Assembly: GCA_963555995.3 (NCBI GenBank)
Contig: OY821641.1
Location: forward strand, 960,001-1,024,000
Source: Vicinamibacteria bacterium
GTDB lineage: Bacteria > Acidobacteriota > Vicinamibacteria > Marinacidobacterales > Marinacidobacteraceae
Length of the DNA: 64,000 nt
Direction of reading: 5' to 3'
Part shown: one piece after another, positions 1 through 64,000 of the stretch
Position numbering within the stretch: position 1 is the first letter of the stretch
Layout: each line of letters begins with the position of its first letter
The notes under the pieces: model-generated
Database searches by the model: none
What the model saw: only the letters and a program-made list of their open reading frames with translations
Told to the model about the DNA's origin: nothing
Program-made: the position numbers and the translations under genes

Positions 1-1
1 C

Positions 2-130
2 CCGCTGAGCCTCGCGGAATTCGGCATCCCGCCGCCCCGCTACCTCGGGGTGGGGGTGCGTGACGAAGTCCGGATCGCGGTCACCTTCGACGCCGAGATC
101 GCCGCCTCTCCTCCGGGAGCGTCGCCGTGA
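2..130 (+). CDS. 3' end of a probable YceI-family protein (runs off the window start)
   Basis: Frame 2 reads PLSLAEFGIPPPRYLGVGVRDEVRIAVTFDA..*, resembling the YceI C-terminal 'dFGI.pP...V.deV.i' pattern; its TGA overlaps the GTG of the next gene. Confidence 0.6.
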   Translation, partial: PLSLAEFGIPPPRYLGVGVRDEVRIAVTFDAEIAASPPGASP

Positions 131-1275
131 CCGCGCCGGGAGGGGGTCGCGGGCGCTGCCCCGGCGTCCTCCTGGGCGCGCTGCTGTCGGTGAGCGGGTG
201 GAGCGCCGCGCCGGCCGCCGCCGAGCCCATGTTCCTCTCGAAGCAGTACCCGCGGTGCACCGCCTGCCACTTCTCCCCCTCGGGCGGAGGACTCCTGACG
301 CCCTACGGCCGTTCGCTCTCGCGGGAGGAGATCTCGACGTTCGGCCGCCGGGACCCGGGGGCGGAGGCGGGCGCGCGGGCCGAGGAGGAGTTCCTCTTCG
401 GCGCCGTGGGCAGCGACAGCCCGCTCCAGCTCGGACTGGACTCCCGGCCCTCGCAGTTGCGGATCGAGGTCGCCGGCCGCGACCTCCCCCACCGGAATCT
501 CCTCATGAACCTGGATCTGCAGGCGGCCTGGCGGCTCGGCGACTGGACCGCCTACGGGACCGTGGGGCGGCGGCCCGGCGGCGGCGTGGTGTCGTACGAG
601 CACTGGGTCGCTGGGCGGATCTCGGACCGGGTGAGCCTGCGCGGCGGACGGTTCCTGCCGGCCTACGGAGTGCGCTTCGCGGACCACACCGCACTCTCCC
701 GCGAGCGTCTCGGGCTCGCCGAGGACGACCAGATCTACGGGGTGGAACTGGACCTGTCCTCGGATCGCTGGCTGCTCCAGGCGGCGGCCGGGCCGGGCCG
801 GGCCGAGTCGTTCGCGAACGACGACGGGAGGGCTGCCCTCACCGTGAGTGGGCGGCTGCAACGCGACCTGGGCTCCCGTACGGTGCTGGTGGGATCGGTG
901 CTCCATCGCGGCGCCTCGGAGCGGGAGGGGCGCAGCACCGCGGCGGGCGTCTCGTTCGGGCACGCCCCGGTTGCCTGGCTGGTGACCTGGGTCCAGGCGG
1001 ATGTCCGCCGCCAGGAACAGTCGCGAGGCGATCACGCCGTGATCCTCACCAACCAGACGTCGGTGGAGGCGTGGCGCGGCATCTGGCTCCGCGTCTCGCC
1101 GCAGTGGTACCGGGTCTCCGGGGAGCCGCGGGCCGAGGTCCGCAGGATGGTGTACGGGCTCGATTTCTACCCCCGCACCCATTGGCACGTGAACCTGTCC
1201 TGGTACCGGGACCGGTTCGTGTTCTCCGACCGGCTCGACACGCGACTGCTGGCGCAGTTGCACCTCTACTTGTAG
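127..1275 (+). CDS. Monoheme cytochrome c fused to an outer-membrane beta-barrel (Cyc2-like architecture)
   Basis: Signal peptide ending APAAA-EP, then PMF...CTACH...LTPYGR, followed by amphipathic beta-strands ending LHLYL. Confidence 0.65.
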   Translation: MTAPGGGRGRCPGVLLGALLSVSGWSAAPAAAEPMFLSKQYPRCTACHFSPSGGGLLTPYGRSLSREEISTFGRRDPGAEAGARAEEEFLFGAVGSDSPLQLGLDSRPSQLRIEVAGRDLPHRNLLMNLDLQAAWRLGDWTAYGTVGRRPGGGVVSYEHWVAGRISDRVSLRGGRFLPAYGVRFADHTALSRERLGLAEDDQIYGVELDLSSDRWLLQAAAGPGRAESFANDDGRAALTVSGRLQRDLGSRTVLVGSVLHRGASEREGRSTAAGVSFGHAPVAWLVTWVQADVRRQEQSRGDHAVILTNQTSVEAWRGIWLRVSPQWYRVSGEPRAEVRRMVYGLDFYPRTHWHVNLSWYRDRFVFSDRLDTRLLAQLHLYL

Positions 1276-1299
1276 GGACGCTCTGCTAATTTCGCCGTC

Positions 1300-1782
1300 A
1301 TGGCTGGCAACCGAAGGCTCCGGGTTCTGCTCCCCCTGCTCGCCGGCGTCCTCGCCGGGTGCGGTTCGTCGGATTCTCCGGCGCCCGTAGCCCCGACCAC
1401 CCCGGCGCCCGCCCCGACGCCCCCGGCCCCCGCGCCGGCTCCTCCCGCCCCCGCGCCGGAGCCCCTGACGCCCACGCTGTCGAGCATCCAGGCGCTGGTA
1501 TTCGATCCCCGCTGCGTGGACCACCACGGCGGCCACGCCGTGCAGGCCGGGCTCGACCTCAGCGAGGGGAGCTCGCACGAGGCGCTGGTGAACGTGCCCA
1601 GCACCCAGACGGCGCTGGACCTGGTCGAGCCGGGAGACGCCGAGAACAGCTACCTGCTCCACAAGATCGAAGGCCGCCCCGGCATCGTCCGGGACCCGAT
1701 GCCCCCCGGCGGGGATCCGCTCACCGAGGAAGAGATCGCGGCGATCCGGGACTGGATCAACGCGGGCGCGCTGAACGAGTGA
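1300..1782 (+). CDS. Lipoprotein with Pro-rich linker and cytochrome c-like domain (atypical CxxHH motif)
   Basis: Lipobox LAGC, PAPAP linker, CVDHHGG, GLDL, VEPGDAENSYL, MPPGG, IRDWINAGA as in planctomycete-type cytochrome c domains. Confidence 0.7.
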   Translation: MAGNRRLRVLLPLLAGVLAGCGSSDSPAPVAPTTPAPAPTPPAPAPAPPAPAPEPLTPTLSSIQALVFDPRCVDHHGGHAVQAGLDLSEGSSHEALVNVPSTQTALDLVEPGDAENSYLLHKIEGRPGIVRDPMPPGGDPLTEEEIAAIRDWINAGALNE

Positions 1783-1806
1783 ACTCGGGCGGCGCCTGGC
1801 CGCGCC

Positions 1807-2211
1807 TCAGTCGGCCGCGCGGCTTCCGAGTCGGCGGATCGGGCCCGGGTAACGCGCCACGGTGCGATCAGCGGTCAGCAGGGTGATCCCCTCGACCTGC
1901 GCCTGCGCGATCAGGAGGCGGTCGAAGGGGTCCCGGTGGATCGGCGGGAGGTGCGCGACGGCGGCAGCGTGGGCGCTGGTCACGGGGAGTTCGGTGTAGT
2001 CGTGCGCCGCGAGTCCCTGGCGCAGCTCCCGGGGATCCGGAACCGGGTCGCCGCGGCCCAGCGGAAACTTGATGGCGATCTCCCAGATGGACGCTGCGCT
2101 GAAGAACGGCTGGTTCGCCGGGTCGTCAATCAGGGCCCTGACCTGCACGGACCGCCGATCGGGCACCCCGGCGGCCCAGAGCAGGATGTGGGTATCGAGG
2201 AGGAGTCTCAC
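1807..2211 (-). CDS. vapC: VapC-family PIN toxin
   Basis: LLLDTHILLW, SAASIWEIAIK, HRDPFDRLLIAQA, LLTAD; start overlaps the antitoxin stop. Confidence 0.93.
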   Translation of the reverse strand: MRLLLDTHILLWAAGVPDRRSVQVRALIDDPANQPFFSAASIWEIAIKFPLGRGDPVPDPRELRQGLAAHDYTELPVTSAHAAAVAHLPPIHRDPFDRLLIAQAQVEGITLLTADRTVARYPGPIRRLGSRAAD

Positions 2212-2489
2212 TCCTCCTTTCCCTCCTCGTACTCCTCGTCGAGGACGCCCTTGTACTTGCCCTCGAACATCGCCTGGATCTCGTCGGCCATCATCGTGTC
2301 GAAATCGTCGGGAACCTCGAACCGGCCGTCCAGGAACCCGAGTCGACTCTTCCTTGGTGTGGGCTCCAGCGCCGTCACCCGCACCAGCGGCTTTCCGGCG
2401 CGGGCGATGACGAAGGGTTCCCCGTTCGCGGCGTCTCGCACGAGGCGGGAGAGGTGGGTCTTGGCTTCGTGCATGTTCACGGTGCGCAT
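2208..2489 (-). CDS. Phd/YefM-family antitoxin
   Basis: MRTVNMHEAKTHLSRLV...GEPFVIARAGKPLVRV; GAGGAGG RBS upstream of ATG 2489. Confidence 0.93.
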   Translation of the reverse strand: MRTVNMHEAKTHLSRLVRDAANGEPFVIARAGKPLVRVTALEPTPRKSRLGFLDGRFEVPDDFDTMMADEIQAMFEGKYKGVLDEEYEEGKEE

Positions 2490-2631
2490 CGGCGGGCCTC
2501 CTCGGTTAGTCCACTCCACTTAGTCTAGCAGTCGAAACCCGGACGGATCTCCCCCGGAAGTCGTGGTGTACTCTCGCTCGTTCGCCGGTCGGCGGCCGCC
2601 TGCGGGCCGCGCGGCGAGGGAGGCGAGACCC

Positions 2632-5600
2632 ATGTTTCATCCACGCTCATCGTTCCGGGCCGGCTGCCTGCGGCTCCTGATCGCCTGCTTGGCGGCGCCG
2701 CTGTTCGCCGCCGCGCCGGCCGCTTCCCAGACCGCCGAACAGGTCGAGTCCATCCTGAACCGGATCGAGTGGCGGAACATCGGCCCGGCCATCATGGGGG
2801 GGCGCATTGACGACATCGCGGTCGTCGAGTCCGACCCCAAGGTGTTCTGGGTGGGCACCGCCTCGGCGGGGGTCTGGAAGACCGAGAACCACGGGGTCAC
2901 CTGGATTCCGCAGTTCCAGGACGAGGAGGTGTCCTCGATCGGCTCCATCGCGGTGGCGGCGTCCGACCCGTCCGTGGTCTGGGTGGGCACCGGGGAACCC
3001 GCGAACCGGCAGAGCAGTTCGTGGGGGAACGGGGTGTACGTATCCACCGACGGCGGGACCACCTGGACCCACAAGGGGCTCGAGGACACGCACCACATCG
3101 GCCGCGTCCTCGTGCATCCGACCGATCCCGGCACGGTGTACGTCGCGGCGCTCGGCCATCTGTGGGGTCCGAACGAGGAGCGCGGCGTCTTCCGCACCCG
3201 CGACGGCGGGGAGACCTGGGAGCGGGTGCTCTACGGCGACGAGAACACCGGCGCGGTGGAACTCGCCATGGACCCGGAGAGTCCGGACACCCTCTACGCC
3301 GCGCTCTACCAGCGCCGGCGGCGGGCCTACGGGTTCGCGGGCGGTGGTCCGGGCAGCGGCATCCACCGCACCACCGACGGCGGGGACACCTGGACGAAGC
3401 TCGGCGGCGGCCTGCCCGAGGGGGACACCGGACGGATCGGCCTGAACGTCTATCGCCGGGATCCGCGGGTGGTCTATGCCATCGTCGAGAACGCCGAAGG
3501 CGGGGTGTTCCGGTCCGAGGACAAGGGACTCACCTGGGAGCGGATGAGCGACACGAACCCGCGCCCCATGTACTACAGCCAGATCCGCATTGACCCCAAC
3601 AACGACCAGCGCATCTGGGTGCTGGGGACCCAGATGTACTACTCCCAGGACGGCGGGCGGACGTTCGCCACCGACTGGGTGCAGCGCATCCACGTGGACC
3701 ACCACGCACTGTGGATTGATCCCGCCGACTCGAACCACATGGTGCTCGGGAACGACGGCGGCATCCACATCTCGTGGGACCGGGGCCGGAGCTGGGACTT
3801 CGTGAACACCATCGCGCTGGGCCAGTTCTACGAGATCGGCCACGACATGGGCACGCCCTACATGGTCTATGGCGGCCTCCAGGACAACGGGAGCTGGGGC
3901 GCGCCGTCGCGCACCTTCTTCCGGCAGGGGATCAGCAACGAGGACTGGTTCCGGATCGGGGGCGGGGACGGCTTCTACACCGAGGCGATCCCCGGCGACC
4001 CGGACACCGTGTACGTGGAGTCCCAGAACGGCAACCTGCGGCGGCTGAACCGCCGGACGTCCGAGACCAAGCTGATCCGCCCGCAGCCCGAGAACGGGAG
4101 CGAGCGCTACCGCTTCGACTGGAACAGCCCCATCGTGATCTCGCCGCACGACCCGGACACCGTCTATTACGGCGGGAACCGGCTCTTCATCTCGGAGAAC
4201 CGGGGCGACGCCTGGACCCGCACCGACGACCTGACGAAGCGCCTCGACCGCGACGAGCTGCCCATCATGGACGTCCCGGTGACCGAGGACACGCTCTCGC
4301 GCCACGACGGGATCTCGAGTTTCGGCCAGATCGTGACCATCGCCGTCTCCTCGCTGGAGGAGGGCGTCCTCTACGTCGGGGCCGACGACGGCAACCTGCA
4401 GCGGAGCCGGGACGGCGGCGCAACCTGGGACGACCTGACCGGGAACCTGCCGGGGGTGCCGGACCAGACCTACGTGACCCGGCTGATCGCCTCGGCGCAT
4501 TCGGCGTCGCGGGTGTACGTCACGCTGGACGGCCACCGGAACGACGACTACGCCACCTACGTCTTCCGGAGCGACGACTACGGAGACAGCTTCGACTCCC
4601 TGGCGGCGACGCTCCCGCCGGAGGCCGCGCTGAACGTGATCCGGGAGCACCACGCGAACGAGGACTTCCTGGTGGCCGGCGGCGAGTTCGGGGTGTACGT
4701 GACCCTCGACCGGGGGGAGAACTGGTACCGGATCGGGGGCCAGATCCCGACGGTGCCGGTGGACGACCTCGCGATCCATCCGCGCGAGAACGACCTGATC
4801 CTCGGCACCCACGGCCGGAGCATCTGGATCGCCGACGACATCGCGCCGCTGACTACCCTCGACGCGTCCGTCTTCGAGAAGGACCTCCACCTCTTCCCGG
4901 TGCGGGACGCTGTCGCCTGGCGCATCTATACCCACAAGGGGAACACCGGCCACAAGTTCTTCATCGCCGAGAACCCGCCCGAGGGCGCGCTGCTCCACAT
5001 CTACGCGAAGGCGGCGGGGGAGGCCGAGATCACGGTCGGCGCGGCGGGCGGCGACGCGGTCCGCACCCTGAAGGCGGAGCTTGAACCGGGGCTCAACCGG
5101 GTGAACTGGGACCTCCGCCACGACTCCCCGGTTCCCGACGGCGGCCAGGGCTTCGGCGGGCCGCCGCGCGGTCCGCGCGTGCTTCCCGGGGCGTACACGG
5201 TGCGGGTCGCCAGCGGGGAGGCCTCGGCGGAGGGATCGGTGCAGGTGTCGGAGGACCCCCGCATCCGGATTCCGGAGGCCGAGCGCCGCGCCAACCACGA
5301 CGCGCTGGTGCGCCTGACCGGGATGATCGCCGGGATGACGAAGGCCCACGCGGCGGCGGAGGCCACCGCCGAGGAGGCGGGGGAACTGGTCGAGGCGTTC
5401 GCGTCCGAACCGGACAGCGACCTGAAGACCCGGGTCGGGGAGTTCCACGAGGCCGCCGCCGAGGCGGCGAAGAACCTCTCGCGGAACGAGGGGCGCCGGG
5501 GATTCCGCGCCTGGCCGAGGCCGCTCTTCGCCCGCATCGGGGCCGAGGCCCGGAACCTCGACGCCTACACCGAGGCCCCGAACGCCGAGGTCGTCGCCCG

Positions 5601-5733
5601 GATTGATTCGTTCGCCGCCGAGTACGACGAGCGGATCGCCGCCTGGGAGGCGGTCCGGGGCCGGATCGCCGCCCTGAACGAGGCGCTCCGCGGCCAGGGT
5701 CCGCCGCGCCTGACGCCGCGTCCGGGCATGTGA
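2632..5733 (+). CDS. Secreted VPS10/BNR-repeat (sortilin-like beta-propeller) protein
   Basis: Signal peptide, WRNIGPAIMGGRI, many S/TxDGGxTW Asp-boxes, GGLQDNG, GTHGRSIW; GGGAGG RBS before ATG 2632. Confidence 0.88.
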   Translation: MFHPRSSFRAGCLRLLIACLAAPLFAAAPAASQTAEQVESILNRIEWRNIGPAIMGGRIDDIAVVESDPKVFWVGTASAGVWKTENHGVTWIPQFQDEEVSSIGSIAVAASDPSVVWVGTGEPANRQSSSWGNGVYVSTDGGTTWTHKGLEDTHHIGRVLVHPTDPGTVYVAALGHLWGPNEERGVFRTRDGGETWERVLYGDENTGAVELAMDPESPDTLYAALYQRRRRAYGFAGGGPGSGIHRTTDGGDTWTKLGGGLPEGDTGRIGLNVYRRDPRVVYAIVENAEGGVFRSEDKGLTWERMSDTNPRPMYYSQIRIDPNNDQRIWVLGTQMYYSQDGGRTFATDWVQRIHVDHHALWIDPADSNHMVLGNDGGIHISWDRGRSWDFVNTIALGQFYEIGHDMGTPYMVYGGLQDNGSWGAPSRTFFRQGISNEDWFRIGGGDGFYTEAIPGDPDTVYVESQNGNLRRLNRRTSETKLIRPQPENGSERYRFDWNSPIVISPHDPDTVYYGGNRLFISENRGDAWTRTDDLTKRLDRDELPIMDVPVTEDTLSRHDGISSFGQIVTIAVSSLEEGVLYVGADDGNLQRSRDGGATWDDLTGNLPGVPDQTYVTRLIASAHSASRVYVTLDGHRNDDYATYVFRSDDYGDSFDSLAATLPPEAALNVIREHHANEDFLVAGGEFGVYVTLDRGENWYRIGGQIPTVPVDDLAIHPRENDLILGTHGRSIWIADDIAPLTTLDASVFEKDLHLFPVRDAVAWRIYTHKGNTGHKFFIAENPPEGALLHIYAKAAGEAEITVGAAGGDAVRTLKAELEPGLNRVNWDLRHDSPVPDGGQGFGGPPRGPRVLPGAYTVRVASGEASAEGSVQVSEDPRIRIPEAERRANHDALVRLTGMIAGMTKAHAAAEATAEEAGELVEAFASEPDSDLKTRVGEFHEAAAEAAKNLSRNEGRRGFRAWPRPLFARIGAEARNLDAYTEAPNAEVVARIDSFAAEYDERIAAWEAVRGRIAALNEALRGQGPPRLTPRPGM

Positions 5734-5776
5734 GTTAATCGCCGGTCCGGACTTCCCTTCCAGGAGAACCCAGCCC

Positions 5777-7501
5777 ATGTCCCGTCTGCTCGACAAGAAC
5801 CTCAGCCGCGCCGAATTCCTGAAGCTCTCGGGCGCCGCCGCCGCTTCCGGTCTCGCGACCGCCTGCGGTGCGGGCGGGGGCTCGGCGAGCCCGCAGATGA
5901 TCGTCCACAACGCCCGGGTGTACACCTCGGAATACAGCGAGGGCCGCGAGACCATGGACCAGGCCCAGGCGCTCGCCGTGAACCACGGCAAGTTCGTGGC
6001 GGTGGGTTCGAACGAGGACGTGCTGAACCTCGCCGGACCGGGAACCGAGGTGGTGGACGCCGGCGGGATGACGGTCGTGCCGGGGTTCATTGACGCCCAC
6101 TGCCACCCCGGCGGGATGCGGGACCTCTTCGAGGTGAACCTCGACGTCCGCACCATCGAGGACATCAAGATGGCGATCCGCGCCGCCGCCGCCGACACCC
6201 GACCCGGCTACTGGGTGGACGGGTTCAAGTACGACGACACCAAGGTCACCGACGAGAACGGCCAGTACCGCCGGATCACCCGGCACGACCTGGACGAGGC
6301 GACGACCGACGTTCCCGTGCGCGTCTCGCACCGGGGCGGCCACATCTACTGGTACAACTCGAAGGCCTTCGAGATGGCGGGCATCACGAAGGACGTGGCC
6401 GATCCGCCGGGCGGCCGGTTCGAGAAGGACGCGGCCGGGGAACTGACCGGGCTCGTCGAGGAGAAGGCCGACGAGGTCTTCGACGGGATCGGGCAGCGCC
6501 GGGTGTACGGCCGCGCCGAGTTCCAGCAGGGCGTCGCCCACATGTCCATGCTGATGACCGCCGCCGGGATCACCAGCGTGCACCAGACCGGCGGCGACTC
6601 CGACGGCCTCCTCGCCCTCGAGGACGCCTATGCCGCCGGCGAACTCCGCTACCGGATGTACTACTTCGCCTCCGCGGACTCCGACCTGCACCGCGGACTG
6701 AAGGAAGCCAAGATCCACCGCGGCTTCGGCAACGAGTGGCTCCGGATCGGGGCGATCAAGTACGGCGCCGACGGCTCCGCCTCGGGCCGCACCATGTACA
6801 TGAGCACGCCGTACGAGGGCACCGACGACCACGGCATCCTCACCATGACCCCCGAGGAGATCATGGAGGCGGTCGAGGACTCCCACGCGCACGACTTCCA
6901 CATCGGGATCCACGCGAACGGCGACCTGACCATCGGCTACGTGCTCGACGCCTACGAGAAGGTGCTCGCCGAAGCGCCGCGGGACGCCCGGCACCGCATC
7001 GAGCACTGCTCGCTGGTGAACCCGGAGCTGCTCCAGCGGATCCACGACTCCGGTTCGATTCCCACCCCGTTCTGGACCTACGTCCACTACCACGGGAACA
7101 AGTGGGTGGAGTACGGCGAGGAGAAGATGCGGTGGATGTTCGCCCACAAGTCCTTCCTCGACTACGACATCAAGGTGGCGGGCGCCTCCGACTACGTGCC
7201 GGGCCCCTACGAGCCGATGATGGCGCTCCAGGCCATGGTGACCCGCAAGGACACCCAGGGCCGGATCTGGGGCGACAACCAGAAGGTCACGATGGACGAG
7301 GCGCTCCGCATCGGCACCATCAACGGCGCCTGGGCCTCCTTCGAGGAGGACATCAAGGGCAGCATCAGGATCGGCAAGCTCGCCGACTTCGTGATGCTCG
7401 AGCAGGACCCCCACGACGTCGCCACCGACGACCCGGACCAGCTCAAGCACATCCCCATCCACCGCACCGTAGTCGGCGGCAAGACCATGTTCCAGGCCTG
7501 A
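5777..7501 (+). CDS. Amidohydrolase 3 (YtcJ-like) metal-dependent hydrolase, probable exported lipoprotein
   Basis: PGFIDAHCH, IHANGD, RHRIEHCS, GSIRIGKLADFV; Tat-like SRAEFLK and LATAC leader. Confidence 0.9.
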   Translation: MSRLLDKNLSRAEFLKLSGAAAASGLATACGAGGGSASPQMIVHNARVYTSEYSEGRETMDQAQALAVNHGKFVAVGSNEDVLNLAGPGTEVVDAGGMTVVPGFIDAHCHPGGMRDLFEVNLDVRTIEDIKMAIRAAAADTRPGYWVDGFKYDDTKVTDENGQYRRITRHDLDEATTDVPVRVSHRGGHIYWYNSKAFEMAGITKDVADPPGGRFEKDAAGELTGLVEEKADEVFDGIGQRRVYGRAEFQQGVAHMSMLMTAAGITSVHQTGGDSDGLLALEDAYAAGELRYRMYYFASADSDLHRGLKEAKIHRGFGNEWLRIGAIKYGADGSASGRTMYMSTPYEGTDDHGILTMTPEEIMEAVEDSHAHDFHIGIHANGDLTIGYVLDAYEKVLAEAPRDARHRIEHCSLVNPELLQRIHDSGSIPTPFWTYVHYHGNKWVEYGEEKMRWMFAHKSFLDYDIKVAGASDYVPGPYEPMMALQAMVTRKDTQGRIWGDNQKVTMDEALRIGTINGAWASFEEDIKGSIRIGKLADFVMLEQDPHDVATDDPDQLKHIPIHRTVVGGKTMFQA

Positions 7502-7524
7502 CGCGCGCCCGCAGCGCCGCCGGC

Positions 7525-7572
7525 TTGGAACGCCGGTCTCCAGACCGGCACGCGCGGCGCTCCGCGCCGCGC
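7525..7572 (+). repeat. REP-like two-hairpin repeat
   Basis: TTGGAAC-GCCGGTCT-CC-AGACCGGC-A followed by a GCGCGGCG...CGCCGCGC hairpin. Confidence 0.85.
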
Positions 7573-7660
7573 ACGTCGCAATCCCCACCCAGCCGCACGG
7601 CGCACCCGGCCCGGAGCGCGGCTCCGCCCGACCCATCGGGGCCGGTAACGATTTGAGGCG

Positions 7661-7681
7661 TGCAATGGCGTGCATTACTGT
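7661..7681 (+). promoter_or_regulatory. Putative -10 box and operator of the RHH/RelE TA operon
   Basis: TACTGT 7676-7681 lies 7 nt before ATG 7689 and overlaps the imperfect inverted repeat GCAATG-N5-CATTAC. Confidence 0.45.
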
Positions 7682-7688
7682 GAAGTCA

Positions 7689-7940
7689 ATGACAGTGCCA
7701 AGGGTCGTCCCGTCGGTGCAGATCACGGCACGCCTCCCCACTCCGACTCTGGAACTGCTGGACCGCGCCGCCGCTGACCTGAAACGCAGCCGGGCGGAGA
7801 TCGTCCGCCAGGCGATCGAGTACTACCTTGAAGACTTCGACGACCTCACGGTCGCGGTGGAACGACTCCGCGATCCGGGAGACCCGGTGCTCGACTGGGA
7901 TGAGGTGAGGCGTGGTCTATTCGATTCGGATTCAACGTAG
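7689..7940 (+). CDS. Ribbon-helix-helix (CopG-type) antitoxin
   Basis: QITARLP..LDRAAADLKRSRAEIVRQAIEYYLEDFDD...LDWDEV; directly upstream of a RelE gene. Confidence 0.88.
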   Translation: MTVPRVVPSVQITARLPTPTLELLDRAAADLKRSRAEIVRQAIEYYLEDFDDLTVAVERLRDPGDPVLDWDEVRRGLFDSDST

Positions 7941-8202
7941 CGCCGCGGAGGAGCTGCAGCGAATCCCGGCCGCCGACGGGCAGAGGGTGGCGGCGGCCAT
8001 TGACGACCTGGCTCGCCGACCCTGGCAGGGGCGCGTCCTGAAGGGCGGGCTGCGTGGCCTCCGCCGGGTTCGCGTCGGGCGCTATCGAGTGATCTACGAA
8101 ATTCAGGACGAAACGCTGATCGTGCTCATCGTGCGGTTTGGAGCCCGGGACAGGGCTTATCGCGCAGCTGTTGACGCGAGCGAAACCGGCGGCGCGGGCT
8201 GA
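7912..8202 (+). CDS. RelE/ParE-family toxin
   Basis: YSIRIQRSAAEEL...LKG...RRVRVGRYRVIYEI.D..LIVLIVRFG.R. Confidence 0.9.
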   Translation: MVYSIRIQRSAAEELQRIPAADGQRVAAAIDDLARRPWQGRVLKGGLRGLRRVRVGRYRVIYEIQDETLIVLIVRFGARDRAYRAAVDASETGGAG

Positions 8203-8230
8203 CTGCCGGATGCGGTATCCGGGGACCGCG

Positions 8231-8683
8231 CTACCCCTTCGCGCGGAGCTTCGCCGCGATGAACGCCGGGTGCTCCACGTGGAGCAGCGTCGCCACCTTG
8301 CGGATGACTTGTTCTTCCTCACCCGCGAGCCAGCCGTCCGCGAACGCGACCCGGAACAGCAGTTCGATGATGGTCGCCTTGTGCTCCCGGGAGAGACTCC
8401 GGTCCACGAGGCGGGTGAACTCGTAGAGCGAGACCGCCTCGGACGACCGCTGGCCGGCGATTTCAACGATCTCCGCCGTTTCGTCGGCGCTCAGCGCGAA
8501 CGCCGACTCGATGCTCCGGACGATCTCGCGGCTCTCCCGCTCGTCCACGTCATGATCGGCGGCCGAGACCTCGAGGAGAAGCACCGCCGTAGCGATCTGC
8601 ACGTCCCGCGGCGAGGGCGGCGGGGGAGGGGAGCTGTCGGGGCGGCGGCGCCCGCCGCTCACCAGATCGCTGATCCAGCCCAT
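8231..8683 (-). CDS. TerB-family protein
   Basis: ATAVLLLEVSAADHDVDERE, SLYEFTRLV, LFRVAFADG...EEQVIRKVATLL. Confidence 0.88.
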   Translation of the reverse strand: MGWISDLVSGGRRRPDSSPPPPPSPRDVQIATAVLLLEVSAADHDVDERESREIVRSIESAFALSADETAEIVEIAGQRSSEAVSLYEFTRLVDRSLSREHKATIIELLFRVAFADGWLAGEEEQVIRKVATLLHVEHPAFIAAKLRAKG

Positions 8684-8758
8684 TCCTGACCTCCCGGCCC
8701 GCGCCTGCGGACTGTCGACTCCAAACGGGATTCCCCATGCTGACGGGGCGCTGGCCCG

Positions 8759-8807
8759 GGAACGCCGGTGTTCACACCGGCACCGCCCGCCGGAGGCGGG
8801 CGAAACG
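8759..8807 (+). repeat. REP-like two-hairpin repeat
   Basis: GGAAC-GCCGGTGT-TC-ACACCGGC-A, then CGCCCGCC-GGA-GGCGGGCG-AAAC. Confidence 0.8.
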
Positions 8808-8924
8808 TGCGGTGATTCTCGCCTTCAAAGCCGGCTGCCGGAATTCGGCGGGGTCTCCGAGCATGAGAGTTGCCGGCTGACGGTGACGGTTGCCGCCCAC
8901 GCACCTCCGCGTCCAACGACTCAC
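8772..8924 (-). pseudogene. Probable internally deleted PIN-toxin remnant
   Basis: GTG overlaps the antitoxin TGA (GTGA); 50-codon frame VSRW...ATLMLGDPAEFRQPAL resembles only the PIN C-terminal 'a.L.T.n..dF..p.l' motif. Confidence 0.45.
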
Positions 8925-9160
8925 CCGACTCGTCTCGGGTCGGATCGGCGTCCCGCTCGGACCCACGCTGCTGGGTCCTCGTCCCATTCGTGTCCCGTGT
9001 CCGGAATGCTCCCCGCCGCCCGTCCGATGAGATTCCACCGGTGGTGGTGTTCGACGGCGGACTGCAAAGCCTGCCTGACGAACTCGCTGCGCCGACCGCG
9101 CCCGGCGATGGCGTCCACCCGGGCCACGAGCGCTTCGTCAAGGTGAAGGTGTATACGCAC
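8921..9160 (-). CDS. RHH/CopG-type antitoxin (79 aa)
   Basis: VRIHLHLDEALVARVDAIAGRGRRSEFVRQAL...DPAAWVR; TATCTT -10-like box 7 nt before GTG 9160. Confidence 0.75.
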   Translation of the reverse strand: MRIHLHLDEALVARVDAIAGRGRRSEFVRQALQSAVEHHHRWNLIGRAAGSIPDTGHEWDEDPAAWVRAGRRSDPRRVG

Positions 9161-9197
9161 CGGCCGAAAGATACCCGAGGCGGACCAGCCCGACGCC

Positions 9198-10781
9198 CTA
9201 TGCGGCCACCGCCGTGCGGCGCGAGCGCCAGATCCAGAGCCCGAAGGCGCCGAGGCCGAAGAACATGACCAGGAGACCCACCACTCCCCCGATGTAGGGC
9301 ACTTCCACCGCCAGCACCAGGATCCCGAGGCCCAGCGCGATCCGCCCGAGCCGCTGCACATTGGTGGAAGCGAGACCGAGCAGCGCCTGGCCGATCACCA
9401 TCGCGGCGATCACCCGGGAGGCGTAGAGCAGGAAGAGGTAGAGCATGCCGATGGCGAAGGTGAGTGGCAGGCCGATGAAGGTGATGGCGAGGAGGATCGC
9501 CGTGAAGGGGAGCCCCACGAACAGCAGCATCCCGAGCAGGAGCGGGGCGATGGGCCGGCCGCCGATCGCGGCCAACGCTCCGAGCGGCCCCGAAGCGAGA
9601 AGCACGAGGACGAGTCCGAGCGTCATTCCCATCCCCCAGCGTGTTGCGACACTCATGACTTCGTCCCAGACGCTGGATTCCTCCGGTTCCGGCTCGGACC
9701 ACTCCACCTGCGGCGCGCCGGGCTCGCGCTCGGGTTCCGAGGGGCCGGTGTACTGGGCGTCGCCGGCGACCTCGGCCTCGGCCCCGAGTTCCAGGATCTC
9801 GCCATGGAACTTGAGGTCGCCCCCGACCCGCGCATCGAGTTCCAGGCTGCTGCCGGCCGCGAGCACAGAACCGCCGACCGGACCGGCGAGCGAAAGGTCA
9901 TCGCCGGCCATCATCACGCCGCCGCCCACGGAACCGCCCCGGAGCACGAAGATGCGTTCGCCGGCCGCCGCGAGCCCGCGCCCCACGTCGCCCGCGATGC
10001 GGACCGTCTGGGCCGCGCCGCGCAAGCTCAGCCCGACGCTGCCGTCCACGTTCAGTTCGTTTCCGAACCCGAAGACATCGCCATCCACCCGGCCGCTGAC
10101 GAGCAGCGAGCGGCCCGCGAAGTAGAGATCCCCGCGCACCGTTCCCTCGACGATGGATTCGTCACAGAGGAGCAGCAGATCGTCGTTCACCACCCGGTCG
10201 GCGGCGATGCGGCAACGCTCCGTGTCGCCGACGATGACTTCAAGGGCATCGGCGGGGGCGGCGACCGCACCCAGTCCGGGAACGAGCGCCGCCAGCAGGA
10301 GCGGCATGACGCCGGCGCGGGGCCGGCGGATGGCGTTCGACGCCAGGGCAATACCGATGAGGGTCATGATGACGATGCCTCCGTAGGCGATCTGTAGTCC
10401 GAGTTGCTGTACGTCCAGCAGGGAGAGAAGGCGGAAACCGAGATCCGAGAGCACGGGAAGGGCGTCGGGCATCGGTGCTTCCGCCGCCGCTTCGCCCACC
10501 CCGGCGAAGAAACGCCGCACGGCGACGAGGCCGAGCGAGAGAACGAGCCCGGCGGCCACCACCCAGCCGAGTTCCCGCGAAACCTCGCGTTCGCGGGTGG
10601 CCTCGGGGGCCGCCGCCGCGCGCAGGAGGTCGCTCTCCTGCCGAAGTCCCTCGTAGAGGCGGTGGCAGGGGAAACAGCGGGTCAGGTGGGAGCGGGCCGC
10701 AGACGCTTCCCCCCGGGGCAACTCGTCGTCCAACAGGGCGAGCAGTTCCAGTTCGGAGAGGTGCTGCACGTCGGCCATCAT
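9198..10781 (-). CDS. Zinc-finger anti-sigma factor fused to a bactofilin-like beta-helix and multi-TM domain
   Basis: HLSELELLALLDDEL..HLTRCFPC (HxxxCxxC), TM helices, repeated 'G.V.GD' beta-helix units, hydrophobic C-terminus; overlaps the sigma gene stop. Confidence 0.82.
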   Translation of the reverse strand: MMADVQHLSELELLALLDDELPRGEASAARSHLTRCFPCHRLYEGLRQESDLLRAAAAPEATREREVSRELGWVVAAGLVLSLGLVAVRRFFAGVGEAAAEAPMPDALPVLSDLGFRLLSLLDVQQLGLQIAYGGIVIMTLIGIALASNAIRRPRAGVMPLLLAALVPGLGAVAAPADALEVIVGDTERCRIAADRVVNDDLLLLCDESIVEGTVRGDLYFAGRSLLVSGRVDGDVFGFGNELNVDGSVGLSLRGAAQTVRIAGDVGRGLAAAGERIFVLRGGSVGGGVMMAGDDLSLAGPVGGSVLAAGSSLELDARVGGDLKFHGEILELGAEAEVAGDAQYTGPSEPEREPGAPQVEWSEPEPEESSVWDEVMSVATRWGMGMTLGLVLVLLASGPLGALAAIGGRPIAPLLLGMLLFVGLPFTAILLAITFIGLPLTFAIGMLYLFLLYASRVIAAMVIGQALLGLASTNVQRLGRIALGLGILVLAVEVPYIGGVVGLLVMFFGLGAFGLWIWRSRRTAVAA

Positions 10782-11371
10782 TCGATTCCCTCCCCGGCGA
10801 GCCGGTCCCGCATCCGGCGCCGGCCGCGGAGGAGCAGCACCCCCACGTTCGTGCGCGTGACGCCCAGCGTGTCGGCGATCTCCTGGTAACTCAGGCCCGC
10901 GCCGTAGCGCAGGGTCAGAGCGAAGCGCTGCCGCAGCGGCAGTCCGGAGAGCGCCTCGCGGACCCGCTCCCGCCGCTCCTCGGTGATCAGCCGGTCGAGC
11001 GGGCTGGGGCCGTCGGCGGGCAGTTGGGCCGCGCCCTCGTCGTCGAGCGGTTCGGAACGGCGGTTCTTCCGCGCCTCGTCCCAGCAGCGGTTCGCGGCGA
11101 TCCGGAACAGCCAGGGCCCGAAGGGGCGCGACACGTCGAAGGAGTCCAGCCGGAAGCGGGTCTTCATCATGATTTCCGCGGCGAGGTCCTCGCCGGAGTC
11201 TCCGGGCAGCGTCCGGCGGCAGAAGGCGAGTACCTGCGGATGGAAGTGCCGATAGAGCGCCGCCCAGGCGTCCTGGGCGGCCTGCTCGGCCGCGTGACCG
11301 CTGTCCGCGCCCTGTTCGTCGGCCTCCTGGCAGATGCGGACGAGATCCGTGATTTCCTGATCGTGGAGCAT
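10778..11371 (-). CDS. ECF (sigma-70 family) RNA polymerase sigma factor
   Basis: FGPWLFRIAANRCWD (region 2), LSGLPLRQR...GLSYQEIADTLG...V.VLLLRGRR (region 4); GGAGG RBS before ATG 11371. Confidence 0.92.
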   Translation of the reverse strand: MLHDQEITDLVRICQEADEQGADSGHAAEQAAQDAWAALYRHFHPQVLAFCRRTLPGDSGEDLAAEIMMKTRFRLDSFDVSRPFGPWLFRIAANRCWDEARKNRRSEPLDDEGAAQLPADGPSPLDRLITEERRERVREALSGLPLRQRFALTLRYGAGLSYQEIADTLGVTRTNVGVLLLRGRRRMRDRLAGEGIE

Positions 11372-11435
11372 CCCTCCGGTTCCTATACGTCCCGGCACGG
11401 CGGAAGTTACAGCGCGCGGCGCGGCCCGCGGTCGT

Positions 11436-11817
11436 CGGCGTTCCAAGGCGTCGTTTTGCCTGCGCTGTGGGGCGCCACGTTGAGGTGGGAGTCGCCTTTG
11501 GTGGGTGGGGTTGGGATGTGGGCCGTGCGGAGCACCGCGGTGCTGGTCTGGAGACCGGCGTTCCAAGGCGTTGTGTTGCCTGTGCTGTGGGGCGTCAGGT
11601 TGAGGTGGGAGTCGCCTTTGGTGGGTGGGGTTGGGACGTGCGCGGTGCGGAGCACCGCGGTGCCGGTCTGGAGACCGGCGTTCCAAGGCGTCGTGTTGTC
11701 TGTGCTGTGGGGCGTCAGGTTGAGGTGGGAGTCGCCTTTTGTGGGTGGGGTTGGGACGTGGGCGGTGCGGAGCAGCGCGGGTGGCGGTCTGGAGACCGGC
11801 GTTCCAGGGCGTCGTGT
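11436..11817 (-). repeat. Tandem array of three 120-bp units plus a partial unit, each carrying the REP-like palindrome
   Basis: Lines 11461/11581/11701 and 11521/11641/11761 align almost base for base; each unit holds TGCCGGTCTGGAGACCGGCGTTCCA or a close variant. Confidence 0.95.
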
Positions 11818-11844
11818 CGCGCCCTGTCTCCTAGAATCCCGGCG

Positions 11845-13173
11845 ATGCGTGCCCTGCACCGGCGGCTGCTCGTCGTCTCCACGGTGGTCCTGGCGCTCGT
11901 TCCGGTGGCGTTCGGGGTCCGGCTGCTCGACCGGATGGCGCTCGCCTACACCACCGGGCTCCGGCGGAGCGCGGACAGCCCCGGGTTCGGCGGCGTCATG
12001 CCGCCCGCCGACGGGCCGCCGCCGGGGGTGGCGTTCCTCGGGTTCTCCGGACCCGCGGAGGGTGCCGAGGGGTTCGTGATGCGCCGGGTGACCGCCCAGG
12101 CGCGGGACGCCGGGTTGCGGGACGGGGACCGGGTTGCCGCGGTGGACGGGGTGGCCTACCCGGGTGCGCGGGAGGCGATGGGGGGACTCATCACTACCCG
12201 GATCGCGGGCGAAACGGTGGATCTGACGGTCACGCGGAACGGCGAGGAACTCACGCTGCCGCTCCGCCTCTCGCGCTACGTGCGGCATCCCGGAGACCTG
12301 GGACTTCCCTACGAGGAGGTCTCCCTGGCATCGGGAAGCGGACACACCTTGCGAGGATGGTGGATCCCGCCCCCCGAGGACAGCGACGGCCGGGCCGTGG
12401 TGTGGGTGCACGGCGCCCATTCCTCCCGGTACCAGGCGCTCGACCACGGCGCGGAGTTCCTGCACGCGCGGGGCTACGGGATCCTCACGATGGACCTCTC
12501 GGGCCGCGGTTCGAGCGACGGCGAGTACATCACCTACACGTGGAACGAACGCCACGACGTGCGCTCGATGGTGGGCTACCTGCGCTCGCGGCCGGACACC
12601 GACGCGTCGAGGGTGGTCGTCTTCGGAACCTCGAACGGCGCCGCGTCCGCGATCTACGCGGCCGCCGCGCTTGGCGACCTTCCCGCGCTCGCGCTCGACG
12701 CCCCCTATGCGGACCTCTGGCGGGCGGCCGGTTCCATGCTCGAAATGCGCGGCGGGATTCCGGCGCTCAGGGGGCCGCTCGCGCTCTTCGTCAGGGCCAG
12801 GACCGGCCTTCGCATCCGTGAGGTCCGGCCCATCGAGGTCATCGCGGACATACCGGGACCGGTCCTCTTCCTGCACGGCGACCGGGATCGGCAGGTTCCC
12901 CCCGAGCACAGCCTGGAACTCCACGAGGCCCGGATGGAGGCGGGGTTGCCCTCCCGCCGGTGGATCCTCCCGGGCGGGGAACACGGGTTCGACGCCTATC
13001 CGCTCCCCGGGGTCTTCTGGAACCGGATCGCGGACTTCTTCGACAATGCGCTCGGGGGACGTCCTGTGGGGCGGGAACTCGGCGGACCCGCTCCCGACAC
13101 CCTCGACGATCCGGCGTGGACGGGCGCGGGTTCCGCGCGGGAGGCCCCGAACGGGCCGGGAGAGCTCCGGTGA
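11845..13173 (+). CDS. Membrane-anchored PDZ-domain alpha/beta hydrolase
   Basis: N-terminal TM, AGLRDGDRVAAVDG (PDZ), VWVHG, FGTSNGA nucleophile elbow, FLHGDRD, GGEH. Confidence 0.87.
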   Translation: MRALHRRLLVVSTVVLALVPVAFGVRLLDRMALAYTTGLRRSADSPGFGGVMPPADGPPPGVAFLGFSGPAEGAEGFVMRRVTAQARDAGLRDGDRVAAVDGVAYPGAREAMGGLITTRIAGETVDLTVTRNGEELTLPLRLSRYVRHPGDLGLPYEEVSLASGSGHTLRGWWIPPPEDSDGRAVVWVHGAHSSRYQALDHGAEFLHARGYGILTMDLSGRGSSDGEYITYTWNERHDVRSMVGYLRSRPDTDASRVVVFGTSNGAASAIYAAAALGDLPALALDAPYADLWRAAGSMLEMRGGIPALRGPLALFVRARTGLRIREVRPIEVIADIPGPVLFLHGDRDRQVPPEHSLELHEARMEAGLPSRRWILPGGEHGFDAYPLPGVFWNRIADFFDNALGGRPVGRELGGPAPDTLDDPAWTGAGSAREAPNGPGELR

Positions 13174-15593
13174 GGGGATCGCTCCGACCCCTCGGCGCCG
13201 TCGGCGCCGCGTTCGCCCTGCTGGCCGGCTGCGGGGGTTCCGAGGTCGCGCCGCCGGCCACCATCGGCCCAGCGCCCGGCTACGAGGAGTTGGCGGGGCG
13301 GCTCTCCGCCTTCGTCGAGGCCGAGATGGAGCACAAGCGGATCCCGGCGCTGGCGCTCGCCATCACCGACGGCGGCCGGATCGTCTGGGCGCGGGGCTTC
13401 GGCGAGGCGCGGCCCGGCGTTCCGGCCGACGCGGACACCCTCTTCCGGGTCGGGTCGGTTTCGAAGCTCTTCACCGACATCGCGGTGGTGGCGCGGCACG
13501 AAGCCGGTGAATTCGACCTCGATGCCGAGGTTTCGGACGTTCTTCCGGGATTTCAACCCGCGGGAGTTCCGGAAGTGGGCGGGGTCACACTGCGCCGGCT
13601 GATGGCGCACCGCGCCGGGCTCGTCCGCGAGCCGCCGGTGGGGCACTATTTCGACGACACCGACCCCTCGCTCGCCGCGACCGTCGAGAGTCTGAACGGC
13701 GTCCCGCTCGTCTTCCCGCCCGGGCTCCGGCAGAAGTACTCGAACGCCGGGATCGCGGTGGTCGGCCGGGTGCTGGAACACGTCGCCGGAAGGCCGTTCG
13801 CCGAAGCGGTGACCGCAGACGTGCTCATCCCGCTCGGGCTGGAGTCCAGTTCGTTCTCGCTGGCCTCCGCACCGGCGGAGCGGCTCGCGAACGCCTCGAT
13901 GTGGACCTACGACGGCCGCGAGTTCCCGGCTCCCGACTTCCCGCTCGGGATGGCGCCCGCCGGTTCGATGGTCACCTCGGTGCGCGACCTGGGCCGGTTC
14001 CTGACCGTGATGGCGGGAGGCGAACTCCCGGGCGTGCTGGGTTCGGATGCCCTCGCCGAGATGTGGCGCGTCCAGTTCCCGGAGGATCCCGACGACCCGC
14101 AACCCACCGGCTTCGGGCTCGGCTTCCACCGGGGCCGGCTGGAGACCCGAAACGCGGGCGGCGCGACGGTTTCACATCCGGTGGTCGGTCACGGAGGCGC
14201 GATCTACGGGTACTCCACCGAACTGGCGTTCCTGCCGGACGCGGGTCTCGGCGCCGTGGCGGTCAGCAACGTGGACTTCACGAACGCGGTGGTTTCCCGG
14301 ATCGTCCGGCTGGCCCTCGAGGCCGCGCTGGGCCTCCGCGAGGGGGTCGAGGCGCCGCTGCCCCGGTCCTCGCCGCTGCCCGAGGGACTGTCGAGCCGGC
14401 TTCACGGCGTGTACGCGTCCGAATCCGGCGACCGGCTACGGGTGCTGGCGCGCGGCGGACGCGCCGAGCTGGAGATCGGGAGCGCCACCCTGGAACTTCG
14501 CGCCTCGGAGACACGGGGGGTGCTCATCGCCGACTCGCGGCTTTCCTTCGGCCCCGAGATCGCCATCCGGGGCGAAGACGCGGGAGAGATCCGGTCCCTG
14601 ATCATCGGCGACCGGGAGTTCCGCCGGGTCCCCGAACCCCGCCCGCCCCCTCCGCCGGCGGAGTTCCTCCCCCTGATCGGCGAGTACGGCTGGGACCACA
14701 ACATCCTCTTCGTGTTCGAGCGAGACGGAGCGCTCACCGTGCTGATCGAATGGCTCGAGCGCTACCCGCTGACTGCCGACGCGAGTGACGCGGACCGCTT
14801 CCACTTCCCGGACCGGGGCCTGTACCCCGGCGAGTCCCTGGTGTTTCTGCGCGACGCGGAGGGCCGGGTGACCGGCGCCGACCTCTCGGGAATCGTCTTC
14901 GAGCGCCGTCCCGGACCGGCGGAAGGGACCTTCCGCATCGAGCCGCTGCATCCGGTCGACGAACTCCGCCGTCTCGCGGATGCCGGCTCTCCGCCCGTCG
15001 AGGAAGGGGACTTCCTCGATTCGGATCTCGTGCGGCTCACTGACCTCGACCCCACCATTCGCCTCGACGTCCGCTACGCCGGCGAGAACAACTTCATGGG
15101 GACGGCGTTCTACCAGGTGGCGGACGCCTTCCTGCAGCGACCCGCCGCCGAGGCGCTGGCCCGAGCGCACGCGGCGCTCGGGGACCGCGGCTACGGAGTC
15201 ATCGTCCACGACGGCTATCGGCCCTGGCGGGTCACGAAGATGTTCTTCGACGCGACCCCCGAACACCAGCGCATCTTCGTGGCTGATCCCGCGTCGGGGT
15301 CGCGGCACAACCGCGGCGCGGCGGTGGACATCGGCCTCTACGACCGGGCGACCGGCGAGGTCCAGGTCTTCGTCTCCGGCTACGACGAGTTCTCGGAACG
15401 CGCCTTCCCGCGTTACGTCGGGGGGACCTCGGAACAGCGCTGGCTCCGGGAACTGCTGCGGCAGGTCATGGAGCGCGAGGGGTTCGACGTGTACGAGCAC
15501 GAGTGGTGGCACTTCGACTACGGCGCCTGGGAGCGCTACGGCATCCAGAACGTGCCGCTCCACCGCATCGGGGAAGGGAACCCCCCGCCGTGA
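13170..15593 (+). CDS. Lipoprotein serine hydrolase (beta-lactamase/PBP fold) fused to an M15 D-Ala-D-Ala dipeptidase (VanX-like)
   Basis: LLAGC lipobox; GSVSK, YSN, HGG motifs; C-terminal HDGYRP, SRHNRGAAVD, EWWHFDY. Confidence 0.9.
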   Translation: MRGSLRPLGAVGAAFALLAGCGGSEVAPPATIGPAPGYEELAGRLSAFVEAEMEHKRIPALALAITDGGRIVWARGFGEARPGVPADADTLFRVGSVSKLFTDIAVVARHEAGEFDLDAEVSDVLPGFQPAGVPEVGGVTLRRLMAHRAGLVREPPVGHYFDDTDPSLAATVESLNGVPLVFPPGLRQKYSNAGIAVVGRVLEHVAGRPFAEAVTADVLIPLGLESSSFSLASAPAERLANASMWTYDGREFPAPDFPLGMAPAGSMVTSVRDLGRFLTVMAGGELPGVLGSDALAEMWRVQFPEDPDDPQPTGFGLGFHRGRLETRNAGGATVSHPVVGHGGAIYGYSTELAFLPDAGLGAVAVSNVDFTNAVVSRIVRLALEAALGLREGVEAPLPRSSPLPEGLSSRLHGVYASESGDRLRVLARGGRAELEIGSATLELRASETRGVLIADSRLSFGPEIAIRGEDAGEIRSLIIGDREFRRVPEPRPPPPPAEFLPLIGEYGWDHNILFVFERDGALTVLIEWLERYPLTADASDADRFHFPDRGLYPGESLVFLRDAEGRVTGADLSGIVFERRPGPAEGTFRIEPLHPVDELRRLADAGSPPVEEGDFLDSDLVRLTDLDPTIRLDVRYAGENNFMGTAFYQVADAFLQRPAAEALARAHAALGDRGYGVIVHDGYRPWRVTKMFFDATPEHQRIFVADPASGSRHNRGAAVDIGLYDRATGEVQVFVSGYDEFSERAFPRYVGGTSEQRWLRELLRQVMEREGFDVYEHEWWHFDYGAWERYGIQNVPLHRIGEGNPPP

Positions 15594-16315
15594 TCCTCGA
15601 ACTGCTCTCCCGCGAGGGGCGGGAGGCGGCCCGCATCCGGCGCGCCGCCAAGACGCTCACCGAGCGCTACGCGCAGCCCGAGCCGCGCATGGACGCCGCC
15701 GAGCGGCTGGTGCGCATCGGAACCCCCGAAGCGATCTACCAGCTCGCCCGGCGTTTCACCATCACCTCCGGGAACCTGGAACAGGATGACAAGGAGAAGC
15801 GCTGGGTCCGCGACCTCCTGGTCGAATTGGAAGGCCGCGCCTCCGAACCCGTGCGGCGCTACCTGAAGGGTCACGACGAGATCACCTGGGCGATGGACGC
15901 CCTCTCGAAGCTCCTGCCGGCGGAAGAGCTGGCAACGTTCCTCTTCCAGGTGCTCCAGGACGGGGATCCGGTGGCCATCCGGGGGTCCAAGGCGGTCCAG
16001 ATCCTCGACTTCCTCGCCGGGCTCGAAACGGAGGGGATCGCCGCCGGGGTCGCGCGCTGCCTCACGAGCAGCGACGACACGGTGCGGATCGCCGCGGTGG
16101 CCGCGCTCCGCGGCTATGGAGACCAGGAAACCCGGGAAGCGCTTCTCGAGGCCTTCGTCTCGGACGAAGAGGACTCCGTCCGGGTGCGGATCGCGATCGC
16201 GGAACTCTTCGCCGACCTGGAGTGGGAAATCCGCGGTCATCGCCCGGGCGTGGAACGCGTGCTTCCCGACGGCTTCCGGGTCAGCTCCCGCGGCCGGATC
16301 GTCCGGGCCGGGTAG
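15590..16315 (+). CDS. HEAT-repeat protein
   Basis: RMDAAERL, DDTVRIAAVAAL, DSVRVRIAIAE; GTGA overlap with the upstream gene. Confidence 0.7.
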   Translation: MILELLSREGREAARIRRAAKTLTERYAQPEPRMDAAERLVRIGTPEAIYQLARRFTITSGNLEQDDKEKRWVRDLLVELEGRASEPVRRYLKGHDEITWAMDALSKLLPAEELATFLFQVLQDGDPVAIRGSKAVQILDFLAGLETEGIAAGVARCLTSSDDTVRIAAVAALRGYGDQETREALLEAFVSDEEDSVRVRIAIAELFADLEWEIRGHRPGVERVLPDGFRVSSRGRIVRAG

Positions 16316-16376
16316 TCGTCCGGTGGACAAAAGGAGTCACCCCGGAAGCCGCCCATCCACCCCGAGGCCGGAATCT

Positions 16377-17531
16377 GTGGCATCCTCAGCGCACCAGCCT
16401 CCGGAGCAACTTCGAATCGTGACGCGCGCGCCCCGCACCGACGCCGAGGCGGGACGGCGTGGGCGCGCGGGCGCCGGGAGCGCCACATCGCTCCTGTTCC
16501 GGGGCGATGTGCTCGACGCCTACCCGACGTGGCCCGCGCCCTCGACGATCGTTTCCGACGGCGCGTACGGCGTTGGGGGATTTCCGGGCGATCCGCGGAC
16601 CGCGGAGGGGCTCGAAGCCTGGTACGCGCCCCATGTCGCCGCCTGGGAGCGGTACGCAACGCCCTCGACGACCCTCTGGTTCTGGAACACCGAGTTGGGC
16701 TGGGCGCGGGTGCATCCGCTGTTGGAACGGCACGGCTTCGAATACGTGCAGACCGTCGTGTGGGACAAGGGCGTCGCCCACATCGCCGGCAACGTGAACG
16801 GCGGCACGATCCGGCGATTTCCGGTGGTTACGGAAGTCTGCGTGTTCTATCGGCGACGCCCCGAGTTCCGTACCGTGGAGGGGCCCATGGCGCCTCGGGA
16901 GTGGCTCCGCTACGAATGGCGCCGCGCCGGCCTGCGGTTCGCCCTGGCGAACGAGGCCTGTGGGGTCCGGAACGCCGCGACCCGTAAGTACCTGGCTTCG
17001 GACTGGCTCTGGTATTGGCCCCCTCCGGCGATGATGGAGCGGCTCGTGGGGTATGCCAATGAGCACGGCCAGCCGGCAGGTGCGCCGTATTTCTCGCTGG
17101 ACGGCGAGAGACCGGTGACCGCTCGCGAATGGGCATCCCTCCGGGATCGCTGGCACCACATCCACGGCGTTACCAACGTCTGGTCCGCACCTCCGTTGCA
17201 CGGCGGCGAGCGGTACAAGGGCAATGGCGTCCGGTCGGCGCCCCGCGTACATCGTCCCGGCGCGGGCGCGGCTGTCCATCTCAACCAGAAGCCGCTGGAG
17301 TTCATGCGCCGGATCCTGAACGCTTCGACGGACCCGGGCGACGTGGTGTGGGAGCCCTTCGGCGGCCTCTGCAGCGCATCGGTTGCCGCCATCGAACTGG
17401 GCCGGCGTCCATTCGCCGCGGAGGCCGTGGACCGGTTCGCCGAGCTGGCCGCCGACCGCCTGCGCCACGCTCTCGCAACCGTCGAACAGAGCCTGTTTCC
17501 GCCGTCCGCCGCCGGGACGGACCCAACATGA
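16377..17531 (+). CDS. Site-specific amino-DNA methyltransferase, beta class (start uncertain, 16377 or 16419)
   Basis: Motif IV-like IVSDGAYG, WDKG, TNVW, HLNQKPL, motif I-like GDVVWEPFGGLCS. Confidence 0.87.
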   Translation: MASSAHQPPEQLRIVTRAPRTDAEAGRRGRAGAGSATSLLFRGDVLDAYPTWPAPSTIVSDGAYGVGGFPGDPRTAEGLEAWYAPHVAAWERYATPSTTLWFWNTELGWARVHPLLERHGFEYVQTVVWDKGVAHIAGNVNGGTIRRFPVVTEVCVFYRRRPEFRTVEGPMAPREWLRYEWRRAGLRFALANEACGVRNAATRKYLASDWLWYWPPPAMMERLVGYANEHGQPAGAPYFSLDGERPVTAREWASLRDRWHHIHGVTNVWSAPPLHGGERYKGNGVRSAPRVHRPGAGAAVHLNQKPLEFMRRILNASTDPGDVVWEPFGGLCSASVAAIELGRRPFAAEAVDRFAELAADRLRHALATVEQSLFPPSAAGTDPT

Positions 17532-18439
17532 ACGTACCCGCCGCCCCCGCCCCCCCGCTGCTGGATGCCGACGATCCCCGGACCCGGTTGGCGGACCGGG
17601 TGAGGGAGGCCCTGAGGGCGTTGCCCGCCTACTTCGACTCCAAGACCAACATCGAGGGTTTGGGAGTCACCGACCTCTTCTCCCTGAACGCCCTGCTGGC
17701 GTCCACGATCGAGGTCCAAGTCGTGGAGACGCTGAATCGGATGCGTTCGGTGTGGGATCCCGGAAACGAATGGCCGCTCTATTCGTTCGAGCGGCAGGCA
17801 CAGACGTTTCCTGATGTCCTGCTCCGCCGGCGCGCGGGTGATGGCAGTTCCGCGGTGGCGCTCGGGATCGAGCTGAAGGGCTGGTACCTGCTTGCGAAAG
17901 AGGGGGTGCCGAGTTTCCGCTACACGGTGACGCCGGGGGCGTGTGCCGAGTGGGACCTGCTGGCCGTGGTGCCGTGGCACCTGGAGAACGTGCTGGCGGG
18001 CGCCCCGCGGGTGGGAATTCCGGGTGTCTGGTCGGCCAGACACGCGGCCGAATACCGGAACTGGTGGTGGCGCCACCAGCGCAGCGCCCAGTCGGACTCG
18101 ACCATCGAGATGCCGCCCGACGCCCGGCCGCATGACCGGCGCGACCACACCGCCGACCGTCCGGTGTCGGACAAGGGCGGCAACTTCGGACGAATTGCCC
18201 GAATCGGCATCATGCGGGACTGGATCGACCGGCAACAGGTGGCTCCGATTGCGGGGATTCCGGCGCGGAACTGGGTCGAGTTTCTCCGGCGGCACGCAGA
18301 CCAGAGCGATCCCCAACTGGTTTTTGACCAACTGGTCAAGGAGGTCGAAGCGGCAAGGGATTCGGCGGGAACGCCCGCTCTCGCACAAGCGATGGACGCG
18401 CTCCGGCACTTGATCCAGGCGCTTCCCCGAAACGACTGA
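17528..18439 (+). CDS. Putative PD-(D/E)xK restriction endonuclease
   Basis: ATGA overlap with the MTase stop; QTFPDVLL...GIELKGW catalytic-like motif. Confidence 0.65.
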   Translation: MNVPAAPAPPLLDADDPRTRLADRVREALRALPAYFDSKTNIEGLGVTDLFSLNALLASTIEVQVVETLNRMRSVWDPGNEWPLYSFERQAQTFPDVLLRRRAGDGSSAVALGIELKGWYLLAKEGVPSFRYTVTPGACAEWDLLAVVPWHLENVLAGAPRVGIPGVWSARHAAEYRNWWWRHQRSAQSDSTIEMPPDARPHDRRDHTADRPVSDKGGNFGRIARIGIMRDWIDRQQVAPIAGIPARNWVEFLRRHADQSDPQLVFDQLVKEVEAARDSAGTPALAQAMDALRHLIQALPRND

Positions 18440-18529
18440 CGAGACGCGGATGCGTTCGCCGGATCGCCCGTCTCCCGTGAACGGCGAGTCGGCGGCGCGA
18501 ACCGGGGTCGGAGTACGGGGAGGCTGACG

Positions 18530-19963
18530 GTGTCCCTTTCCACCGTTCTCGTCGTCCTCGGGTATCTCGCGGGGATCACCGCCTTCGGGATCTGGGTGGG
18601 CCGGCGCGACCGCTCGGTGACCGGGTTCTTCCTGGCCGGCCGCTCGGCGCCCTTCTGGGCGGTGGCGGCGTGCATCGTGGCCACCGAAACCAGCGTCCTG
18701 ACCTTCACCTCGATTCCGGGGTTCGCCTACGAGGGCAACTTCGGCTTCCTCCAGTTGGCCGTCGGGTTCCTGCTGGGCCGGGTGGGGATCGCGCTGGTGC
18801 TGCTGCCGGCGTATTTCCGCGGGGAGGTGGTGACGACCTACGAACTGCTGCTGAAGCGCTTCGGGACCCGGGTGCGGAGCGCGGCGGCGGCGATCTTCCT
18901 GGTGTACCGGAACCTCGCCGACGGGGTCCGGCTGCACGCGGCGGCGCTCATGGTGGCGATCGTGGCCGGAGTGCCCGAGTGGTGGTGCATCGTGGCGCTC
19001 GCCGCCGCGATGGTGGCGTTCTCGGAGGAGGGCGGGGTCAAGGCCACGATCTGGACCGACGTGATCCAGCTCGGGGTGTACCTGGTCGGGGCGGGGATCG
19101 TGGTGGCGGCGCTCTGGCAGGGGAGCGGTCCCGAACCGCTGGCGTGGATTCCCGCGGCGCGGGAGGCGGGCAAGTTCGCGGTCGCGCTTCCGGTCTTCGA
19201 CCTCACCATCCCCTACACGGTCTGGGCCGGGGTGATCGGTGGGTTCTTCCTCACCTTCGCGACCCACGGGGCGGACCAGTACCTGGCGCAGCGGCTGCTC
19301 GCGGCGCGTTCGCTCCGCCACGCGCAGGCCGGGCTGGTGCTCTCCGGGTTCGGGGCGCTCTTCCAGTTCGCGCTCTTCCTCGGCATCGGCGCCTGGCTCT
19401 GGCACTACTACGGCGGCCGGGAGTTCGCGCGCCCCGACGAGGTGCTGCCGACCTTCGTGGCCGAGAACATCTCCGGCGTGGCGGCCGGGGTCACCCTCGC
19501 AGCGGTGGTGGCGGCGGCGCTCTCGCCGTCGCTGGTGAGCCTCGCGTCCACCACGGTGCGGGACTTCTGGCTGCCCTGGAAGCGCCGCCGGGGGACGGTT
19601 GCGGCGGCTGCTGACGCCGACCGGCGACAGGTGCGGGTGGGGCGCCAGTTCGTCGTGGTGTGGGGGATCGTGCAGACGGCGGTGGCGCTCATCGCGCAGC
19701 GCGCCCCGTCGGCTCTCGAGGCCGGACTCTCCATCCTCTCCTACGCCTCGGGTCCGACGGTGGGCGCGTTCCTGCTGGCGATCTTCTTCCCGCGGGCGCA
19801 GTCCACCGCGGTCCTCGTCGGGATGGGGGGCGGGTTCGCCGCCCCGGCGCTGATCCGGCTGGCGGGGTTCCCGCTCGCCTGGACCTGGGACGTCATGGTC
19901 GGCTCGCTCGCCACCTTCTCGGTGGGGGTGGCCCTCAGCCGCCTCCGCAACCCGGAGCCGTGA
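18530..19963 (+). CDS. Sodium:solute symporter (SSS) family
   Basis: FFLAGRS, IVATETS, GGVKATIWTDVIQ, HGADQYLAQRLL; many TM helices. Confidence 0.92.
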   Translation: MSLSTVLVVLGYLAGITAFGIWVGRRDRSVTGFFLAGRSAPFWAVAACIVATETSVLTFTSIPGFAYEGNFGFLQLAVGFLLGRVGIALVLLPAYFRGEVVTTYELLLKRFGTRVRSAAAAIFLVYRNLADGVRLHAAALMVAIVAGVPEWWCIVALAAAMVAFSEEGGVKATIWTDVIQLGVYLVGAGIVVAALWQGSGPEPLAWIPAAREAGKFAVALPVFDLTIPYTVWAGVIGGFFLTFATHGADQYLAQRLLAARSLRHAQAGLVLSGFGALFQFALFLGIGAWLWHYYGGREFARPDEVLPTFVAENISGVAAGVTLAAVVAAALSPSLVSLASTTVRDFWLPWKRRRGTVAAAADADRRQVRVGRQFVVVWGIVQTAVALIAQRAPSALEAGLSILSYASGPTVGAFLLAIFFPRAQSTAVLVGMGGGFAAPALIRLAGFPLAWTWDVMVGSLATFSVGVALSRLRNPEP

Positions 19964-21495
19964 CCCACTACCGGACCATCCTCGCCGCCTTCCGTTCGTG
20001 GCGGACGCTCTCGGTCACGCTGCTCTCGTTTTCCTCGGGGATTCCGCTCGGCCTCGTCTGGATCGCCATTCCCGACTGGATGCGCGACATCGGGGTGGAC
20101 ATCCGCATCGTCGGGCTCTTCAACCTGGCGCAGATCCCCTGGGCGTTCAAGGTCCTCTGGTCGCCGTTCATGGACCGCTACGTCCCCGGTTTCTGGGGCC
20201 GGCGCCGGGGCTGGATGGCGGTCACCCAGGTCGCGCTGCTCGCGCTGTGCCTGCTGCTCGGGGGCGCCGGGGACCACCCGGACGCCATCTGGGTGGTGGC
20301 GGCGCTGGCGCTGGCGGTGGCGGTCGCCTCGGCTTCGCAGGACATCGTGGTGGACGCCTACGCGGTGGAGGTGCTGCGCCCCGAGGAGCACGGGGTGGCG
20401 GTGGGCGCCCGGGTGGCGCTCTACCGGGCGGCGATGGTGGTCGCGGGAGGCGGCGCGATCAGCGCCGCGGCGCTCCTCGGCTGGGGAGCGGTGAACGCGC
20501 TGCTCGGGCTGCTGTTCCTCCCCTTGATCTTCGTGACCTGGCGCGCCCCGGAGCCGGAAGAGCGCATCCAGCCCCCCCGCACCCTGCGCGACGCGGTCTG
20601 GAAGCCGTTCCTCGAGGCCCTCTCCCGGCCGCGCGCCTTCGAGATCCTGGCCTTCGTCTTCTTCTACAAGTTCGCCGACAACCTGGCCCAGTCGCTCACC
20701 CGGCCGTTCCTGATCGACATGGGCTACGGCGCCGGACACCGGGGGATCGCGCTCGCCACCGTGGGAGTGGTGGTGACCATCGCCGGCACGTTCGCCGGCG
20801 GCCTGTTCACCACGCTCGCCGGGCTGGGGCCGGCGCTGTGGATCTTCGGGGCGCTCCAGATCTTCTCCAACCTCGGCTACTTCTTCGTCGCCGGCGCCGA
20901 GGGGAGCCTCGCCTGGATGTACGGCGCTTCGGCCTTCGAACTGTTGACCGGCGGACTGGGGACCGGAGCGTTTTCGGTCCTCCTGCTGCGGATCACCGAG
21001 AAGCGCTTCTCCGCGACCCAGTACGCGCTCTTCTCCGGGCTCTTCGCCCTGCCGCGCCTGCTCGCGGGTCCGTTCAGCGGGTTCGCGGTGGACGCGCTCG
21101 GTTGGCGGACCTTCTTCCTCTCCACCATGGCGATGGGGATTCCCGGACTGATCCTCCTCCAGCGCTTCTCGCCGCTGGGGGTCCGCGACCCCCGGGTCCT
21201 GCTCGGAACCGGGGACGAGCCGGAGGCGCCCCGGCTGTCCACCGGGCTGGCGCGCCGCTTCGCCGGGTCGGCGCTCCTCGGCGGCGGGACGGTGTTCGTC
21301 TTCGCCGTCCTGCTGGGGGCCCTCAAGGCGATGCGGCTCGAACCCGGGGCCGGCTTCTCCCTGGCGGCGGGGCTCCGGCCGATCCTGGACCCGGCGACCT
21401 TCGCGGACTGGGTCCAGGTGGGAGGGATCCTGGTGCTGGGAGTGATCTCGGGCCTCTTCGGCGCCGCCTTCGCCGCCGCCCGGCGACGGACCTAG
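19960..21495 (+). CDS. ampG: AmpG-family muropeptide MFS transporter
   Basis: FSSGIP, FKVLWSPFMDR, GRRRGW, SASQDIVVDAY, FYKFAD, FSATQYALF. Confidence 0.88.
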   Translation: MTHYRTILAAFRSWRTLSVTLLSFSSGIPLGLVWIAIPDWMRDIGVDIRIVGLFNLAQIPWAFKVLWSPFMDRYVPGFWGRRRGWMAVTQVALLALCLLLGGAGDHPDAIWVVAALALAVAVASASQDIVVDAYAVEVLRPEEHGVAVGARVALYRAAMVVAGGGAISAAALLGWGAVNALLGLLFLPLIFVTWRAPEPEERIQPPRTLRDAVWKPFLEALSRPRAFEILAFVFFYKFADNLAQSLTRPFLIDMGYGAGHRGIALATVGVVVTIAGTFAGGLFTTLAGLGPALWIFGALQIFSNLGYFFVAGAEGSLAWMYGASAFELLTGGLGTGAFSVLLLRITEKRFSATQYALFSGLFALPRLLAGPFSGFAVDALGWRTFFLSTMAMGIPGLILLQRFSPLGVRDPRVLLGTGDEPEAPRLSTGLARRFAGSALLGGGTVFVFAVLLGALKAMRLEPGAGFSLAAGLRPILDPATFADWVQVGGILVLGVISGLFGAAFAAARRRT

Positions 21496-21544
21496 CCTCC
21501 CCGCCGCTCTGACACCCGTGGCACGCGGGCTAGGCTCCCGGCAG

Positions 21545-23728
21545 ATGTCCCGGGTGCGCGTGGCGGTCGCGGTTCTCGCAACCCTCGGCTGGGGCGTGCC
21601 GTCATGGGCCTTCTCCGGCCGGGTGCTCCTCGACAGCGGCGAGCCGGCGGCCGGCGCGATCGTCCAGATCCTGGGGCATCCCGGCTCGGTGGTGACCGAC
21701 GGCGAGGGCCGTTTCGAGTGGCTTCCGGACCCCGCGCCGCCGTTCCACGTGCTGGTGGTCCTTCCCGGAGATCGCTACACCTCCCCGGTCTTCGTCCAGT
21801 CCCTCGACGGATCGCCGGTGGAGATCGAGGTCGAAACCCTCGAGATCTCGGAGAGCGTGACGATCACGAGCGGAGCGGTCCCGCACACCGAGGCCACTCC
21901 CGGAAGCGCCCCGGCGGTCATCTCCGGCGAGGCGATCCGCACCCGCCAGGCCCCCCGGCTCATTGATGTGCTGGAGGCGGTCCCCGGCGGCGGCCGCAGC
22001 AGCGACCTCCATGCCGGCGTCCCCTCCATCCGCGGCATGTCAAGGGGCCGGACGGTGCTGCTCCTCGACGGCGCGCGGATCACGACGGAGCGCCGCGCCG
22101 GGGCGAGCGCCTCGTTCCTCGACCCGTTCTTCCTCGAGACGGTCGAGGTAGTGCGCGGCCCGTCCTCGGTGGCCTACGGCTCCGACGCCTTCGGCGGCGT
22201 CATCCACGCCCGCACCCGGCGCCCGGTCCCCGGGAGCCCCTTGGCGGCGCGCGGCCGGGCCACCCTGGGCGCCGGGCTGCCGGAGGCGAGCTTCGGGGCG
22301 GAGGTCACGGGGTCGGCGCTCGGGGCCGGCCTCCTTGCCCAGGTGCGGCGGCGCGTCTTCTCCGAGTACTCGAGCCCCGAGGGCAGGGTGGCGGGATCGG
22401 GCGCCCGGGATTTCGGTTTCCTGCTGCGCGGCGCGCGGGAGGTTGCGGGCGGCCTGCTCGGGGTGGGACTCCAGGTGGATGCGGCGCGGGACGTGGGCCG
22501 CCCGCGGCGTTCGCCGTCGTTCACGTCCTATCCGTTCGAGGACTCGGCCCGGGTGGTGGCCGACTACCAGCTCGCGCCGCGCTGGGGGTTCGCGCGGCTC
22601 GACGCCACGGGGTTCCTGGGGGCCCACCGTCTCCTGACCCGGCGCGAGGAGGGCGGCAGCGCGGCGGATTCCGAGGTGGCGGCGCATGACTTCATGCTGC
22701 GCACGCGCGGCGTCCGTCCCTTCGGCAACGGCCGTCTCGAACTCGGCGCCGAGGTCCTGAGCCGTTTCGGCCTCTATTCCGGTTCGGGGGTGGACGGCAG
22801 GACGTCGGCCCACCGGGAAGGCGAGGAGTTCGCCTCGGGCCTCGACGGCGCCCTCCGCCGCGAGGCATCGGTGTACGGCCACGCGGAACAGCCGTTCCAC
22901 GCGCGGCTCGCCGGGAGCGCCGGCGCGCGGCTTTCCGGGGTCAGCACCAGGGCGGGAGAGGATGCCCGCGCCGGTACGACCACCAGCCACGGAGCCCTGA
23001 GCGGTTTTGTCGCGTTGCGGGCCGACCTGGCGGACGGGCTCGCGCTGACCGGGCAGCTCTCGCGCGGTTTCCGCGACCCGACCCTGTCGGATCGCTACTA
23101 CGCGGGGATCACCGGCCGCGGGTTCGCCTACGGCAATCCCGACCTGACCCCGGAGCGTTCGCTCCAGGCGGACCTGTCGCTTCGCTACGACGGCGACGGC
23201 GTTCACGGCGGCCTCTACGCCTATCGCTACCGGATCACGGATCTCGTCGAGCGCTACGAGAACGGAGAAGACCTCTACTTCTTCCGGAATCGCGGCGAGG
23301 CCCGGCTCTCCGGCGTCGAGTTCGAGATCCAGGTCGGCGCCTCGGGGGACCCCTTCCTGCTGGATCTCGCCGGCGGTCTGACGCGGGGAAAGACGGAGGA
23401 CGGGGCGGCGCTCGACGGGGTGCCTCCGGCCAACTTCCGGGCGGGACTGCGCCGCCGCCTTCCTGCCCGGAGCTTCGCCGAGGTCGTGCTGCTGGCCTTC
23501 GCCGCCGACCGGGACCCGGGTCCCACCGAGTCGGTCCTGGATGCCTACGCCCGCCTCGACGCCGCCCTGGGCTTCCCGATCACCGGCGGCGCCGAACTGC
23601 GCCTCTCCGGCCGCAACCTCCTGAACGCCGCGTATCCCATCAGCGCCGACGCGCGTGCAGTGCTGGCTCCGGGCAGGAGTCTGGTCGGCACCATCGTCTG
23701 GAACCTCGGGGCGTCGTCGGGGCCCTAG
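21545..23728 (+). CDS. TonB-dependent receptor
   Basis: Signal peptide, carboxypeptidase-reg-like N-terminus, SIRG..LLLDG, VEVVRGPSSVAYGSDAFGGVI, GNPDLTPE, NLLN..Y, PGRS. Confidence 0.92.
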   Translation: MSRVRVAVAVLATLGWGVPSWAFSGRVLLDSGEPAAGAIVQILGHPGSVVTDGEGRFEWLPDPAPPFHVLVVLPGDRYTSPVFVQSLDGSPVEIEVETLEISESVTITSGAVPHTEATPGSAPAVISGEAIRTRQAPRLIDVLEAVPGGGRSSDLHAGVPSIRGMSRGRTVLLLDGARITTERRAGASASFLDPFFLETVEVVRGPSSVAYGSDAFGGVIHARTRRPVPGSPLAARGRATLGAGLPEASFGAEVTGSALGAGLLAQVRRRVFSEYSSPEGRVAGSGARDFGFLLRGAREVAGGLLGVGLQVDAARDVGRPRRSPSFTSYPFEDSARVVADYQLAPRWGFARLDATGFLGAHRLLTRREEGGSAADSEVAAHDFMLRTRGVRPFGNGRLELGAEVLSRFGLYSGSGVDGRTSAHREGEEFASGLDGALRREASVYGHAEQPFHARLAGSAGARLSGVSTRAGEDARAGTTTSHGALSGFVALRADLADGLALTGQLSRGFRDPTLSDRYYAGITGRGFAYGNPDLTPERSLQADLSLRYDGDGVHGGLYAYRYRITDLVERYENGEDLYFFRNRGEARLSGVEFEIQVGASGDPFLLDLAGGLTRGKTEDGAALDGVPPANFRAGLRRRLPARSFAEVVLLAFAADRDPGPTESVLDAYARLDAALGFPITGGAELRLSGRNLLNAAYPISADARAVLAPGRSLVGTIVWNLGASSGP

Positions 23729-23751
23729 CAGCCGGTAGCAAGACCCGCGCG

Positions 23752-23960
23752 GCGTCTCGCCCGTCCTCCGGACGGGTGATTCCGCAGGAGCGCCGGTCTT
23801 CAGGCCGGCATCGTCCCCCGCGGGGGGACGAAACTCCGATGCTTCGTTCGCCGTATGGCAGGGCGTCACCGGAGACGGCGCTCCGCCATGCGGCAGGGTG
23901 ATCACGGGAGTTTCGCCCGTCCGCCGGACGGGCGATGCTGCTCCGAAGAACGGCGCTCCC
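23752..23960. repeat. Cluster of REP-like units forming an inverted (REPIN-like) pair
   Basis: + copy 23787 GGAGCGCCGGTCTTCAGGCCGGCA-TCGTCCCCC..GGGGGACGAAACTCC; degenerate - copy ending 23960; CCCGTCC-NCC-GGACGGG hairpin occurs twice. Confidence 0.75.
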
Positions 23961-24361
23961 GGCGGTCTCCCTCGGTGGCTCGCACCATTTCCGGAACACC
24001 ACGCCAGTCCACAGTGACAGTTTTTGGGATATGCCGTGAACCACAAACGTAACGGCCAACGGACTTCCGACGCCAGTCTTTGACCAGGACCGCGACAACT
24101 CCCGATCGAATGGCTGTCGTAGCGCCACGGACGCTGCCGACCATCGTTCGTGACTGATTGTCCTTACATTCATTACAGCCTGTTTTCGTGGACAGTCAGA
24201 GTATTGGGACTGGTTCGGACGGGCGCCCCGCCGTGAAACAAAGCCAAGTACGTCGTACGAAACAGGGAATCACCCTTTGGTTCGCATGCGGAGTTCGGTT
24301 ACCGCCTGCGATATGTGACACATGAAACTGACACGTATTACGTTGAGATGAGGAATGGACG

Positions 24362-26059
24362 ATGAATCTCACGGTTTCCGAGTTGGCTCTTGCCGTAGGC
24401 AAACAGGAAAACTATGTGCGTCAACACATACATCGGCGTCATCTCACGGTTCGCCGACAGGGACGAACCGTCTGGGTTCCTCTTCACGAGGCCGTGAAGT
24501 GGGCGGCAACCCGGGGACTTTCGTTCGTGCCGCCCAAACGGATCGCCCTGACGTTACTCGACCAGGGGGAAAGGGTCGGGCGGCTCACGGTCCTCGCCTG
24601 GCATCCCGAAAGCGGTCTGGCGCGGAACCTGTTCACGTTTATGCGTCATCGAAAACGCGAGGCCGTGGGACCGTGGTCCGGCAAACCGGATGCAACGTGG
24701 ACCCTGGAGGAGCTCGATGGTGATCTGAGTCTGCTGTCTTTCAACGCTTCGTACGAGGAATGCCAGCAGCACGTCGAAGGCATCCTTCAGTCGGGAGTAC
24801 TTGAGGCGCACGAACTCGAGATTCACTACATCCTCGAAGACAATCCGAGGAACCACTGGGCCTACCGGGACTACCGGCGCCGGTCGGAGAGTTCGATACG
24901 GAGCCCGTTCTCGACGCACAGCGCCGCGATCACCGAGTACTGGAGTTTCGAAGACGAACCTCGCAAGCAGTGGTTGTCGGTGTCGGACCCCCTCGCCGGG
25001 CGATTGCGCGTGGCGCTTCGGCGTCTCGGCTTTCCGCTCGACAGATGTCCGGAACGAGTCGGCAACCTGCTGGTCGCCGGCGCCGAGGACGCGATCACGT
25101 GTCGCCTCACCGCGCATCACGACCGGACGCTTCGACTTCATGTCGAAGCCAGGGGGCTTCTCCCCCAGACCTATCGCGCGACCGTATGGGCAAGTCACAG
25201 CGGGGACGAGGTGCTTCGAAGGGAGGTGCCGGTCATTCCGGGGCAGACGACGATCGAACTCGTTTCCGAGGTGGACCGCGCCGGTTTCGCTGTCTGCCGC
25301 GATTTCGACGGGCAGTACGTGGATCTGGTGGAGAACCTGCCCGGGATGGAGCCGTCCCCTGCGGGGCGGCGGGGCGACCCGCCGCTCCAGCAGGTCCGGG
25401 ATCCGGTGGCGCGCCTTCCGCAGCGGGTCCGGCCGTCTGGTTCGGACGCTGCCGTTTCGGGGCGTCCCGGGCCGACCGTACGGCTCGACCGGGGGATCCG
25501 GCAGCAGTGGCTGCACCGCGTTGCGCATCAGAGGGAGGCCGGGGCTCGCCGCGACGCCAACCTGGTGCGCTTCGGCCCCGGCCGGTTCGCGGACGCGGCG
25601 CGGCATTTCCTCTACCTCGTTTCGCGCGACTCCGACCACCCGGGGCCGACCTACCTGGCCGATCCGTGTCTCGTCGGACACACGCTGGCGGACGAGGTGA
25701 CCCGGCTCTTCGGGGAGATGTGCCAGGCGATGCGGCGCGGGCCGCTGCGGATCCTGTGCGCGGAGCGCCAACCGAACGACGCTCCGACGTGGTGGGCCCG
25801 CTACCTGCGGCAGACCGACGCCGACGTGACCGTGCGGACCTTCGTGAATCGCTCCGATGAGCGGGGGTGCTTTCACGACCGATACCTGATCACTCCCGCG
25901 CGCGAAGTCCTGATCACGAATTCGTTCAACGGCTGGAATCGTTTCGGCGTGACCTTCGTGAGTCTTCCCTACGGGCTCTACCGCGCGGAAGCGGAGAAGC
26001 TGTGGGCTCTGGATCCGGACACCCCCGCCTCGGACGTCCTCGTCCGCGAGATTTCGTGA
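24362..26059 (+). CDS. Hypothetical protein: N-terminal excisionase/MerR-like HTH plus VPA1262-like body with C-terminal PLD-like (HDR) domain
   Basis: LTVSELALAVGKQENYVRQHI..V.R.GR.VWV; LGFPLDRCPERVGNLLV; YLADP...FHDRYLI...ITNSFN; GAGGA RBS. Confidence 0.6.
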   Translation: MNLTVSELALAVGKQENYVRQHIHRRHLTVRRQGRTVWVPLHEAVKWAATRGLSFVPPKRIALTLLDQGERVGRLTVLAWHPESGLARNLFTFMRHRKREAVGPWSGKPDATWTLEELDGDLSLLSFNASYEECQQHVEGILQSGVLEAHELEIHYILEDNPRNHWAYRDYRRRSESSIRSPFSTHSAAITEYWSFEDEPRKQWLSVSDPLAGRLRVALRRLGFPLDRCPERVGNLLVAGAEDAITCRLTAHHDRTLRLHVEARGLLPQTYRATVWASHSGDEVLRREVPVIPGQTTIELVSEVDRAGFAVCRDFDGQYVDLVENLPGMEPSPAGRRGDPPLQQVRDPVARLPQRVRPSGSDAAVSGRPGPTVRLDRGIRQQWLHRVAHQREAGARRDANLVRFGPGRFADAARHFLYLVSRDSDHPGPTYLADPCLVGHTLADEVTRLFGEMCQAMRRGPLRILCAERQPNDAPTWWARYLRQTDADVTVRTFVNRSDERGCFHDRYLITPAREVLITNSFNGWNRFGVTFVSLPYGLYRAEAEKLWALDPDTPASDVLVREIS

Positions 26060-28200
26060 TGCCGGTCAAACCGGGCGGCGCTTCCTCCCTGTCAGCGGAA
26101 GCCCGCGAGACGGTCTGGCGGATCTTCGGGGCCGGAGCCCGGCCGGGGGGCAGGGGCTCGGTATTCGACAACATCGAACCCATGATCCGCGAGCATGTGC
26201 CGCCGGCCGACCGGGACCGCGCCATCGTGACGATCGGCGACTGGTTCGAATCGGGCGCCCACACCCGGTGGCTGAAACCGGACCACGCCGAGTTGGCCGC
26301 CGATCTGGTGATCCAGGGGGTCGGTCCGCGCCGCTCCGAAGATGCCGTTTGGGCGATCGGATCGATCGGAGTCGAACTGTCGGCCGCCATGATCAGGCAG
26401 CGCTGGGCCGGGGAAGAGATCCGAACCCTCGTGGACGCGGCCGTGAACGTGCTGAACCGGACCGAGGCGCACGTGCGGCCGGAGGATCGCTTGCCCGGGT
26501 TGGAGAACGAGGGGGCGGGCAGCTTCCCGGGAGCCGTATCCCGGGACGGGATCGTGGCCGCGTTTGCGCGGCTCGAGGAAGAGAGTCTGGAACTCGTGAA
26601 CCAGGGACTGCACCCGACGGTAGCCAATCTGATTGACCTGGCGGTCGAGCTCTTCCCGGAACAGGTTCCCGCGCTTGTCTCCCGGCTGGCGGCGCCGGCC
26701 ATGCAGGCCAGGGCGGCGCGACGCGCGGTGACCCGGACGCCTCCCGGCGATCCGGGGGCGATCGTCGGATGGATCACCGAACATGCCGCCGATACGGCCG
26801 TTGCGCTCGCCATCGTGCATGTCCTGGGCGCGGCGAGGAAACTGGACGACACCCGGGCGCCGCGAAGCGACCCTTCGCGGGCGCCCGCGGGGAAGGACAG
26901 TCCCGGGCAGGCGCCGGAACATCCCGCGGATGCCGCCGGAAACCTGGTTCTTCGACTCCTGGAGCGTCTGGCGAGCCTGGGCTCGCCGGATTGCCTGCGG
27001 TGGATCGGTGAGGTGCTGAACCAGGCTCCGCGGGCCCTGTCGGCGCCGGGCGCCGGAGAGAAGCCGGGGCTCCTGGCCCGCGTCGAGGACGAGTGCACGC
27101 GACTGGCGGTGAGACGCTTCCGCGAGTCGGGATCCGCGCCTTTGCTCTCGCACTTCCAGGTGGGGCTCCTGCCCGGTCGGGGGAGGCACTGGGTGCGCCA
27201 CCAGGCGGCGATTGCCCGGGCGATGCGCGAATCGGATCCGCGACGGGCCGAGGAGCTCGCGCGGGCGACCCTTGCCGAACACCGGCGACAGTTGGCGGAA
27301 CAGCCGGATGGCCACTACCTGGCCCCCGACTGGGACCGCTGGAGCGATCGGGAATGGCTTGAGGGCCTGGGAACGGCGCTCGCCCTGGGACAGAGGGATC
27401 TGGATCTCCGGGCCTGGGTCGCCAACGAATGCCGGGACCTCCCCCTGAGCGTCTGGGACGCCGAGGAGGATCCCGATGGATTCGCGACGGCGGAGCAGAT
27501 TGCGCAGCACTGGTTCCTGGTCGCGCTGCTCGCGATTCCGCAGCGGCGGGAGTTCGGCCGAGCTCTCGGGCCGCCCGTGGTGCGCGCCCTCGCCGAAGCG
27601 GTCTGGGCTCACTGCAGGTTCTGCCGGCCGTATCTCCCGACCCATCCGGAAGCGTCGGTCGCCGCCGAGTTGGCGGCCCGCTACGCAATGCAGAGCGGGC
27701 GGGACAACGACCAGTGGCTGCTCGACCAGGCGCGCGGCGAAGGCGTGGGTCCCGGAGCTCTCCGCGTCCTGCTGGAGGAGCGGCGATCCCGCCGCCATCC
27801 GCCGGTCGAAGACCTCTCGGACCCTGACGACCTGATCGTGGCGGAACTGGTGCGGATCGCGCTGGACCGATTCGACGATGGCGGCCAGTTCGACCTGGAG
27901 AGCCTTCGCGACTGGGGAAGGCTCTGGCTCCTGGTCGGCGCGGTGGACCCGGCGGAGAGGACGGCCATGGCCATCGTCAGTTTCCCCCTGCGCGCCGCGG
28001 ATCGGCACTCGCGGATCCTGGCGCTCAAGCTGCTCGGGCTGGTCGTTCGCCACCGCAAACCGCGTCCCGGCGTGGCCGAGTACGTGGTACCGCTCTACAA
28101 CCAGCTCTGGCCGGTGTTCGCCGTCACCCCGAACCAGGAAAGGGAAGACCGCGAGGAAATCGAGAAGGCTTTCCTGGGTTCGGACCTCATCGCCGGGTAG
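26059..28200 (+). CDS. Large predicted alpha-helical hypothetical protein (713 aa)
   Basis: ATG 26059 overlaps the upstream TGA (TGATG); Leu/Ala/Trp/Glu/Arg-rich helical pattern with no recognisable catalytic motif. Confidence 0.8.
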   Translation: MPVKPGGASSLSAEARETVWRIFGAGARPGGRGSVFDNIEPMIREHVPPADRDRAIVTIGDWFESGAHTRWLKPDHAELAADLVIQGVGPRRSEDAVWAIGSIGVELSAAMIRQRWAGEEIRTLVDAAVNVLNRTEAHVRPEDRLPGLENEGAGSFPGAVSRDGIVAAFARLEEESLELVNQGLHPTVANLIDLAVELFPEQVPALVSRLAAPAMQARAARRAVTRTPPGDPGAIVGWITEHAADTAVALAIVHVLGAARKLDDTRAPRSDPSRAPAGKDSPGQAPEHPADAAGNLVLRLLERLASLGSPDCLRWIGEVLNQAPRALSAPGAGEKPGLLARVEDECTRLAVRRFRESGSAPLLSHFQVGLLPGRGRHWVRHQAAIARAMRESDPRRAEELARATLAEHRRQLAEQPDGHYLAPDWDRWSDREWLEGLGTALALGQRDLDLRAWVANECRDLPLSVWDAEEDPDGFATAEQIAQHWFLVALLAIPQRREFGRALGPPVVRALAEAVWAHCRFCRPYLPTHPEASVAAELAARYAMQSGRDNDQWLLDQARGEGVGPGALRVLLEERRSRRHPPVEDLSDPDDLIVAELVRIALDRFDDGGQFDLESLRDWGRLWLLVGAVDPAERTAMAIVSFPLRAADRHSRILALKLLGLVVRHRKPRPGVAEYVVPLYNQLWPVFAVTPNQEREDREEIEKAFLGSDLIAG

Positions 28201-28291
28201 CGTCGGACCGCGGGTCCGTCCCTGCCGTGCCCCGGGGTCTGGGGATGCCCGCACTCCCGACCCCGTAACATGGCGCGGCGACCCGCGAACC

Positions 28292-28906
28292 ATGACGGAG
28301 CCCGTGGACGAAGCGACCACCCACCGGGAACGGATGCGGACGCTCCAGGCGGAGGTCCGGGAGAAGCGCGCGGCGGCGAGCGACCCGGACCGCGGGCTGG
28401 TGCTGGTCCACACCGGGGACGGGAAGGGGAAGTCCAGCTCCGCCTTCGGGGTCATCGCGCGGTCGCTCGGCTGGGGCCGGAAGGTCGGGGTGGTGCAGTT
28501 CATCAAGGGTAACTGGAAGACCGGCGAGCGGCAGTTCTTCGAGCGCTTTCCGGACCAGGTGGTCTGGCGCACTATGGGCGAAGGGTTCACCTGGGACACT
28601 CAGGACCGCGCCCGGGACATCGAAGTGGCCGCCGGCGCCCTCGCCGTCGCCCGGGAGATGCTGGCGTCCGGAGATTTCGACCTGGTCGTCCTCGACGAGA
28701 TCAACGTCGTGATGAGCTTCGACTACCTGGAAACGGATGCGGTCCTCAAGGCGCTCGGAGCTCGCGCGCCCAGGACCAGCGTGATCCTGACCGGCCGCGG
28801 CGTGCCTCCCGAGGTCACGGAATACGCCGACCTGGTCACCGAGATGCGCGAGGTGAAACACCCCTTCACCACCGGCATCAAGGCCCAGCCCGGCATTGAC
28901 TACTGA
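28292..28906 (+). CDS. cobO: Cob(I)yrinic acid a,c-diamide adenosyltransferase
   Basis: GLVLVHTGDGKGKSSSAFG, VVQFIKG, MGEGFTW, LVVLDEIN, LTGR, ADLVTEMREVKHPF..GIKAQPGIDY. Confidence 0.96.
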   Translation: MTEPVDEATTHRERMRTLQAEVREKRAAASDPDRGLVLVHTGDGKGKSSSAFGVIARSLGWGRKVGVVQFIKGNWKTGERQFFERFPDQVVWRTMGEGFTWDTQDRARDIEVAAGALAVAREMLASGDFDLVVLDEINVVMSFDYLETDAVLKALGARAPRTSVILTGRGVPPEVTEYADLVTEMREVKHPFTTGIKAQPGIDY

Positions 28907-28920
28907 GATCCGGCCGACTG

Positions 28921-28973
28921 GGACCGCCGGTCTCCAGACCGGCATCGTCCCCCGTCAGGGGGACGAAACTCCC
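28921..28973 (+). repeat. REP-like two-hairpin repeat
   Basis: GGACCGCCGGTCTCCAGACCGGCA-TCGTCCCC..GGGGACGAAACTCC, same subtype as the 23787 copy. Confidence 0.82.
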
Positions 28974-29083
28974 GTCGCTGATCCGCGGTATGGCGCAACG
29001 TCGGGCGGCGTGGCGCGACATCACACGGAAGGCCGTTACGCCGTGCGGCGTACTGACTCACGCCACCTACTCGGTCCTCAATC

Positions 29084-30034
29084 CTAGGTCAAGCCTTCCG
29101 TACCCATTGCCGTCACATGCCGCGCAGTGTCGTCGGCGACAACAACTCGCATCGCTCTGTTTCCCCAGGTCACTTTCCCAGTCTTTCCGAAGAGATCACC
29201 CTCGGCTGACTTCCCAAGGCCGTAGCCGTCGCGAAAGTGGATCGAAACTACCCAGAGGTGACCAAACCGAGCCGGATACCAAAGTGGTCCGCCCCCGAGC
29301 CTCATTTCACCCCCCCTCTCAGCAAGGGACTCCACCCACTCGTAGAACGACGTGTCCCGACCTCTCGGAAGTAGCACGAGACGGCTTCCCATCTTGACTG
29401 CCCAACACGGCCTCTGTTCACAGTTCATCAGAATTCCGTTTACGTCCCCGAATTCAGGTGGAGCGTCACGAGAAAAATGGCGGATTATCTCCTGACTCGG
29501 TTCCACAATCTGCCTGCGGACATGTTTGATGGCCTCTCCCTTGGCGTACAGGTATCCATGTTTTCCCAGCAAGGAAAATACAGAAAGATATGCCGCCTTC
29601 AACCACGAAACACTTGTGTAGTGTGGCGCGGCGACTCTCCCCGTCAAAGTGATGGTCCTTGCGGAGCGAAGTGACCTGCTAAAGACCTCCTGTGGTACAC
29701 GTAGTTTTGACAGATGAGAGCTGATATTGCCTCGTTCGTCTACCGATATGCGCGCGGTGTGAATCGGAATACCTTGGATTTCCAGTTGTACCTTTTGTTC
29801 GCGTTGAGACTCTACGGTTGCCATTTCCATTCGGCTGGCGCTGTTGTTGCACTTGCTACAGGTGAGGCACATCGCGAACCCACCAGCGTTGAATGCCTTG
29901 GGAGGAACGTGTTCGAGCGTTACTCCTTGGCCCTTCTGAACAGCCGACTCTGTGAAACCATTCAGGCAGATGGGGCACCGATCATTGCCTGAAGCGAACA
30001 GGTCAAGCCGTATTTTTCGTGACGTTCGACTCAT
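29084..30034 (-). CDS. Zinc-binding HNH endonuclease-domain protein
   Basis: CPIC...TLEHVPP...CLTCSKCNN; visibly lower GC than the flanks. Confidence 0.78.
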   Translation of the reverse strand: MSRTSRKIRLDLFASGNDRCPICLNGFTESAVQKGQGVTLEHVPPKAFNAGGFAMCLTCSKCNNSASRMEMATVESQREQKVQLEIQGIPIHTARISVDERGNISSHLSKLRVPQEVFSRSLRSARTITLTGRVAAPHYTSVSWLKAAYLSVFSLLGKHGYLYAKGEAIKHVRRQIVEPSQEIIRHFSRDAPPEFGDVNGILMNCEQRPCWAVKMGSRLVLLPRGRDTSFYEWVESLAERGGEMRLGGGPLWYPARFGHLWVVSIHFRDGYGLGKSAEGDLFGKTGKVTWGNRAMRVVVADDTARHVTAMGTEGLT

Positions 30035-30136
30035 CAGAAAATTCAGTTCCAGGACGGAGCGAAGCGGATACTACAGACCGACCCTAATCTGGACCGGGCG
30101 AAAGATGAAGTAGGCAGATGCCGCCCCGCCGAACGC

Positions 30137-32959
30137 TCAACTTCCGGAGACGCGAAGGGACCGGCGGCGTTTGCGTTTCTTCTTGGTAGCGGCGGCGGTC
30201 AGCGGGGCGCGGAGACGTTCGTACAGGGTGAAGAGATGTTCGACGCGCTCGCGCTCGGAGCGGAACGGGCGGGGGCGGTAGAGGCGGTCCACGGCGCGGT
30301 CGAGCGCTCGGTGGGCGCGGCGCAGTTCGACGGGCATCAACTCTGGATCGTAGAGGTCCGCGAGGGTCGCGCCGGGGTGTACGGCGCGGGCATCAAGGAC
30401 GGCTTGGGCGAGCGAGTCGAGGGGAGCCAGGTCCGCGTCCTTCGGGGGCAGTGGGAAAGCGTTGTAGACGAGACCGATTGAGTACCGATAGCGGCTCTCC
30501 AGTCGTCCGCCGATGTGACGCAGCCAAGCCATGTGCATGGTGGACGTCAGCAGGGCGAAGGTTGCCTTCTCGGCACCGAGCAATATCTTCAGGGCATTGC
30601 TGGGAACGACCGGGGGCTCCATCCAAGCCATCGGCGCATACTCGCGCCGCTCAGAGCTTGTTTCCGGGACTACGAGGAACGGTGCTGACGGTATGACGTT
30701 GACGTGATACAGCGTTGGGGTTTCAGCCAGATCCCGGGTTGACGCGGCCCGGCTTGCCAACCGGACAGCCTTGACAGCAGCGATCCGTCGGCGGACTTCC
30801 GGGAGCTGTCGCAGCGTCTGTGGCGGTGCATCGTGGAGCGCCAGAATCCAGCGATCCCCACCCTGCAGGAACTCCCGGCTTCCAACGTAGGGCCGGAGGA
30901 ACTGTGCAGCAGCGGGCTCGCTTGCGAGTAGGTCAACCCTCTCCTCCGCATTGAAGATGTAGTTCCCACCGTCAATCGGTTTGGACCCAATGACCAGCTT
31001 TGGGAGACCGTTGATCGGCCGGCTCTCCTCCCGCACCACCAGGTGCGGATCGGCCAGCCCACCCGCATCGAACAGGTACGGCGACAGCACCGCGTGGGCG
31101 CTCTCGTGCGGATCGCCCTTCACGTCGTCGTACGAAAACAGCCGCCGCGCCGCCGGAACCCCCTCCCGGTCGTCCAGCCCGATGATGACGACATGCACGT
31201 GCGCCATCCCCCGCGCGTCCGAGCCCCACGCGAACGTCCGGTGCGCGAAGGCGATCTCCAGCCCCGAGCGCCCGAACAGGATCGGCCACAACTGCGCCAC
31301 CTGCTCGCCCTGCGTGATCGAGTTCGTCGCCACGAAGCCGATCCGCGCCCGCCCGCCCGGCGGGCCGCTCTTCCCGACGTACTCCCCTGCCCGGAGGAAC
31401 CACGCCGTCACGTAGTCGAGCGTCCCCCCGGTCCCGCCGAGCGCCGCGATCCGCCGGACCTGCGCCCGCTGTTCCGGTGACTGGAACTTCGCGCCCCCGA
31501 ACGGCGGGTTCCCGAACACGAAGGAACAGTCCTCCGCCGGCAGCAGATCCTCCCAGTCCATCTCCAGCGCGTCCCCGCAGTGGATGTGCGGGGAGCGCTT
31601 GAGCGGAATGCGGGCGTAGGACTGGCCGAACTCGAGGCTGAGCTCGTTGTTCATCAGGTGGTCCATCATCCACAGCGCCACCTCGGCGATCCGGGCCGGG
31701 AACTCCCCGATCTCGATCCCGTAGAACCGGTCCACGTCGAGCCGGGACAGCGAACTCACGTCGAACTGGAGGACCTGCCGCTCCTCGCTCCCCAGCAGTT
31801 CGCGGAGCACTTCGAGTTCCAGCCGCCGCAGCTCGCGGTAGGCGATCACCAGGAAGTTGCCGCAGCCGCACGCCGGATCGAAGAACGTGAGCCGGCCGAG
31901 CTTCTCCTGGAACTCGCGCAGCCGCGGGAGCCGGCCGCGACGGAGCGCCTTGATCCGGGCGAACTCCCCCCACAGATCGTCGAGGAAGAGCGGCTCGATG
32001 ACCTTCAGGATGTTCCGCTCGGTGGTGTAGTGCGCGCCCTGCTGGCGGCGCTGCTCCGGGTCCATCACCGACTGGAAGAGCGAGCCGAAGATCGCCGGGG
32101 AGATGCTCGACCAGTTGAACCGGCAGGCCGCGAGCAGGTGCTCCCGCATCGCAGAGTTGAAGTCGGGAATCGAGATCCGCCCGGCGAAGAGATCGCCATT
32201 CACGTAAGGGAACCGGGCGAGATCCTCGTCGAGCGTGGCGGAACGGGCCTCCTCCGGCGTGTCGAGGACCTCGAAGAGGCGCACCAGGAGAGGGCCGAGG
32301 TCCATCCCGTCCGGTCGGGTCCGCGTCTCCACGAAGTCGAGCAGGATGTCGCGCGGCTCGAAGACCCCGGTGTCGTCGGCGAACAGGCAGAACACGATCC
32401 GCACCAGGAAGCGTTCGAGGTCGTGGTCCGGATACCCGGCGTCCCGCAGCGAGTCGTGGAGCCGGCCGACCAGCTCGGCGGCCTCGATGTTCGCCGGGTC
32501 CTGGTCCCGGAACGTCCGGCTCTCGACCCCGAGGATGAACCCGAACTTCTCCGCGTGGTCCGGCAACTCGTCGAGCCGGAAGGCGGCCACCTCCCGCTGG
32601 AGGAGGTCGTGGAGCTCGAAGTGCCGGAAGTCGCTCACCAGGATGTAGCGCGGCCGGTCGCGCTCGGAGAGCGCGTCGAAGTAGCTCCCGGCCTGCTCGT
32701 AGGCCGCCCCCAGGTCGCGGCCCGCGCTCTTCTGCTCGACGATCAGGACGCCCGGCCAGAAGAGGTCAATGAACCCCCTCGTGTCGTCCAGCTTCGCCAC
32801 CCGCTCCTCGTAGCGGGCCACGGACTCCCGGCGCACTCCGAAGATGCGGAAGAAGTCGTTGTAGAAGCTCTGCGTCTCGCCCTTCTCGTAACCGGCGTCC
32901 GCCCACTTCCGGGCGAAGGACGCCGCGCGGGCGCGGATCTCGTTCCAGGAGAGGCGCAT
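30137..32959 (-). CDS. MmeI-like type IIL restriction-modification enzyme (endonuclease-methyltransferase-TRD fusion)
   Basis: FIDLFWPGVLIVEQKS (nuclease), GAHYT, FFDPACGCGNFL, GNPPF, FVATNSITQGEQ, SSERREY, GGRLESRYRYS, LADLYDP. Confidence 0.93.
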   Translation of the reverse strand: MRLSWNEIRARAASFARKWADAGYEKGETQSFYNDFFRIFGVRRESVARYEERVAKLDDTRGFIDLFWPGVLIVEQKSAGRDLGAAYEQAGSYFDALSERDRPRYILVSDFRHFELHDLLQREVAAFRLDELPDHAEKFGFILGVESRTFRDQDPANIEAAELVGRLHDSLRDAGYPDHDLERFLVRIVFCLFADDTGVFEPRDILLDFVETRTRPDGMDLGPLLVRLFEVLDTPEEARSATLDEDLARFPYVNGDLFAGRISIPDFNSAMREHLLAACRFNWSSISPAIFGSLFQSVMDPEQRRQQGAHYTTERNILKVIEPLFLDDLWGEFARIKALRRGRLPRLREFQEKLGRLTFFDPACGCGNFLVIAYRELRRLELEVLRELLGSEERQVLQFDVSSLSRLDVDRFYGIEIGEFPARIAEVALWMMDHLMNNELSLEFGQSYARIPLKRSPHIHCGDALEMDWEDLLPAEDCSFVFGNPPFGGAKFQSPEQRAQVRRIAALGGTGGTLDYVTAWFLRAGEYVGKSGPPGGRARIGFVATNSITQGEQVAQLWPILFGRSGLEIAFAHRTFAWGSDARGMAHVHVVIIGLDDREGVPAARRLFSYDDVKGDPHESAHAVLSPYLFDAGGLADPHLVVREESRPINGLPKLVIGSKPIDGGNYIFNAEERVDLLASEPAAAQFLRPYVGSREFLQGGDRWILALHDAPPQTLRQLPEVRRRIAAVKAVRLASRAASTRDLAETPTLYHVNVIPSAPFLVVPETSSERREYAPMAWMEPPVVPSNALKILLGAEKATFALLTSTMHMAWLRHIGGRLESRYRYSIGLVYNAFPLPPKDADLAPLDSLAQAVLDARAVHPGATLADLYDPELMPVELRRAHRALDRAVDRLYRPRPFRSERERVEHLFTLYERLRAPLTAAATKKKRKRRRSLRVSGS

Positions 32960-33224
32960 GGCGGCGGCGTATTGTGGCAGAGGACCCGACGGGCCGCTCC
33001 GCGCTGGAGACAATCGGAACGCACGGCGGCAACTAGCGCTCGACGTTCCCCTGAGTTACTCCCACCACGAGCCTCATAGTGACTCCACTCCAGTGACGGA
33101 TCCCATCTACGATGACCGGAAGGACTCCACTCAGGATCTCTGCCGTAGAGAAGGCTCCGACTCCCAGAGGATTGCATCATCTGGGCTCTTGGCCCAGAAA
33201 ACAAAAACAGGTGGACCACATTGT

Positions 33225-33384
33225 TGGGTAGTTTTCCGTTCCGGACAACGACAATTCGGGGCGGTAGAACCCCTCGAAGGAGGCCGACATGTCCAGACGA
33301 CTCCGGCGGAACCATTCGCCGGCATTCAAGGCGAAGGTAGCGATGGCGGCGGCCCGAGCCTTATGTGGACGCGGAACGAGGTGA
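33225..33384 (+). mobile_element. Truncated left end of an IS3-family insertion sequence
   Basis: AGGAGG RBS then ATG 33289 MSRRLRRNHSPAFKAKVAMAA, the typical IS3 OrfA start; similarity ends after about 22 codons, stop at 33384; left boundary approximate. Confidence 0.78.
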
Positions 33385-33513
33385 TGGGAGTATCCACAAG
33401 AAGCCGATCCGCACGGGGCAAGGGCGCGGAAAAGCATGACACGGCATGTGATCCGAGACGGGGTTGGTAGTGACTTACACTGGGGGGCTCTTGGACCCAC
33501 TAAGCTAACTACC

Positions 33514-34998
33514 ATGAAGCCGACAACCGAGGCCATTACAAGACCGGGGACCTTCGTAATCAAGCCGATAGGGGCGATTCCGGGGACCCTAACGATCGAC
33601 GGAAGAAACACCGTCCTGTATCTGTGGTCACATCAGAATTTCGAGGTAGATCCCGAGCTCAATAGCACAATCGCTGGAATCCTCGACGACGGACGACCCG
33701 TGTCGCTGATTCGAACCGTACTCACAAGTCATGAGACGAACTTCACAAAGCACGGGCTTTCCCAGAGGATTCGACTATTCCCAAACTATGTGGTCATCGG
33801 TTCGGATTCCGTTACTGATGCCTCGGCCTCCATATCGTCAGTGTCCTTTGAAGTAACAGATGCTCCAACACTGTTCTCTGACCATGAGGCGTTCGGGATC
33901 GTGCATACGAGTAAGGATCTTCTGACAGAGATAGTCAAGGAGAATAAGGGCGATATTTCGTATGAAATAGGAGATTTGCCACTCGTTGCATACTACACGG
34001 GGAAGAGAGAACTATTTCATGCAGAATGCGCAAACTTTGGAGTATCCGGATGGCACGGCATCGGATGGGTAGCTTCTGTCGCAGGAGGCGTGAGGATCAA
34101 CAGCACTCCTCACATAGGGGTCACATTCAAGGATCCGGTTCGTGTCTCGGAAATGACGAAATCTGTAAACGTAGTGGTCCAATTTCTGGAGGCGATGGTC
34201 GGTAGCGTACAGAATGTGGGCGAGATGCATGTGACTGGTCCAATCGGAGGCGAGGACCATGTCGTCGAGTTGCATGACAATACACGTATCCGACATGAGA
34301 TTACTCGTGATGTGCGAGGCAGAATCCCATTCGATGATCTCATAAAACCCGTTCAGCAGCGGGGGGACTTCGAGAGCGTATTGACGCAATGGATGAGTCG
34401 AGACGCGAGTTGGAGCGATGCCCGTTGGCGAGTCTTGATGGGATGGAGACCACCGATACGCTATGGCCCGGATCGTTTGATCAGGGCAGCCAACGCCTTC
34501 GATCTTGTTCCCACGGCGGGCGTTGATGAGCGGCGAGAGTTGCCAAGCGCGATTGCGATCGTGGTCCAAGAGACGAGAGCTAAGTTCCGCGCATTGGATC
34601 CCTCTTGGGAGAGGACCCAGGTACTTAACGCCTTAGGGAGACTGAAGCATCTGTCGCTGAAGAACAAGGTCGCGCGGAGAGCAGAAATAGTGAATGGTTT
34701 GATTGGTGACAATCTCACAGATCTTGTAACGGTCTCAAACAGGGCAATTGACCTGCGAAATGTATACGTTCACGGCCCGTCTGGGCGCCCGAGTGACGAA
34801 GTACTCGAGCAATTCGTTCCGTTCCTGACAAACACCCTTGAGTTCATATTTGTTGTGTCGGATCTTGTCGAGTGCGGCTGGTCGTTCCGTGACTGGTATT
34901 TCGGGAGAAGACTGCGTGGGCACCCGTTTGGCCTCTACATTCGAGACTATGCGTATTGGCAGAGGCAGCTTGAAGCCGCAGTCAGCACTTCGCGATAA
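33514..34998 (+). CDS. ApeA-like protein (ApeA N-terminal domain + HEPN RNase)
   Basis: PGTLT..., GILDDGRPVSL beta-rich N-terminus; C-terminal SLKNK...LRNVYVHG (Rx4H); low GC. Confidence 0.8.
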   Translation: MKPTTEAITRPGTFVIKPIGAIPGTLTIDGRNTVLYLWSHQNFEVDPELNSTIAGILDDGRPVSLIRTVLTSHETNFTKHGLSQRIRLFPNYVVIGSDSVTDASASISSVSFEVTDAPTLFSDHEAFGIVHTSKDLLTEIVKENKGDISYEIGDLPLVAYYTGKRELFHAECANFGVSGWHGIGWVASVAGGVRINSTPHIGVTFKDPVRVSEMTKSVNVVVQFLEAMVGSVQNVGEMHVTGPIGGEDHVVELHDNTRIRHEITRDVRGRIPFDDLIKPVQQRGDFESVLTQWMSRDASWSDARWRVLMGWRPPIRYGPDRLIRAANAFDLVPTAGVDERRELPSAIAIVVQETRAKFRALDPSWERTQVLNALGRLKHLSLKNKVARRAEIVNGLIGDNLTDLVTVSNRAIDLRNVYVHGPSGRPSDEVLEQFVPFLTNTLEFIFVVSDLVECGWSFRDWYFGRRLRGHPFGLYIRDYAYWQRQLEAAVSTSR

Positions 34999-35129
34999 CG
35001 TGAGCCGGACAGACGGCACATTCGGCGCCCCCCGAGTAGGTGGCACTAGATCACGGAAAATGGTGGCAGAAAGTGTGAGCGTGCAGCCGACCAATCTGGC
35101 CAGAGGGCGATGCCGAGCTCGGGTCGTCC

Positions 35130-35609
35130 GGCTCCCGACTTGTGGACCGCCAGAAGATCGAGGTAGAAGCCGAACCCGCCCGGACGTTTGCTCCCATCCA
35201 GCGGATCGGCCGCCGGCAGGGGTGGTACTTCGCGACCTGGCTCTGGGTTCTGCGGGGTTTCCTCGACCTGCTGGCGGGCGGCGTAGGGATGCGGCGGGGC
35301 CGCCGGCCTCCGGTGAAACTCCGGGCAGGAGACCCGCTCGACTTCTGGCACGTGGAGGCATGGGAGAAAGATCATCGCCTCCGGCTCCAGACGGAGATGA
35401 AGGTGCCGGGCCGGGCCGGGCTCCAGTTCGAGGTGGAGCCGACCGCTGGCTGCAGCCGGATCACCCGGACGGCGGTGTTCGACCCCTTGGGGCTGAGTGG
35501 GCTTCTCTATTGGTACGGGCTCTACCCGATCCACCGGCTGATCTTCCGGCGGATGCTCCAGGGGGTGGCGGCGCGAGTGAAATCACTTGATCCACCGCTG
35601 TCGCACTGA
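35130..35609 (+). pseudogene. C-terminal DUF2867 fragment of a YbjT-like oxidoreductase gene
   Basis: GSRLVD..IQRIG..GWY..WLW.LRG.LD.L.GGVGMRRGRR..GD.LDFW.VE..EMKVPG.A..LYWY..YP.H..IF..M; no N-terminal Rossmann domain and no clear RBS. Confidence 0.7.
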
Positions 35610-35788
35610 CGCGCCGTCCCATGGGCGGGTAATTGGGTTCGTTCGACGGGGGATCAATGCAAGAATGTGCGATTGCTTTCCGCAACCAGTGGGCGGTCGA
35701 CACGAGAAGAAGCGGGACGCGTTGTTGACCGTCGAACTCGGGACAAGGGTCCCGGACGACGCTCGACCAAACAGCGAAAGGAACCGCA

Positions 35789-36049
35789 GTGAGGTATCGA
35801 TTGGACGAGTCCGACAGGACGCTGGATATAGATGACAATGGCACGTGGCATATTGGTCCTGGCAGGACCAAGGTCGTGTTGGAACTGGGATTTGGGCAGC
35901 TAGATTTGCAGCCCGGGGCTGGCCAAGTCGTTGTGAACGGGGGGCATGGCCAGATCATCGTTCATCCGAGCGAGGGTCAAGTAGTTCTGTTTGCTGGTAG
36001 AGGTCAGATAATCCTCGACGGCGAGAAGATCCACGATGGTCAAGAATGA
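35789..36049 (+). CDS. Small hypothetical protein with five 9-residue GQ repeats
   Basis: AAAGGA RBS before GTG; GQLDLQPGA/GQVVVNGGH/GQIIVHPSE/GQVVLFAGR/GQIILDGEK. Confidence 0.65.
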   Translation: MRYRLDESDRTLDIDDNGTWHIGPGRTKVVLELGFGQLDLQPGAGQVVVNGGHGQIIVHPSEGQVVLFAGRGQIILDGEKIHDGQE

Positions 36050-36058
36050 CCTCACGTC

Positions 36059-37882
36059 ATGAGTCGGTTCCCGTGCCTGCTCGCCGCCGTCCTCGCCCTC
36101 GTCGGCGTGCCTGGCGCCGCCCAAGAGCCGCGTATCGTCATAGGTCCCGACTACCTCGTCAGCCGGGACGGTGACCGGCCCCACGTGGAGATCATGGCGG
36201 CGGCCAACCCGCGCGATCCGCGGAACCTGCTGGCCGGGGCCATCACCTTCACCCGTCCCGACGGCGGGGCCGCGACCAAGGCGTACGTGAGCTTCGACGG
36301 CGGGACCCAGTGGGAAGACATCACCTTCCCGGAGCAGAAGGAGTCCGGTGGGGGCGACCCACAGGTCGCCTTCACCGCGGTGGGCACCGCGATCTTCGCC
36401 ACCCTCGCCACCCGGGCGGACGAGACCGGGCGGACGCGGGCGTTCCTGCACGCCTACCGCTCCGAGGACGGGGGACGGACCTGGTCGGCGCCCCACGACC
36501 TCGGAGCCTCGTACGACCACCCCATGCTGGCGGCCGACCAGACGGCGGGACCCTTTGCGGGACGTCTCTACATGAGCGTCCTCTACGGGCGTGAGTACAA
36601 CCTCGGCGTCTTCCGCTCGGAAGACGACGGCAGAAGCTGGATCGGCCCGGTGAAGTTCCTGGACGACGGCGGGGAGCGGGGGCTGAACGTGGACCCGCTG
36701 CTGGTGCTTCACGACGGGACGATCATGGTCCCGTTCGTGGACTTCCCGTCCAACCCCGAGCAGACCGCCGGTTGGACCGAATCGCGCATCTGGACGGTGG
36801 TCTCGTCCGACGGCGGGGTGACCTTCTCCGAGCCGAAGCCGGGCCCGGTGAAGATGACGGGCGACGAGGTGCGCGAGGCGAGGGAGGGGACCGAGCGCTT
36901 CCGGGGCGGTTCCTGGACCATGCTCGCGGCGGACCGCAGCGAGCGCTTTCGGGACCGCGCCTATGCGGTGTGGTCCGGCTACTCGGCGGGGCTGCCGCGC
37001 ATCGTGATCTCGTGGACCGACGACCGCGGCTCCTCGTGGAGCGATCCGCGGCCCGTCGCGGCACCGGGTCCGGACACCCAGCAGTTCCAGCCCGCGGTCG
37101 CCGTCAACCGGGACGGCGTGCTGGGGGTGAGCTGGTACGACACCCGGCAGGCGCCGTCGCGGTTCGCTTTCCACCAGTACTTCGCGGCCTCCTTCGACGG
37201 CGGGGAGACGTTCACCGCGCCGCACCGGGTTTCGGGAGCGCTCTCCGAGCCCCTGGGGTCCGGGAATCTGGTGCCCGCGCCGATCACCTTCAGCGGACCG
37301 GAGGGAGAGCTGCGGGTCGCCCTGATCTCGGCGGCGTCGCGCTGGGTGACCGGCGGCGACTACATGGGCCTCACCACCTCGGCAGACGGACACTTCCATC
37401 CGGTCTGGGCCGATGCGCGGTCGGGGACGTATCAGGTGTACACCGCGGCGGTGCGGATCGAGTACGGGCCACCCGCGCCGCCGCCGGTGCTCGGGGAGCC
37501 GGTGGACGTCACCGGGCGGATCGAACTGGTGAACGATCCCGGCAGCTACGACGCCGAGACGGGGGTGGCCGAAATGTGGATCCGGTTACGGAACGCGTCG
37601 GGCGCTCCCGTTGCGGGGCCGATCGAGGTGGAGATCCGCAAGTTCGGGAGTGGCATGGGGGACACGTTTTCGGAGTTGGCCCCGGAGGTGCTGAACGCGG
37701 ACAACGGGGTGCGCGGGAGCGGCGCGGTTTTCCGCTACGACGAGGTACTCGGGAGCGACGGCGTGCTGCCTCCCGGTGGCGTGAGCGGGGCGATTCGCTG
37801 GCGTCTCAAGCTGGTGGAGCCGATCCGGATTCCCGATCTGCATCTCTACATCACGGCGCGGGAGGTCATGGGGTCGCCGTAG
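36059..37882 (+). CDS. Secreted sialidase-like BNR beta-propeller protein
   Basis: Signal peptide, six SxDxGxT/S(W/F) Asp-boxes, GDYMGL, WAD.R. Confidence 0.85.
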   Translation: MSRFPCLLAAVLALVGVPGAAQEPRIVIGPDYLVSRDGDRPHVEIMAAANPRDPRNLLAGAITFTRPDGGAATKAYVSFDGGTQWEDITFPEQKESGGGDPQVAFTAVGTAIFATLATRADETGRTRAFLHAYRSEDGGRTWSAPHDLGASYDHPMLAADQTAGPFAGRLYMSVLYGREYNLGVFRSEDDGRSWIGPVKFLDDGGERGLNVDPLLVLHDGTIMVPFVDFPSNPEQTAGWTESRIWTVVSSDGGVTFSEPKPGPVKMTGDEVREAREGTERFRGGSWTMLAADRSERFRDRAYAVWSGYSAGLPRIVISWTDDRGSSWSDPRPVAAPGPDTQQFQPAVAVNRDGVLGVSWYDTRQAPSRFAFHQYFAASFDGGETFTAPHRVSGALSEPLGSGNLVPAPITFSGPEGELRVALISAASRWVTGGDYMGLTTSADGHFHPVWADARSGTYQVYTAAVRIEYGPPAPPPVLGEPVDVTGRIELVNDPGSYDAETGVAEMWIRLRNASGAPVAGPIEVEIRKFGSGMGDTFSELAPEVLNADNGVRGSGAVFRYDEVLGSDGVLPPGGVSGAIRWRLKLVEPIRIPDLHLYITAREVMGSP

Positions 37883-37939
37883 GGCTCGGTTTCCGAGCTT
37901 CGCCTGCCGCTCGGCAGGCGGTAGGTCATGAAACGGCTG

Positions 37940-38260
37940 GGAGCGCCGGCTTCAGCCGGCACCGCGGGCCGAAGGCCCGCGGATGTCCTGCCGCCGTTCG
38001 GGGTGATGGACCGAGAGCCGAACGCCATTGCGCGGCGCGCTTCGTCCAGTCCGCTGCGCTCCGCGCAGCGGGTGCCGGCTGAAGCCGGCGCTCCAGGCCG
38101 GCGCGCCACGCGGGGGGAGTGGAGCTACGTGACTTCGCCCGCCGTTGGCGGGCGGTGCCGGCTGAAGCCGGCGCTCCAAGCTGGCGCGCCACGCGGGGGA
38201 GTGGCGATACGCGATCCGCCCGCCTTCGGCGGGCTGTGCCGGTCTGAAGACCGGCGCTCC
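37940..38260. repeat. Cluster of four REP-like units (one +, three -) between convergent genes
   Basis: GGAGCGCCGGCTTCAGCCGGCA at 37940 (+); reverse copies 38073-38094, 38156-38177, 38237-38260 with 83-bp period. Confidence 0.9.
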
Positions 38261-38266
38261 CGGCTG

Positions 38267-39520
38267 TTACGCGACGATGAGGGGACGGAGGGCCTTGAGG
38301 CCGGCGAGGGCGCGCTCGACGTGTTCGGCGGTGTTGTAGAGGTGGGGGGAGAGGCGGAAACCGCCGGAGGTGGAGCCGGCGATGCCGTGCTCGTCGTACA
38401 TCCGGGAGAAGACCTCGCGGCGGGATTCGGGGGGGACCTCGACGATGACCACGCCGGCGGAGAGGGCGTCTTCCATGGGTGTGACGAGCGGGATTCCGTG
38501 CTCCTGGAGGCCCTGCTTGAGGCGGCGGGCGAGGTCCATCATCCGTTCTTCCACCCGGTCGGGGCCGATCTCGCCGTGGAACTCGGCGGTGGTGCCCATG
38601 GCGGCGAGGCAGGCGTCGTCGCGCTGGCCCATGGACTCGAACTTCCGGGCGCCGCTCGGGTCGGGGTCGGCGTCGCCGCCCCAGCCGGGGGCGACTTCCG
38701 AGGGCCAGAGCCCGGGGATGCTCTCGCTGCGCACCACGAGGACTCCGCATTCCTTGGGGCCGCAGAACCACTTGTGGGAGCTGCTGGTGAAGGTGTCGGC
38801 GCCGATCGCCGGGACGTCCACCGCGAGGCCGCCGAAGCTCTGCGCGCCGTCCACGTGGACATGGATGCCCCGCTCGTGGGCGGCGTCGGCGATCCGGCGC
38901 ACCGGAAGGTGGATTCCGGAGACGTTCGAGACGTGGGTGATCGCCACCACCCTGGTGTTCGCGCCGAGGGCCTCGACGAAGGGGGCGGCCAGGTCTTCCG
39001 CTCCCGCCGGCGCCTGCGGAACGGACACCCGGCGGACCGTGAAACCGTAGCGGGCGGCGCGGACGTCCCAGGCCACGTTGTTCGTCGGATGGTTCTGGTC
39101 CCAGAGCAGGACCTCGTCGCCCTCTCCGAGCACCAGGCCGGCGTTCACGATGTTGTTCGCCTCGCTGGTGTTGCGGACCAGCGCCAGCTCGTCGGCCGTC
39201 ACCCCGAGCTGCGCCGCGACCTTCTCCCGCGCCGACTCCCGCAGGTCCGAGAACTTCCCCCGGTTCTGGAAGGAGCAGTCGTGATCAATGTCGCGGGTCA
39301 ACTCGCTCACCCGGTCGGCCACCGACCGCGGGGAGGGACAGAGGTTCGCCGCGTTCATCGGCACCCTGTCCTCTTCGAAGGGGAACTCCCACCGCACCAT
39401 CCGGAACAGCGCCTCGTCGTCGGCGGCAGCGGCCCGGAGGGCCGGGAAGGCGGCCGGAACGGCGGCCGTGGTGCGCAGGAATGCGCGCCGGGATACGGCA
39501 TTCGAGAAGGACTTCGTCAT
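38267..39520 (-). CDS. Tat-exported class V PLP-dependent aminotransferase-fold enzyme
   Basis: SRRAFL Tat motif, RNTSEAN, THVSNVSG, HVDGAQ, SSHKW, RLSPHLYN. Confidence 0.9.
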   Translation of the reverse strand: MTKSFSNAVSRRAFLRTTAAVPAAFPALRAAAADDEALFRMVRWEFPFEEDRVPMNAANLCPSPRSVADRVSELTRDIDHDCSFQNRGKFSDLRESAREKVAAQLGVTADELALVRNTSEANNIVNAGLVLGEGDEVLLWDQNHPTNNVAWDVRAARYGFTVRRVSVPQAPAGAEDLAAPFVEALGANTRVVAITHVSNVSGIHLPVRRIADAAHERGIHVHVDGAQSFGGLAVDVPAIGADTFTSSSHKWFCGPKECGVLVVRSESIPGLWPSEVAPGWGGDADPDPSGARKFESMGQRDDACLAAMGTTAEFHGEIGPDRVEERMMDLARRLKQGLQEHGIPLVTPMEDALSAGVVIVEVPPESRREVFSRMYDEHGIAGSTSGGFRLSPHLYNTAEHVERALAGLKALRPLIVA

Positions 39521-39545
39521 GGCGGGCGCCTCCGAGCCCACAACT

Positions 39546-40733
39546 CTACCGGGTTCGCGGGGGCGAGGCGGAGACGAGGTCTCCGGGCTGCCGGGCGCTG
39601 CCGTGGGTGATGACCGAGCGGAACAGGACCGGGCAGATGAGCGAGGTGACCGCGGCGATCATCACCGCGATCGCCCGGTCGGTCTGGTCGAGGAGCCCGA
39701 GTTCGAGGCCGACGGTGGCGACGGCGATCACGAGGCTCAGCCGGGCCGAGAGCAGGAATCCGGTGGCGGTGGCGGCCCTGAGCGAGAAACCCCAGAACAC
39801 GAAGAGCAGGGACGGCAGGAACTTGACGAGGAACGCCACGCCGATGATGACCCCGGCGCGCGCGAGCGCGTCGGGGTTCAGGAGCGCCCCCACCTCGAAA
39901 CGGAGGCCGACGTTGATGAAGAAGATGGGGATCAGGAAGCCCCAGGAGATCCCGGAGAGCTGGTGGCGGAGCCCTTCCGGCGGCTGGAAGAGCAGCGCGA
40001 AGACCCCTCCCGCCAGGAAGGCCGCCAGGATCGGCTCCACGTCCAGGACGGTGGACAGGCCCACGAAGATGAGCAGCAGGGCGAGCGCGCCGCGAATCCC
40101 CATCTCGTCGGGATCGTCCTTGCGGAACAGCCGGGACACGCGGAGTGGATGCCACCAGAGCACCAGCTTCATGACCCGGAGCACGACCACCACCGCGACC
40201 AGCAGCAGCGGCCCGTTGATCAGCTCGATCCCCCAGCCGTCCCTCGCCCAGATGGTGATCTCGGCGACCAGCAGCAGGGTCACCAGGTCGGCGATCACCG
40301 CGGAGACCAGGATCGCCTGTCCGAGGCTCTCGGTGGTGATTCCGGCGCTCCTCAGGCTCGGCAGCACGAGGGCCGCCGAGGTGGTCGCGAGCAGCGGGGC
40401 GTAGAAGACCGGCAGGTCGAGCCACACCGTGGCCAGGAAGGAGAGCGCCAGGGTGCCGGCGAAGACCACGAGCGCCTGCCCGATGGGTCCCGCGCCGCCC
40501 CGCCGCAGCGCCCGGAAATCAACCTCGAAACCGGCGAGGAACATCAGCATCAGGAGCCCGAGCGTCCCGATCTGGTCCAGCAGTTCGGTGCCCTGCACCA
40601 GCCCGAGGACCGGGCCGACGAGGACCCCGAAGAGGATCTCGACGACCACCGCGGGCGCCCGCAGCCAGGAGGCCACCGGCGGCAGCAGGAAGGCGGCGAT
40701 CCCCACGATCACCAGCGCGCCGGAGCCGTCCAT
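39546..40733 (-). CDS. Cation:proton antiporter (CPA2 family)
   Basis: PAVVVEILFGVLVGP, LMFLAGFEVD, ILAAFLAG, FLIPIFFINVG. Confidence 0.9.
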   Translation of the reverse strand: MDGSGALVIVGIAAFLLPPVASWLRAPAVVVEILFGVLVGPVLGLVQGTELLDQIGTLGLLMLMFLAGFEVDFRALRRGGAGPIGQALVVFAGTLALSFLATVWLDLPVFYAPLLATTSAALVLPSLRSAGITTESLGQAILVSAVIADLVTLLLVAEITIWARDGWGIELINGPLLLVAVVVVLRVMKLVLWWHPLRVSRLFRKDDPDEMGIRGALALLLIFVGLSTVLDVEPILAAFLAGGVFALLFQPPEGLRHQLSGISWGFLIPIFFINVGLRFEVGALLNPDALARAGVIIGVAFLVKFLPSLLFVFWGFSLRAATATGFLLSARLSLVIAVATVGLELGLLDQTDRAIAVMIAAVTSLICPVLFRSVITHGSARQPGDLVSASPPRTR

Positions 40734-42031
40734 CAGTGGGTACCGAGCGCCGCGGCCGCCGCCAGCGCCAGCGCCCCGGTGGCGCGCACCAGCTCCTCGA
40801 CCGGGCAGTGCTCGTCCGGCCGGTGCGCCAGTTCGAGAATCCCCGGCCCGTAGGCGACGCAGTCGGGCACCCCGGCGATCCGGGCGACGTGCTTGTGGTC
40901 GTAGGTCCCGGGGCTCGCCACCTCCTCGACCTCGACGCCGAGCGCGCCCCGCACCCCGTAGCGCACCGCCTCGGTGGCGAGGGACCCGGCCGGTGTCCGC
41001 ACCGGTTCGACCGTGAGCAGCTCCTCGATCCGGTAGCGGCGGCCGGCCTCCCGGTCCGCGCAGGTGGCCACGCGGCGGGCCACCTCTTCCCGCACCGCTT
41101 CGAGTCCTTCCTCGGGCAGGAACCGGCGGTCCACCACCAGTTCGGCCCGGTCGGGAACCTGGGGGCTTTCGGTTCCGGCCCCGGCCTGTCCGCCCCGGAT
41201 GCTGTTCACGTTGACCGTGGCCACGCGCGCCCCTTCGGGGACCACGGGAAGGGCGGTGCGCCGGGCGGCCAGCTCCGGGACCCATTCGTTCCGGATCTCC
41301 TCGAGCAGCGGCGCGAGGTCGGTGATCGCGTTCCGGCCCAGGAACGGCATGCTGCCGTGGGCGACCTCGCCTTCGGCGACGACCCGGAACCAGTACACCC
41401 CGCGGTGTCCCACGCACACCCGGCGCGAGCCGAAGGGCTCCGGAATGATCACCGCGTCGGTGTCGCGGGCGATCGCTCCGGACTCGGCCAGCCACGCGAC
41501 GCCCGCCTGTCCCCCGGTCTCCTCGTCGGCGGTCCCCGAGATCTCCAGGGTGCCGCCGAGCCGGGCGCCCGCCCGCTGGAGGACGATCGCGGCGAAGAAC
41601 GCCGCCGCGATGCCTCCCTTCATGTCGCTTGCCCCGCGGCCCCAGACGGCGCCGTCGCGCACTTCACCCGAGAACGGGTCGGTGGTCCAGCCGGAGCCCG
41701 CGGGGACCACGTCGAGGTGTCCGTTCAGGTGGAGCCGCGGGCCGCCCTCCCCCAGCGGACTCTCGAGCCGGCCGATGACGTTCTGCCGGGGATACGCGGC
41801 GGAACCGGGCGGGCAGGCCGACGCGGGGGGATCGTCGAAAGTCACCTCGAAACCGGCGGCGGCGAGCCGGTCCCCGAGGAGGGCGGCGCATTCGCGGTAG
41901 TTCTCGCCCGGGGGATTCACGGTCGGGATCCGGATCAGGTCGCCGCAGAAGGCGGCGATCTCCGCCCGGGCCGCTTCGGCCTGGCGAAGGATCCGCGCTT
42001 CGAGGCCGTTGGCGACCGGATGGAGTGGCAT
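40733..42031 (-). CDS. M20 ArgE/DapE-family metallo-amidohydrolase
   Basis: LIRIPTVNPPG, NGHLDVVP, GRGASDMKGG, DEETGG, YGPG..LAH.PDE. Confidence 0.92.
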   Translation of the reverse strand: MPLHPVANGLEARILRQAEAARAEIAAFCGDLIRIPTVNPPGENYRECAALLGDRLAAAGFEVTFDDPPASACPPGSAAYPRQNVIGRLESPLGEGGPRLHLNGHLDVVPAGSGWTTDPFSGEVRDGAVWGRGASDMKGGIAAAFFAAIVLQRAGARLGGTLEISGTADEETGGQAGVAWLAESGAIARDTDAVIIPEPFGSRRVCVGHRGVYWFRVVAEGEVAHGSMPFLGRNAITDLAPLLEEIRNEWVPELAARRTALPVVPEGARVATVNVNSIRGGQAGAGTESPQVPDRAELVVDRRFLPEEGLEAVREEVARRVATCADREAGRRYRIEELLTVEPVRTPAGSLATEAVRYGVRGALGVEVEEVASPGTYDHKHVARIAGVPDCVAYGPGILELAHRPDEHCPVEELVRATGALALAAAAALGTH

Positions 42032-42077
42032 CGAGCCCGAGGATACCGCCCGGGGAACGGCTGACCGTTGTCCTGAC

Positions 42078-42113
42078 TTGACGGACTCCTATTATTTCGA
42101 TAATATTGGAAAT
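42078..42113 (+). promoter_or_regulatory. Sigma70-type promoter with overlapping ArsR operator (copy 1)
   Basis: TTGACG-17 nt-TAATAT, 7 nt before ATG; inverted repeat ATTTCGATA/TATTGGAAAT. Confidence 0.7.
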
Positions 42114-42509
42114 ATGGAAACGATAGCGATGTACCCCATCGTCAGCGCGCCGGGACCGCCGTGCGCACTGACCCGGGAGAGCCGCTTTGACATCTTCCGC
42201 CGCCTGGTCCGCAGCCGCCCGGACGGACTCGCGGCGGGGAATACCGCCCGGCACTGCAAGTTGTCGGCGCCGACCTGCTCGCTCCACCTCAAGGAGCTCG
42301 ACGGGGGTGGGCTGCTGAACTGCTGCCGCCACGACAGGTCTCAGATCTATCCGGTGAACTTCCGGGCGGTCCGGGCCCTGCTCGGTGATCTGACGGAGCA
42401 CTGCTGCTCCGAAGACGCGTGCGACGACGAGGGGCCGCAGGTTCCGCCCGGACAGGTGCGCGGTGTGCGTCCGGAGGCGTCCCGACCGGCCCCGGCGAAC
42501 CGGGGTTGA
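42114..42509 (+). CDS. ArsR/SmtB-family regulator, divergent (possibly decaying) duplicate
   Basis: ESRFDIFRRLV..PDGLAAG..TCSLHLKEL..EHCCSEDAC; helix 1 is proline-rich. Confidence 0.75.
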   Translation: METIAMYPIVSAPGPPCALTRESRFDIFRRLVRSRPDGLAAGNTARHCKLSAPTCSLHLKELDGGGLLNCCRHDRSQIYPVNFRAVRALLGDLTEHCCSEDACDDEGPQVPPGQVRGVRPEASRPAPANRG

Positions 42510-42541
42510 CTTCCGGTATTCATTTCAATACTATTGGAAAT
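42506..42541 (+). promoter_or_regulatory. Sigma70-type promoter with overlapping ArsR operator (copy 2)
   Basis: TTGACT-17 nt-TACTAT, 7 nt before ATG; inverted repeat ATTTCAATA/TATTGGAAAT. Confidence 0.72.
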
Positions 42542-42898
42542 ATGGAAACGACGGCAGCCTATTCCACGGGCGAGGCGCTGGAGATGCTCGGCGCCCTCTC
42601 CCAGGAGAGCCGCCTCGACATCTTCCGCCTGCTGGTCCAGAGCGGGCCGGACGGACTCGCCGCCGGCGCCATCGCCAGGCACTGTCAACTGCCGGCGCCG
42701 ACCTGCTCGTTCCATCTGAAGGAACTCAAGAAGGGCGGGCTCCTCAAATGCTGCCGCCGCGGCCGATCCCAGATCTACAGCGTGAACCTGCGGGGGATCC
42801 GGGATCTGCTCGACTATCTGACGGAGCATTGCTGCACCGAGGACTGCGACCACGAGGCGCCGAACCGCGCCGACGGCCGGCAGCCGGAGGCGGCGTGA
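42542..42898 (+). CDS. arsR: ArsR-family regulator with C-terminal CC motif
   Basis: ALSQESRLDIFRLLVQSGPDGLAAGAIA..TCSFHLKEL..GRSQIYS..LLDYLTEHCC. Confidence 0.88.
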   Translation: METTAAYSTGEALEMLGALSQESRLDIFRLLVQSGPDGLAAGAIARHCQLPAPTCSFHLKELKKGGLLKCCRRGRSQIYSVNLRGIRDLLDYLTEHCCTEDCDHEAPNRADGRQPEAA

Positions 42899-43187
42899 AC
42901 ACTTTGCGACGGGCTCTGCTTGGGGTGGACAAATAACGAAGGTCCGGGGGCGGGTTGGCCGCTCCCGGTGGTGAGGCAGGGAGTTCCCATCACGAGAACG
43001 AAGCCGGAGTCCATGGAGGTGCGCCCCGGCTCGCGCGGCCGCGCCGCTTAGAATCAAGGCCGTTCTGTTCCTCCGGCGAGCCTCGGCATCCCTGCTGCTC
43101 CTCGCTCTGGGGACCGGCCCGCTTCGTGGACACGCCGGGGAGGCCAGGCAGCGGCAAGCCGTCCCTCCTGGCGCCGATCCCGGCCTC

Positions 43188-44189
43188 GTGGCGGTTTCCG
43201 GCATCGAGGTGGGCCACCATGAACTGGACGGCCTCCCCACCGGCTGCACGGTCGTCCTGGCGCGGGAGGGGGCGGTTGCCGGGGTGGACGTCCGGGGTTC
43301 CGCTCCCGGGACCCGCGAGACCGATCTGCTCGATCCCGAGAACACCGTGGAGCGCGTGCAAGCGGTGGTGCTGTCGGGGGGCAGCGCCTTCGGGCTCGCC
43401 GCCGCCGACGGCGCGGTGCGCTTTCTGGAGGAGGCCGGGATCGGCTATCCGGTGGGCCCCTTCCGGGTGCCGATCGTCCCGGCGGCGATCCTCTTCGATC
43501 TCGGAGTCCAGGGGCCGGGGGCCGTCCGTCCGGGCGCCGACTGCGGCTACCGGGCCGCGGCCGCCGCAGGTCCGGACCCGGTGCGGCGCGGTAACGCGGG
43601 GGCCGGGGCGGGGGCCACCGTCGGCAAGAGCCGCGGTCCGGCCCGGGCGATGAAGGGCGGGATCGGCTCGGCCGCGCTGCGTTTTCCGGACGGCCTGGTG
43701 GTGGCGGCGCTCATCGCGGTGAACGCGGTGGGCGACGTGGTGGACCCCGCGGACGGAAGCGTGGTGGCCGGGGTTCGCGACGACGAGGGGAACCTCGCGG
43801 ACGCGCGCCGGCTGCTGCTCGAACCGCGCTCCGGCCCGCCCGCCGGTCCCGCGGCGGCGGGCGCGGGGCCTTCCTTCGGAGCCAACACCACCATCGGCGT
43901 GGTGGCGGTGAACGCCCCGCTCACCAAGGCGGAGGCGAATAAGGTGGCCGAGATGGCGCACGACGGCCTGGCGCGCACCATCTATCCCGTGCATACCCCC
44001 TCGGACGGGGACGCGCTGTTCGCGCTCTCCACGGGGCGCGGACCGGCGGCGCGGGTCGGCCGGGTCGGGGCGCTGGCCGCCGAGGCGGTGGCGCGGGCGG
44101 TCCTCGATGCGGTCCGCTCGGCGGAGTCGCTTCCCGGATACCCTGCGGTCGGGGACCTTCCGGCGCCGCCGGAGCCCCGGGACCGCTGA
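43188..44189 (+). CDS. P1/S58 (DmpA-like) peptidase; true start may lie upstream (about 43062-43065)
   Basis: GIEVGH, GVDVRGSAPGTRETDLL, LSGGSAFGL, N-TTIGVV autoprocessing site, HTPSDGD. Confidence 0.92.
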   Translation: MAVSGIEVGHHELDGLPTGCTVVLAREGAVAGVDVRGSAPGTRETDLLDPENTVERVQAVVLSGGSAFGLAAADGAVRFLEEAGIGYPVGPFRVPIVPAAILFDLGVQGPGAVRPGADCGYRAAAAAGPDPVRRGNAGAGAGATVGKSRGPARAMKGGIGSAALRFPDGLVVAALIAVNAVGDVVDPADGSVVAGVRDDEGNLADARRLLLEPRSGPPAGPAAAGAGPSFGANTTIGVVAVNAPLTKAEANKVAEMAHDGLARTIYPVHTPSDGDALFALSTGRGPAARVGRVGALAAEAVARAVLDAVRSAESLPGYPAVGDLPAPPEPRDR

Positions 44190-44200
44190 GTCGGGCGGCC

Positions 44201-45562
44201 GTGTCCCCGCATCTCGTCGTCCTCGCGGCGTACTCGGGCCTGCTGATCGCCGTCGGCTGGTACGTCTCCCGCAAGGCGCGCTCCGCCGAGGGGTTCTTCG
44301 TGGCGGGCCGCCGTCTGCCCGCGCGGCTGATCTTCGCTACGGTGCTGGCCGCGAACATCGGGGCCGGTTCCACGATCGGCGCGGCGGCGCTCGGCTACGA
44401 GCACGGGCTGGCCGCCTTCTGGTGGGTCGGGGCGGCGGGTCTCGGAACCCTGCTGCTCGCCGGCTGGCTGGGACCGCGGATGTGGCGGGTGGCGTCCGAA
44501 GCCCGCCTGCGGACGGTGGGCGATTTCCTCGAGCTGCGCTACGGCGCGGGGGTGCGGGTCGCCCTCACCGGCCTGCTGCTGGTGGCCACCCTCTTCGTCC
44601 TCGCCGCCCAGTTGCTCGCCGCGGGAGTGCTCATCGAGGGCGCGGCGGGGATTCCGCTGCCGCTCGCGATCCTCGCCGCGGCGGCGGTGATGACGGCCTA
44701 CTTCGCGGTCGGCGGTCTCCAGAGCGCGGCTTCGGTCAACTTCGTGCAACTCGGCGTGCTGCTCGCCGGCCTCGGCCTCGCGGTGCCCTACGCGCTGGCC
44801 GCCGCCGGAGGAGGCGGGGGAATCCGGGGGAGTCTCGGGGAGGGCGCGCTGGATGTCTTCGGCAGCGCCTCGCTCGCGTTCGGCTACACCGCGCTGCTGG
44901 TCCCGGCCTTCCTCGTCTCGCCCGGGATCCTGCAGAAGCTGTTCGGGGCCCGCGACGAGAGCGCCGTCCGGCGCGGCCTCACCGCCGCCGGCATCGTGCT
45001 GCTCGCCTTCGCGGCGGCGCCGCCGCTACTCGGGGCGGCGGCCGCGGTGCTCCATCCGGGACTCGCCCACCCCGACGCCGCCCTCCCCGCGCTGCTGATC
45101 GAATCGCTGCCCCTGTGGCTTGGGTGCTTCGCGGTCGCGGCGCTGTTCTCGGCCGAGGTGTCGAGCGCCGACGCGGTGCTGTTCATGCTCTCCACGTCGC
45201 TGTCACGGGATGTCTTCCATCGTTTCCTGCGGCCGGACGCGGATGACCGCACCGTCCTGCGGGTGGCGCGCGGCGCCGCGGTGGCTTCCGGGCTGGCGGG
45301 CGTGGTCATCGCGATCCTCGCCCAGGGCGTGATCGCTTCGCTGACCGTCTTCTATTCCGTGCTCGGGGTTTCGCTCTTCGTGCCGGTGGTCGTCGGCCTC
45401 CATCGCTGGCGGCCTCCGGCGCGCGCCATCCTGAGCGGCGCCGCCGTCGGGGTGCTGTTCTTCCTGCTCGCGCCCCCGGACGGTCTCCTGCCGCCGCCGC
45501 TGGTGGGTATCGCGGCGTCGGCCGTGGTGGTGTCCCTCCACCTGCGGACCGCCGGACGCTGA
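44201..45562 (+). CDS. Sodium:solute symporter family
   Basis: FFVAGR, ANIGAGSTIG, DFLELRYG, SAEVSSAD. Confidence 0.9.
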   Translation: MSPHLVVLAAYSGLLIAVGWYVSRKARSAEGFFVAGRRLPARLIFATVLAANIGAGSTIGAAALGYEHGLAAFWWVGAAGLGTLLLAGWLGPRMWRVASEARLRTVGDFLELRYGAGVRVALTGLLLVATLFVLAAQLLAAGVLIEGAAGIPLPLAILAAAAVMTAYFAVGGLQSAASVNFVQLGVLLAGLGLAVPYALAAAGGGGGIRGSLGEGALDVFGSASLAFGYTALLVPAFLVSPGILQKLFGARDESAVRRGLTAAGIVLLAFAAAPPLLGAAAAVLHPGLAHPDAALPALLIESLPLWLGCFAVAALFSAEVSSADAVLFMLSTSLSRDVFHRFLRPDADDRTVLRVARGAAVASGLAGVVIAILAQGVIASLTVFYSVLGVSLFVPVVVGLHRWRPPARAILSGAAVGVLFFLLAPPDGLLPPPLVGIAASAVVVSLHLRTAGR

Positions 45563-45577
45563 CCGGAGCCGCGGCCC

Positions 45578-46723
45578 TTGGTCTCCGGGAGTCCGGGCCG
45601 GGAACGGAATACCGCCGACGTGGTGGTCGTCGGGGCCGGGCTCGCCGGCTTGCAGTGCGCCCGGCTGGTCGCCGAGGCGGGGCTCGACGTGGTGCTCCTC
45701 GACCGGAAGGAGGATGTCGGGGAACGGGTGCACACCACCGGGATCTTCGTCCGCAAGTCGTTCGAGGACTTCCCGCTGCCGCCGTCCTGCCTGGGTCCGC
45801 CGGTCCGCCGGGCGGTGCTCTATTCGCCGGCGCGGCGCGCCCTGGCGCTGTCGAGCCGCCACGACGAGTTCCGGGTGGGCCGGATGGCGGCGCTCTACCG
45901 CGAGCTGCTCGGCCGCTGTCTCGAGTCGGGGGTCCGCTTCGTCTCCGGCGCCCGCTATCGGGGCGCCCGTCGGGTGGGGAGGGGGATCGTCGCCGAGGTG
46001 GAACGCCGGGGACGGTCCCTGAGCTGGGAGACCCGCCTTCTGGTGGGCGCCGACGGTGCGAATTCCCAGGTGGCCCGCGACCTCGGACTCGATTCCAACT
46101 CCGAGTGGCTGGTGGGGCTGGAGTCGGTCCACGGCGGGGTGCCGCTCGCGGAGGGGGCGGCGCTGCACTGCTTTCTGGACCCCCGCATCGCGCCCGGGTA
46201 TCTCGCCTGGGTGGTCCAGGACGGCGAGGAGACCCACGTGGGGGTGGGCGGCTATCCGGACCGGTTCGATCCCCAGGCCGCGCTCCGGGAGTTCACCGCC
46301 AGTCTCGACGGGCGCTTCGCGCTCGACGAGGGACGGCTGCTCGAACAGCGCGGCGGTCGGATCCCGGTGAACGGCGTGCTGCGCCGCATCGGCACGGACG
46401 CGGGGCTGCTGGTCGGGGACGCCGCGGGCGCGGTCTCGCCACTGACCGCCGGCGGTTTCGACGCCTGCCTGCGGCTCTCCCGGCAGGCGGCGGAGGTCAT
46501 CGGGCGCCGCTTCCAGACCGGCGACCCCGCCGTCCTCGCCTCCTATTCGGGAAAGAAGCGCCGAGCCCGGTTCCTCTCCCGCCGCTGGATGCGCGCGCTG
46601 CTGTCGGGGATCCGGAGTCCGGTGGCGATGGAGGCGGCCTGCCTGCTCCTCCGCCACCCGCCCTTGCGGAATCTGGCGTGGCAGGTCTTCTTCCGCCGCC
46701 GCTCCTTCCCGGACATGGACTGA
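45578..46723 (+). CDS. Geranylgeranyl reductase-family FAD oxidoreductase
   Basis: DVVVVGAGLAG, VGADGANS, GYLAWV, LVGDAAGAVSPLTAGG. Confidence 0.85.
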   Translation: MVSGSPGRERNTADVVVVGAGLAGLQCARLVAEAGLDVVLLDRKEDVGERVHTTGIFVRKSFEDFPLPPSCLGPPVRRAVLYSPARRALALSSRHDEFRVGRMAALYRELLGRCLESGVRFVSGARYRGARRVGRGIVAEVERRGRSLSWETRLLVGADGANSQVARDLGLDSNSEWLVGLESVHGGVPLAEGAALHCFLDPRIAPGYLAWVVQDGEETHVGVGGYPDRFDPQAALREFTASLDGRFALDEGRLLEQRGGRIPVNGVLRRIGTDAGLLVGDAAGAVSPLTAGGFDACLRLSRQAAEVIGRRFQTGDPAVLASYSGKKRRARFLSRRWMRALLSGIRSPVAMEAACLLLRHPPLRNLAWQVFFRRRSFPDMD

Positions 46724-46741
46724 TACATGACGCGCCGTCTG

Positions 46742-46787
46742 GGAACGCCGGTCTCCAGACCGGCACGCGCGGCGCTCCGCACCGCGC
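46742..46787 (+). repeat. REP-like two-hairpin repeat
   Basis: GGAACGCCGGTCTCCAGACCGGCACGCGCGGCGCTCCGC, nearly identical to the 7525 copy. Confidence 0.88.
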
Positions 46788-46863
46788 CCGACGTAACCTC
46801 CATCCCCAACTGGCGCGCCAGCGGTCCCCACGCTCGACCGCCCCGGGCCATAATCCGCGCGCC

Positions 46864-47655
46864 GTGATCGCCTCCACCTCCCCCTTCTCGCTCGCCGGGA
46901 TGGATGTCGTGGTGATCGGCGGCGGGTCCGGGATCGGCGAAGCGAGCGCCCGGCTGGCCGCCCGCTCCGGCGCCCGGGTGGTGGTCGCCGACCGGGACGA
47001 AGCCGCCGCCGACCGGGTCGTCGCCGCCATCGCCGGGGGAGGTGGAACCGCCGTCGCCCGTTCGGTGGACATCCGCTCCGGGGAATCGGTCGAGGATCTG
47101 TTCCGACGGCTCGAATCGGAGGGATTCCGTCCCCGGGGACTCGTCTCCACTCCGGGCGTGAACGTCCGGAAGCGCCTCGCCGATACGAACGAGGAAGAGT
47201 TCGAGCGGGTCGTCTCCCTGAACCTGAAAGGGACCTTCCACGCCCTCCGCCACGGGGCGGCCAGCCTCGCGCGCTCCGGCGGCGGCGGGATCGTGCTGCT
47301 CTCCTCGATCCGCTCCCAGGTGGTGGAAGCGGGGCAGGGGGTCTACGCGGCCACCAAGGCGGGCATCGTGCAGCTCGCCCGCACCGCGGCGGCGGAATGG
47401 GCCGCTTCGGGGGTCCGGGTGAACGCCCTCGCCCCGGGCGTCGTCGAGACCCCGCTGACCGCCCAGATCGAGAAGCGGCCCGACTGGAAACAGGCGTACA
47501 CCGACAAGACCCTGCTCGGGCGCTGGGCGACCGCGGAAGAGATGGCCGCGCCGACGGTGTTCCTCCTGTCCCCGGCGGCGAGCTACGTCACCGGCTCGGT
47601 GCTCTTTGCCGACGGCGGCTGGACGGCGGTGGACGGCCGGTTCGATCCGCTCTGA
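46864..47655 (+). CDS. Short-chain dehydrogenase/reductase
   Basis: GGGSGIG, YAATK, VRVNALAPG, YVTG...DGG. Confidence 0.93.
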   Translation: MIASTSPFSLAGMDVVVIGGGSGIGEASARLAARSGARVVVADRDEAAADRVVAAIAGGGGTAVARSVDIRSGESVEDLFRRLESEGFRPRGLVSTPGVNVRKRLADTNEEEFERVVSLNLKGTFHALRHGAASLARSGGGGIVLLSSIRSQVVEAGQGVYAATKAGIVQLARTAAAEWAASGVRVNALAPGVVETPLTAQIEKRPDWKQAYTDKTLLGRWATAEEMAAPTVFLLSPAASYVTGSVLFADGGWTAVDGRFDPL

Positions 47656-47764
47656 GCGGCGGGCAGGTGTCTGTTCCAGAGCCTGGCGGCCCGAGCCTGG
47701 GGCGAACGCGGGATCGGCGGGTCCAGGTCGCCGGCGCCATCCGGGAGGGGGTGGGGTTGCGCCG

Positions 47765-48028
47765 TGCGCGGCGCGGAGCGCCGCGGTGCCGGTCTGGAGA
47801 CCGGCGTTCCAAGGCGTACGGGCCACCTCCGGTGTTGGCTCCGCGCCGAGATCGGAGCGGCGGTTTCCGGGTTGGGTTGGGTCGCGCTCCGCATGGCGCG
47901 ACCGCAACCGCCCTCACGGCAACCGTCGCGCCCAGCGCGGCGGGACCGCGTCTCGTTGAGCACCGGATCGCGTACCGGCTTGGAACGCCGGTCTCCAGAC
48001 CGGCACCGCCGCGCTCCGCGCGGCGACC
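47765..48028. repeat. Two divergent REP-like units
   Basis: - copy 47787-47810 and + copy 47982-48005, each with the second hairpin. Confidence 0.85.
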
Positions 48029-48053
48029 CGTGTGCGGCCCCTCGGCAGTTCCC

Positions 48054-48227
48054 TCACGGAGAGCCGTCGCCCGCACCGCTCCCGGTGACCACCTCCCGCA
48101 TCAGGTCCGGTACCCCGATCGCCTCGACATCGTTCTTCATCCCGAATCGGTCGCTGCCCGGGTAGGCGACGAACCTCCGCGACGGACGGATGTCCGCGGA
48201 GGCGTCCGAAAAGCCCCGCTCGAGTTC
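48054..48227 (-). pseudogene. C-terminal fragment of an AAA/DUF4143-type ATP-binding protein gene
   Basis: Startless frame ELERGFSDASADIRPSRRFVAYPGSDRFGMKNDVEAIGVPDLMREV..*; in-frame stop just upstream. Confidence 0.6.
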
Positions 48228-48320
48228 GCATCGGCATCAAGGAGCCGGTCTCGAGTCCTGGCGCCCCGGAGCTGATCACTCCCCTGCTGCGTTGCGGGGG
48301 ATTCCCTACACTTCCGGGCC

Positions 48321-50930
48321 ATGTGGCGGTTTCGTTGGCCCCGCAGCCTGGGAGCTGCCTTCCTGTTGATTGCCCTCGCTGGTGCGGCGTTCGCCCAGCC
48401 GACCGGCCCGGGGCAGGGGCGGGCGGCCGAGGCCTGGCACTGGATCCAGAAGCTCCAGACGACCGGATCGGTGCTGCACGTCACCGCGCACCCGGATGAC
48501 GAGAACGGAGCGCTGCTGGCGCTGCTGAGCCGCGGACACGGCGTCCGGACCGCGCTCCTCAGCCTCACCCGGGGCGAGGCGGGCGCCAACGCCATCGGGC
48601 CGGAACTCTTTGACGGCTTGGGTCTCATCCGGGCCGCCGAGCTGGAAGTCGCCGGGAACTGGTACGGACTCGACCAGATCTACTACTCCGCGCTCGCCGA
48701 CTACGGCTACTCGAAGAACCTGGAGGAGGCGCTCCGCTCCTGGGACGAGGAGGCCGCGGCGGCCGACGTCGTGGAGGTCATCCGCCGGGAGCGGCCGATG
48801 GTCGTCCTCGCCCGGTTCACCGGGGACCCGCGGGACGGGCACGGCCAGCACCAGTTCGCCGGTCGGATCGCGGCGCGCGGCTTCGACGGCGCCCCGGACA
48901 TGGAGGCGTTTCCCGCCCGCGAGGGGCGGCGGCCGCACCTGCCGTTTGCTTTCTTCCAGCGGGCGCGCGACGAGGAGGGGGCCTTCGAGATCGCTGTCGC
49001 GGGCTCCCGGCCGTGGCTCTCCCGTTCCTTCGCCGAGCTGAACGCGATCGGGCTCTCCTACCAGCGCTCGCAGACCCGCGGGGTGGTCCGGCCCGTCACC
49101 GGACGCGGCCCGGCGCGGTTGGTGCGCGCCGACGGCGATCCGGGCGCCGAGAACGACCTCCTGGCGATGCTCGGCCCGGAACGGGCCTCGCTCTCCGCCC
49201 GCTTCGGTCCCGTCGTGCCGGCCCGGCTCCTGGCGGTGCTGGAGCGCCTGGATGTGCACTTCGGGGCGGTTGCCGCCGATTTCGACTGGGCCGCCCCCGA
49301 AGCGAGCCTGTCGCGGCTCGGCTCGGCGCTCGCCGAAGCCCGGGAACTGCTCTCCGAGCGGTCGCCGTCCGGGTTCTTCGACGTCCGGCACGAGCTGGAG
49401 CGGAAGGAAGAACAGCTCGTCGCGGCGATCCGGGCCGCCGCGGGGGTCTCCTTCGAGGCCCTGGCCAGCGAACCGGCCGCGGAGAGCGGTGGATTGCCCT
49501 TCGCGCCGCCCCCGGCGTTCGGCCCGGCCGTGCCCGGCCAGCGGTTCGAGGTCCGGGTGAGCGCCGCCGCGCTCGCGCCGGCGCGGGTCGCCGGGGTTTC
49601 GCTCGACGTTCCCGGCGAAGTCAGGCCCGTGGACACGGAGGAAGGGACCTACCGGTTCGTCGTGACCCTCGCCGCGGACGCCCCGGTGCTCCAGCCCCAC
49701 GTCGAACGATCCGGGCTCGGCGAGAGCCGCTACCGGGCGAACGGCGACTGGACGCTCGGCGCCCCGCCGCCGGCCCTGACGGCCACTCTCGACCTGGAGA
49801 TTCCCGCGGGCGCCGGAGGCGAGACGGTCACCGTCGCGCTGACCGCCCCGGTGGAGCGCTTCGAACCGAATCTCCCCTACGGCTACGAGCGGCGCGAACT
49901 GGAGATCCTGCCACCGGTCTCGGTCGCCTTCGATCCGGGTTTCGCGGCTTTTCCTTCCGGAGCGGACACCGCCGCCTTCGAAGCCGGTCTGACGGTCACC
50001 GGGAACCAGGCCGGCGAATTCCGGGTGGGCCTGGAGCTGCCGGATGGCTTCCGGGCGGAACCCGCCGGGAGCACCGTCGCCTTCGACCGGGCCGGCGAGG
50101 AGTCGAGCGTCCGCTTCACGGTCCACGCGGACGGGGTGGCGGCGGGCGCCTACGAGATCACGGCGAACGTGGTCGGAGGCTCGGGTGAGCCGGCGGCTGC
50201 AACCTCATACCGGCGCATCGCGCACCGGGACCTGCCGCTGCGCTACCTGGTGCGCCCCGCCTCGCTCCGGGTTGCCGGCGTCGAACTGGCGATGCCGGAG
50301 GGACTCCAGGTCGGCTACGTGGTGGGCGCCGGTGACGAGGTCCCCGCCGGAATCGAGGCGCTCGGGGCCGAGGTGACGCTGCTGGACGAGACGGCCCTCC
50401 TGAACGCGGACCTCGGCGGGTACGACGCGGTGGTGACCGGGACCCGGGCCTACGCGGTGCGGTCGGACCTCCTCCGCGCCAACCGCCGGCTGCTCGACTA
50501 CGCGCGGGGCGGCGGTCACCTGGTCGTGCTCTACAACACGGACGAACTGGTCCCGGACCGGCACGCGCCCTATCCGGGCGTCCTGCCCCGGCGGTCCGAG
50601 GAGGTTTCCGAAGAGGACAGCCCGCTGACCATTCTGGCGCCGGATCATTCCCTGATGACCTGGCCGCACCGGATCGGCCCCGCCGATTTCGAGGGCTGGG
50701 TCGAACAGCGCGGCTCCAAATTCTGGAGCGAGTGGGATCCGGCCTACACCGCACTTTTCGAGACTCGGGACACCGGCCAGGAGCCCCAGCGGGGCGGGGC
50801 GCTCACTACCGAGGTCGGGGAGGGGCGCTACACCTACTTCGCCTACGCCCTCCACCGCCAGCTTCCAGAGGGGGTCCCGGGCGCGTTCCGCCTGCTCGGC
50901 AACCTGATCGCGGCGTCCCGCCGGCCGTGA
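48321..50930 (+). CDS. PIG-L family deacetylase with Ig-like and GATase-like C-terminal domains
   Basis: Signal peptide, AHPDDE, LTRGEAGAN, DYGYSK, HGQHQ, GWVEQRG, RQLPEGVPGAFRL. Confidence 0.9.
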   Translation: MWRFRWPRSLGAAFLLIALAGAAFAQPTGPGQGRAAEAWHWIQKLQTTGSVLHVTAHPDDENGALLALLSRGHGVRTALLSLTRGEAGANAIGPELFDGLGLIRAAELEVAGNWYGLDQIYYSALADYGYSKNLEEALRSWDEEAAAADVVEVIRRERPMVVLARFTGDPRDGHGQHQFAGRIAARGFDGAPDMEAFPAREGRRPHLPFAFFQRARDEEGAFEIAVAGSRPWLSRSFAELNAIGLSYQRSQTRGVVRPVTGRGPARLVRADGDPGAENDLLAMLGPERASLSARFGPVVPARLLAVLERLDVHFGAVAADFDWAAPEASLSRLGSALAEARELLSERSPSGFFDVRHELERKEEQLVAAIRAAAGVSFEALASEPAAESGGLPFAPPPAFGPAVPGQRFEVRVSAAALAPARVAGVSLDVPGEVRPVDTEEGTYRFVVTLAADAPVLQPHVERSGLGESRYRANGDWTLGAPPPALTATLDLEIPAGAGGETVTVALTAPVERFEPNLPYGYERRELEILPPVSVAFDPGFAAFPSGADTAAFEAGLTVTGNQAGEFRVGLELPDGFRAEPAGSTVAFDRAGEESSVRFTVHADGVAAGAYEITANVVGGSGEPAAATSYRRIAHRDLPLRYLVRPASLRVAGVELAMPEGLQVGYVVGAGDEVPAGIEALGAEVTLLDETALLNADLGGYDAVVTGTRAYAVRSDLLRANRRLLDYARGGGHLVVLYNTDELVPDRHAPYPGVLPRRSEEVSEEDSPLTILAPDHSLMTWPHRIGPADFEGWVEQRGSKFWSEWDPAYTALFETRDTGQEPQRGGALTTEVGEGRYTYFAYALHRQLPEGVPGAFRLLGNLIAASRRP

Positions 50931-50955
50931 TAGCCGGCATCCGTCTCACTCCCCG

Positions 50956-52146
50956 ATGACCGCCGAAGCCGCTCCGCTGGTGCGGCGTATCCGCCGGCCG
51001 GACTGGCCGGAGGAACGCGAGGTGGTGCTGGTCGGCACCGCCCACATCTCCCCGGACTCACTCCGGCTCGTGCGGGAAACCATCGAGCGCGAGCGGCCCG
51101 ACGGGGTGTGCATCGAGCTGGACGACGCCCGCTACGAGGCGCTCATGGATCCGGCGGCCATCGAGCGCCTCGATCTCCGGCAGGTGGTCCGGGAGCGGAA
51201 GCTGCTGCCGCTGCTCGCCTCGGTGGCGCTCGGCGCCTGGCAGGCGCGGATGGGTCTCCGGCTCGGGGTGGAGCCGGGCGCCGAACTGAAGGAGGCGGCG
51301 CGCACCGCCGAGGAGGTGGACGCGGAAGTCCATCTCGTGGACCGGCAGGTCCGGACCACCCTCCTCAGGGTGTGGCGGCGGGCCGGCTTCCGGCAGCGGG
51401 TGAAGCTGCTCGCCAGCGGGCTCGAGTCGGGGAGCGCCGACGAGCCCACGAAAGAGGACATTGAGGAACTGCTTTCGGGGGACGTGGTCTCGCGGCTGGT
51501 GAACGAGTTGGGCGAGGCGTTCCCGACCCTGAAGGAGGTCGTCATTGACGAGCGGGACACCTGGATCGGGGAAGCGGTGAAGGCGGTTCCGGGAGGGCGG
51601 CTGGTGGTGGTGATCGGGGCGGGCCATCTCGACGGCGTCGAGCGGACGCTCCTCGCGGAGGAAGCGGTGTCCACCGCGCCGCTGGCCGAGATCCCGCCTC
51701 CGGGAAAGACCGGCCGCATCATCGGGTTCGCCATTCCGGCAATCATCCTGGGCGCGCTCGCCTGGACCTGGGCGGTGCGGGGGGCTGAGGCCGCCTCCGA
51801 CGGAGCGCTCTTCTGGATCGCGGTGAACTCGATTCCGGCGGCGGTCGGCGCGGTGCTCGCGCTGGCGCATCCGCTCACCATCCTGGCGGCGTTCCTGTGC
51901 GCGCCGTTCACCAGTCTGACCCCGGTGGTGGGGACGGGCTACGTCACCGCGTTCGTGCAGGCGTGGGTGCGGCCTCCGCGGGTGTTCGAGTTGCGGGAGC
52001 TGAAGGCGGACGCGCTGGTTCCGCGGCGCTGGTTCCGGAACCGGGCGCTCCGGATCGCGCTGGCGCTGATCCTGCCGACGATCGGGAGTATCTTCGGGAC
52101 GTTCGTGGGCGGGTCAAGGCTGATCAGCGGGGCGCTGGGGGGGTAG
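50956..52146 (+). CDS. TraB/GumN (PrgY-like) family membrane protein
   Basis: LVGTAHIS, VCIELD..R, GVEPGAE, DERD, VVIGAGH, C-terminal TM helices. Confidence 0.9.
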   Translation: MTAEAAPLVRRIRRPDWPEEREVVLVGTAHISPDSLRLVRETIERERPDGVCIELDDARYEALMDPAAIERLDLRQVVRERKLLPLLASVALGAWQARMGLRLGVEPGAELKEAARTAEEVDAEVHLVDRQVRTTLLRVWRRAGFRQRVKLLASGLESGSADEPTKEDIEELLSGDVVSRLVNELGEAFPTLKEVVIDERDTWIGEAVKAVPGGRLVVVIGAGHLDGVERTLLAEEAVSTAPLAEIPPPGKTGRIIGFAIPAIILGALAWTWAVRGAEAASDGALFWIAVNSIPAAVGAVLALAHPLTILAAFLCAPFTSLTPVVGTGYVTAFVQAWVRPPRVFELRELKADALVPRRWFRNRALRIALALILPTIGSIFGTFVGGSRLISGALGG

Positions 52147-52175
52147 GGGAGCCCGCCGAGTCAGGTGGCGTAGCG

Positions 52176-52310
52176 CGTTCGCTCCGCTGCGGGGAGCGGT
52201 GCCGGTCTGGAGACCGGCGTTCCAAGCCGTTTGCGCGATGTGTGGGACGAGCGGATGCGCCGCGCGGCCCTGGGGGGAGCGGTGCCGCCCCCTGAAGATC
52301 GGCGCTCCCC
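52176..52310 (-). repeat. REP-like unit plus a degenerate copy
   Basis: TGCCGGTCTGGAGACCGGCGTTCCAA at 52200; degenerate TGCCG..CTGAAGATCGGCGCTCC near 52283. Confidence 0.8.
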
Positions 52311-52345
52311 GCCAACGGCCTGCCTGACACACAATCCCCCGTTCC

Positions 52346-53965
52346 GTGCCGCTGTCCACCACCGACCTGGTCACCTTCGTCCTGTTCCTCGGGGCGGTCA
52401 TCTTCGTCTCGCTGCGGGCTTCGCGGGGGCGGCGGACGGCGGAGGGGTACTTCCTCGCGGGCCGGAATCTGGGCGGCTGGGCCATCGGGATGTCGCTGGT
52501 GGCGACCAACATCTCCACCGAGCACTTCGTGGGGATGTCCGGGTCGGCGGCGACCGACATAGGCCTCGCCATCGCCAGTTACGAGTGGACCGCGGCGGCG
52601 GCGCTCATCGTCATCGGCTGGTTCCTGCTGCCCCGCTACCTGAAGAGCGGCGTCTTCACGATGCCGGAGTTCCTCGAGCGCCGCTACGACCGGGGCGCCC
52701 GGACGATCCTCGCCGCGCTCCTGACCGCCGCCACCGTCTTCGTGGCGATGGCGACCGTGCTCTACGCCGGGGCGGTGGCGCTGAACGCGATCTTTCTGCT
52801 TCCGGAACTCCTCGGCGGATTCTTCGGCCTCTCGCCCGACGCCGCCGAACTGGCCGCCACCCTGCTCGGGGTGTGGGGCATCGGCCTGCTGGCCAGCGTG
52901 TACACGATCTACGGCGGGCTGCGGGCGGTGGTCTGGTCCGACTTCATCCAGGGGATCGCGATCCTGGCGGGCGGGGGGATGGTGCTCTGGCTCGGGTTCT
53001 CGGCGCTCGGCGGGGAGGACGGCGTGCTCGCCGGGGCGGCGCTGTTCCTCGCGGAGAACCGGGACCGGCTCCATACGGTGCTGCCCGCCGACCATCCGGA
53101 GGTCCCCTGGACCGCGGTGTTCGTGGGTGGGCTCTGGATCGCCCAGTTCTTCTACTGGGGGGTGAACCAGTTCATCATCCAGCGCACCCTGGCGGCCCGG
53201 AGCCTCGCCGAGGGGCAGCGGGGAACCATCTTCGGGGCGTGGCTCAAGATCCTGGTGCCGTTCCTGATCTGCTTCCCCGGGATCCTCGCGGTGCAGCTTT
53301 ACGGGGACCAGATCGTCCACCCGGACCAGGCGTATCCGGTACTGGTCCGGGAGCTCCTGCCGCCCGCGCTCCGCGGGGTGCTGCTCGCTGCGCTGGCCGG
53401 CGCAATCATGAGTTCCTTCAACTCGATGCTGAACTCGGCTTCGACCATGTACGCGCTGGATGTCCACGGCCGGCTCTTCGGACGGCGGCCGTCGAGCGCA
53501 GCGGACGGGGAATCGTCGGTGCGCGTCGCGCGGGTGGCCTCGACGGTGTTCGTGGTCGCCGCCTGCCTCTGGGCGCCCCTGATCGGCGGGTTTCCCGGGG
53601 TGTTCCGCTACATCCAGACGGTCTGGGGGTTCGTGACTCCGGGCATCGTGGCGGTGTTCTTCGCCGGGGTGGTGTCGAAGCGGATTCCGGCGTTCGCCGC
53701 CCGCGCCGGCCTGCTGGCGGGGATTCCGATCTATGCGGTCCTGCGGCTGGCCTGGCCGGAGACGGCCTTCCTGCACCACATGGGGATCAGCTTCCTGATC
53801 CTGGTGGCGGGACTCGCGTTCGCCGCCTGGCGCTGGCCTCGTACCGAGGTTCCCGCACCCCCGGCCCCGGTGACGGGCGTGGACCTCACCCCGCTGCCGG
53901 GGGTGTACTGGAAGGGCGGGCTGGCGCTGGCGACGATCGCCGCGATCTACCTGATCTTTCCCTGA
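52346..53965 (+). CDS. Sodium:sugar (SLC5/SSS) symporter
   Basis: YFLAGR, TNISTEHFVGMSG, FTMPEFLERRY, YGGLRAVVWSD, NQFIIQRTL. Confidence 0.92.
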   Translation: MPLSTTDLVTFVLFLGAVIFVSLRASRGRRTAEGYFLAGRNLGGWAIGMSLVATNISTEHFVGMSGSAATDIGLAIASYEWTAAAALIVIGWFLLPRYLKSGVFTMPEFLERRYDRGARTILAALLTAATVFVAMATVLYAGAVALNAIFLLPELLGGFFGLSPDAAELAATLLGVWGIGLLASVYTIYGGLRAVVWSDFIQGIAILAGGGMVLWLGFSALGGEDGVLAGAALFLAENRDRLHTVLPADHPEVPWTAVFVGGLWIAQFFYWGVNQFIIQRTLAARSLAEGQRGTIFGAWLKILVPFLICFPGILAVQLYGDQIVHPDQAYPVLVRELLPPALRGVLLAALAGAIMSSFNSMLNSASTMYALDVHGRLFGRRPSSAADGESSVRVARVASTVFVVAACLWAPLIGGFPGVFRYIQTVWGFVTPGIVAVFFAGVVSKRIPAFAARAGLLAGIPIYAVLRLAWPETAFLHHMGISFLILVAGLAFAAWRWPRTEVPAPPAPVTGVDLTPLPGVYWKGGLALATIAAIYLIFP

Positions 53966-53975
53966 TGGGGTCGCC

Positions 53976-54374
53976 CTACCACAGCGTTCGGACGTGACCG
54001 TATTTGCGGAGCTTCGCGTCCCGGGTGATCAGGACCGCCCCCTGGGTCCGGGCGGTGGCCGCGATGATCTGATCCGCCGGGTCGCCCGGCAGTGCCTCCG
54101 GCAAGCGGCAACTTTCCACCAGCACCGAGCGGCTCAGCGGGACGGTCTTGATTCCCGCCGGCTCCAGGGCGAGATCAAGCCAGTCGTCGAGGGGCTGGCC
54201 CAGTACCAGTTGCCTTTTCTCGACCTTCTTGGCGATCTCCCAGATCGAGATGGACGACAGCCAGAGGTTTCCTTCCGCGCGGCTCGTCTCGATCGCTTTC
54301 CGCGCTTGTGCGGAGAGGCGGTCGTCGTTTGTCACCCACCAGATCCACGCGTGGGTGTCAAGGACGATCGGCAT
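53976..54374 (-). CDS. vapC: VapC-family PIN toxin
   Basis: IVLDTHAWIWW, SSISIWEIA, GDPADQIIAATA, LITRD. Confidence 0.93.
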   Translation of the reverse strand: MPIVLDTHAWIWWVTNDDRLSAQARKAIETSRAEGNLWLSSISIWEIAKKVEKRQLVLGQPLDDWLDLALEPAGIKTVPLSRSVLVESCRLPEALPGDPADQIIAATARTQGAVLITRDAKLRKYGHVRTLW

Positions 54375-54582
54375 CCCAGATCTCTCCCGTACCGTAGGGA
54401 TCGCCGGTTTCCCGAAGCACACTCCCGGCGAGACTCCGCTTCCGGTTGGAGGGGATATACGGCATGAGTTGGGCTACCGGCTTTCCGCGTTTGGTGATGA
54501 CCACCGGAGTGCGCGTCTTCGCCACCTCATCGAGCAGTTTGAGACAGGTGTCCTTGAATTTCCCGGCCGCGATGTGAGTCAT
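54358..54582 (-). CDS. Phd/YefM-family antitoxin
   Basis: IAAGKFKDTCLKLLDEV..TRTPVVITKRGKPVAQL. Confidence 0.93.
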   Translation of the reverse strand: MTHIAAGKFKDTCLKLLDEVAKTRTPVVITKRGKPVAQLMPYIPSNRKRSLAGSVLRETGDPYGTGEIWDADRP

Positions 54583-54588
54583 GATCCA

Positions 54589-54613
54589 ATTATAGCCATA
54601 GCAATATGGCTAT
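54589..54613 (-). promoter_or_regulatory. -10 box and palindromic TA operator
   Basis: TATAAT (54594-54589) 6 nt before ATG; perfect inverted repeat ATAGCCATA-GCAA-TATGGCTAT at 54592-54613. Confidence 0.75.
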
Positions 54614-54619
54614 GACCAT

Positions 54620-57616
54620 TTATGGACTCGATTCGCCGGAACCCGGCCTTCCGCGCGGCTCCCTGCGCTCCGGCTTCAGGATCCAGCCGTCGCCCCGGCT
54701 CCCCTGCATCCGGACGCTCAGCGGGGCCTCGAGACGCAGGTGGCGGACGGGACCGTGTTCCCAGACAGCCGGTTGGGTGGCCAGCCAGTCCCAATCGAGG
54801 TGGCCGTCGCCGCGCTCGGGATTCACGGTGAAGTAGCCGATCCCGTTCGAGACGAGGTTCTCGAAGAAGTGGGTCCCCTGGGAAGGCGTGACCACCAGAT
54901 CGCGGAATCCGGTCTCCACGATGACGCGGGCGCCGCTGACCTGCTCCCAGGTGACCGGAATCCCGAGGAAGCGGTCCCGGGACCCCCAGCGGCCCACCCC
55001 GACGAGCGCATAGGGACGGCCTTCCCGCTGGAGGCTGCGGTTGCAGCGGGCGACGTCCCGTGCGACCTCCCGGCTCTCCAGGCGGTCGTAGGTGTCCCGG
55101 TGGACCACCACCAGATCGTGCAGCCCCTCGATCTGTCCGTGGCCCAGCACCTGGGAACTCCGGCAGAGCACGCGGTCGCCGCTGGCGGCGGCCATTTCCT
55201 CCGCCGGGGGCGGTTCCCGCGCCGGCTGGAGGCGCCGCAACTGCACGAAACCGAACTCGCGCGGGCTTCCTCGCGGCACGGACAGGTTGGCGGCGAACTC
55301 CAGCTCCACGGGAGCGCGGCAGGCCTCCTCGCCGAGGTCCAGAAGTTCCGTGAGGATGGCCGCCAGCGGGAACAGGTCGGGCATCTTCAGCAGCGGGGCC
55401 AGGGTCAGGAACCGGCTCCCCGGCCGCGAGACGCCATCGTGGAGCGCACCGGACTCCTTGGACCAGGTCGAGGCGAGCAGCCCCAGCACGCCGTCGCTCT
55501 CCGCGTCCGCCAGGGACCCGGAGAGGAGCGGCGGCGACCCCTGGAGTCCGGCCGGGAGCTCGGGTTCGAGATCCACGGCGAGGAACTCGCTCTGGGAATT
55601 GCGCCACGCATCCTGCGTGCTCTGGTATCCGAGGCGGTGCTGGGGATGGCGCGGCGAGAACCGGACCGCCGGACCGCCGCTCGTGATCGCCTCCCCGAGT
55701 CCGAGCCCGACCGTCGCGATCCCGTCGCCGGCCTGGAGCGGCGCGGTGGGATAGAAGTTCTGCGACCGGGCGGTCCCGGCGATGTCCGGGTAGAAGCGGC
55801 GGCCGTGCGGCAGCCCGACGACCCGCTGGAGAATGACCGCCATCTTCTCCTCCTCCTGGCGGTAGGGGGTGCTGTCGAGGAAGCTGCGGACCCTCGGCAG
55901 GAACAGCGAGGCGTACACCTGCTTGATGGCCCGGGCGAGGGCCACGAGGCGTTCCCGGGCGGTGTCTTGCTGGTTCGCGACCAGCACGGTCTCGTACACC
56001 CCGGAGAACGGCTGGTAGGGCGAGTCTTCGAGCAGGCTCGACGAGCGGACCGCCAGCGGATACCGCACCTTTTCCTGGAACCGGCCGAGGTCCCGCCACG
56101 CCTCTTCGGGGAACCGCGCCTGGTCGAACCGCTCCCGGAGCTCCGCTTCGCTCGATACCTCGAGCGCGAAGGAGAGGAGGTCGTTGTCCTCCATGAAGCG
56201 GTCGAAGATCCCGGTCGCGAGCACGACCGACTGCGGCACCGCGATGATCGTTTCCGGGTGTCGCTCCTCGATGCCCGAGCGGGCGAGGACCGAGTTCGTG
56301 AACGCCAGGCCGCGCGCCTTGCCGCCCACCGACCCGCCGCCGATGCGGAGGAATCCGGCGTCCGGGTCGAATCCCTCCCGCGGGAAGTCGGCCACCACCG
56401 AGCGGCTCCGCTCCCGCCGCCGCTGCTGGAGCCGGCGGGCCACGTCCCGGCCCATGTGGTCCCCCGGGCCGTAGTCGCTGATCCGCACTTCGCGGAGGCG
56501 CCGGGCCAGTTCCAGTTCTCCCCGCGCCATCAGCCAGTGCGAGATCTCGTTGTTCCGGGCGTGCGGCACGAGCACTTCGTGGGGCACCGAACCGATGACC
56601 CGTTCGAACGAGTCCAGGTCGCCGGCGCGCGCGACTTCCGCGCCGTCGGGCCCGCGGAATATGAAGTCGCCGAAATGGAACCGTTCGCGCATCAGGCCGC
56701 GGATCCGCCGCAGCAGGTCCCGCGAGCCCTTCAGCAGGAAGTCGGCCCCCACGCTGCGGGCGCGGGCTTCGTTCTCCGGGCGGCGGGAGTGGACGATCGC
56801 GGGAATGTCGGGGCGCATCCGCCGCATCGCGGCGACGAAGCGTTCCCCCGCCTGGGGATCGCGCCGGCCCTTCCGGGGGAACTCCACGTCCGAGATCACT
56901 CCGAGGATCTGGTCCGGGAAGGCGGTGAAGGACTCCCACGCCTCCTCGTAGTCGTCGCACAGGAGGATCTTGGGGCGGCGGCGGACCCGGTCGAACTTCT
57001 CGGTGAGGCTCAGGCCCTCCGGGATGAGCTTCCGGGTCTGCTCGAAGACCGCCTGGTACACCACCGGCAGGAACGAGGAGTAGTAGCGGATGCTGTCCTC
57101 GATCAGCAGGATGGCGGGAACCCCGAGGTTGCCGGTGTCCTGGGGTGCGTTCCGGCGGTCCTCGATCTGCTTCACGATCGCGAGGAAGATCCCGACGTCT
57201 CCCTGCCAGACGAACGGCTTGGCGAGGTCGCTGCCGCGGTGGCGCCGCAGGTACTCGCGCACCGTGCGGGTGTCGTACCCGAAGAGGGTGACCGGCGTCC
57301 GGTGTCCCGCCTCGCGGAGCCGCTGCGCGAAGGTCCCGATGTCCATGTCGCCGAGGTCCGGCGAGCCGATCACCAACTGGAAGCGGTTCGGGGTGTGGGC
57401 GAGGCGTTCCAGGGCCTCGGTCCCCGACTCCACCTGCGTCACGCCCGGACGGATGCGGAGGTTCAGGTCGAGGAACCCGGAGAGGACCCGTTCGTCGAGC
57501 TGGCCGTCCTCCGCCAGGATGAACGAGTCGTAGTGGCTCAGCACGAAGAGGACTTCGTGGACCCGGAACCCCAGCAGGTCGGCGAACGCCGGCGAGAGGG
57601 CGCCGTGGAGCGGCAT
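54620..57616 (-). CDS. PEP/pyruvate-binding (PPDK_N) domain protein with receiver-like N-terminal domains
   Basis: YDSFILAEDG, LLIEDSIRYYS, GGKARGLAF, LAVRSSSLLED, EEEKMAVILQ, GRWGS, PSQGTHFF. Confidence 0.88.
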   Translation of the reverse strand: MPLHGALSPAFADLLGFRVHEVLFVLSHYDSFILAEDGQLDERVLSGFLDLNLRIRPGVTQVESGTEALERLAHTPNRFQLVIGSPDLGDMDIGTFAQRLREAGHRTPVTLFGYDTRTVREYLRRHRGSDLAKPFVWQGDVGIFLAIVKQIEDRRNAPQDTGNLGVPAILLIEDSIRYYSSFLPVVYQAVFEQTRKLIPEGLSLTEKFDRVRRRPKILLCDDYEEAWESFTAFPDQILGVISDVEFPRKGRRDPQAGERFVAAMRRMRPDIPAIVHSRRPENEARARSVGADFLLKGSRDLLRRIRGLMRERFHFGDFIFRGPDGAEVARAGDLDSFERVIGSVPHEVLVPHARNNEISHWLMARGELELARRLREVRISDYGPGDHMGRDVARRLQQRRRERSRSVVADFPREGFDPDAGFLRIGGGSVGGKARGLAFTNSVLARSGIEERHPETIIAVPQSVVLATGIFDRFMEDNDLLSFALEVSSEAELRERFDQARFPEEAWRDLGRFQEKVRYPLAVRSSSLLEDSPYQPFSGVYETVLVANQQDTARERLVALARAIKQVYASLFLPRVRSFLDSTPYRQEEEKMAVILQRVVGLPHGRRFYPDIAGTARSQNFYPTAPLQAGDGIATVGLGLGEAITSGGPAVRFSPRHPQHRLGYQSTQDAWRNSQSEFLAVDLEPELPAGLQGSPPLLSGSLADAESDGVLGLLASTWSKESGALHDGVSRPGSRFLTLAPLLKMPDLFPLAAILTELLDLGEEACRAPVELEFAANLSVPRGSPREFGFVQLRRLQPAREPPPAEEMAAASGDRVLCRSSQVLGHGQIEGLHDLVVVHRDTYDRLESREVARDVARCNRSLQREGRPYALVGVGRWGSRDRFLGIPVTWEQVSGARVIVETGFRDLVVTPSQGTHFFENLVSNGIGYFTVNPERGDGHLDWDWLATQPAVWEHGPVRHLRLEAPLSVRMQGSRGDGWILKPERREPRGRPGSGESSP

Positions 57617-57744
57617 GGATTTGCTAGTTTCTCATTCCCGCACGCTGGTCGTCGGCGTGGGCCGATCCGGTCCGGAACGGCACTTCGGGTTACGGGACGG
57701 CCCTCCCGCCCCTACAATCCGCGCCCAAATTGGCCGGAGGGTCC

Positions 57745-59103
57745 ATGAGCTATATCGAATCCGTCCTCAACCAGGTCGCGGCGCGGAACGCGAACGAGCC
57801 CGAGTTCAACCAGGCCGTCCGCGAGGTCATCGAGTCGGTGGCGGTCGTCATCGAGCGGCATCCCGAGTACCGCGCCGCGCGGGTGCTCGACCGCATGGTC
57901 GAACCCGAACGCTTGGTCCAGTTCCGGGTCCCCTGGGTGGATGACGCCGGCGAGGTCCGGGTGAACCGGGGCTTCCGGATCGAGATGAACAGCGCGATCG
58001 GGCCCTACAAGGGCGGACTCCGCTTCCATCCCTCGGTCAACGCTTCCATCCTCAAGTTCCTCGCCTTCGAGCAGGTGTTCAAGAACTCGCTGACCACGCT
58101 GCCGCTCGGCGGCGGCAAGGGCGGCTCGGACTTCGACCCCAAGGGCAAGAGCGACGCCGAGGTGATGCGCTTCTGCCAGTCGTTCATGACCGAGCTGCAC
58201 CGCCACATCGGTCCCTACACGGATGTCCCGGCGGGCGACATCGGGGTCGGCGGCCGGGAGATCGGCTTCCTCTTCGGCCAGTACAAGCGGCTCGCCAACG
58301 AGTTCACCGGGACGCTCACCGGGAAGTCGCCGGGCTGGGGCGGTTCGCTGATCCGGCCGGAAGCCACCGGCTACGGGGCCGTCTATTTCGCCCAGGAGAT
58401 GCTCAACACCCGCAGCGACGGACTCCAGGGCAAGACCTGTCTCGTTTCCGGCAGCGGCAACGTGGCGCAGTTCACCGTGGAGAAGCTGCACGAGCTCGAG
58501 GCGAAGGCGGTCACGCTGTCCGATTCGTCGGGCTTCATCCACGACCCCGCCGGCATCGACGCCGAGAAGCTGGCGTTCGTCATGGAGCTGAAGAACGTCC
58601 GCCGCGGCAGGATCCGGGAATACGCCGAGAAGTTCCCGGGGGTGAGCTACCACGACGCCGATCCGGGCGCCGACCACAACCCGCTCTGGGCTATCCCCGC
58701 CGAGTGCGCCTTCCCGAGCGCCACCGAGAACGAGATCAGCGGCAACGACGCCTCCACGCTGCTGGCGAACGGCTGCTTCGTGGTCTCCGAGGGCGCCAAC
58801 ATGCCGTCGGTCCCGGACGCGGTGGAGCAGTTCGTCGCCGCCAAGATCCTCTACGGACCCGGCAAGGCCGCGAACGCCGGCGGCGTCGCGGTGTCCGGGC
58901 TCGAGATGGCCCAGAACGTCGGCATGATCCAGTGGAAGCGGGAGGTGGTGGACCACCGCCTCGCCGACATCATGTTCGAGATCCACGACGCCTGCGTCAA
59001 GGCGTCCGAACGGTTCGACGCGGCCGGCAACTACGTGGTGGGCGCCAACATCGCCGGGTTCTTCAAGGTCGCCGACGCGATGATGGACCAGGGCGTCGTC
59101 TAG
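57745..59103 (+). CDS. gdhA: NADP-specific glutamate dehydrogenase
   Basis: GPYKGGLRFHPSVN, GGGKGGSDF, DVPAGDIGVG, RPEATGYG, SGSGNVAQ, GKAANAGGV. Confidence 0.97.
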   Translation: MSYIESVLNQVAARNANEPEFNQAVREVIESVAVVIERHPEYRAARVLDRMVEPERLVQFRVPWVDDAGEVRVNRGFRIEMNSAIGPYKGGLRFHPSVNASILKFLAFEQVFKNSLTTLPLGGGKGGSDFDPKGKSDAEVMRFCQSFMTELHRHIGPYTDVPAGDIGVGGREIGFLFGQYKRLANEFTGTLTGKSPGWGGSLIRPEATGYGAVYFAQEMLNTRSDGLQGKTCLVSGSGNVAQFTVEKLHELEAKAVTLSDSSGFIHDPAGIDAEKLAFVMELKNVRRGRIREYAEKFPGVSYHDADPGADHNPLWAIPAECAFPSATENEISGNDASTLLANGCFVVSEGANMPSVPDAVEQFVAAKILYGPGKAANAGGVAVSGLEMAQNVGMIQWKREVVDHRLADIMFEIHDACVKASERFDAAGNYVVGANIAGFFKVADAMMDQGVV

Positions 59104-59201
59104 CGGCCTGCGGCGAAACCCCCGTGAAGGCCGAGACGGGCCAGTTGCCGTGAAAGTGCGGCTCCCGCGGGTCCGCCAACAGCCGTGACGGCGCCGCTCG
59201 C

Positions 59202-59405
59202 TTGGAACGCCGGCTTCAGCCGGCACAGCCCGCCGAAGGCGGGCGGCAGGAAGGATCTCATCCGACGGGATGGCGCGAAGGCCGGGAACGCCTGGCCACC
59301 AGTTCTTTCGTGGCGCCTCGCCTGCCCACGCGCCATGCGGGCAGGAGGTGTACGTCGTTCCGCTGCGCTCTGCGCAGCGGGTGCCGGCTGAAGCCGGCGT
59401 TCCAA
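59202..59405. repeat. Inverted pair of REP-like units (REPIN-like)
   Basis: TTGGAACGCCGGCTTCAGCCGGCA at 59202 (+) and its exact reverse complement at 59382-59405. Confidence 0.9.
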
Positions 59406-59510
59406 GCCGTTTCCGCCATTCTCATGACCGGCGGGATGCATCGCCCGTCGAACGCCGCGTGGGTTTGCCGCAGGCCGCTAGGACCGGCCGCCGGGTAGCC
59501 GGGCAGCGGT

Positions 59511-60221
59511 TCAGGCCGGCGGGGGAGGAGGGTCCCCTTCCAACTGCTCCTTCTGCCACTCGGGGACCACGACCCCGAGCGAGATGATCATCTGGAGGGC
59601 CTGCTGCCGGCTCATCGAGAGCTCGATGACGTCTTCCCTGGGCAGGGTGATCACGAAGCCCGAGGTCGGGTTCGGCGTGGTGGGCACGAAGACCGCCATC
59701 ACTTCCCGCCCGCCCGGCGCCGTTCCGCCGGCCTCGGATGAGTCGCCGGTTCCGTTCCGCTCGGCGATGCGCTTTCGCACCCGGTGCTGCACCTCCCCGA
59801 GTTCGCCCGCCATCTGGAACGCGATGCTGTAGGCCCCGCGCCGGGGATATTCGATCAGGACGACCTTCCCGAAGGCGTCGCCGGAGGTGAAGAGCGCCTC
59901 CAGCAACTGGCGGACGCCCGAATAGATCCAGCGCGCCACCGGGACCCGGCTGAGCGGGCGTTCAACCGTGGCGCGGAGCACCACCCGGAAGACGCCGAAC
60001 TTCGTGACGCCCCAGCCGGTCAGGAACAGCACCCCGATCACCACGCCGAGCGCCGTGAGCCGCGGCTCCCAGGGGAGGGAGGGGAAGAACCAGGACTGGA
60101 TGATCGAATAGATCAACCGTCCCACCAGGAACACCGCCGCGAGCGGAATCCAGACCAGGAAACCGCGCAGCAGATAGCGCCGGAGGTTCGCCCAAAAGGT
60201 CAACTCCGGGGCGGCGGACAT
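59511..60221 (-). CDS. DUF502 domain membrane protein
   Basis: VVLIEYPRRG, VFVPTTPNPTSGF, IISLG. Confidence 0.92.
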   Translation of the reverse strand: MSAAPELTFWANLRRYLLRGFLVWIPLAAVFLVGRLIYSIIQSWFFPSLPWEPRLTALGVVIGVLFLTGWGVTKFGVFRVVLRATVERPLSRVPVARWIYSGVRQLLEALFTSGDAFGKVVLIEYPRRGAYSIAFQMAGELGEVQHRVRKRIAERNGTGDSSEAGGTAPGGREVMAVFVPTTPNPTSGFVITLPREDVIELSMSRQQALQMIISLGVVVPEWQKEQLEGDPPPPPA

Positions 60222-60270
60222 CTCGCGGTGAGTCTATGGCCGTCGGGGCCGTTTACCATCCCCGCCCAAC

Positions 60271-61323
60271 ATGGAACTGCCCATCGTCTGCCTTCCCGGC
60301 GACGGGATCGGCCCCGACGCGGTGGCCGCGGCGGAGCGTGTGCTGGAGCGGGTGGCGGACCGGTTCGGTCACCGCCTTGTGGTCGAGCGCCACGACTTCG
60401 CGGGAGTGGCCTGGGACCGCACGGGAACCGGGTTCCCCGACGAGACGCGGGTCGCCTGCGCCGGCGCCCGGGCGATCCTGCTGGGGGCGGTCGGGGATCC
60501 GCGCCACGACGTGCTCCCCGCCGCCGAGCGTCCCGAACGCGCGCTGCTGCAGCTCCGCCGGATGCTCGGCGCCTACGCGAACCTGCGCCCGATCAAGGTA
60601 ATCCGGGTGCTCGACAGCTCGCCCTTCCGGCCCGCGGCCATCGAAGGCGCGGACCTCCTCATCGTGCGCGAACTGACCGGGGGCATCTACTACGGCGAGC
60701 CGCGCGGCATCCGGGAGGAGAACGGCCAGCGGGTTGGCGTCAACACCCTCCGTTACGAGGTTCGGGAGATCGAGCGGATCGCCCGCGTTGCGTTCGAGGC
60801 CGCCGCGCGTCGCCGCGGTCTCCTCCTGTCGGTGGACAAGGCGAACGTCCTCGAGTCCTCGCAGCTCTGGCGCGAGGTGGTCGCGGGCCTCGCCACCGAC
60901 TATCCCGACGTCCGGCTCGACCACATGTACGTGGACCGGGCGGCGATGGAGATCGTCCGCGACCCGCGCCAGTTCGACGTGATCCTCACCGGCAACATGT
61001 TCGGCGACATCCTGAGCGACGAGGCGTCCGTGCTGGCCGGATCGCTCGGCCTCCTGCCGTCGGCGAGCGTGGGCGAGGGCGGCGGTCTCTACGAGCCGGT
61101 CCACGGCTCGGCCCCGGACATCGCCGGCCAGGGGATCGCGAACCCCCTGGCGGCCATCTCCTCCGCCGCCATGATGCTCGAACTCTCCTTCGGGCTGAAG
61201 GAGGAAGCCGCGGCCATCGAGTCCGCGGTCACCGACTGCCTCCGCGGCGACGTCCTCCCGCGCGACCTCGGCGGCGCCGCCGGCACCACCGAGATCACCG
61301 ACGTCGTCCTGGCCGCCCTGTAA
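60271..61323 (+). CDS. leuB: 3-isopropylmalate dehydrogenase
   Basis: LPGDGIGP, ANLRP, VRELTGGIYYG, SVDKANVL, NMFGDILSDEAS, EPVHGSAPDIAG. Confidence 0.96.
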   Translation: MELPIVCLPGDGIGPDAVAAAERVLERVADRFGHRLVVERHDFAGVAWDRTGTGFPDETRVACAGARAILLGAVGDPRHDVLPAAERPERALLQLRRMLGAYANLRPIKVIRVLDSSPFRPAAIEGADLLIVRELTGGIYYGEPRGIREENGQRVGVNTLRYEVREIERIARVAFEAAARRRGLLLSVDKANVLESSQLWREVVAGLATDYPDVRLDHMYVDRAAMEIVRDPRQFDVILTGNMFGDILSDEASVLAGSLGLLPSASVGEGGGLYEPVHGSAPDIAGQGIANPLAAISSAAMMLELSFGLKEEAAAIESAVTDCLRGDVLPRDLGGAAGTTEITDVVLAAL

Positions 61324-61328
61324 ATAAG

Positions 61329-61463
61329 GGAGCGCCGGTGTTCACACCGGCACCGCCGCGCGCAGCGCGGCGAGATCGCGTACGGCTGCTCCCCCGTATG
61401 GCGCCCCCGGCTTGGAACGCCGACCTCCGGTCGGCACCGCCGCGCGGAGCGCGGCGAAACTCC
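61329..61463 (+). repeat. Two tandem REP-like units (85-bp period)
   Basis: GGAGCGCCGGTGTTCACACCGGCA at 61329 and GGAACGCCGACCTCCGGTCGGCA at 61414, each with the second hairpin. Confidence 0.85.
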
Positions 61464-61543
61464 CCTTGCTCGTCCCGGTGTGACAGCGGCCTCCTACCGG
61501 ACAAAATAGCCTGGCCGGCACCCCGGCCGGTAAGGAGTTCCCC

Positions 61544-62953
61544 ATGTCCCGTACCCGTGTGCTCATCGCCACCGCGCTTCTCTTCGCCCTCACCGCCCCG
61601 CTCGCCCTCGCCCAGCCGCCCGAGACCCAGCGCCAGGTGGTGGACCGCCGCCAGTTCCTGAACGAAGTCCAGACCTCCGACGACCCACGCCGGGTGCCCG
61701 CTCCGCCGGGTCCGCGCGGACCCGACGGGACGCGGGTCCTCTACGGCGGCTTCCTCTTCGACGGGACGGGCGCCGAGCCTCGCATCGGCACCGTCGTCAT
61801 CGAACGGAACCGGATCGCCGCCATCCTCGGCGAGGGCGAGAGGGATTGGCCGGAGGGCTCCCAGGTGCTCGACGTCTCGGGCCACACCGTCCTGCCGGGA
61901 CTGATTGATCTCCACACCCACCTCACCTACACCGAGCCCGGCGTCCCGCAGGTGCTGGCTATTGACCCGGCGCACCAGACGCTCCGCGCGATGGAGCGGC
62001 TCCACGTCTTCATCGGGGCGGGGATCACCTCCATCCGCGACACCGGGTCCGCCGGGACGGTGCCCTTCATCGTCAAGGACTGGGTGAACCAGAACCGCCT
62101 GCCGGGACCGCGGGTCTTCGCGTCCGGTTCACTCATCACCGGCACGGGCGGGCACGGCGCCGAGGGGTACTCGATCCATCACCCGCTCTACGGCGGGATC
62201 GTCGAGGCGTCCGGGCCCGACGAGTTCCGGGACGCCGTGCGCCAGCAGTTCAAGATGGGGGCCGACCTCATCAAGATCGCGAGCCACTACAGCCGGGAGG
62301 AGATCGCCGCGGCGGTGGACGAAGCCCATGCGCTCGGCCTCAAGGTCACCGTGGACTCGGAGACCTTCTACACCGGCTGGGCGGTCGAGGCGGGCGCCGA
62401 CACCATCGAACACCCGCTGCCGCGCACCGACGAGGTGATCCAGATGATGGCCCGCAGCGGCACGGCGTCGGTGCCCACCATCATCACCTACGACTACATC
62501 TTCAACGAGCGGGGCAGCTACCACAGCTCGACGTCGCGGCGCTTCGAACTTGACGGCGGGATCAGCCGGGCCATGCTGCGCGAGCTCAAGGACGCCGGAA
62601 TCCTCATCGGGGTGGGGACCGACCTGATCCTCGAGAACTACCGCGACCTCCCCCACGCCTACATCTGGGAGCTGGAGGCGTACGTGGAGAGCGGCTTCAC
62701 CCCCACGGAGGCGCTCGTCTCCGCCACCCGCGACAGCGCCCGGATCCTCGGCATGGACGACAAGCTCGGCACGCTCGAAGTCGGGAAGCTGGCCGACATC
62801 CTGATCGTGGAGGGGGATCCGCTCACCGACCTGGGCGCCCTCGCCAATATCGCGGAGGTCTTCCGGGACGGCTACTGGGTGGTCCGGAACGGGTCCGTCC
62901 AGCCGACCCCGCCCGAGACGCGGGTCCGCCCGGGCCCAGGACTCACGAACTGA
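61544..62953 (+). CDS. Secreted amidohydrolase-family protein
   Basis: AAGGAG RBS, signal peptide, PGLIDLHTH, GADLIKI, TIEH, GTD, GTLEVGKLAD. Confidence 0.9.
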   Translation: MSRTRVLIATALLFALTAPLALAQPPETQRQVVDRRQFLNEVQTSDDPRRVPAPPGPRGPDGTRVLYGGFLFDGTGAEPRIGTVVIERNRIAAILGEGERDWPEGSQVLDVSGHTVLPGLIDLHTHLTYTEPGVPQVLAIDPAHQTLRAMERLHVFIGAGITSIRDTGSAGTVPFIVKDWVNQNRLPGPRVFASGSLITGTGGHGAEGYSIHHPLYGGIVEASGPDEFRDAVRQQFKMGADLIKIASHYSREEIAAAVDEAHALGLKVTVDSETFYTGWAVEAGADTIEHPLPRTDEVIQMMARSGTASVPTIITYDYIFNERGSYHSSTSRRFELDGGISRAMLRELKDAGILIGVGTDLILENYRDLPHAYIWELEAYVESGFTPTEALVSATRDSARILGMDDKLGTLEVGKLADILIVEGDPLTDLGALANIAEVFRDGYWVVRNGSVQPTPPETRVRPGPGLTN

Positions 62954-63111
62954 GCAACCGGACCGGCCGGACGACACGAGCGGGGAATCGCCGGAGGGAC
63001 GCGCCGCGCCCACGTGTCGGAATCGGGATCTCCTACTAAAGGGACCATTGTCCCCAGAGTAGTAGTCTTATCCTTACAAAAGTCGCATTTCTGCCCCATG
63101 CGCATCTCTTA

Positions 63112-64000
63112 GTGTCGGAAAAGTCCCGTCCCGTTTCGTTTCAGGAACTACCGGAAGCGTTCGTCTCCCACCGGGGGATTGCGCGCCGGGTGTCCCGCGC
63201 CGTCCGCACCGGCAAGCTGCGGAAGATCGCGTCGCGGCTTTACACGCGCAACCTGATAGACGCTCCTGAGGCCATCGTGCGGCGGAACCTGTGGTCCATC
63301 GTCGCCGGCTACTTTCCCGGCGCGCTGATCGCCGATCGGACAGCGCTCGAGAACGCTCCCGCGCCGGACGGCTCGATCTGCCTGATCACGGAGCGGGGCC
63401 GGAACGTCCGCCTGCCCGGGATCACGCTCCGCCCCCGCCGCGGGTTGCCGCCGCTCGCCGCCGACAGACCGTTTCTTTCCGGTCTCTTTCTCTGCTCTAC
63501 CGCGCGCGCCTACCTCGAAAACATGCGCCCGACGCGCGCGAGGGGCGGTCTCGACCGCCGGACCCTGAGTCGCGTCGGGCTCGAGGAACGGCTCGACGCG
63601 CTGGTCCGCCGTTCAGGCGCCTCGGAGCTCCGCAGAATGCGGGACGAGGTCCGCGCGGTCGCCGCCGAAGCCGGGCTCGAGCACGAGGCTGTCTCTTTCG
63701 ACGCTCTGGCGGGCGCGCTCCTGGGCACCCGCGAGGCCCCGCTGAGCGCCCCGGTCGCCGTCGCGCGAAGTCGGGGGCGCGCCTACGACCCGGAGCGCCT
63801 GACTCTCTTCGAAGAGCTGTTCATCGCTCTCCGGAATCTCCCGCCCTCTCCCCGCATTGCGGTTCAACGAGGATCGGAGTCTCTCAGGACTCTCGCCTTC
63901 TTTGAAGCCTACTTCTCGAACTTCATCGAGGGGACCGAGTTCGAAGTGAGCGAGGCCGCGGACATCGTGTTCCGCGGTGTGGTGCCGCGCCGACGCCCCG
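63112..64000 (+). CDS. Fic-family protein with long N-terminal extension (runs off the window end; absent from the ORF track)
   Basis: Open frame from GTG 63112: GKLRKIASRLYT..IVRRN..PGALIADRTALE..RAYLENM..YDPERL..AFFEAYFSNFIEGTEF; the Fic catalytic motif would lie beyond the window. Confidence 0.78.
   Translation, partial: MSEKSRPVSFQELPEAFVSHRGIARRVSRAVRTGKLRKIASRLYTRNLIDAPEAIVRRNLWSIVAGYFPGALIADRTALENAPAPDGSICLITERGRNVRLPGITLRPRRGLPPLAADRPFLSGLFLCSTARAYLENMRPTRARGGLDRRTLSRVGLEERLDALVRRSGASELRRMRDEVRAVAAEAGLEHEAVSFDALAGALLGTREAPLSAPVAVARSRGRAYDPERLTLFEELFIALRNLPPSPRIAVQRGSESLRTLAFFEAYFSNFIEGTEFEVSEAADIVFRGVVPRRRP

What the first reader, a model, noticed from the sequence alone, without database searches (positions are those of the whole stretch)
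24362..28200. Uncharacterised coupled two-gene module (HTH + PLD-like protein, large helical partner): candidate new anti-phage system
Seen: two long unannotatable ORFs joined by a TGATG overlap, behind a roughly 400-nt AT-richer leader. A single housekeeping gene (cobO) separates them from HNH, MmeI-like and HEPN genes. Gene 1 has an N-terminal excisionase-like HTH, a central 'LDRCPERVGNLLV' segment and C-terminal 'YLADP...FHDRYLI...ITNSFN'. Knowledge: DP..HDR..SxN is a variant of the PLD-superfamily HxK..GSxN nuclease site, and this layout recalls the island-associated VPA1262 family (from memory). Inference: a self-regulating or DNA-sensing PLD-like nuclease effector plus a helical sensor/scaffold. 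I know of no named system with this HTH fusion and partner.
Basis: partly seen in the sequence, partly recalled or inferred. Interest (0 to 1): 0.82.

Follow-up and report, generated by a model that had tools for sequence, protein, structure and literature searches.

The report
Genus-fixed split Juno-like defence pair
Two overlapping genes, one for a protein with a predicted DNA-binding tip and a phospholipase-D-type domain and one for a large predicted helical partner, are a distant two-part relative of the recently described Juno anti-phage protein and likely defend against phages; unusually, the pair sits in mobile DNA in many bacterial phyla but is fixed at one chromosomal spot throughout this genus.

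Summary
Gene 1 (565 aa) is modelled as a Xis/BldC-type HTH, an alpha/beta domain, an Ig-like sandwich and a PLD fold with invariant DP..HDR..S. It is a distant homologue of the VPA1262 N-terminal domain (profile match 98%). VPA1262 was named Juno and shown to be anti-phage in an August 2026 preprint, so the family is no longer undescribed. Gene 2 (713 aa) is a predicted alpha-solenoid that follows gene 1 in 57 of 58 genome loci from about ten phyla; one natural fusion is on record. Outside this genus the pair lies among restriction-modification, toxin-antitoxin and mobile genes (27 of 45 loci against 7 of 40 controls). A palindromic operator over the promoter tracks with the HTH, so self-repression is likely. 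Here the pair is not island cargo: it is single-copy between a TonB-receptor gene and cobO in 14 of 16 genus genomes, under purifying selection, with one segment decayed. The HNH/MmeI/ApeA neighbours are absent from 11 of 11 relatives' loci. Nuclease activity, binding and protection are untested. The scan noted this kind of pair before on other genomes. New variant of a known kind.

The parts
24137..24178 (+). Distal promoter/operator-like element (-35 hexamer plus tandem palindromic boxes); the -35 is decayed in this copy
   Evidence: Homologous element at -222 to -225 in 13 of 13 genus relatives; a genus matrix scores it 53 bits, next site in the genome 17
24315..24356 (+). Proximal second copy of the operator-like boxes (TGACA/TTAC repeats) just before the ribosome-binding site
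   Evidence: Best site of the cross-phylum matrix in this leader, 11.8 bits, p 0.016 against resampled leaders; conserved columns in the genus alignment
24362..26059 (+). Gene 1, 565 aa: HTH (1-50), alpha/beta domain (70-235), Ig-like sandwich (242-331), decayed segment (329-372), PLD-fold domain (397-565); distant VPA1262/Juno N-domain homologue
24362..24511 (+). Xis/BldC-type winged HTH of gene 1
   Evidence: Pukovnik Xis Z 7.2, rmsd 1.4 over 50 aa; BldC Z 7.0; TIGR01764 in 12 of 28 family members; mad1 in 16 of 46
25346..25477 (+). Segment 329-372, strand-like in other lineages, decayed and predicted disordered in this genus
   Evidence: pLDDT under 50; dN/dS 0.52 against 0.07-0.16 elsewhere in the gene; 14% identity to other lineages against 43-56% elsewhere
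25550..26056 (+). PLD-fold domain; D434, H505 (codon 25874-25876), D506, R507, S521
   Evidence: NucT Z 12.9, Nuc Z 11.9, Zucchini Z 10.9, MITD1 Z 9.6; five residues invariant in 58 of 58
26059..28200 (+). Gene 2, 713 aa, all-helical solenoid partner, translationally coupled to gene 1
   Evidence: Model pLDDT 83, pTM 0.80; only generic helical-repeat matches; follows gene 1 in 57 of 58 loci
28292..28906 (+). cobO, fixed downstream neighbour in the genus; not part of the portable pair
   Evidence: Pfam PF02572; downstream in 13 of 13 orthologous loci; not among the nearest neighbours scanned in other taxa

Best explanation
This is a two-gene, distant relative of the Juno (VPA1262) family that likely acts as a self-repressed anti-phage system: gene 1 is predicted to carry a DNA-binding HTH and a PLD-fold domain that would act as a nuclease, and gene 2 is a predicted helical solenoid that likely holds or triggers it. 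Shown by sequence: overlapping genes, constant pairing, kinship with the VPA1262 N-domain, and an upstream palindromic element present with the HTH and missing without it. Inferred: (1) the HTH binds the boxes over the -35/-10 region and keeps expression low; (2) coupled translation gives matched amounts of both proteins; (3) the solenoid senses a phage protein or is displaced by infection; (4) two PLD domains then pair, as single-motif PLD nucleases such as Nuc and Zucchini do (recalled), and His505 cuts nucleic acid, stopping the infection or the cell. In this genus an ancestral insertion became fixed and has been inherited vertically with the active-site motif intact.
For: Kinship: 23 of 28 gene-1 family members hit NF040700, best E 4.4e-12. 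Profile match to a RefSeq-annotated VPA1262 N-domain protein is 98.4%, E 4e-15, over residues 76-540, and 95.9% to seven further N-domain proteins. [quoted passage not shown] Fold: PLD domain 397-565, NucT Z 12.9, Nuc Z 11.9. D434/H505/D506/R507/S521 are invariant in 58 of 58. Pairing: 57 of 58 genome loci, the miss being a contig end; 8 of 9 more distant metagenome loci carry a gene-2 homologue, E 1e-6 or better; one 1236-aa fusion. Context outside the genus: a defence or toxin-antitoxin gene within two genes in 27 of 45 loci against 7 of 40 controls (p 7e-5), mobile genes 19 of 45 against 2 of 40. Operator: 36 of 40 HTH-bearing loci of other taxa, 14 of 14 genus copies, 1 of 5 HTH-less loci, that one at a weak 4.7 bits. 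The gene tree mixes phyla.
Against: No family member reaches the NF040700 cut-off of 80 bits (best 40.4 of the 13 scored), and gene 1 itself has no hit. Match to a full-length NF040699 member is weak: 28%, E 6e-4. Gene 2 shows no detectable homology to that protein's C-terminal half or to other VPA1262 partners, all under 1%. The canonical HxK(x4)D motif is absent in 119 of 119 homologues. The best fold match, FAM83, and also TrmB and MITD1, are to my recall non-catalytic, and motif-less PLD domains of DruE are dispensable for defence. Presence in 14 of 16 genus genomes at one site is unlike most defence genes (recalled). No sigma-70 consensus promoter is found in this leader. Four of the five HTH-less loci are one clade, and related loci inflate the neighbourhood test.
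Confidence: 0.55

Rival explanations
1. A toxin-antitoxin-like addiction pair: gene 1 is a toxic PLD-fold enzyme that represses its own promoter and gene 2 is its neutralising partner. It persists in the genus because loss is lethal; anti-phage action is secondary or absent.
For: Overlapping two-gene operon with an HTH and operator; often beside integrases, transposases and relaxases (19 of 45); retention across the genus would follow; gene 1 was never seen without gene 2 where sequence allowed.
Against: One genus genome has an in-frame stop in gene 2 with gene 1 intact (G006), although this may be an assembly error. The single-chain relative Juno was expressed in E. coli and protected it. A 713-aa solenoid is large for an antitoxin (recalled).
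Confidence: 0.17
2. An anti-phage system in which the PLD fold is not an enzyme but a binding or oligomerising module for nucleic acid, nucleotide or lipid phosphate; killing is done by the assembled complex.
For: Arg replaces the PLD Lys in all copies; FAM83, TrmB and MITD1 rank with the nucleases; DruE PLD-like domains lack the motif and are dispensable.
Against: The His, Asp, Arg and Ser, and mostly the Asn (51 of 58), are kept across the family and in VPA1262 proteins under 20% identical, as expected of an active site.
Confidence: 0.15
3. In this genus the former defence cassette has been domesticated for a housekeeping task, such as nucleic-acid processing, stress response, or a role tied to the flanking TonB receptor and cobalamin gene, and no longer senses phage.
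For: Fixed synteny and trees largely congruent with neighbours; long branch to the genus clade; genus-specific decay of segment 329-372; leader lengthened with a second operator-like copy; cobO and the pair are both missing after the same TonB gene in a sister genus.
Against: No second operator site in the genome, so no regulon; cobO was not among the neighbours scanned in other taxa; a complete sister-genus genome does without the pair; gene 2 evolves faster than any neighbour (dN/dS 0.23).
Confidence: 0.13

Closest known systems
Juno (VPA1262 family; NCBIfam NF040699 full length, NF040700 N-terminal domain; bioRxiv 10.64898/2026.08.01.741415)
   Same: Homologous N-terminal module ending in a DP..HDR..SxN PLD domain, followed by a further 500-700 residues; island context.
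   Different: Juno was tested as one gene; the family model is 1026 positions. Here there are two genes, an added HTH with an operator, scores below both cut-offs, and a partner with no detectable homology to the C-terminal half of the one full-length member compared. The sections of the preprint that I read give no mechanism.
Stand-alone 'VPA1262 family N-terminal domain-containing proteins' (NF040700) on plasmids and chromosomes
   Same: Already split: N-domain gene plus a downstream partner gene of 450-560 aa in six plasmid loci and one genome locus; full-length profile match to gene 1.
   Different: Their partners form another family; some have a second PLD-like gene in between or two downstream genes; their profile match to gene 1 begins after the HTH. 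No test of these forms appeared in the papers that name VPA1262 (passages of two of the four read).
Single-motif PLD nucleases (Nuc, NucT, Zucchini) and MITD1/FAM83 PLD-like domains
   Same: Same fold, Z 9.6-13.3 over 126-146 residues.
   Different: HDR instead of HxK(x4)D; embedded in a four-domain protein with a partner.
BldC / Xis / MAD1 small winged-HTH regulators
   Same: Same fold; mad1 model hits 16 of 46 members. BldC binds repeated sites as cooperative multimers (PMC5859096, title in search listing).
   Different: Here fused to the putative effector; no other MADS component is tied to the pair.

Membership tests
Juno / VPA1262 (NF040699) | Score over the curated cut-off of 325 bits | tested here: not met
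   Gene 1 and gene 2 have no hit; 5 of 28 family members hit weakly, best E 0.0013; 0 of 40 gene-2 members
Juno / VPA1262 (NF040699) | Single chain of about 1026 aa | tested here: not met
   Two genes in 57 of 57 complete genome loci; one fused singleton elsewhere
Juno / VPA1262 (NF040699) | C-terminal half homologous to the partner | tested here: inconclusive
   hhalign 0.2% against one full-length member; the partners of split NF040700 proteins also fail against it, and gene-2 similarity already fades to E 1e-6 within the family
Juno / VPA1262 (NF040699) | Protects E. coli against coliphages | not testable with these tools
   Shown for two Juno proteins; needs a bench test here
VPA1262 N-terminal domain (NF040700) | Homology over the whole domain | tested here: met
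   hhalign 98.4%, residues 76-540; 95.9%, 438 columns; 23 of 28 members hit
VPA1262 N-terminal domain (NF040700) | Score over the curated cut-off of 80 bits | tested here: not met
   Best 40.4 bits among 13 members scored; none for gene 1
PLD superfamily nuclease | PLD fold | tested here: met
PLD superfamily nuclease | HxK(x4)D..GSxN motif | tested here: not met
   HDR..[TN/TH]SxN variant; HxK(x4)D in 0 of 119
PLD superfamily nuclease | Dimer forming one composite active site; cleavage activity | not tested
PADLOC-DB 2.0 systems | Component matches and system gene set | tested here: not met
   Only mad1 HTH (16 of 46), and one weak hit each to NsnC and CARF-HEPN; library dates from 2023

The most novel reading that the evidence does not exclude
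A distinct anti-phage system of a PLD nuclease with a non-canonical HDR active site, gated by a dedicated alpha-solenoid sensor and repressing itself through a fused HTH. It moves between about ten phyla of uncultured host-associated bacteria, and in this genus it has become a core gene and shed a segment: a defence system caught in the act of domestication, and a two-piece handle on the unknown mechanism of Juno.
Probability: 0.3. Interest if true: 0.78.

Novelty: new variant of a known kind. Interest (0 to 1): 0.55.

Why it matters
Juno protects against phages, and the sections of the preprint that I read give no mechanism. This split form separates a PLD-fold module from a helical partner, points to one invariant histidine, and supplies an operator, so sensor, effector and regulator can each be tested alone. 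An HDR-type PLD with proven nuclease activity would widen the chemistry of the superfamily. The genus-wide fixation with intact catalytic residues gives a natural comparison, fixed copy against island copy (both occur in G002), for how defence genes become core genes.

Tried and rejected
1) Family libraries: no assignment for either protein. The Atlas gave only 0.83 leads for gene 1 (one cluster with PLDc_2 in 10% of members) and nothing for gene 2. 2) Complex prediction of gene 1 residues 371-565 with gene 2 residues 9-706: no answer. 3) Gene 2 fold searches: only generic helical repeats, best Z 9.0. 4) Gene 2 against other VPA1262 partners and the C-half of a full-length member: no signal. 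5) No relative in plasmid records by tblastn with gene 1 or a distant member, none in viral contigs; NF040699 rang in 0 of 401 genomes of one class. 6) The repeat pair flanking the module (23787-23860, 28921-28994) is not an insertion boundary: it has hundreds of copies in the genome. The joint between the two copies in assembled contigs is most simply another copy of that repeat. 7) Local defence island as evidence: rejected for this copy. 8) Wider regulon: the cross-phylum matrix mostly finds AT-rich DNA; the genus matrix finds only its own site. 9) A frameshift behind segment 329-372: rejected, the residues align in frame with the family pattern. 10) Covariation of HTH and operator: a Dehalococcoidia clade with QHIRR has GTAC-type boxes, but it is one clade and there are exceptions, so it is only a hint. 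11) No RNA holder listed. 12) Literature: VPA1262 4 papers; Juno+anti-phage+PLD 2, neither followed up; two HKD/MITD1 searches empty; one broad search gave other systems. 13) The tree is the quick version; the careful search did not finish.
Full report
Observation. The two ORFs are as described: gene 1 at 24362-26059 (565 aa) and gene 2 at 26059-28200 (713 aa), joined by TGATG. Neither passes a cut-off in Pfam, NCBIfam, PHROGs or PADLOC. The leader is 55.5% GC in a 70.2% GC chromosome, and each gene is single-copy in this genome. cobO, an MmeI-type restriction enzyme and an ApeA-HEPN gene follow; the HNH call is weak.

Gene 1. A search of 50%-identity representatives gave 127 relatives. The model (pLDDT 81.5, pTM 0.63) has four parts: a winged HTH at 1-50 (Xis Z 7.2, rmsd 1.4; BldC Z 7.0), an alpha/beta domain, an Ig-like sandwich at 242-331, and a PLD fold at 397-565 (FAM83 Z 13.3, NucT 12.9, Nuc 11.9, Zucchini 10.9, MITD1 9.6). 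D434, H505, D506, R507 and S521 are invariant in 58 of 58 sequences; canonical HxK(x4)D occurs in 0 of 119. 23 of 28 family members hit NF040700, all 13 scored singly below its cut-off. The family profile matches a RefSeq-annotated N-domain protein at 98.4% over residues 76-540 and a set of seven at 95.9%.

What VPA1262 is. A bioRxiv preprint of August 2026 (10.64898/2026.08.01.741415; passages and section 12 read) renames the family Juno. Two single genes each expressed in E. coli were tested, and plaques fell over 100-fold for four of 12 coliphages; those sections give no mechanism. The founding gene lies in a GMT island (10.1101/2023.03.28.534373, passages). The full-length family model has 1026 positions with the PLD domain near 400-525. 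I found one full-length member (1027 aa, 520 bits), to which the gene-1 profile matches only weakly (28%). Other N-domain proteins are already split. A 450-560-aa partner follows in six plasmid loci and one genome locus; two loci have a second PLD-like gene and a 640-680-aa partner. So the superfamily comes fused, in two genes or in three.

Gene 2. It had 196 homologues among 8000 candidates scored. The model is an all-helical solenoid (pLDDT 83, pTM 0.80) with only generic matches. It directly follows gene 1 in 57 of 58 genome loci; the miss ends at a contig edge. Stop and start overlap in nearly all: 54 of 57 by my first-start rule. In nine more distant metagenome loci, eight carry a gene-2 homologue, fading from E 1e-304 to 1e-6; the ninth is a fragment alike to those. 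One 1236-aa protein holds both in a single chain; it is a singleton and may come from a frameshift. No homology to the partners of other VPA1262 forms is detectable, but those partners do not match each other either, so this is inconclusive.

Distribution and context. All 58 loci are metagenome-assembled genomes: Acidobacteriota, Chloroflexota, Latescibacterota, Gemmatimonadota, Nitrospirota, Nitrospinota, Spirochaetota, Pseudomonadota, Bacteroidota and Binatia. I recall these lineages as typical of marine-sponge microbiomes. The gene tree mixes phyla (quick tree). For the 45 loci other than the genus orthologues I scanned the two nearest genes on each side (146 cluster representatives of 173, cut to 560 aa). 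The control was 150 of 156 genes from 40 fixed-grid windows of ten genomes, cut to 400 aa. By my reading of Pfam hits at E 1e-8 or better, a defence or toxin-antitoxin gene is present in 27 of 45 against 7 of 40, restriction-modification genes in 14 of 45 against 3 of 40, and mobile genes in 19 of 45 against 2 of 40 (Fisher p 7e-5, 0.007, 9e-5). Three of the 27 rest on my judgement (DUF4160/DUF2442, SNF2/DUF4391, RhuM/Fic). Related loci inflate these figures, and nine of the ten control genomes are of this one family.

Self-regulation. Leaders across phyla share TTGACA followed by tandem TGTAAnTTACA-like palindromes. A leave-one-out matrix finds the element in 36 of 40 HTH-bearing loci of other taxa, 43-86 nt before the start. 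It finds it in 14 of 14 genus copies, and at one weak site in 1 of 5 loci whose gene 1 lacks the HTH. Part of the signal is plain promoter, and four of the HTH-less loci are one clade. In this genus the element lies about 223 nt upstream (24137-24178), with a second decayed copy at 24315-24356. No further site was found in the genome, and no sigma-70 consensus promoter is detected in this copy. The HTH resembles MAD1 in 16 of 46 members; loss of mad1 had little effect on MADS defence (10.1101/2023.03.30.534895, passages).

What is special here. The pair is in 14 of 16 genomes of the genus and 0 of 12 of other genera of the family. The two misses also lack the neighbouring AmpG-like gene and the cobO orthologue, so the region is probably unassembled there. 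The order TonB receptor, gene 1, gene 2, cobO holds in all 13 relatives as far as contigs reach, while HNH, MmeI and ApeA are absent from the 11 loci with downstream sequence. A complete sister-genus genome has the upstream genes but neither the pair nor cobO. The trees of gene 1 and gene 2 are identical in shape and largely follow the neighbours; dN/dS is 0.14 and 0.23, against 0.10-0.19 for flanking genes. Segment 329-372, strand-like in other lineages, has decayed only here (dN/dS 0.52). G002 holds a second, 40%-identical pair beside an MmeI gene, and G006 has a stop inside gene 2. Contigs of two public runs cover both genes without indels.

Mechanism. The most likely reading (0.55) is a self-repressed anti-phage pair in which the solenoid gates a PLD nuclease that dimerises to cut nucleic acid. 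Kinship, pairing, fold, motif and operator are shown by computation; DNA binding, partner binding, trigger, cleavage and protection are inferred. Rivals are addiction (0.17), a non-catalytic PLD (0.15; compare DruE, 10.64898/2026.05.12.722862, passages) and domestication for another task in this genus (0.13).

Verdict. It likely works like Juno but does not meet the membership tests for NF040699 or the cut-off for NF040700. It is a new variant of a known kind, not described in the papers my searches found. Earlier notes of this scan reached the same general reading on other genomes (seen after my reading was formed; a sequence look-up found nothing). The genus-wide fixation, the decayed segment and the doubled operator are what this window adds.

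Noticed in passing
window 23787-23860, 28921-28994, 37934-38290: Copies of a palindromic intergenic repeat with about 300-460 blastn matches in the genome (REP-like).
   Followed up: partly
window 16116-18439: A DNA methyltransferase plus a putative type II restriction gene inserted between the HEAT-repeat gene and the symporter; absent from the orthologous loci of relatives apart from a short remnant in L018.
   Followed up: partly
window 29084-34998: Variable cargo slot after cobO: HNH-like gene, MmeI-type enzyme and ApeA-HEPN, lower GC; other genes fill this slot in relatives.
   Followed up: partly
L110:4687-9057 and L112:190-4541: Three-gene VPA1262 form: N-domain protein, a second small HDRF PLD-like protein, and a 640-680-aa partner; the second PLD could supply the other half of the active site.
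   Followed up: partly
L115:4927-9864: Bacillus plasmid form: N-domain protein plus 714-aa and 418-aa unknown genes, between an AAA ATPase pair and a type I restriction gene.
   Followed up: partly
L028:757-7654 (G002): Second, 40%-identical copy of the pair beside an MmeI gene 83% identical to the window's MmeI.
   Followed up: partly
L068:8101-11299: Gene 1 interrupted by a transposase-like insertion, with gene 2 and the operator intact.
   Followed up: no
L070, L075, L077, L079, L088: Gene-1 copies without the HTH and without the operator: natural unregulated variants, four of them one clade.
   Followed up: yes
L076, L085, L086: DUF3800 genes recur next to the pair in three Dehalococcoidia loci.
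   Followed up: no
L090:4965-9473: An IS630 element sits between the N-domain gene and its partner on a Bradyrhizobium plasmid.
   Followed up: no
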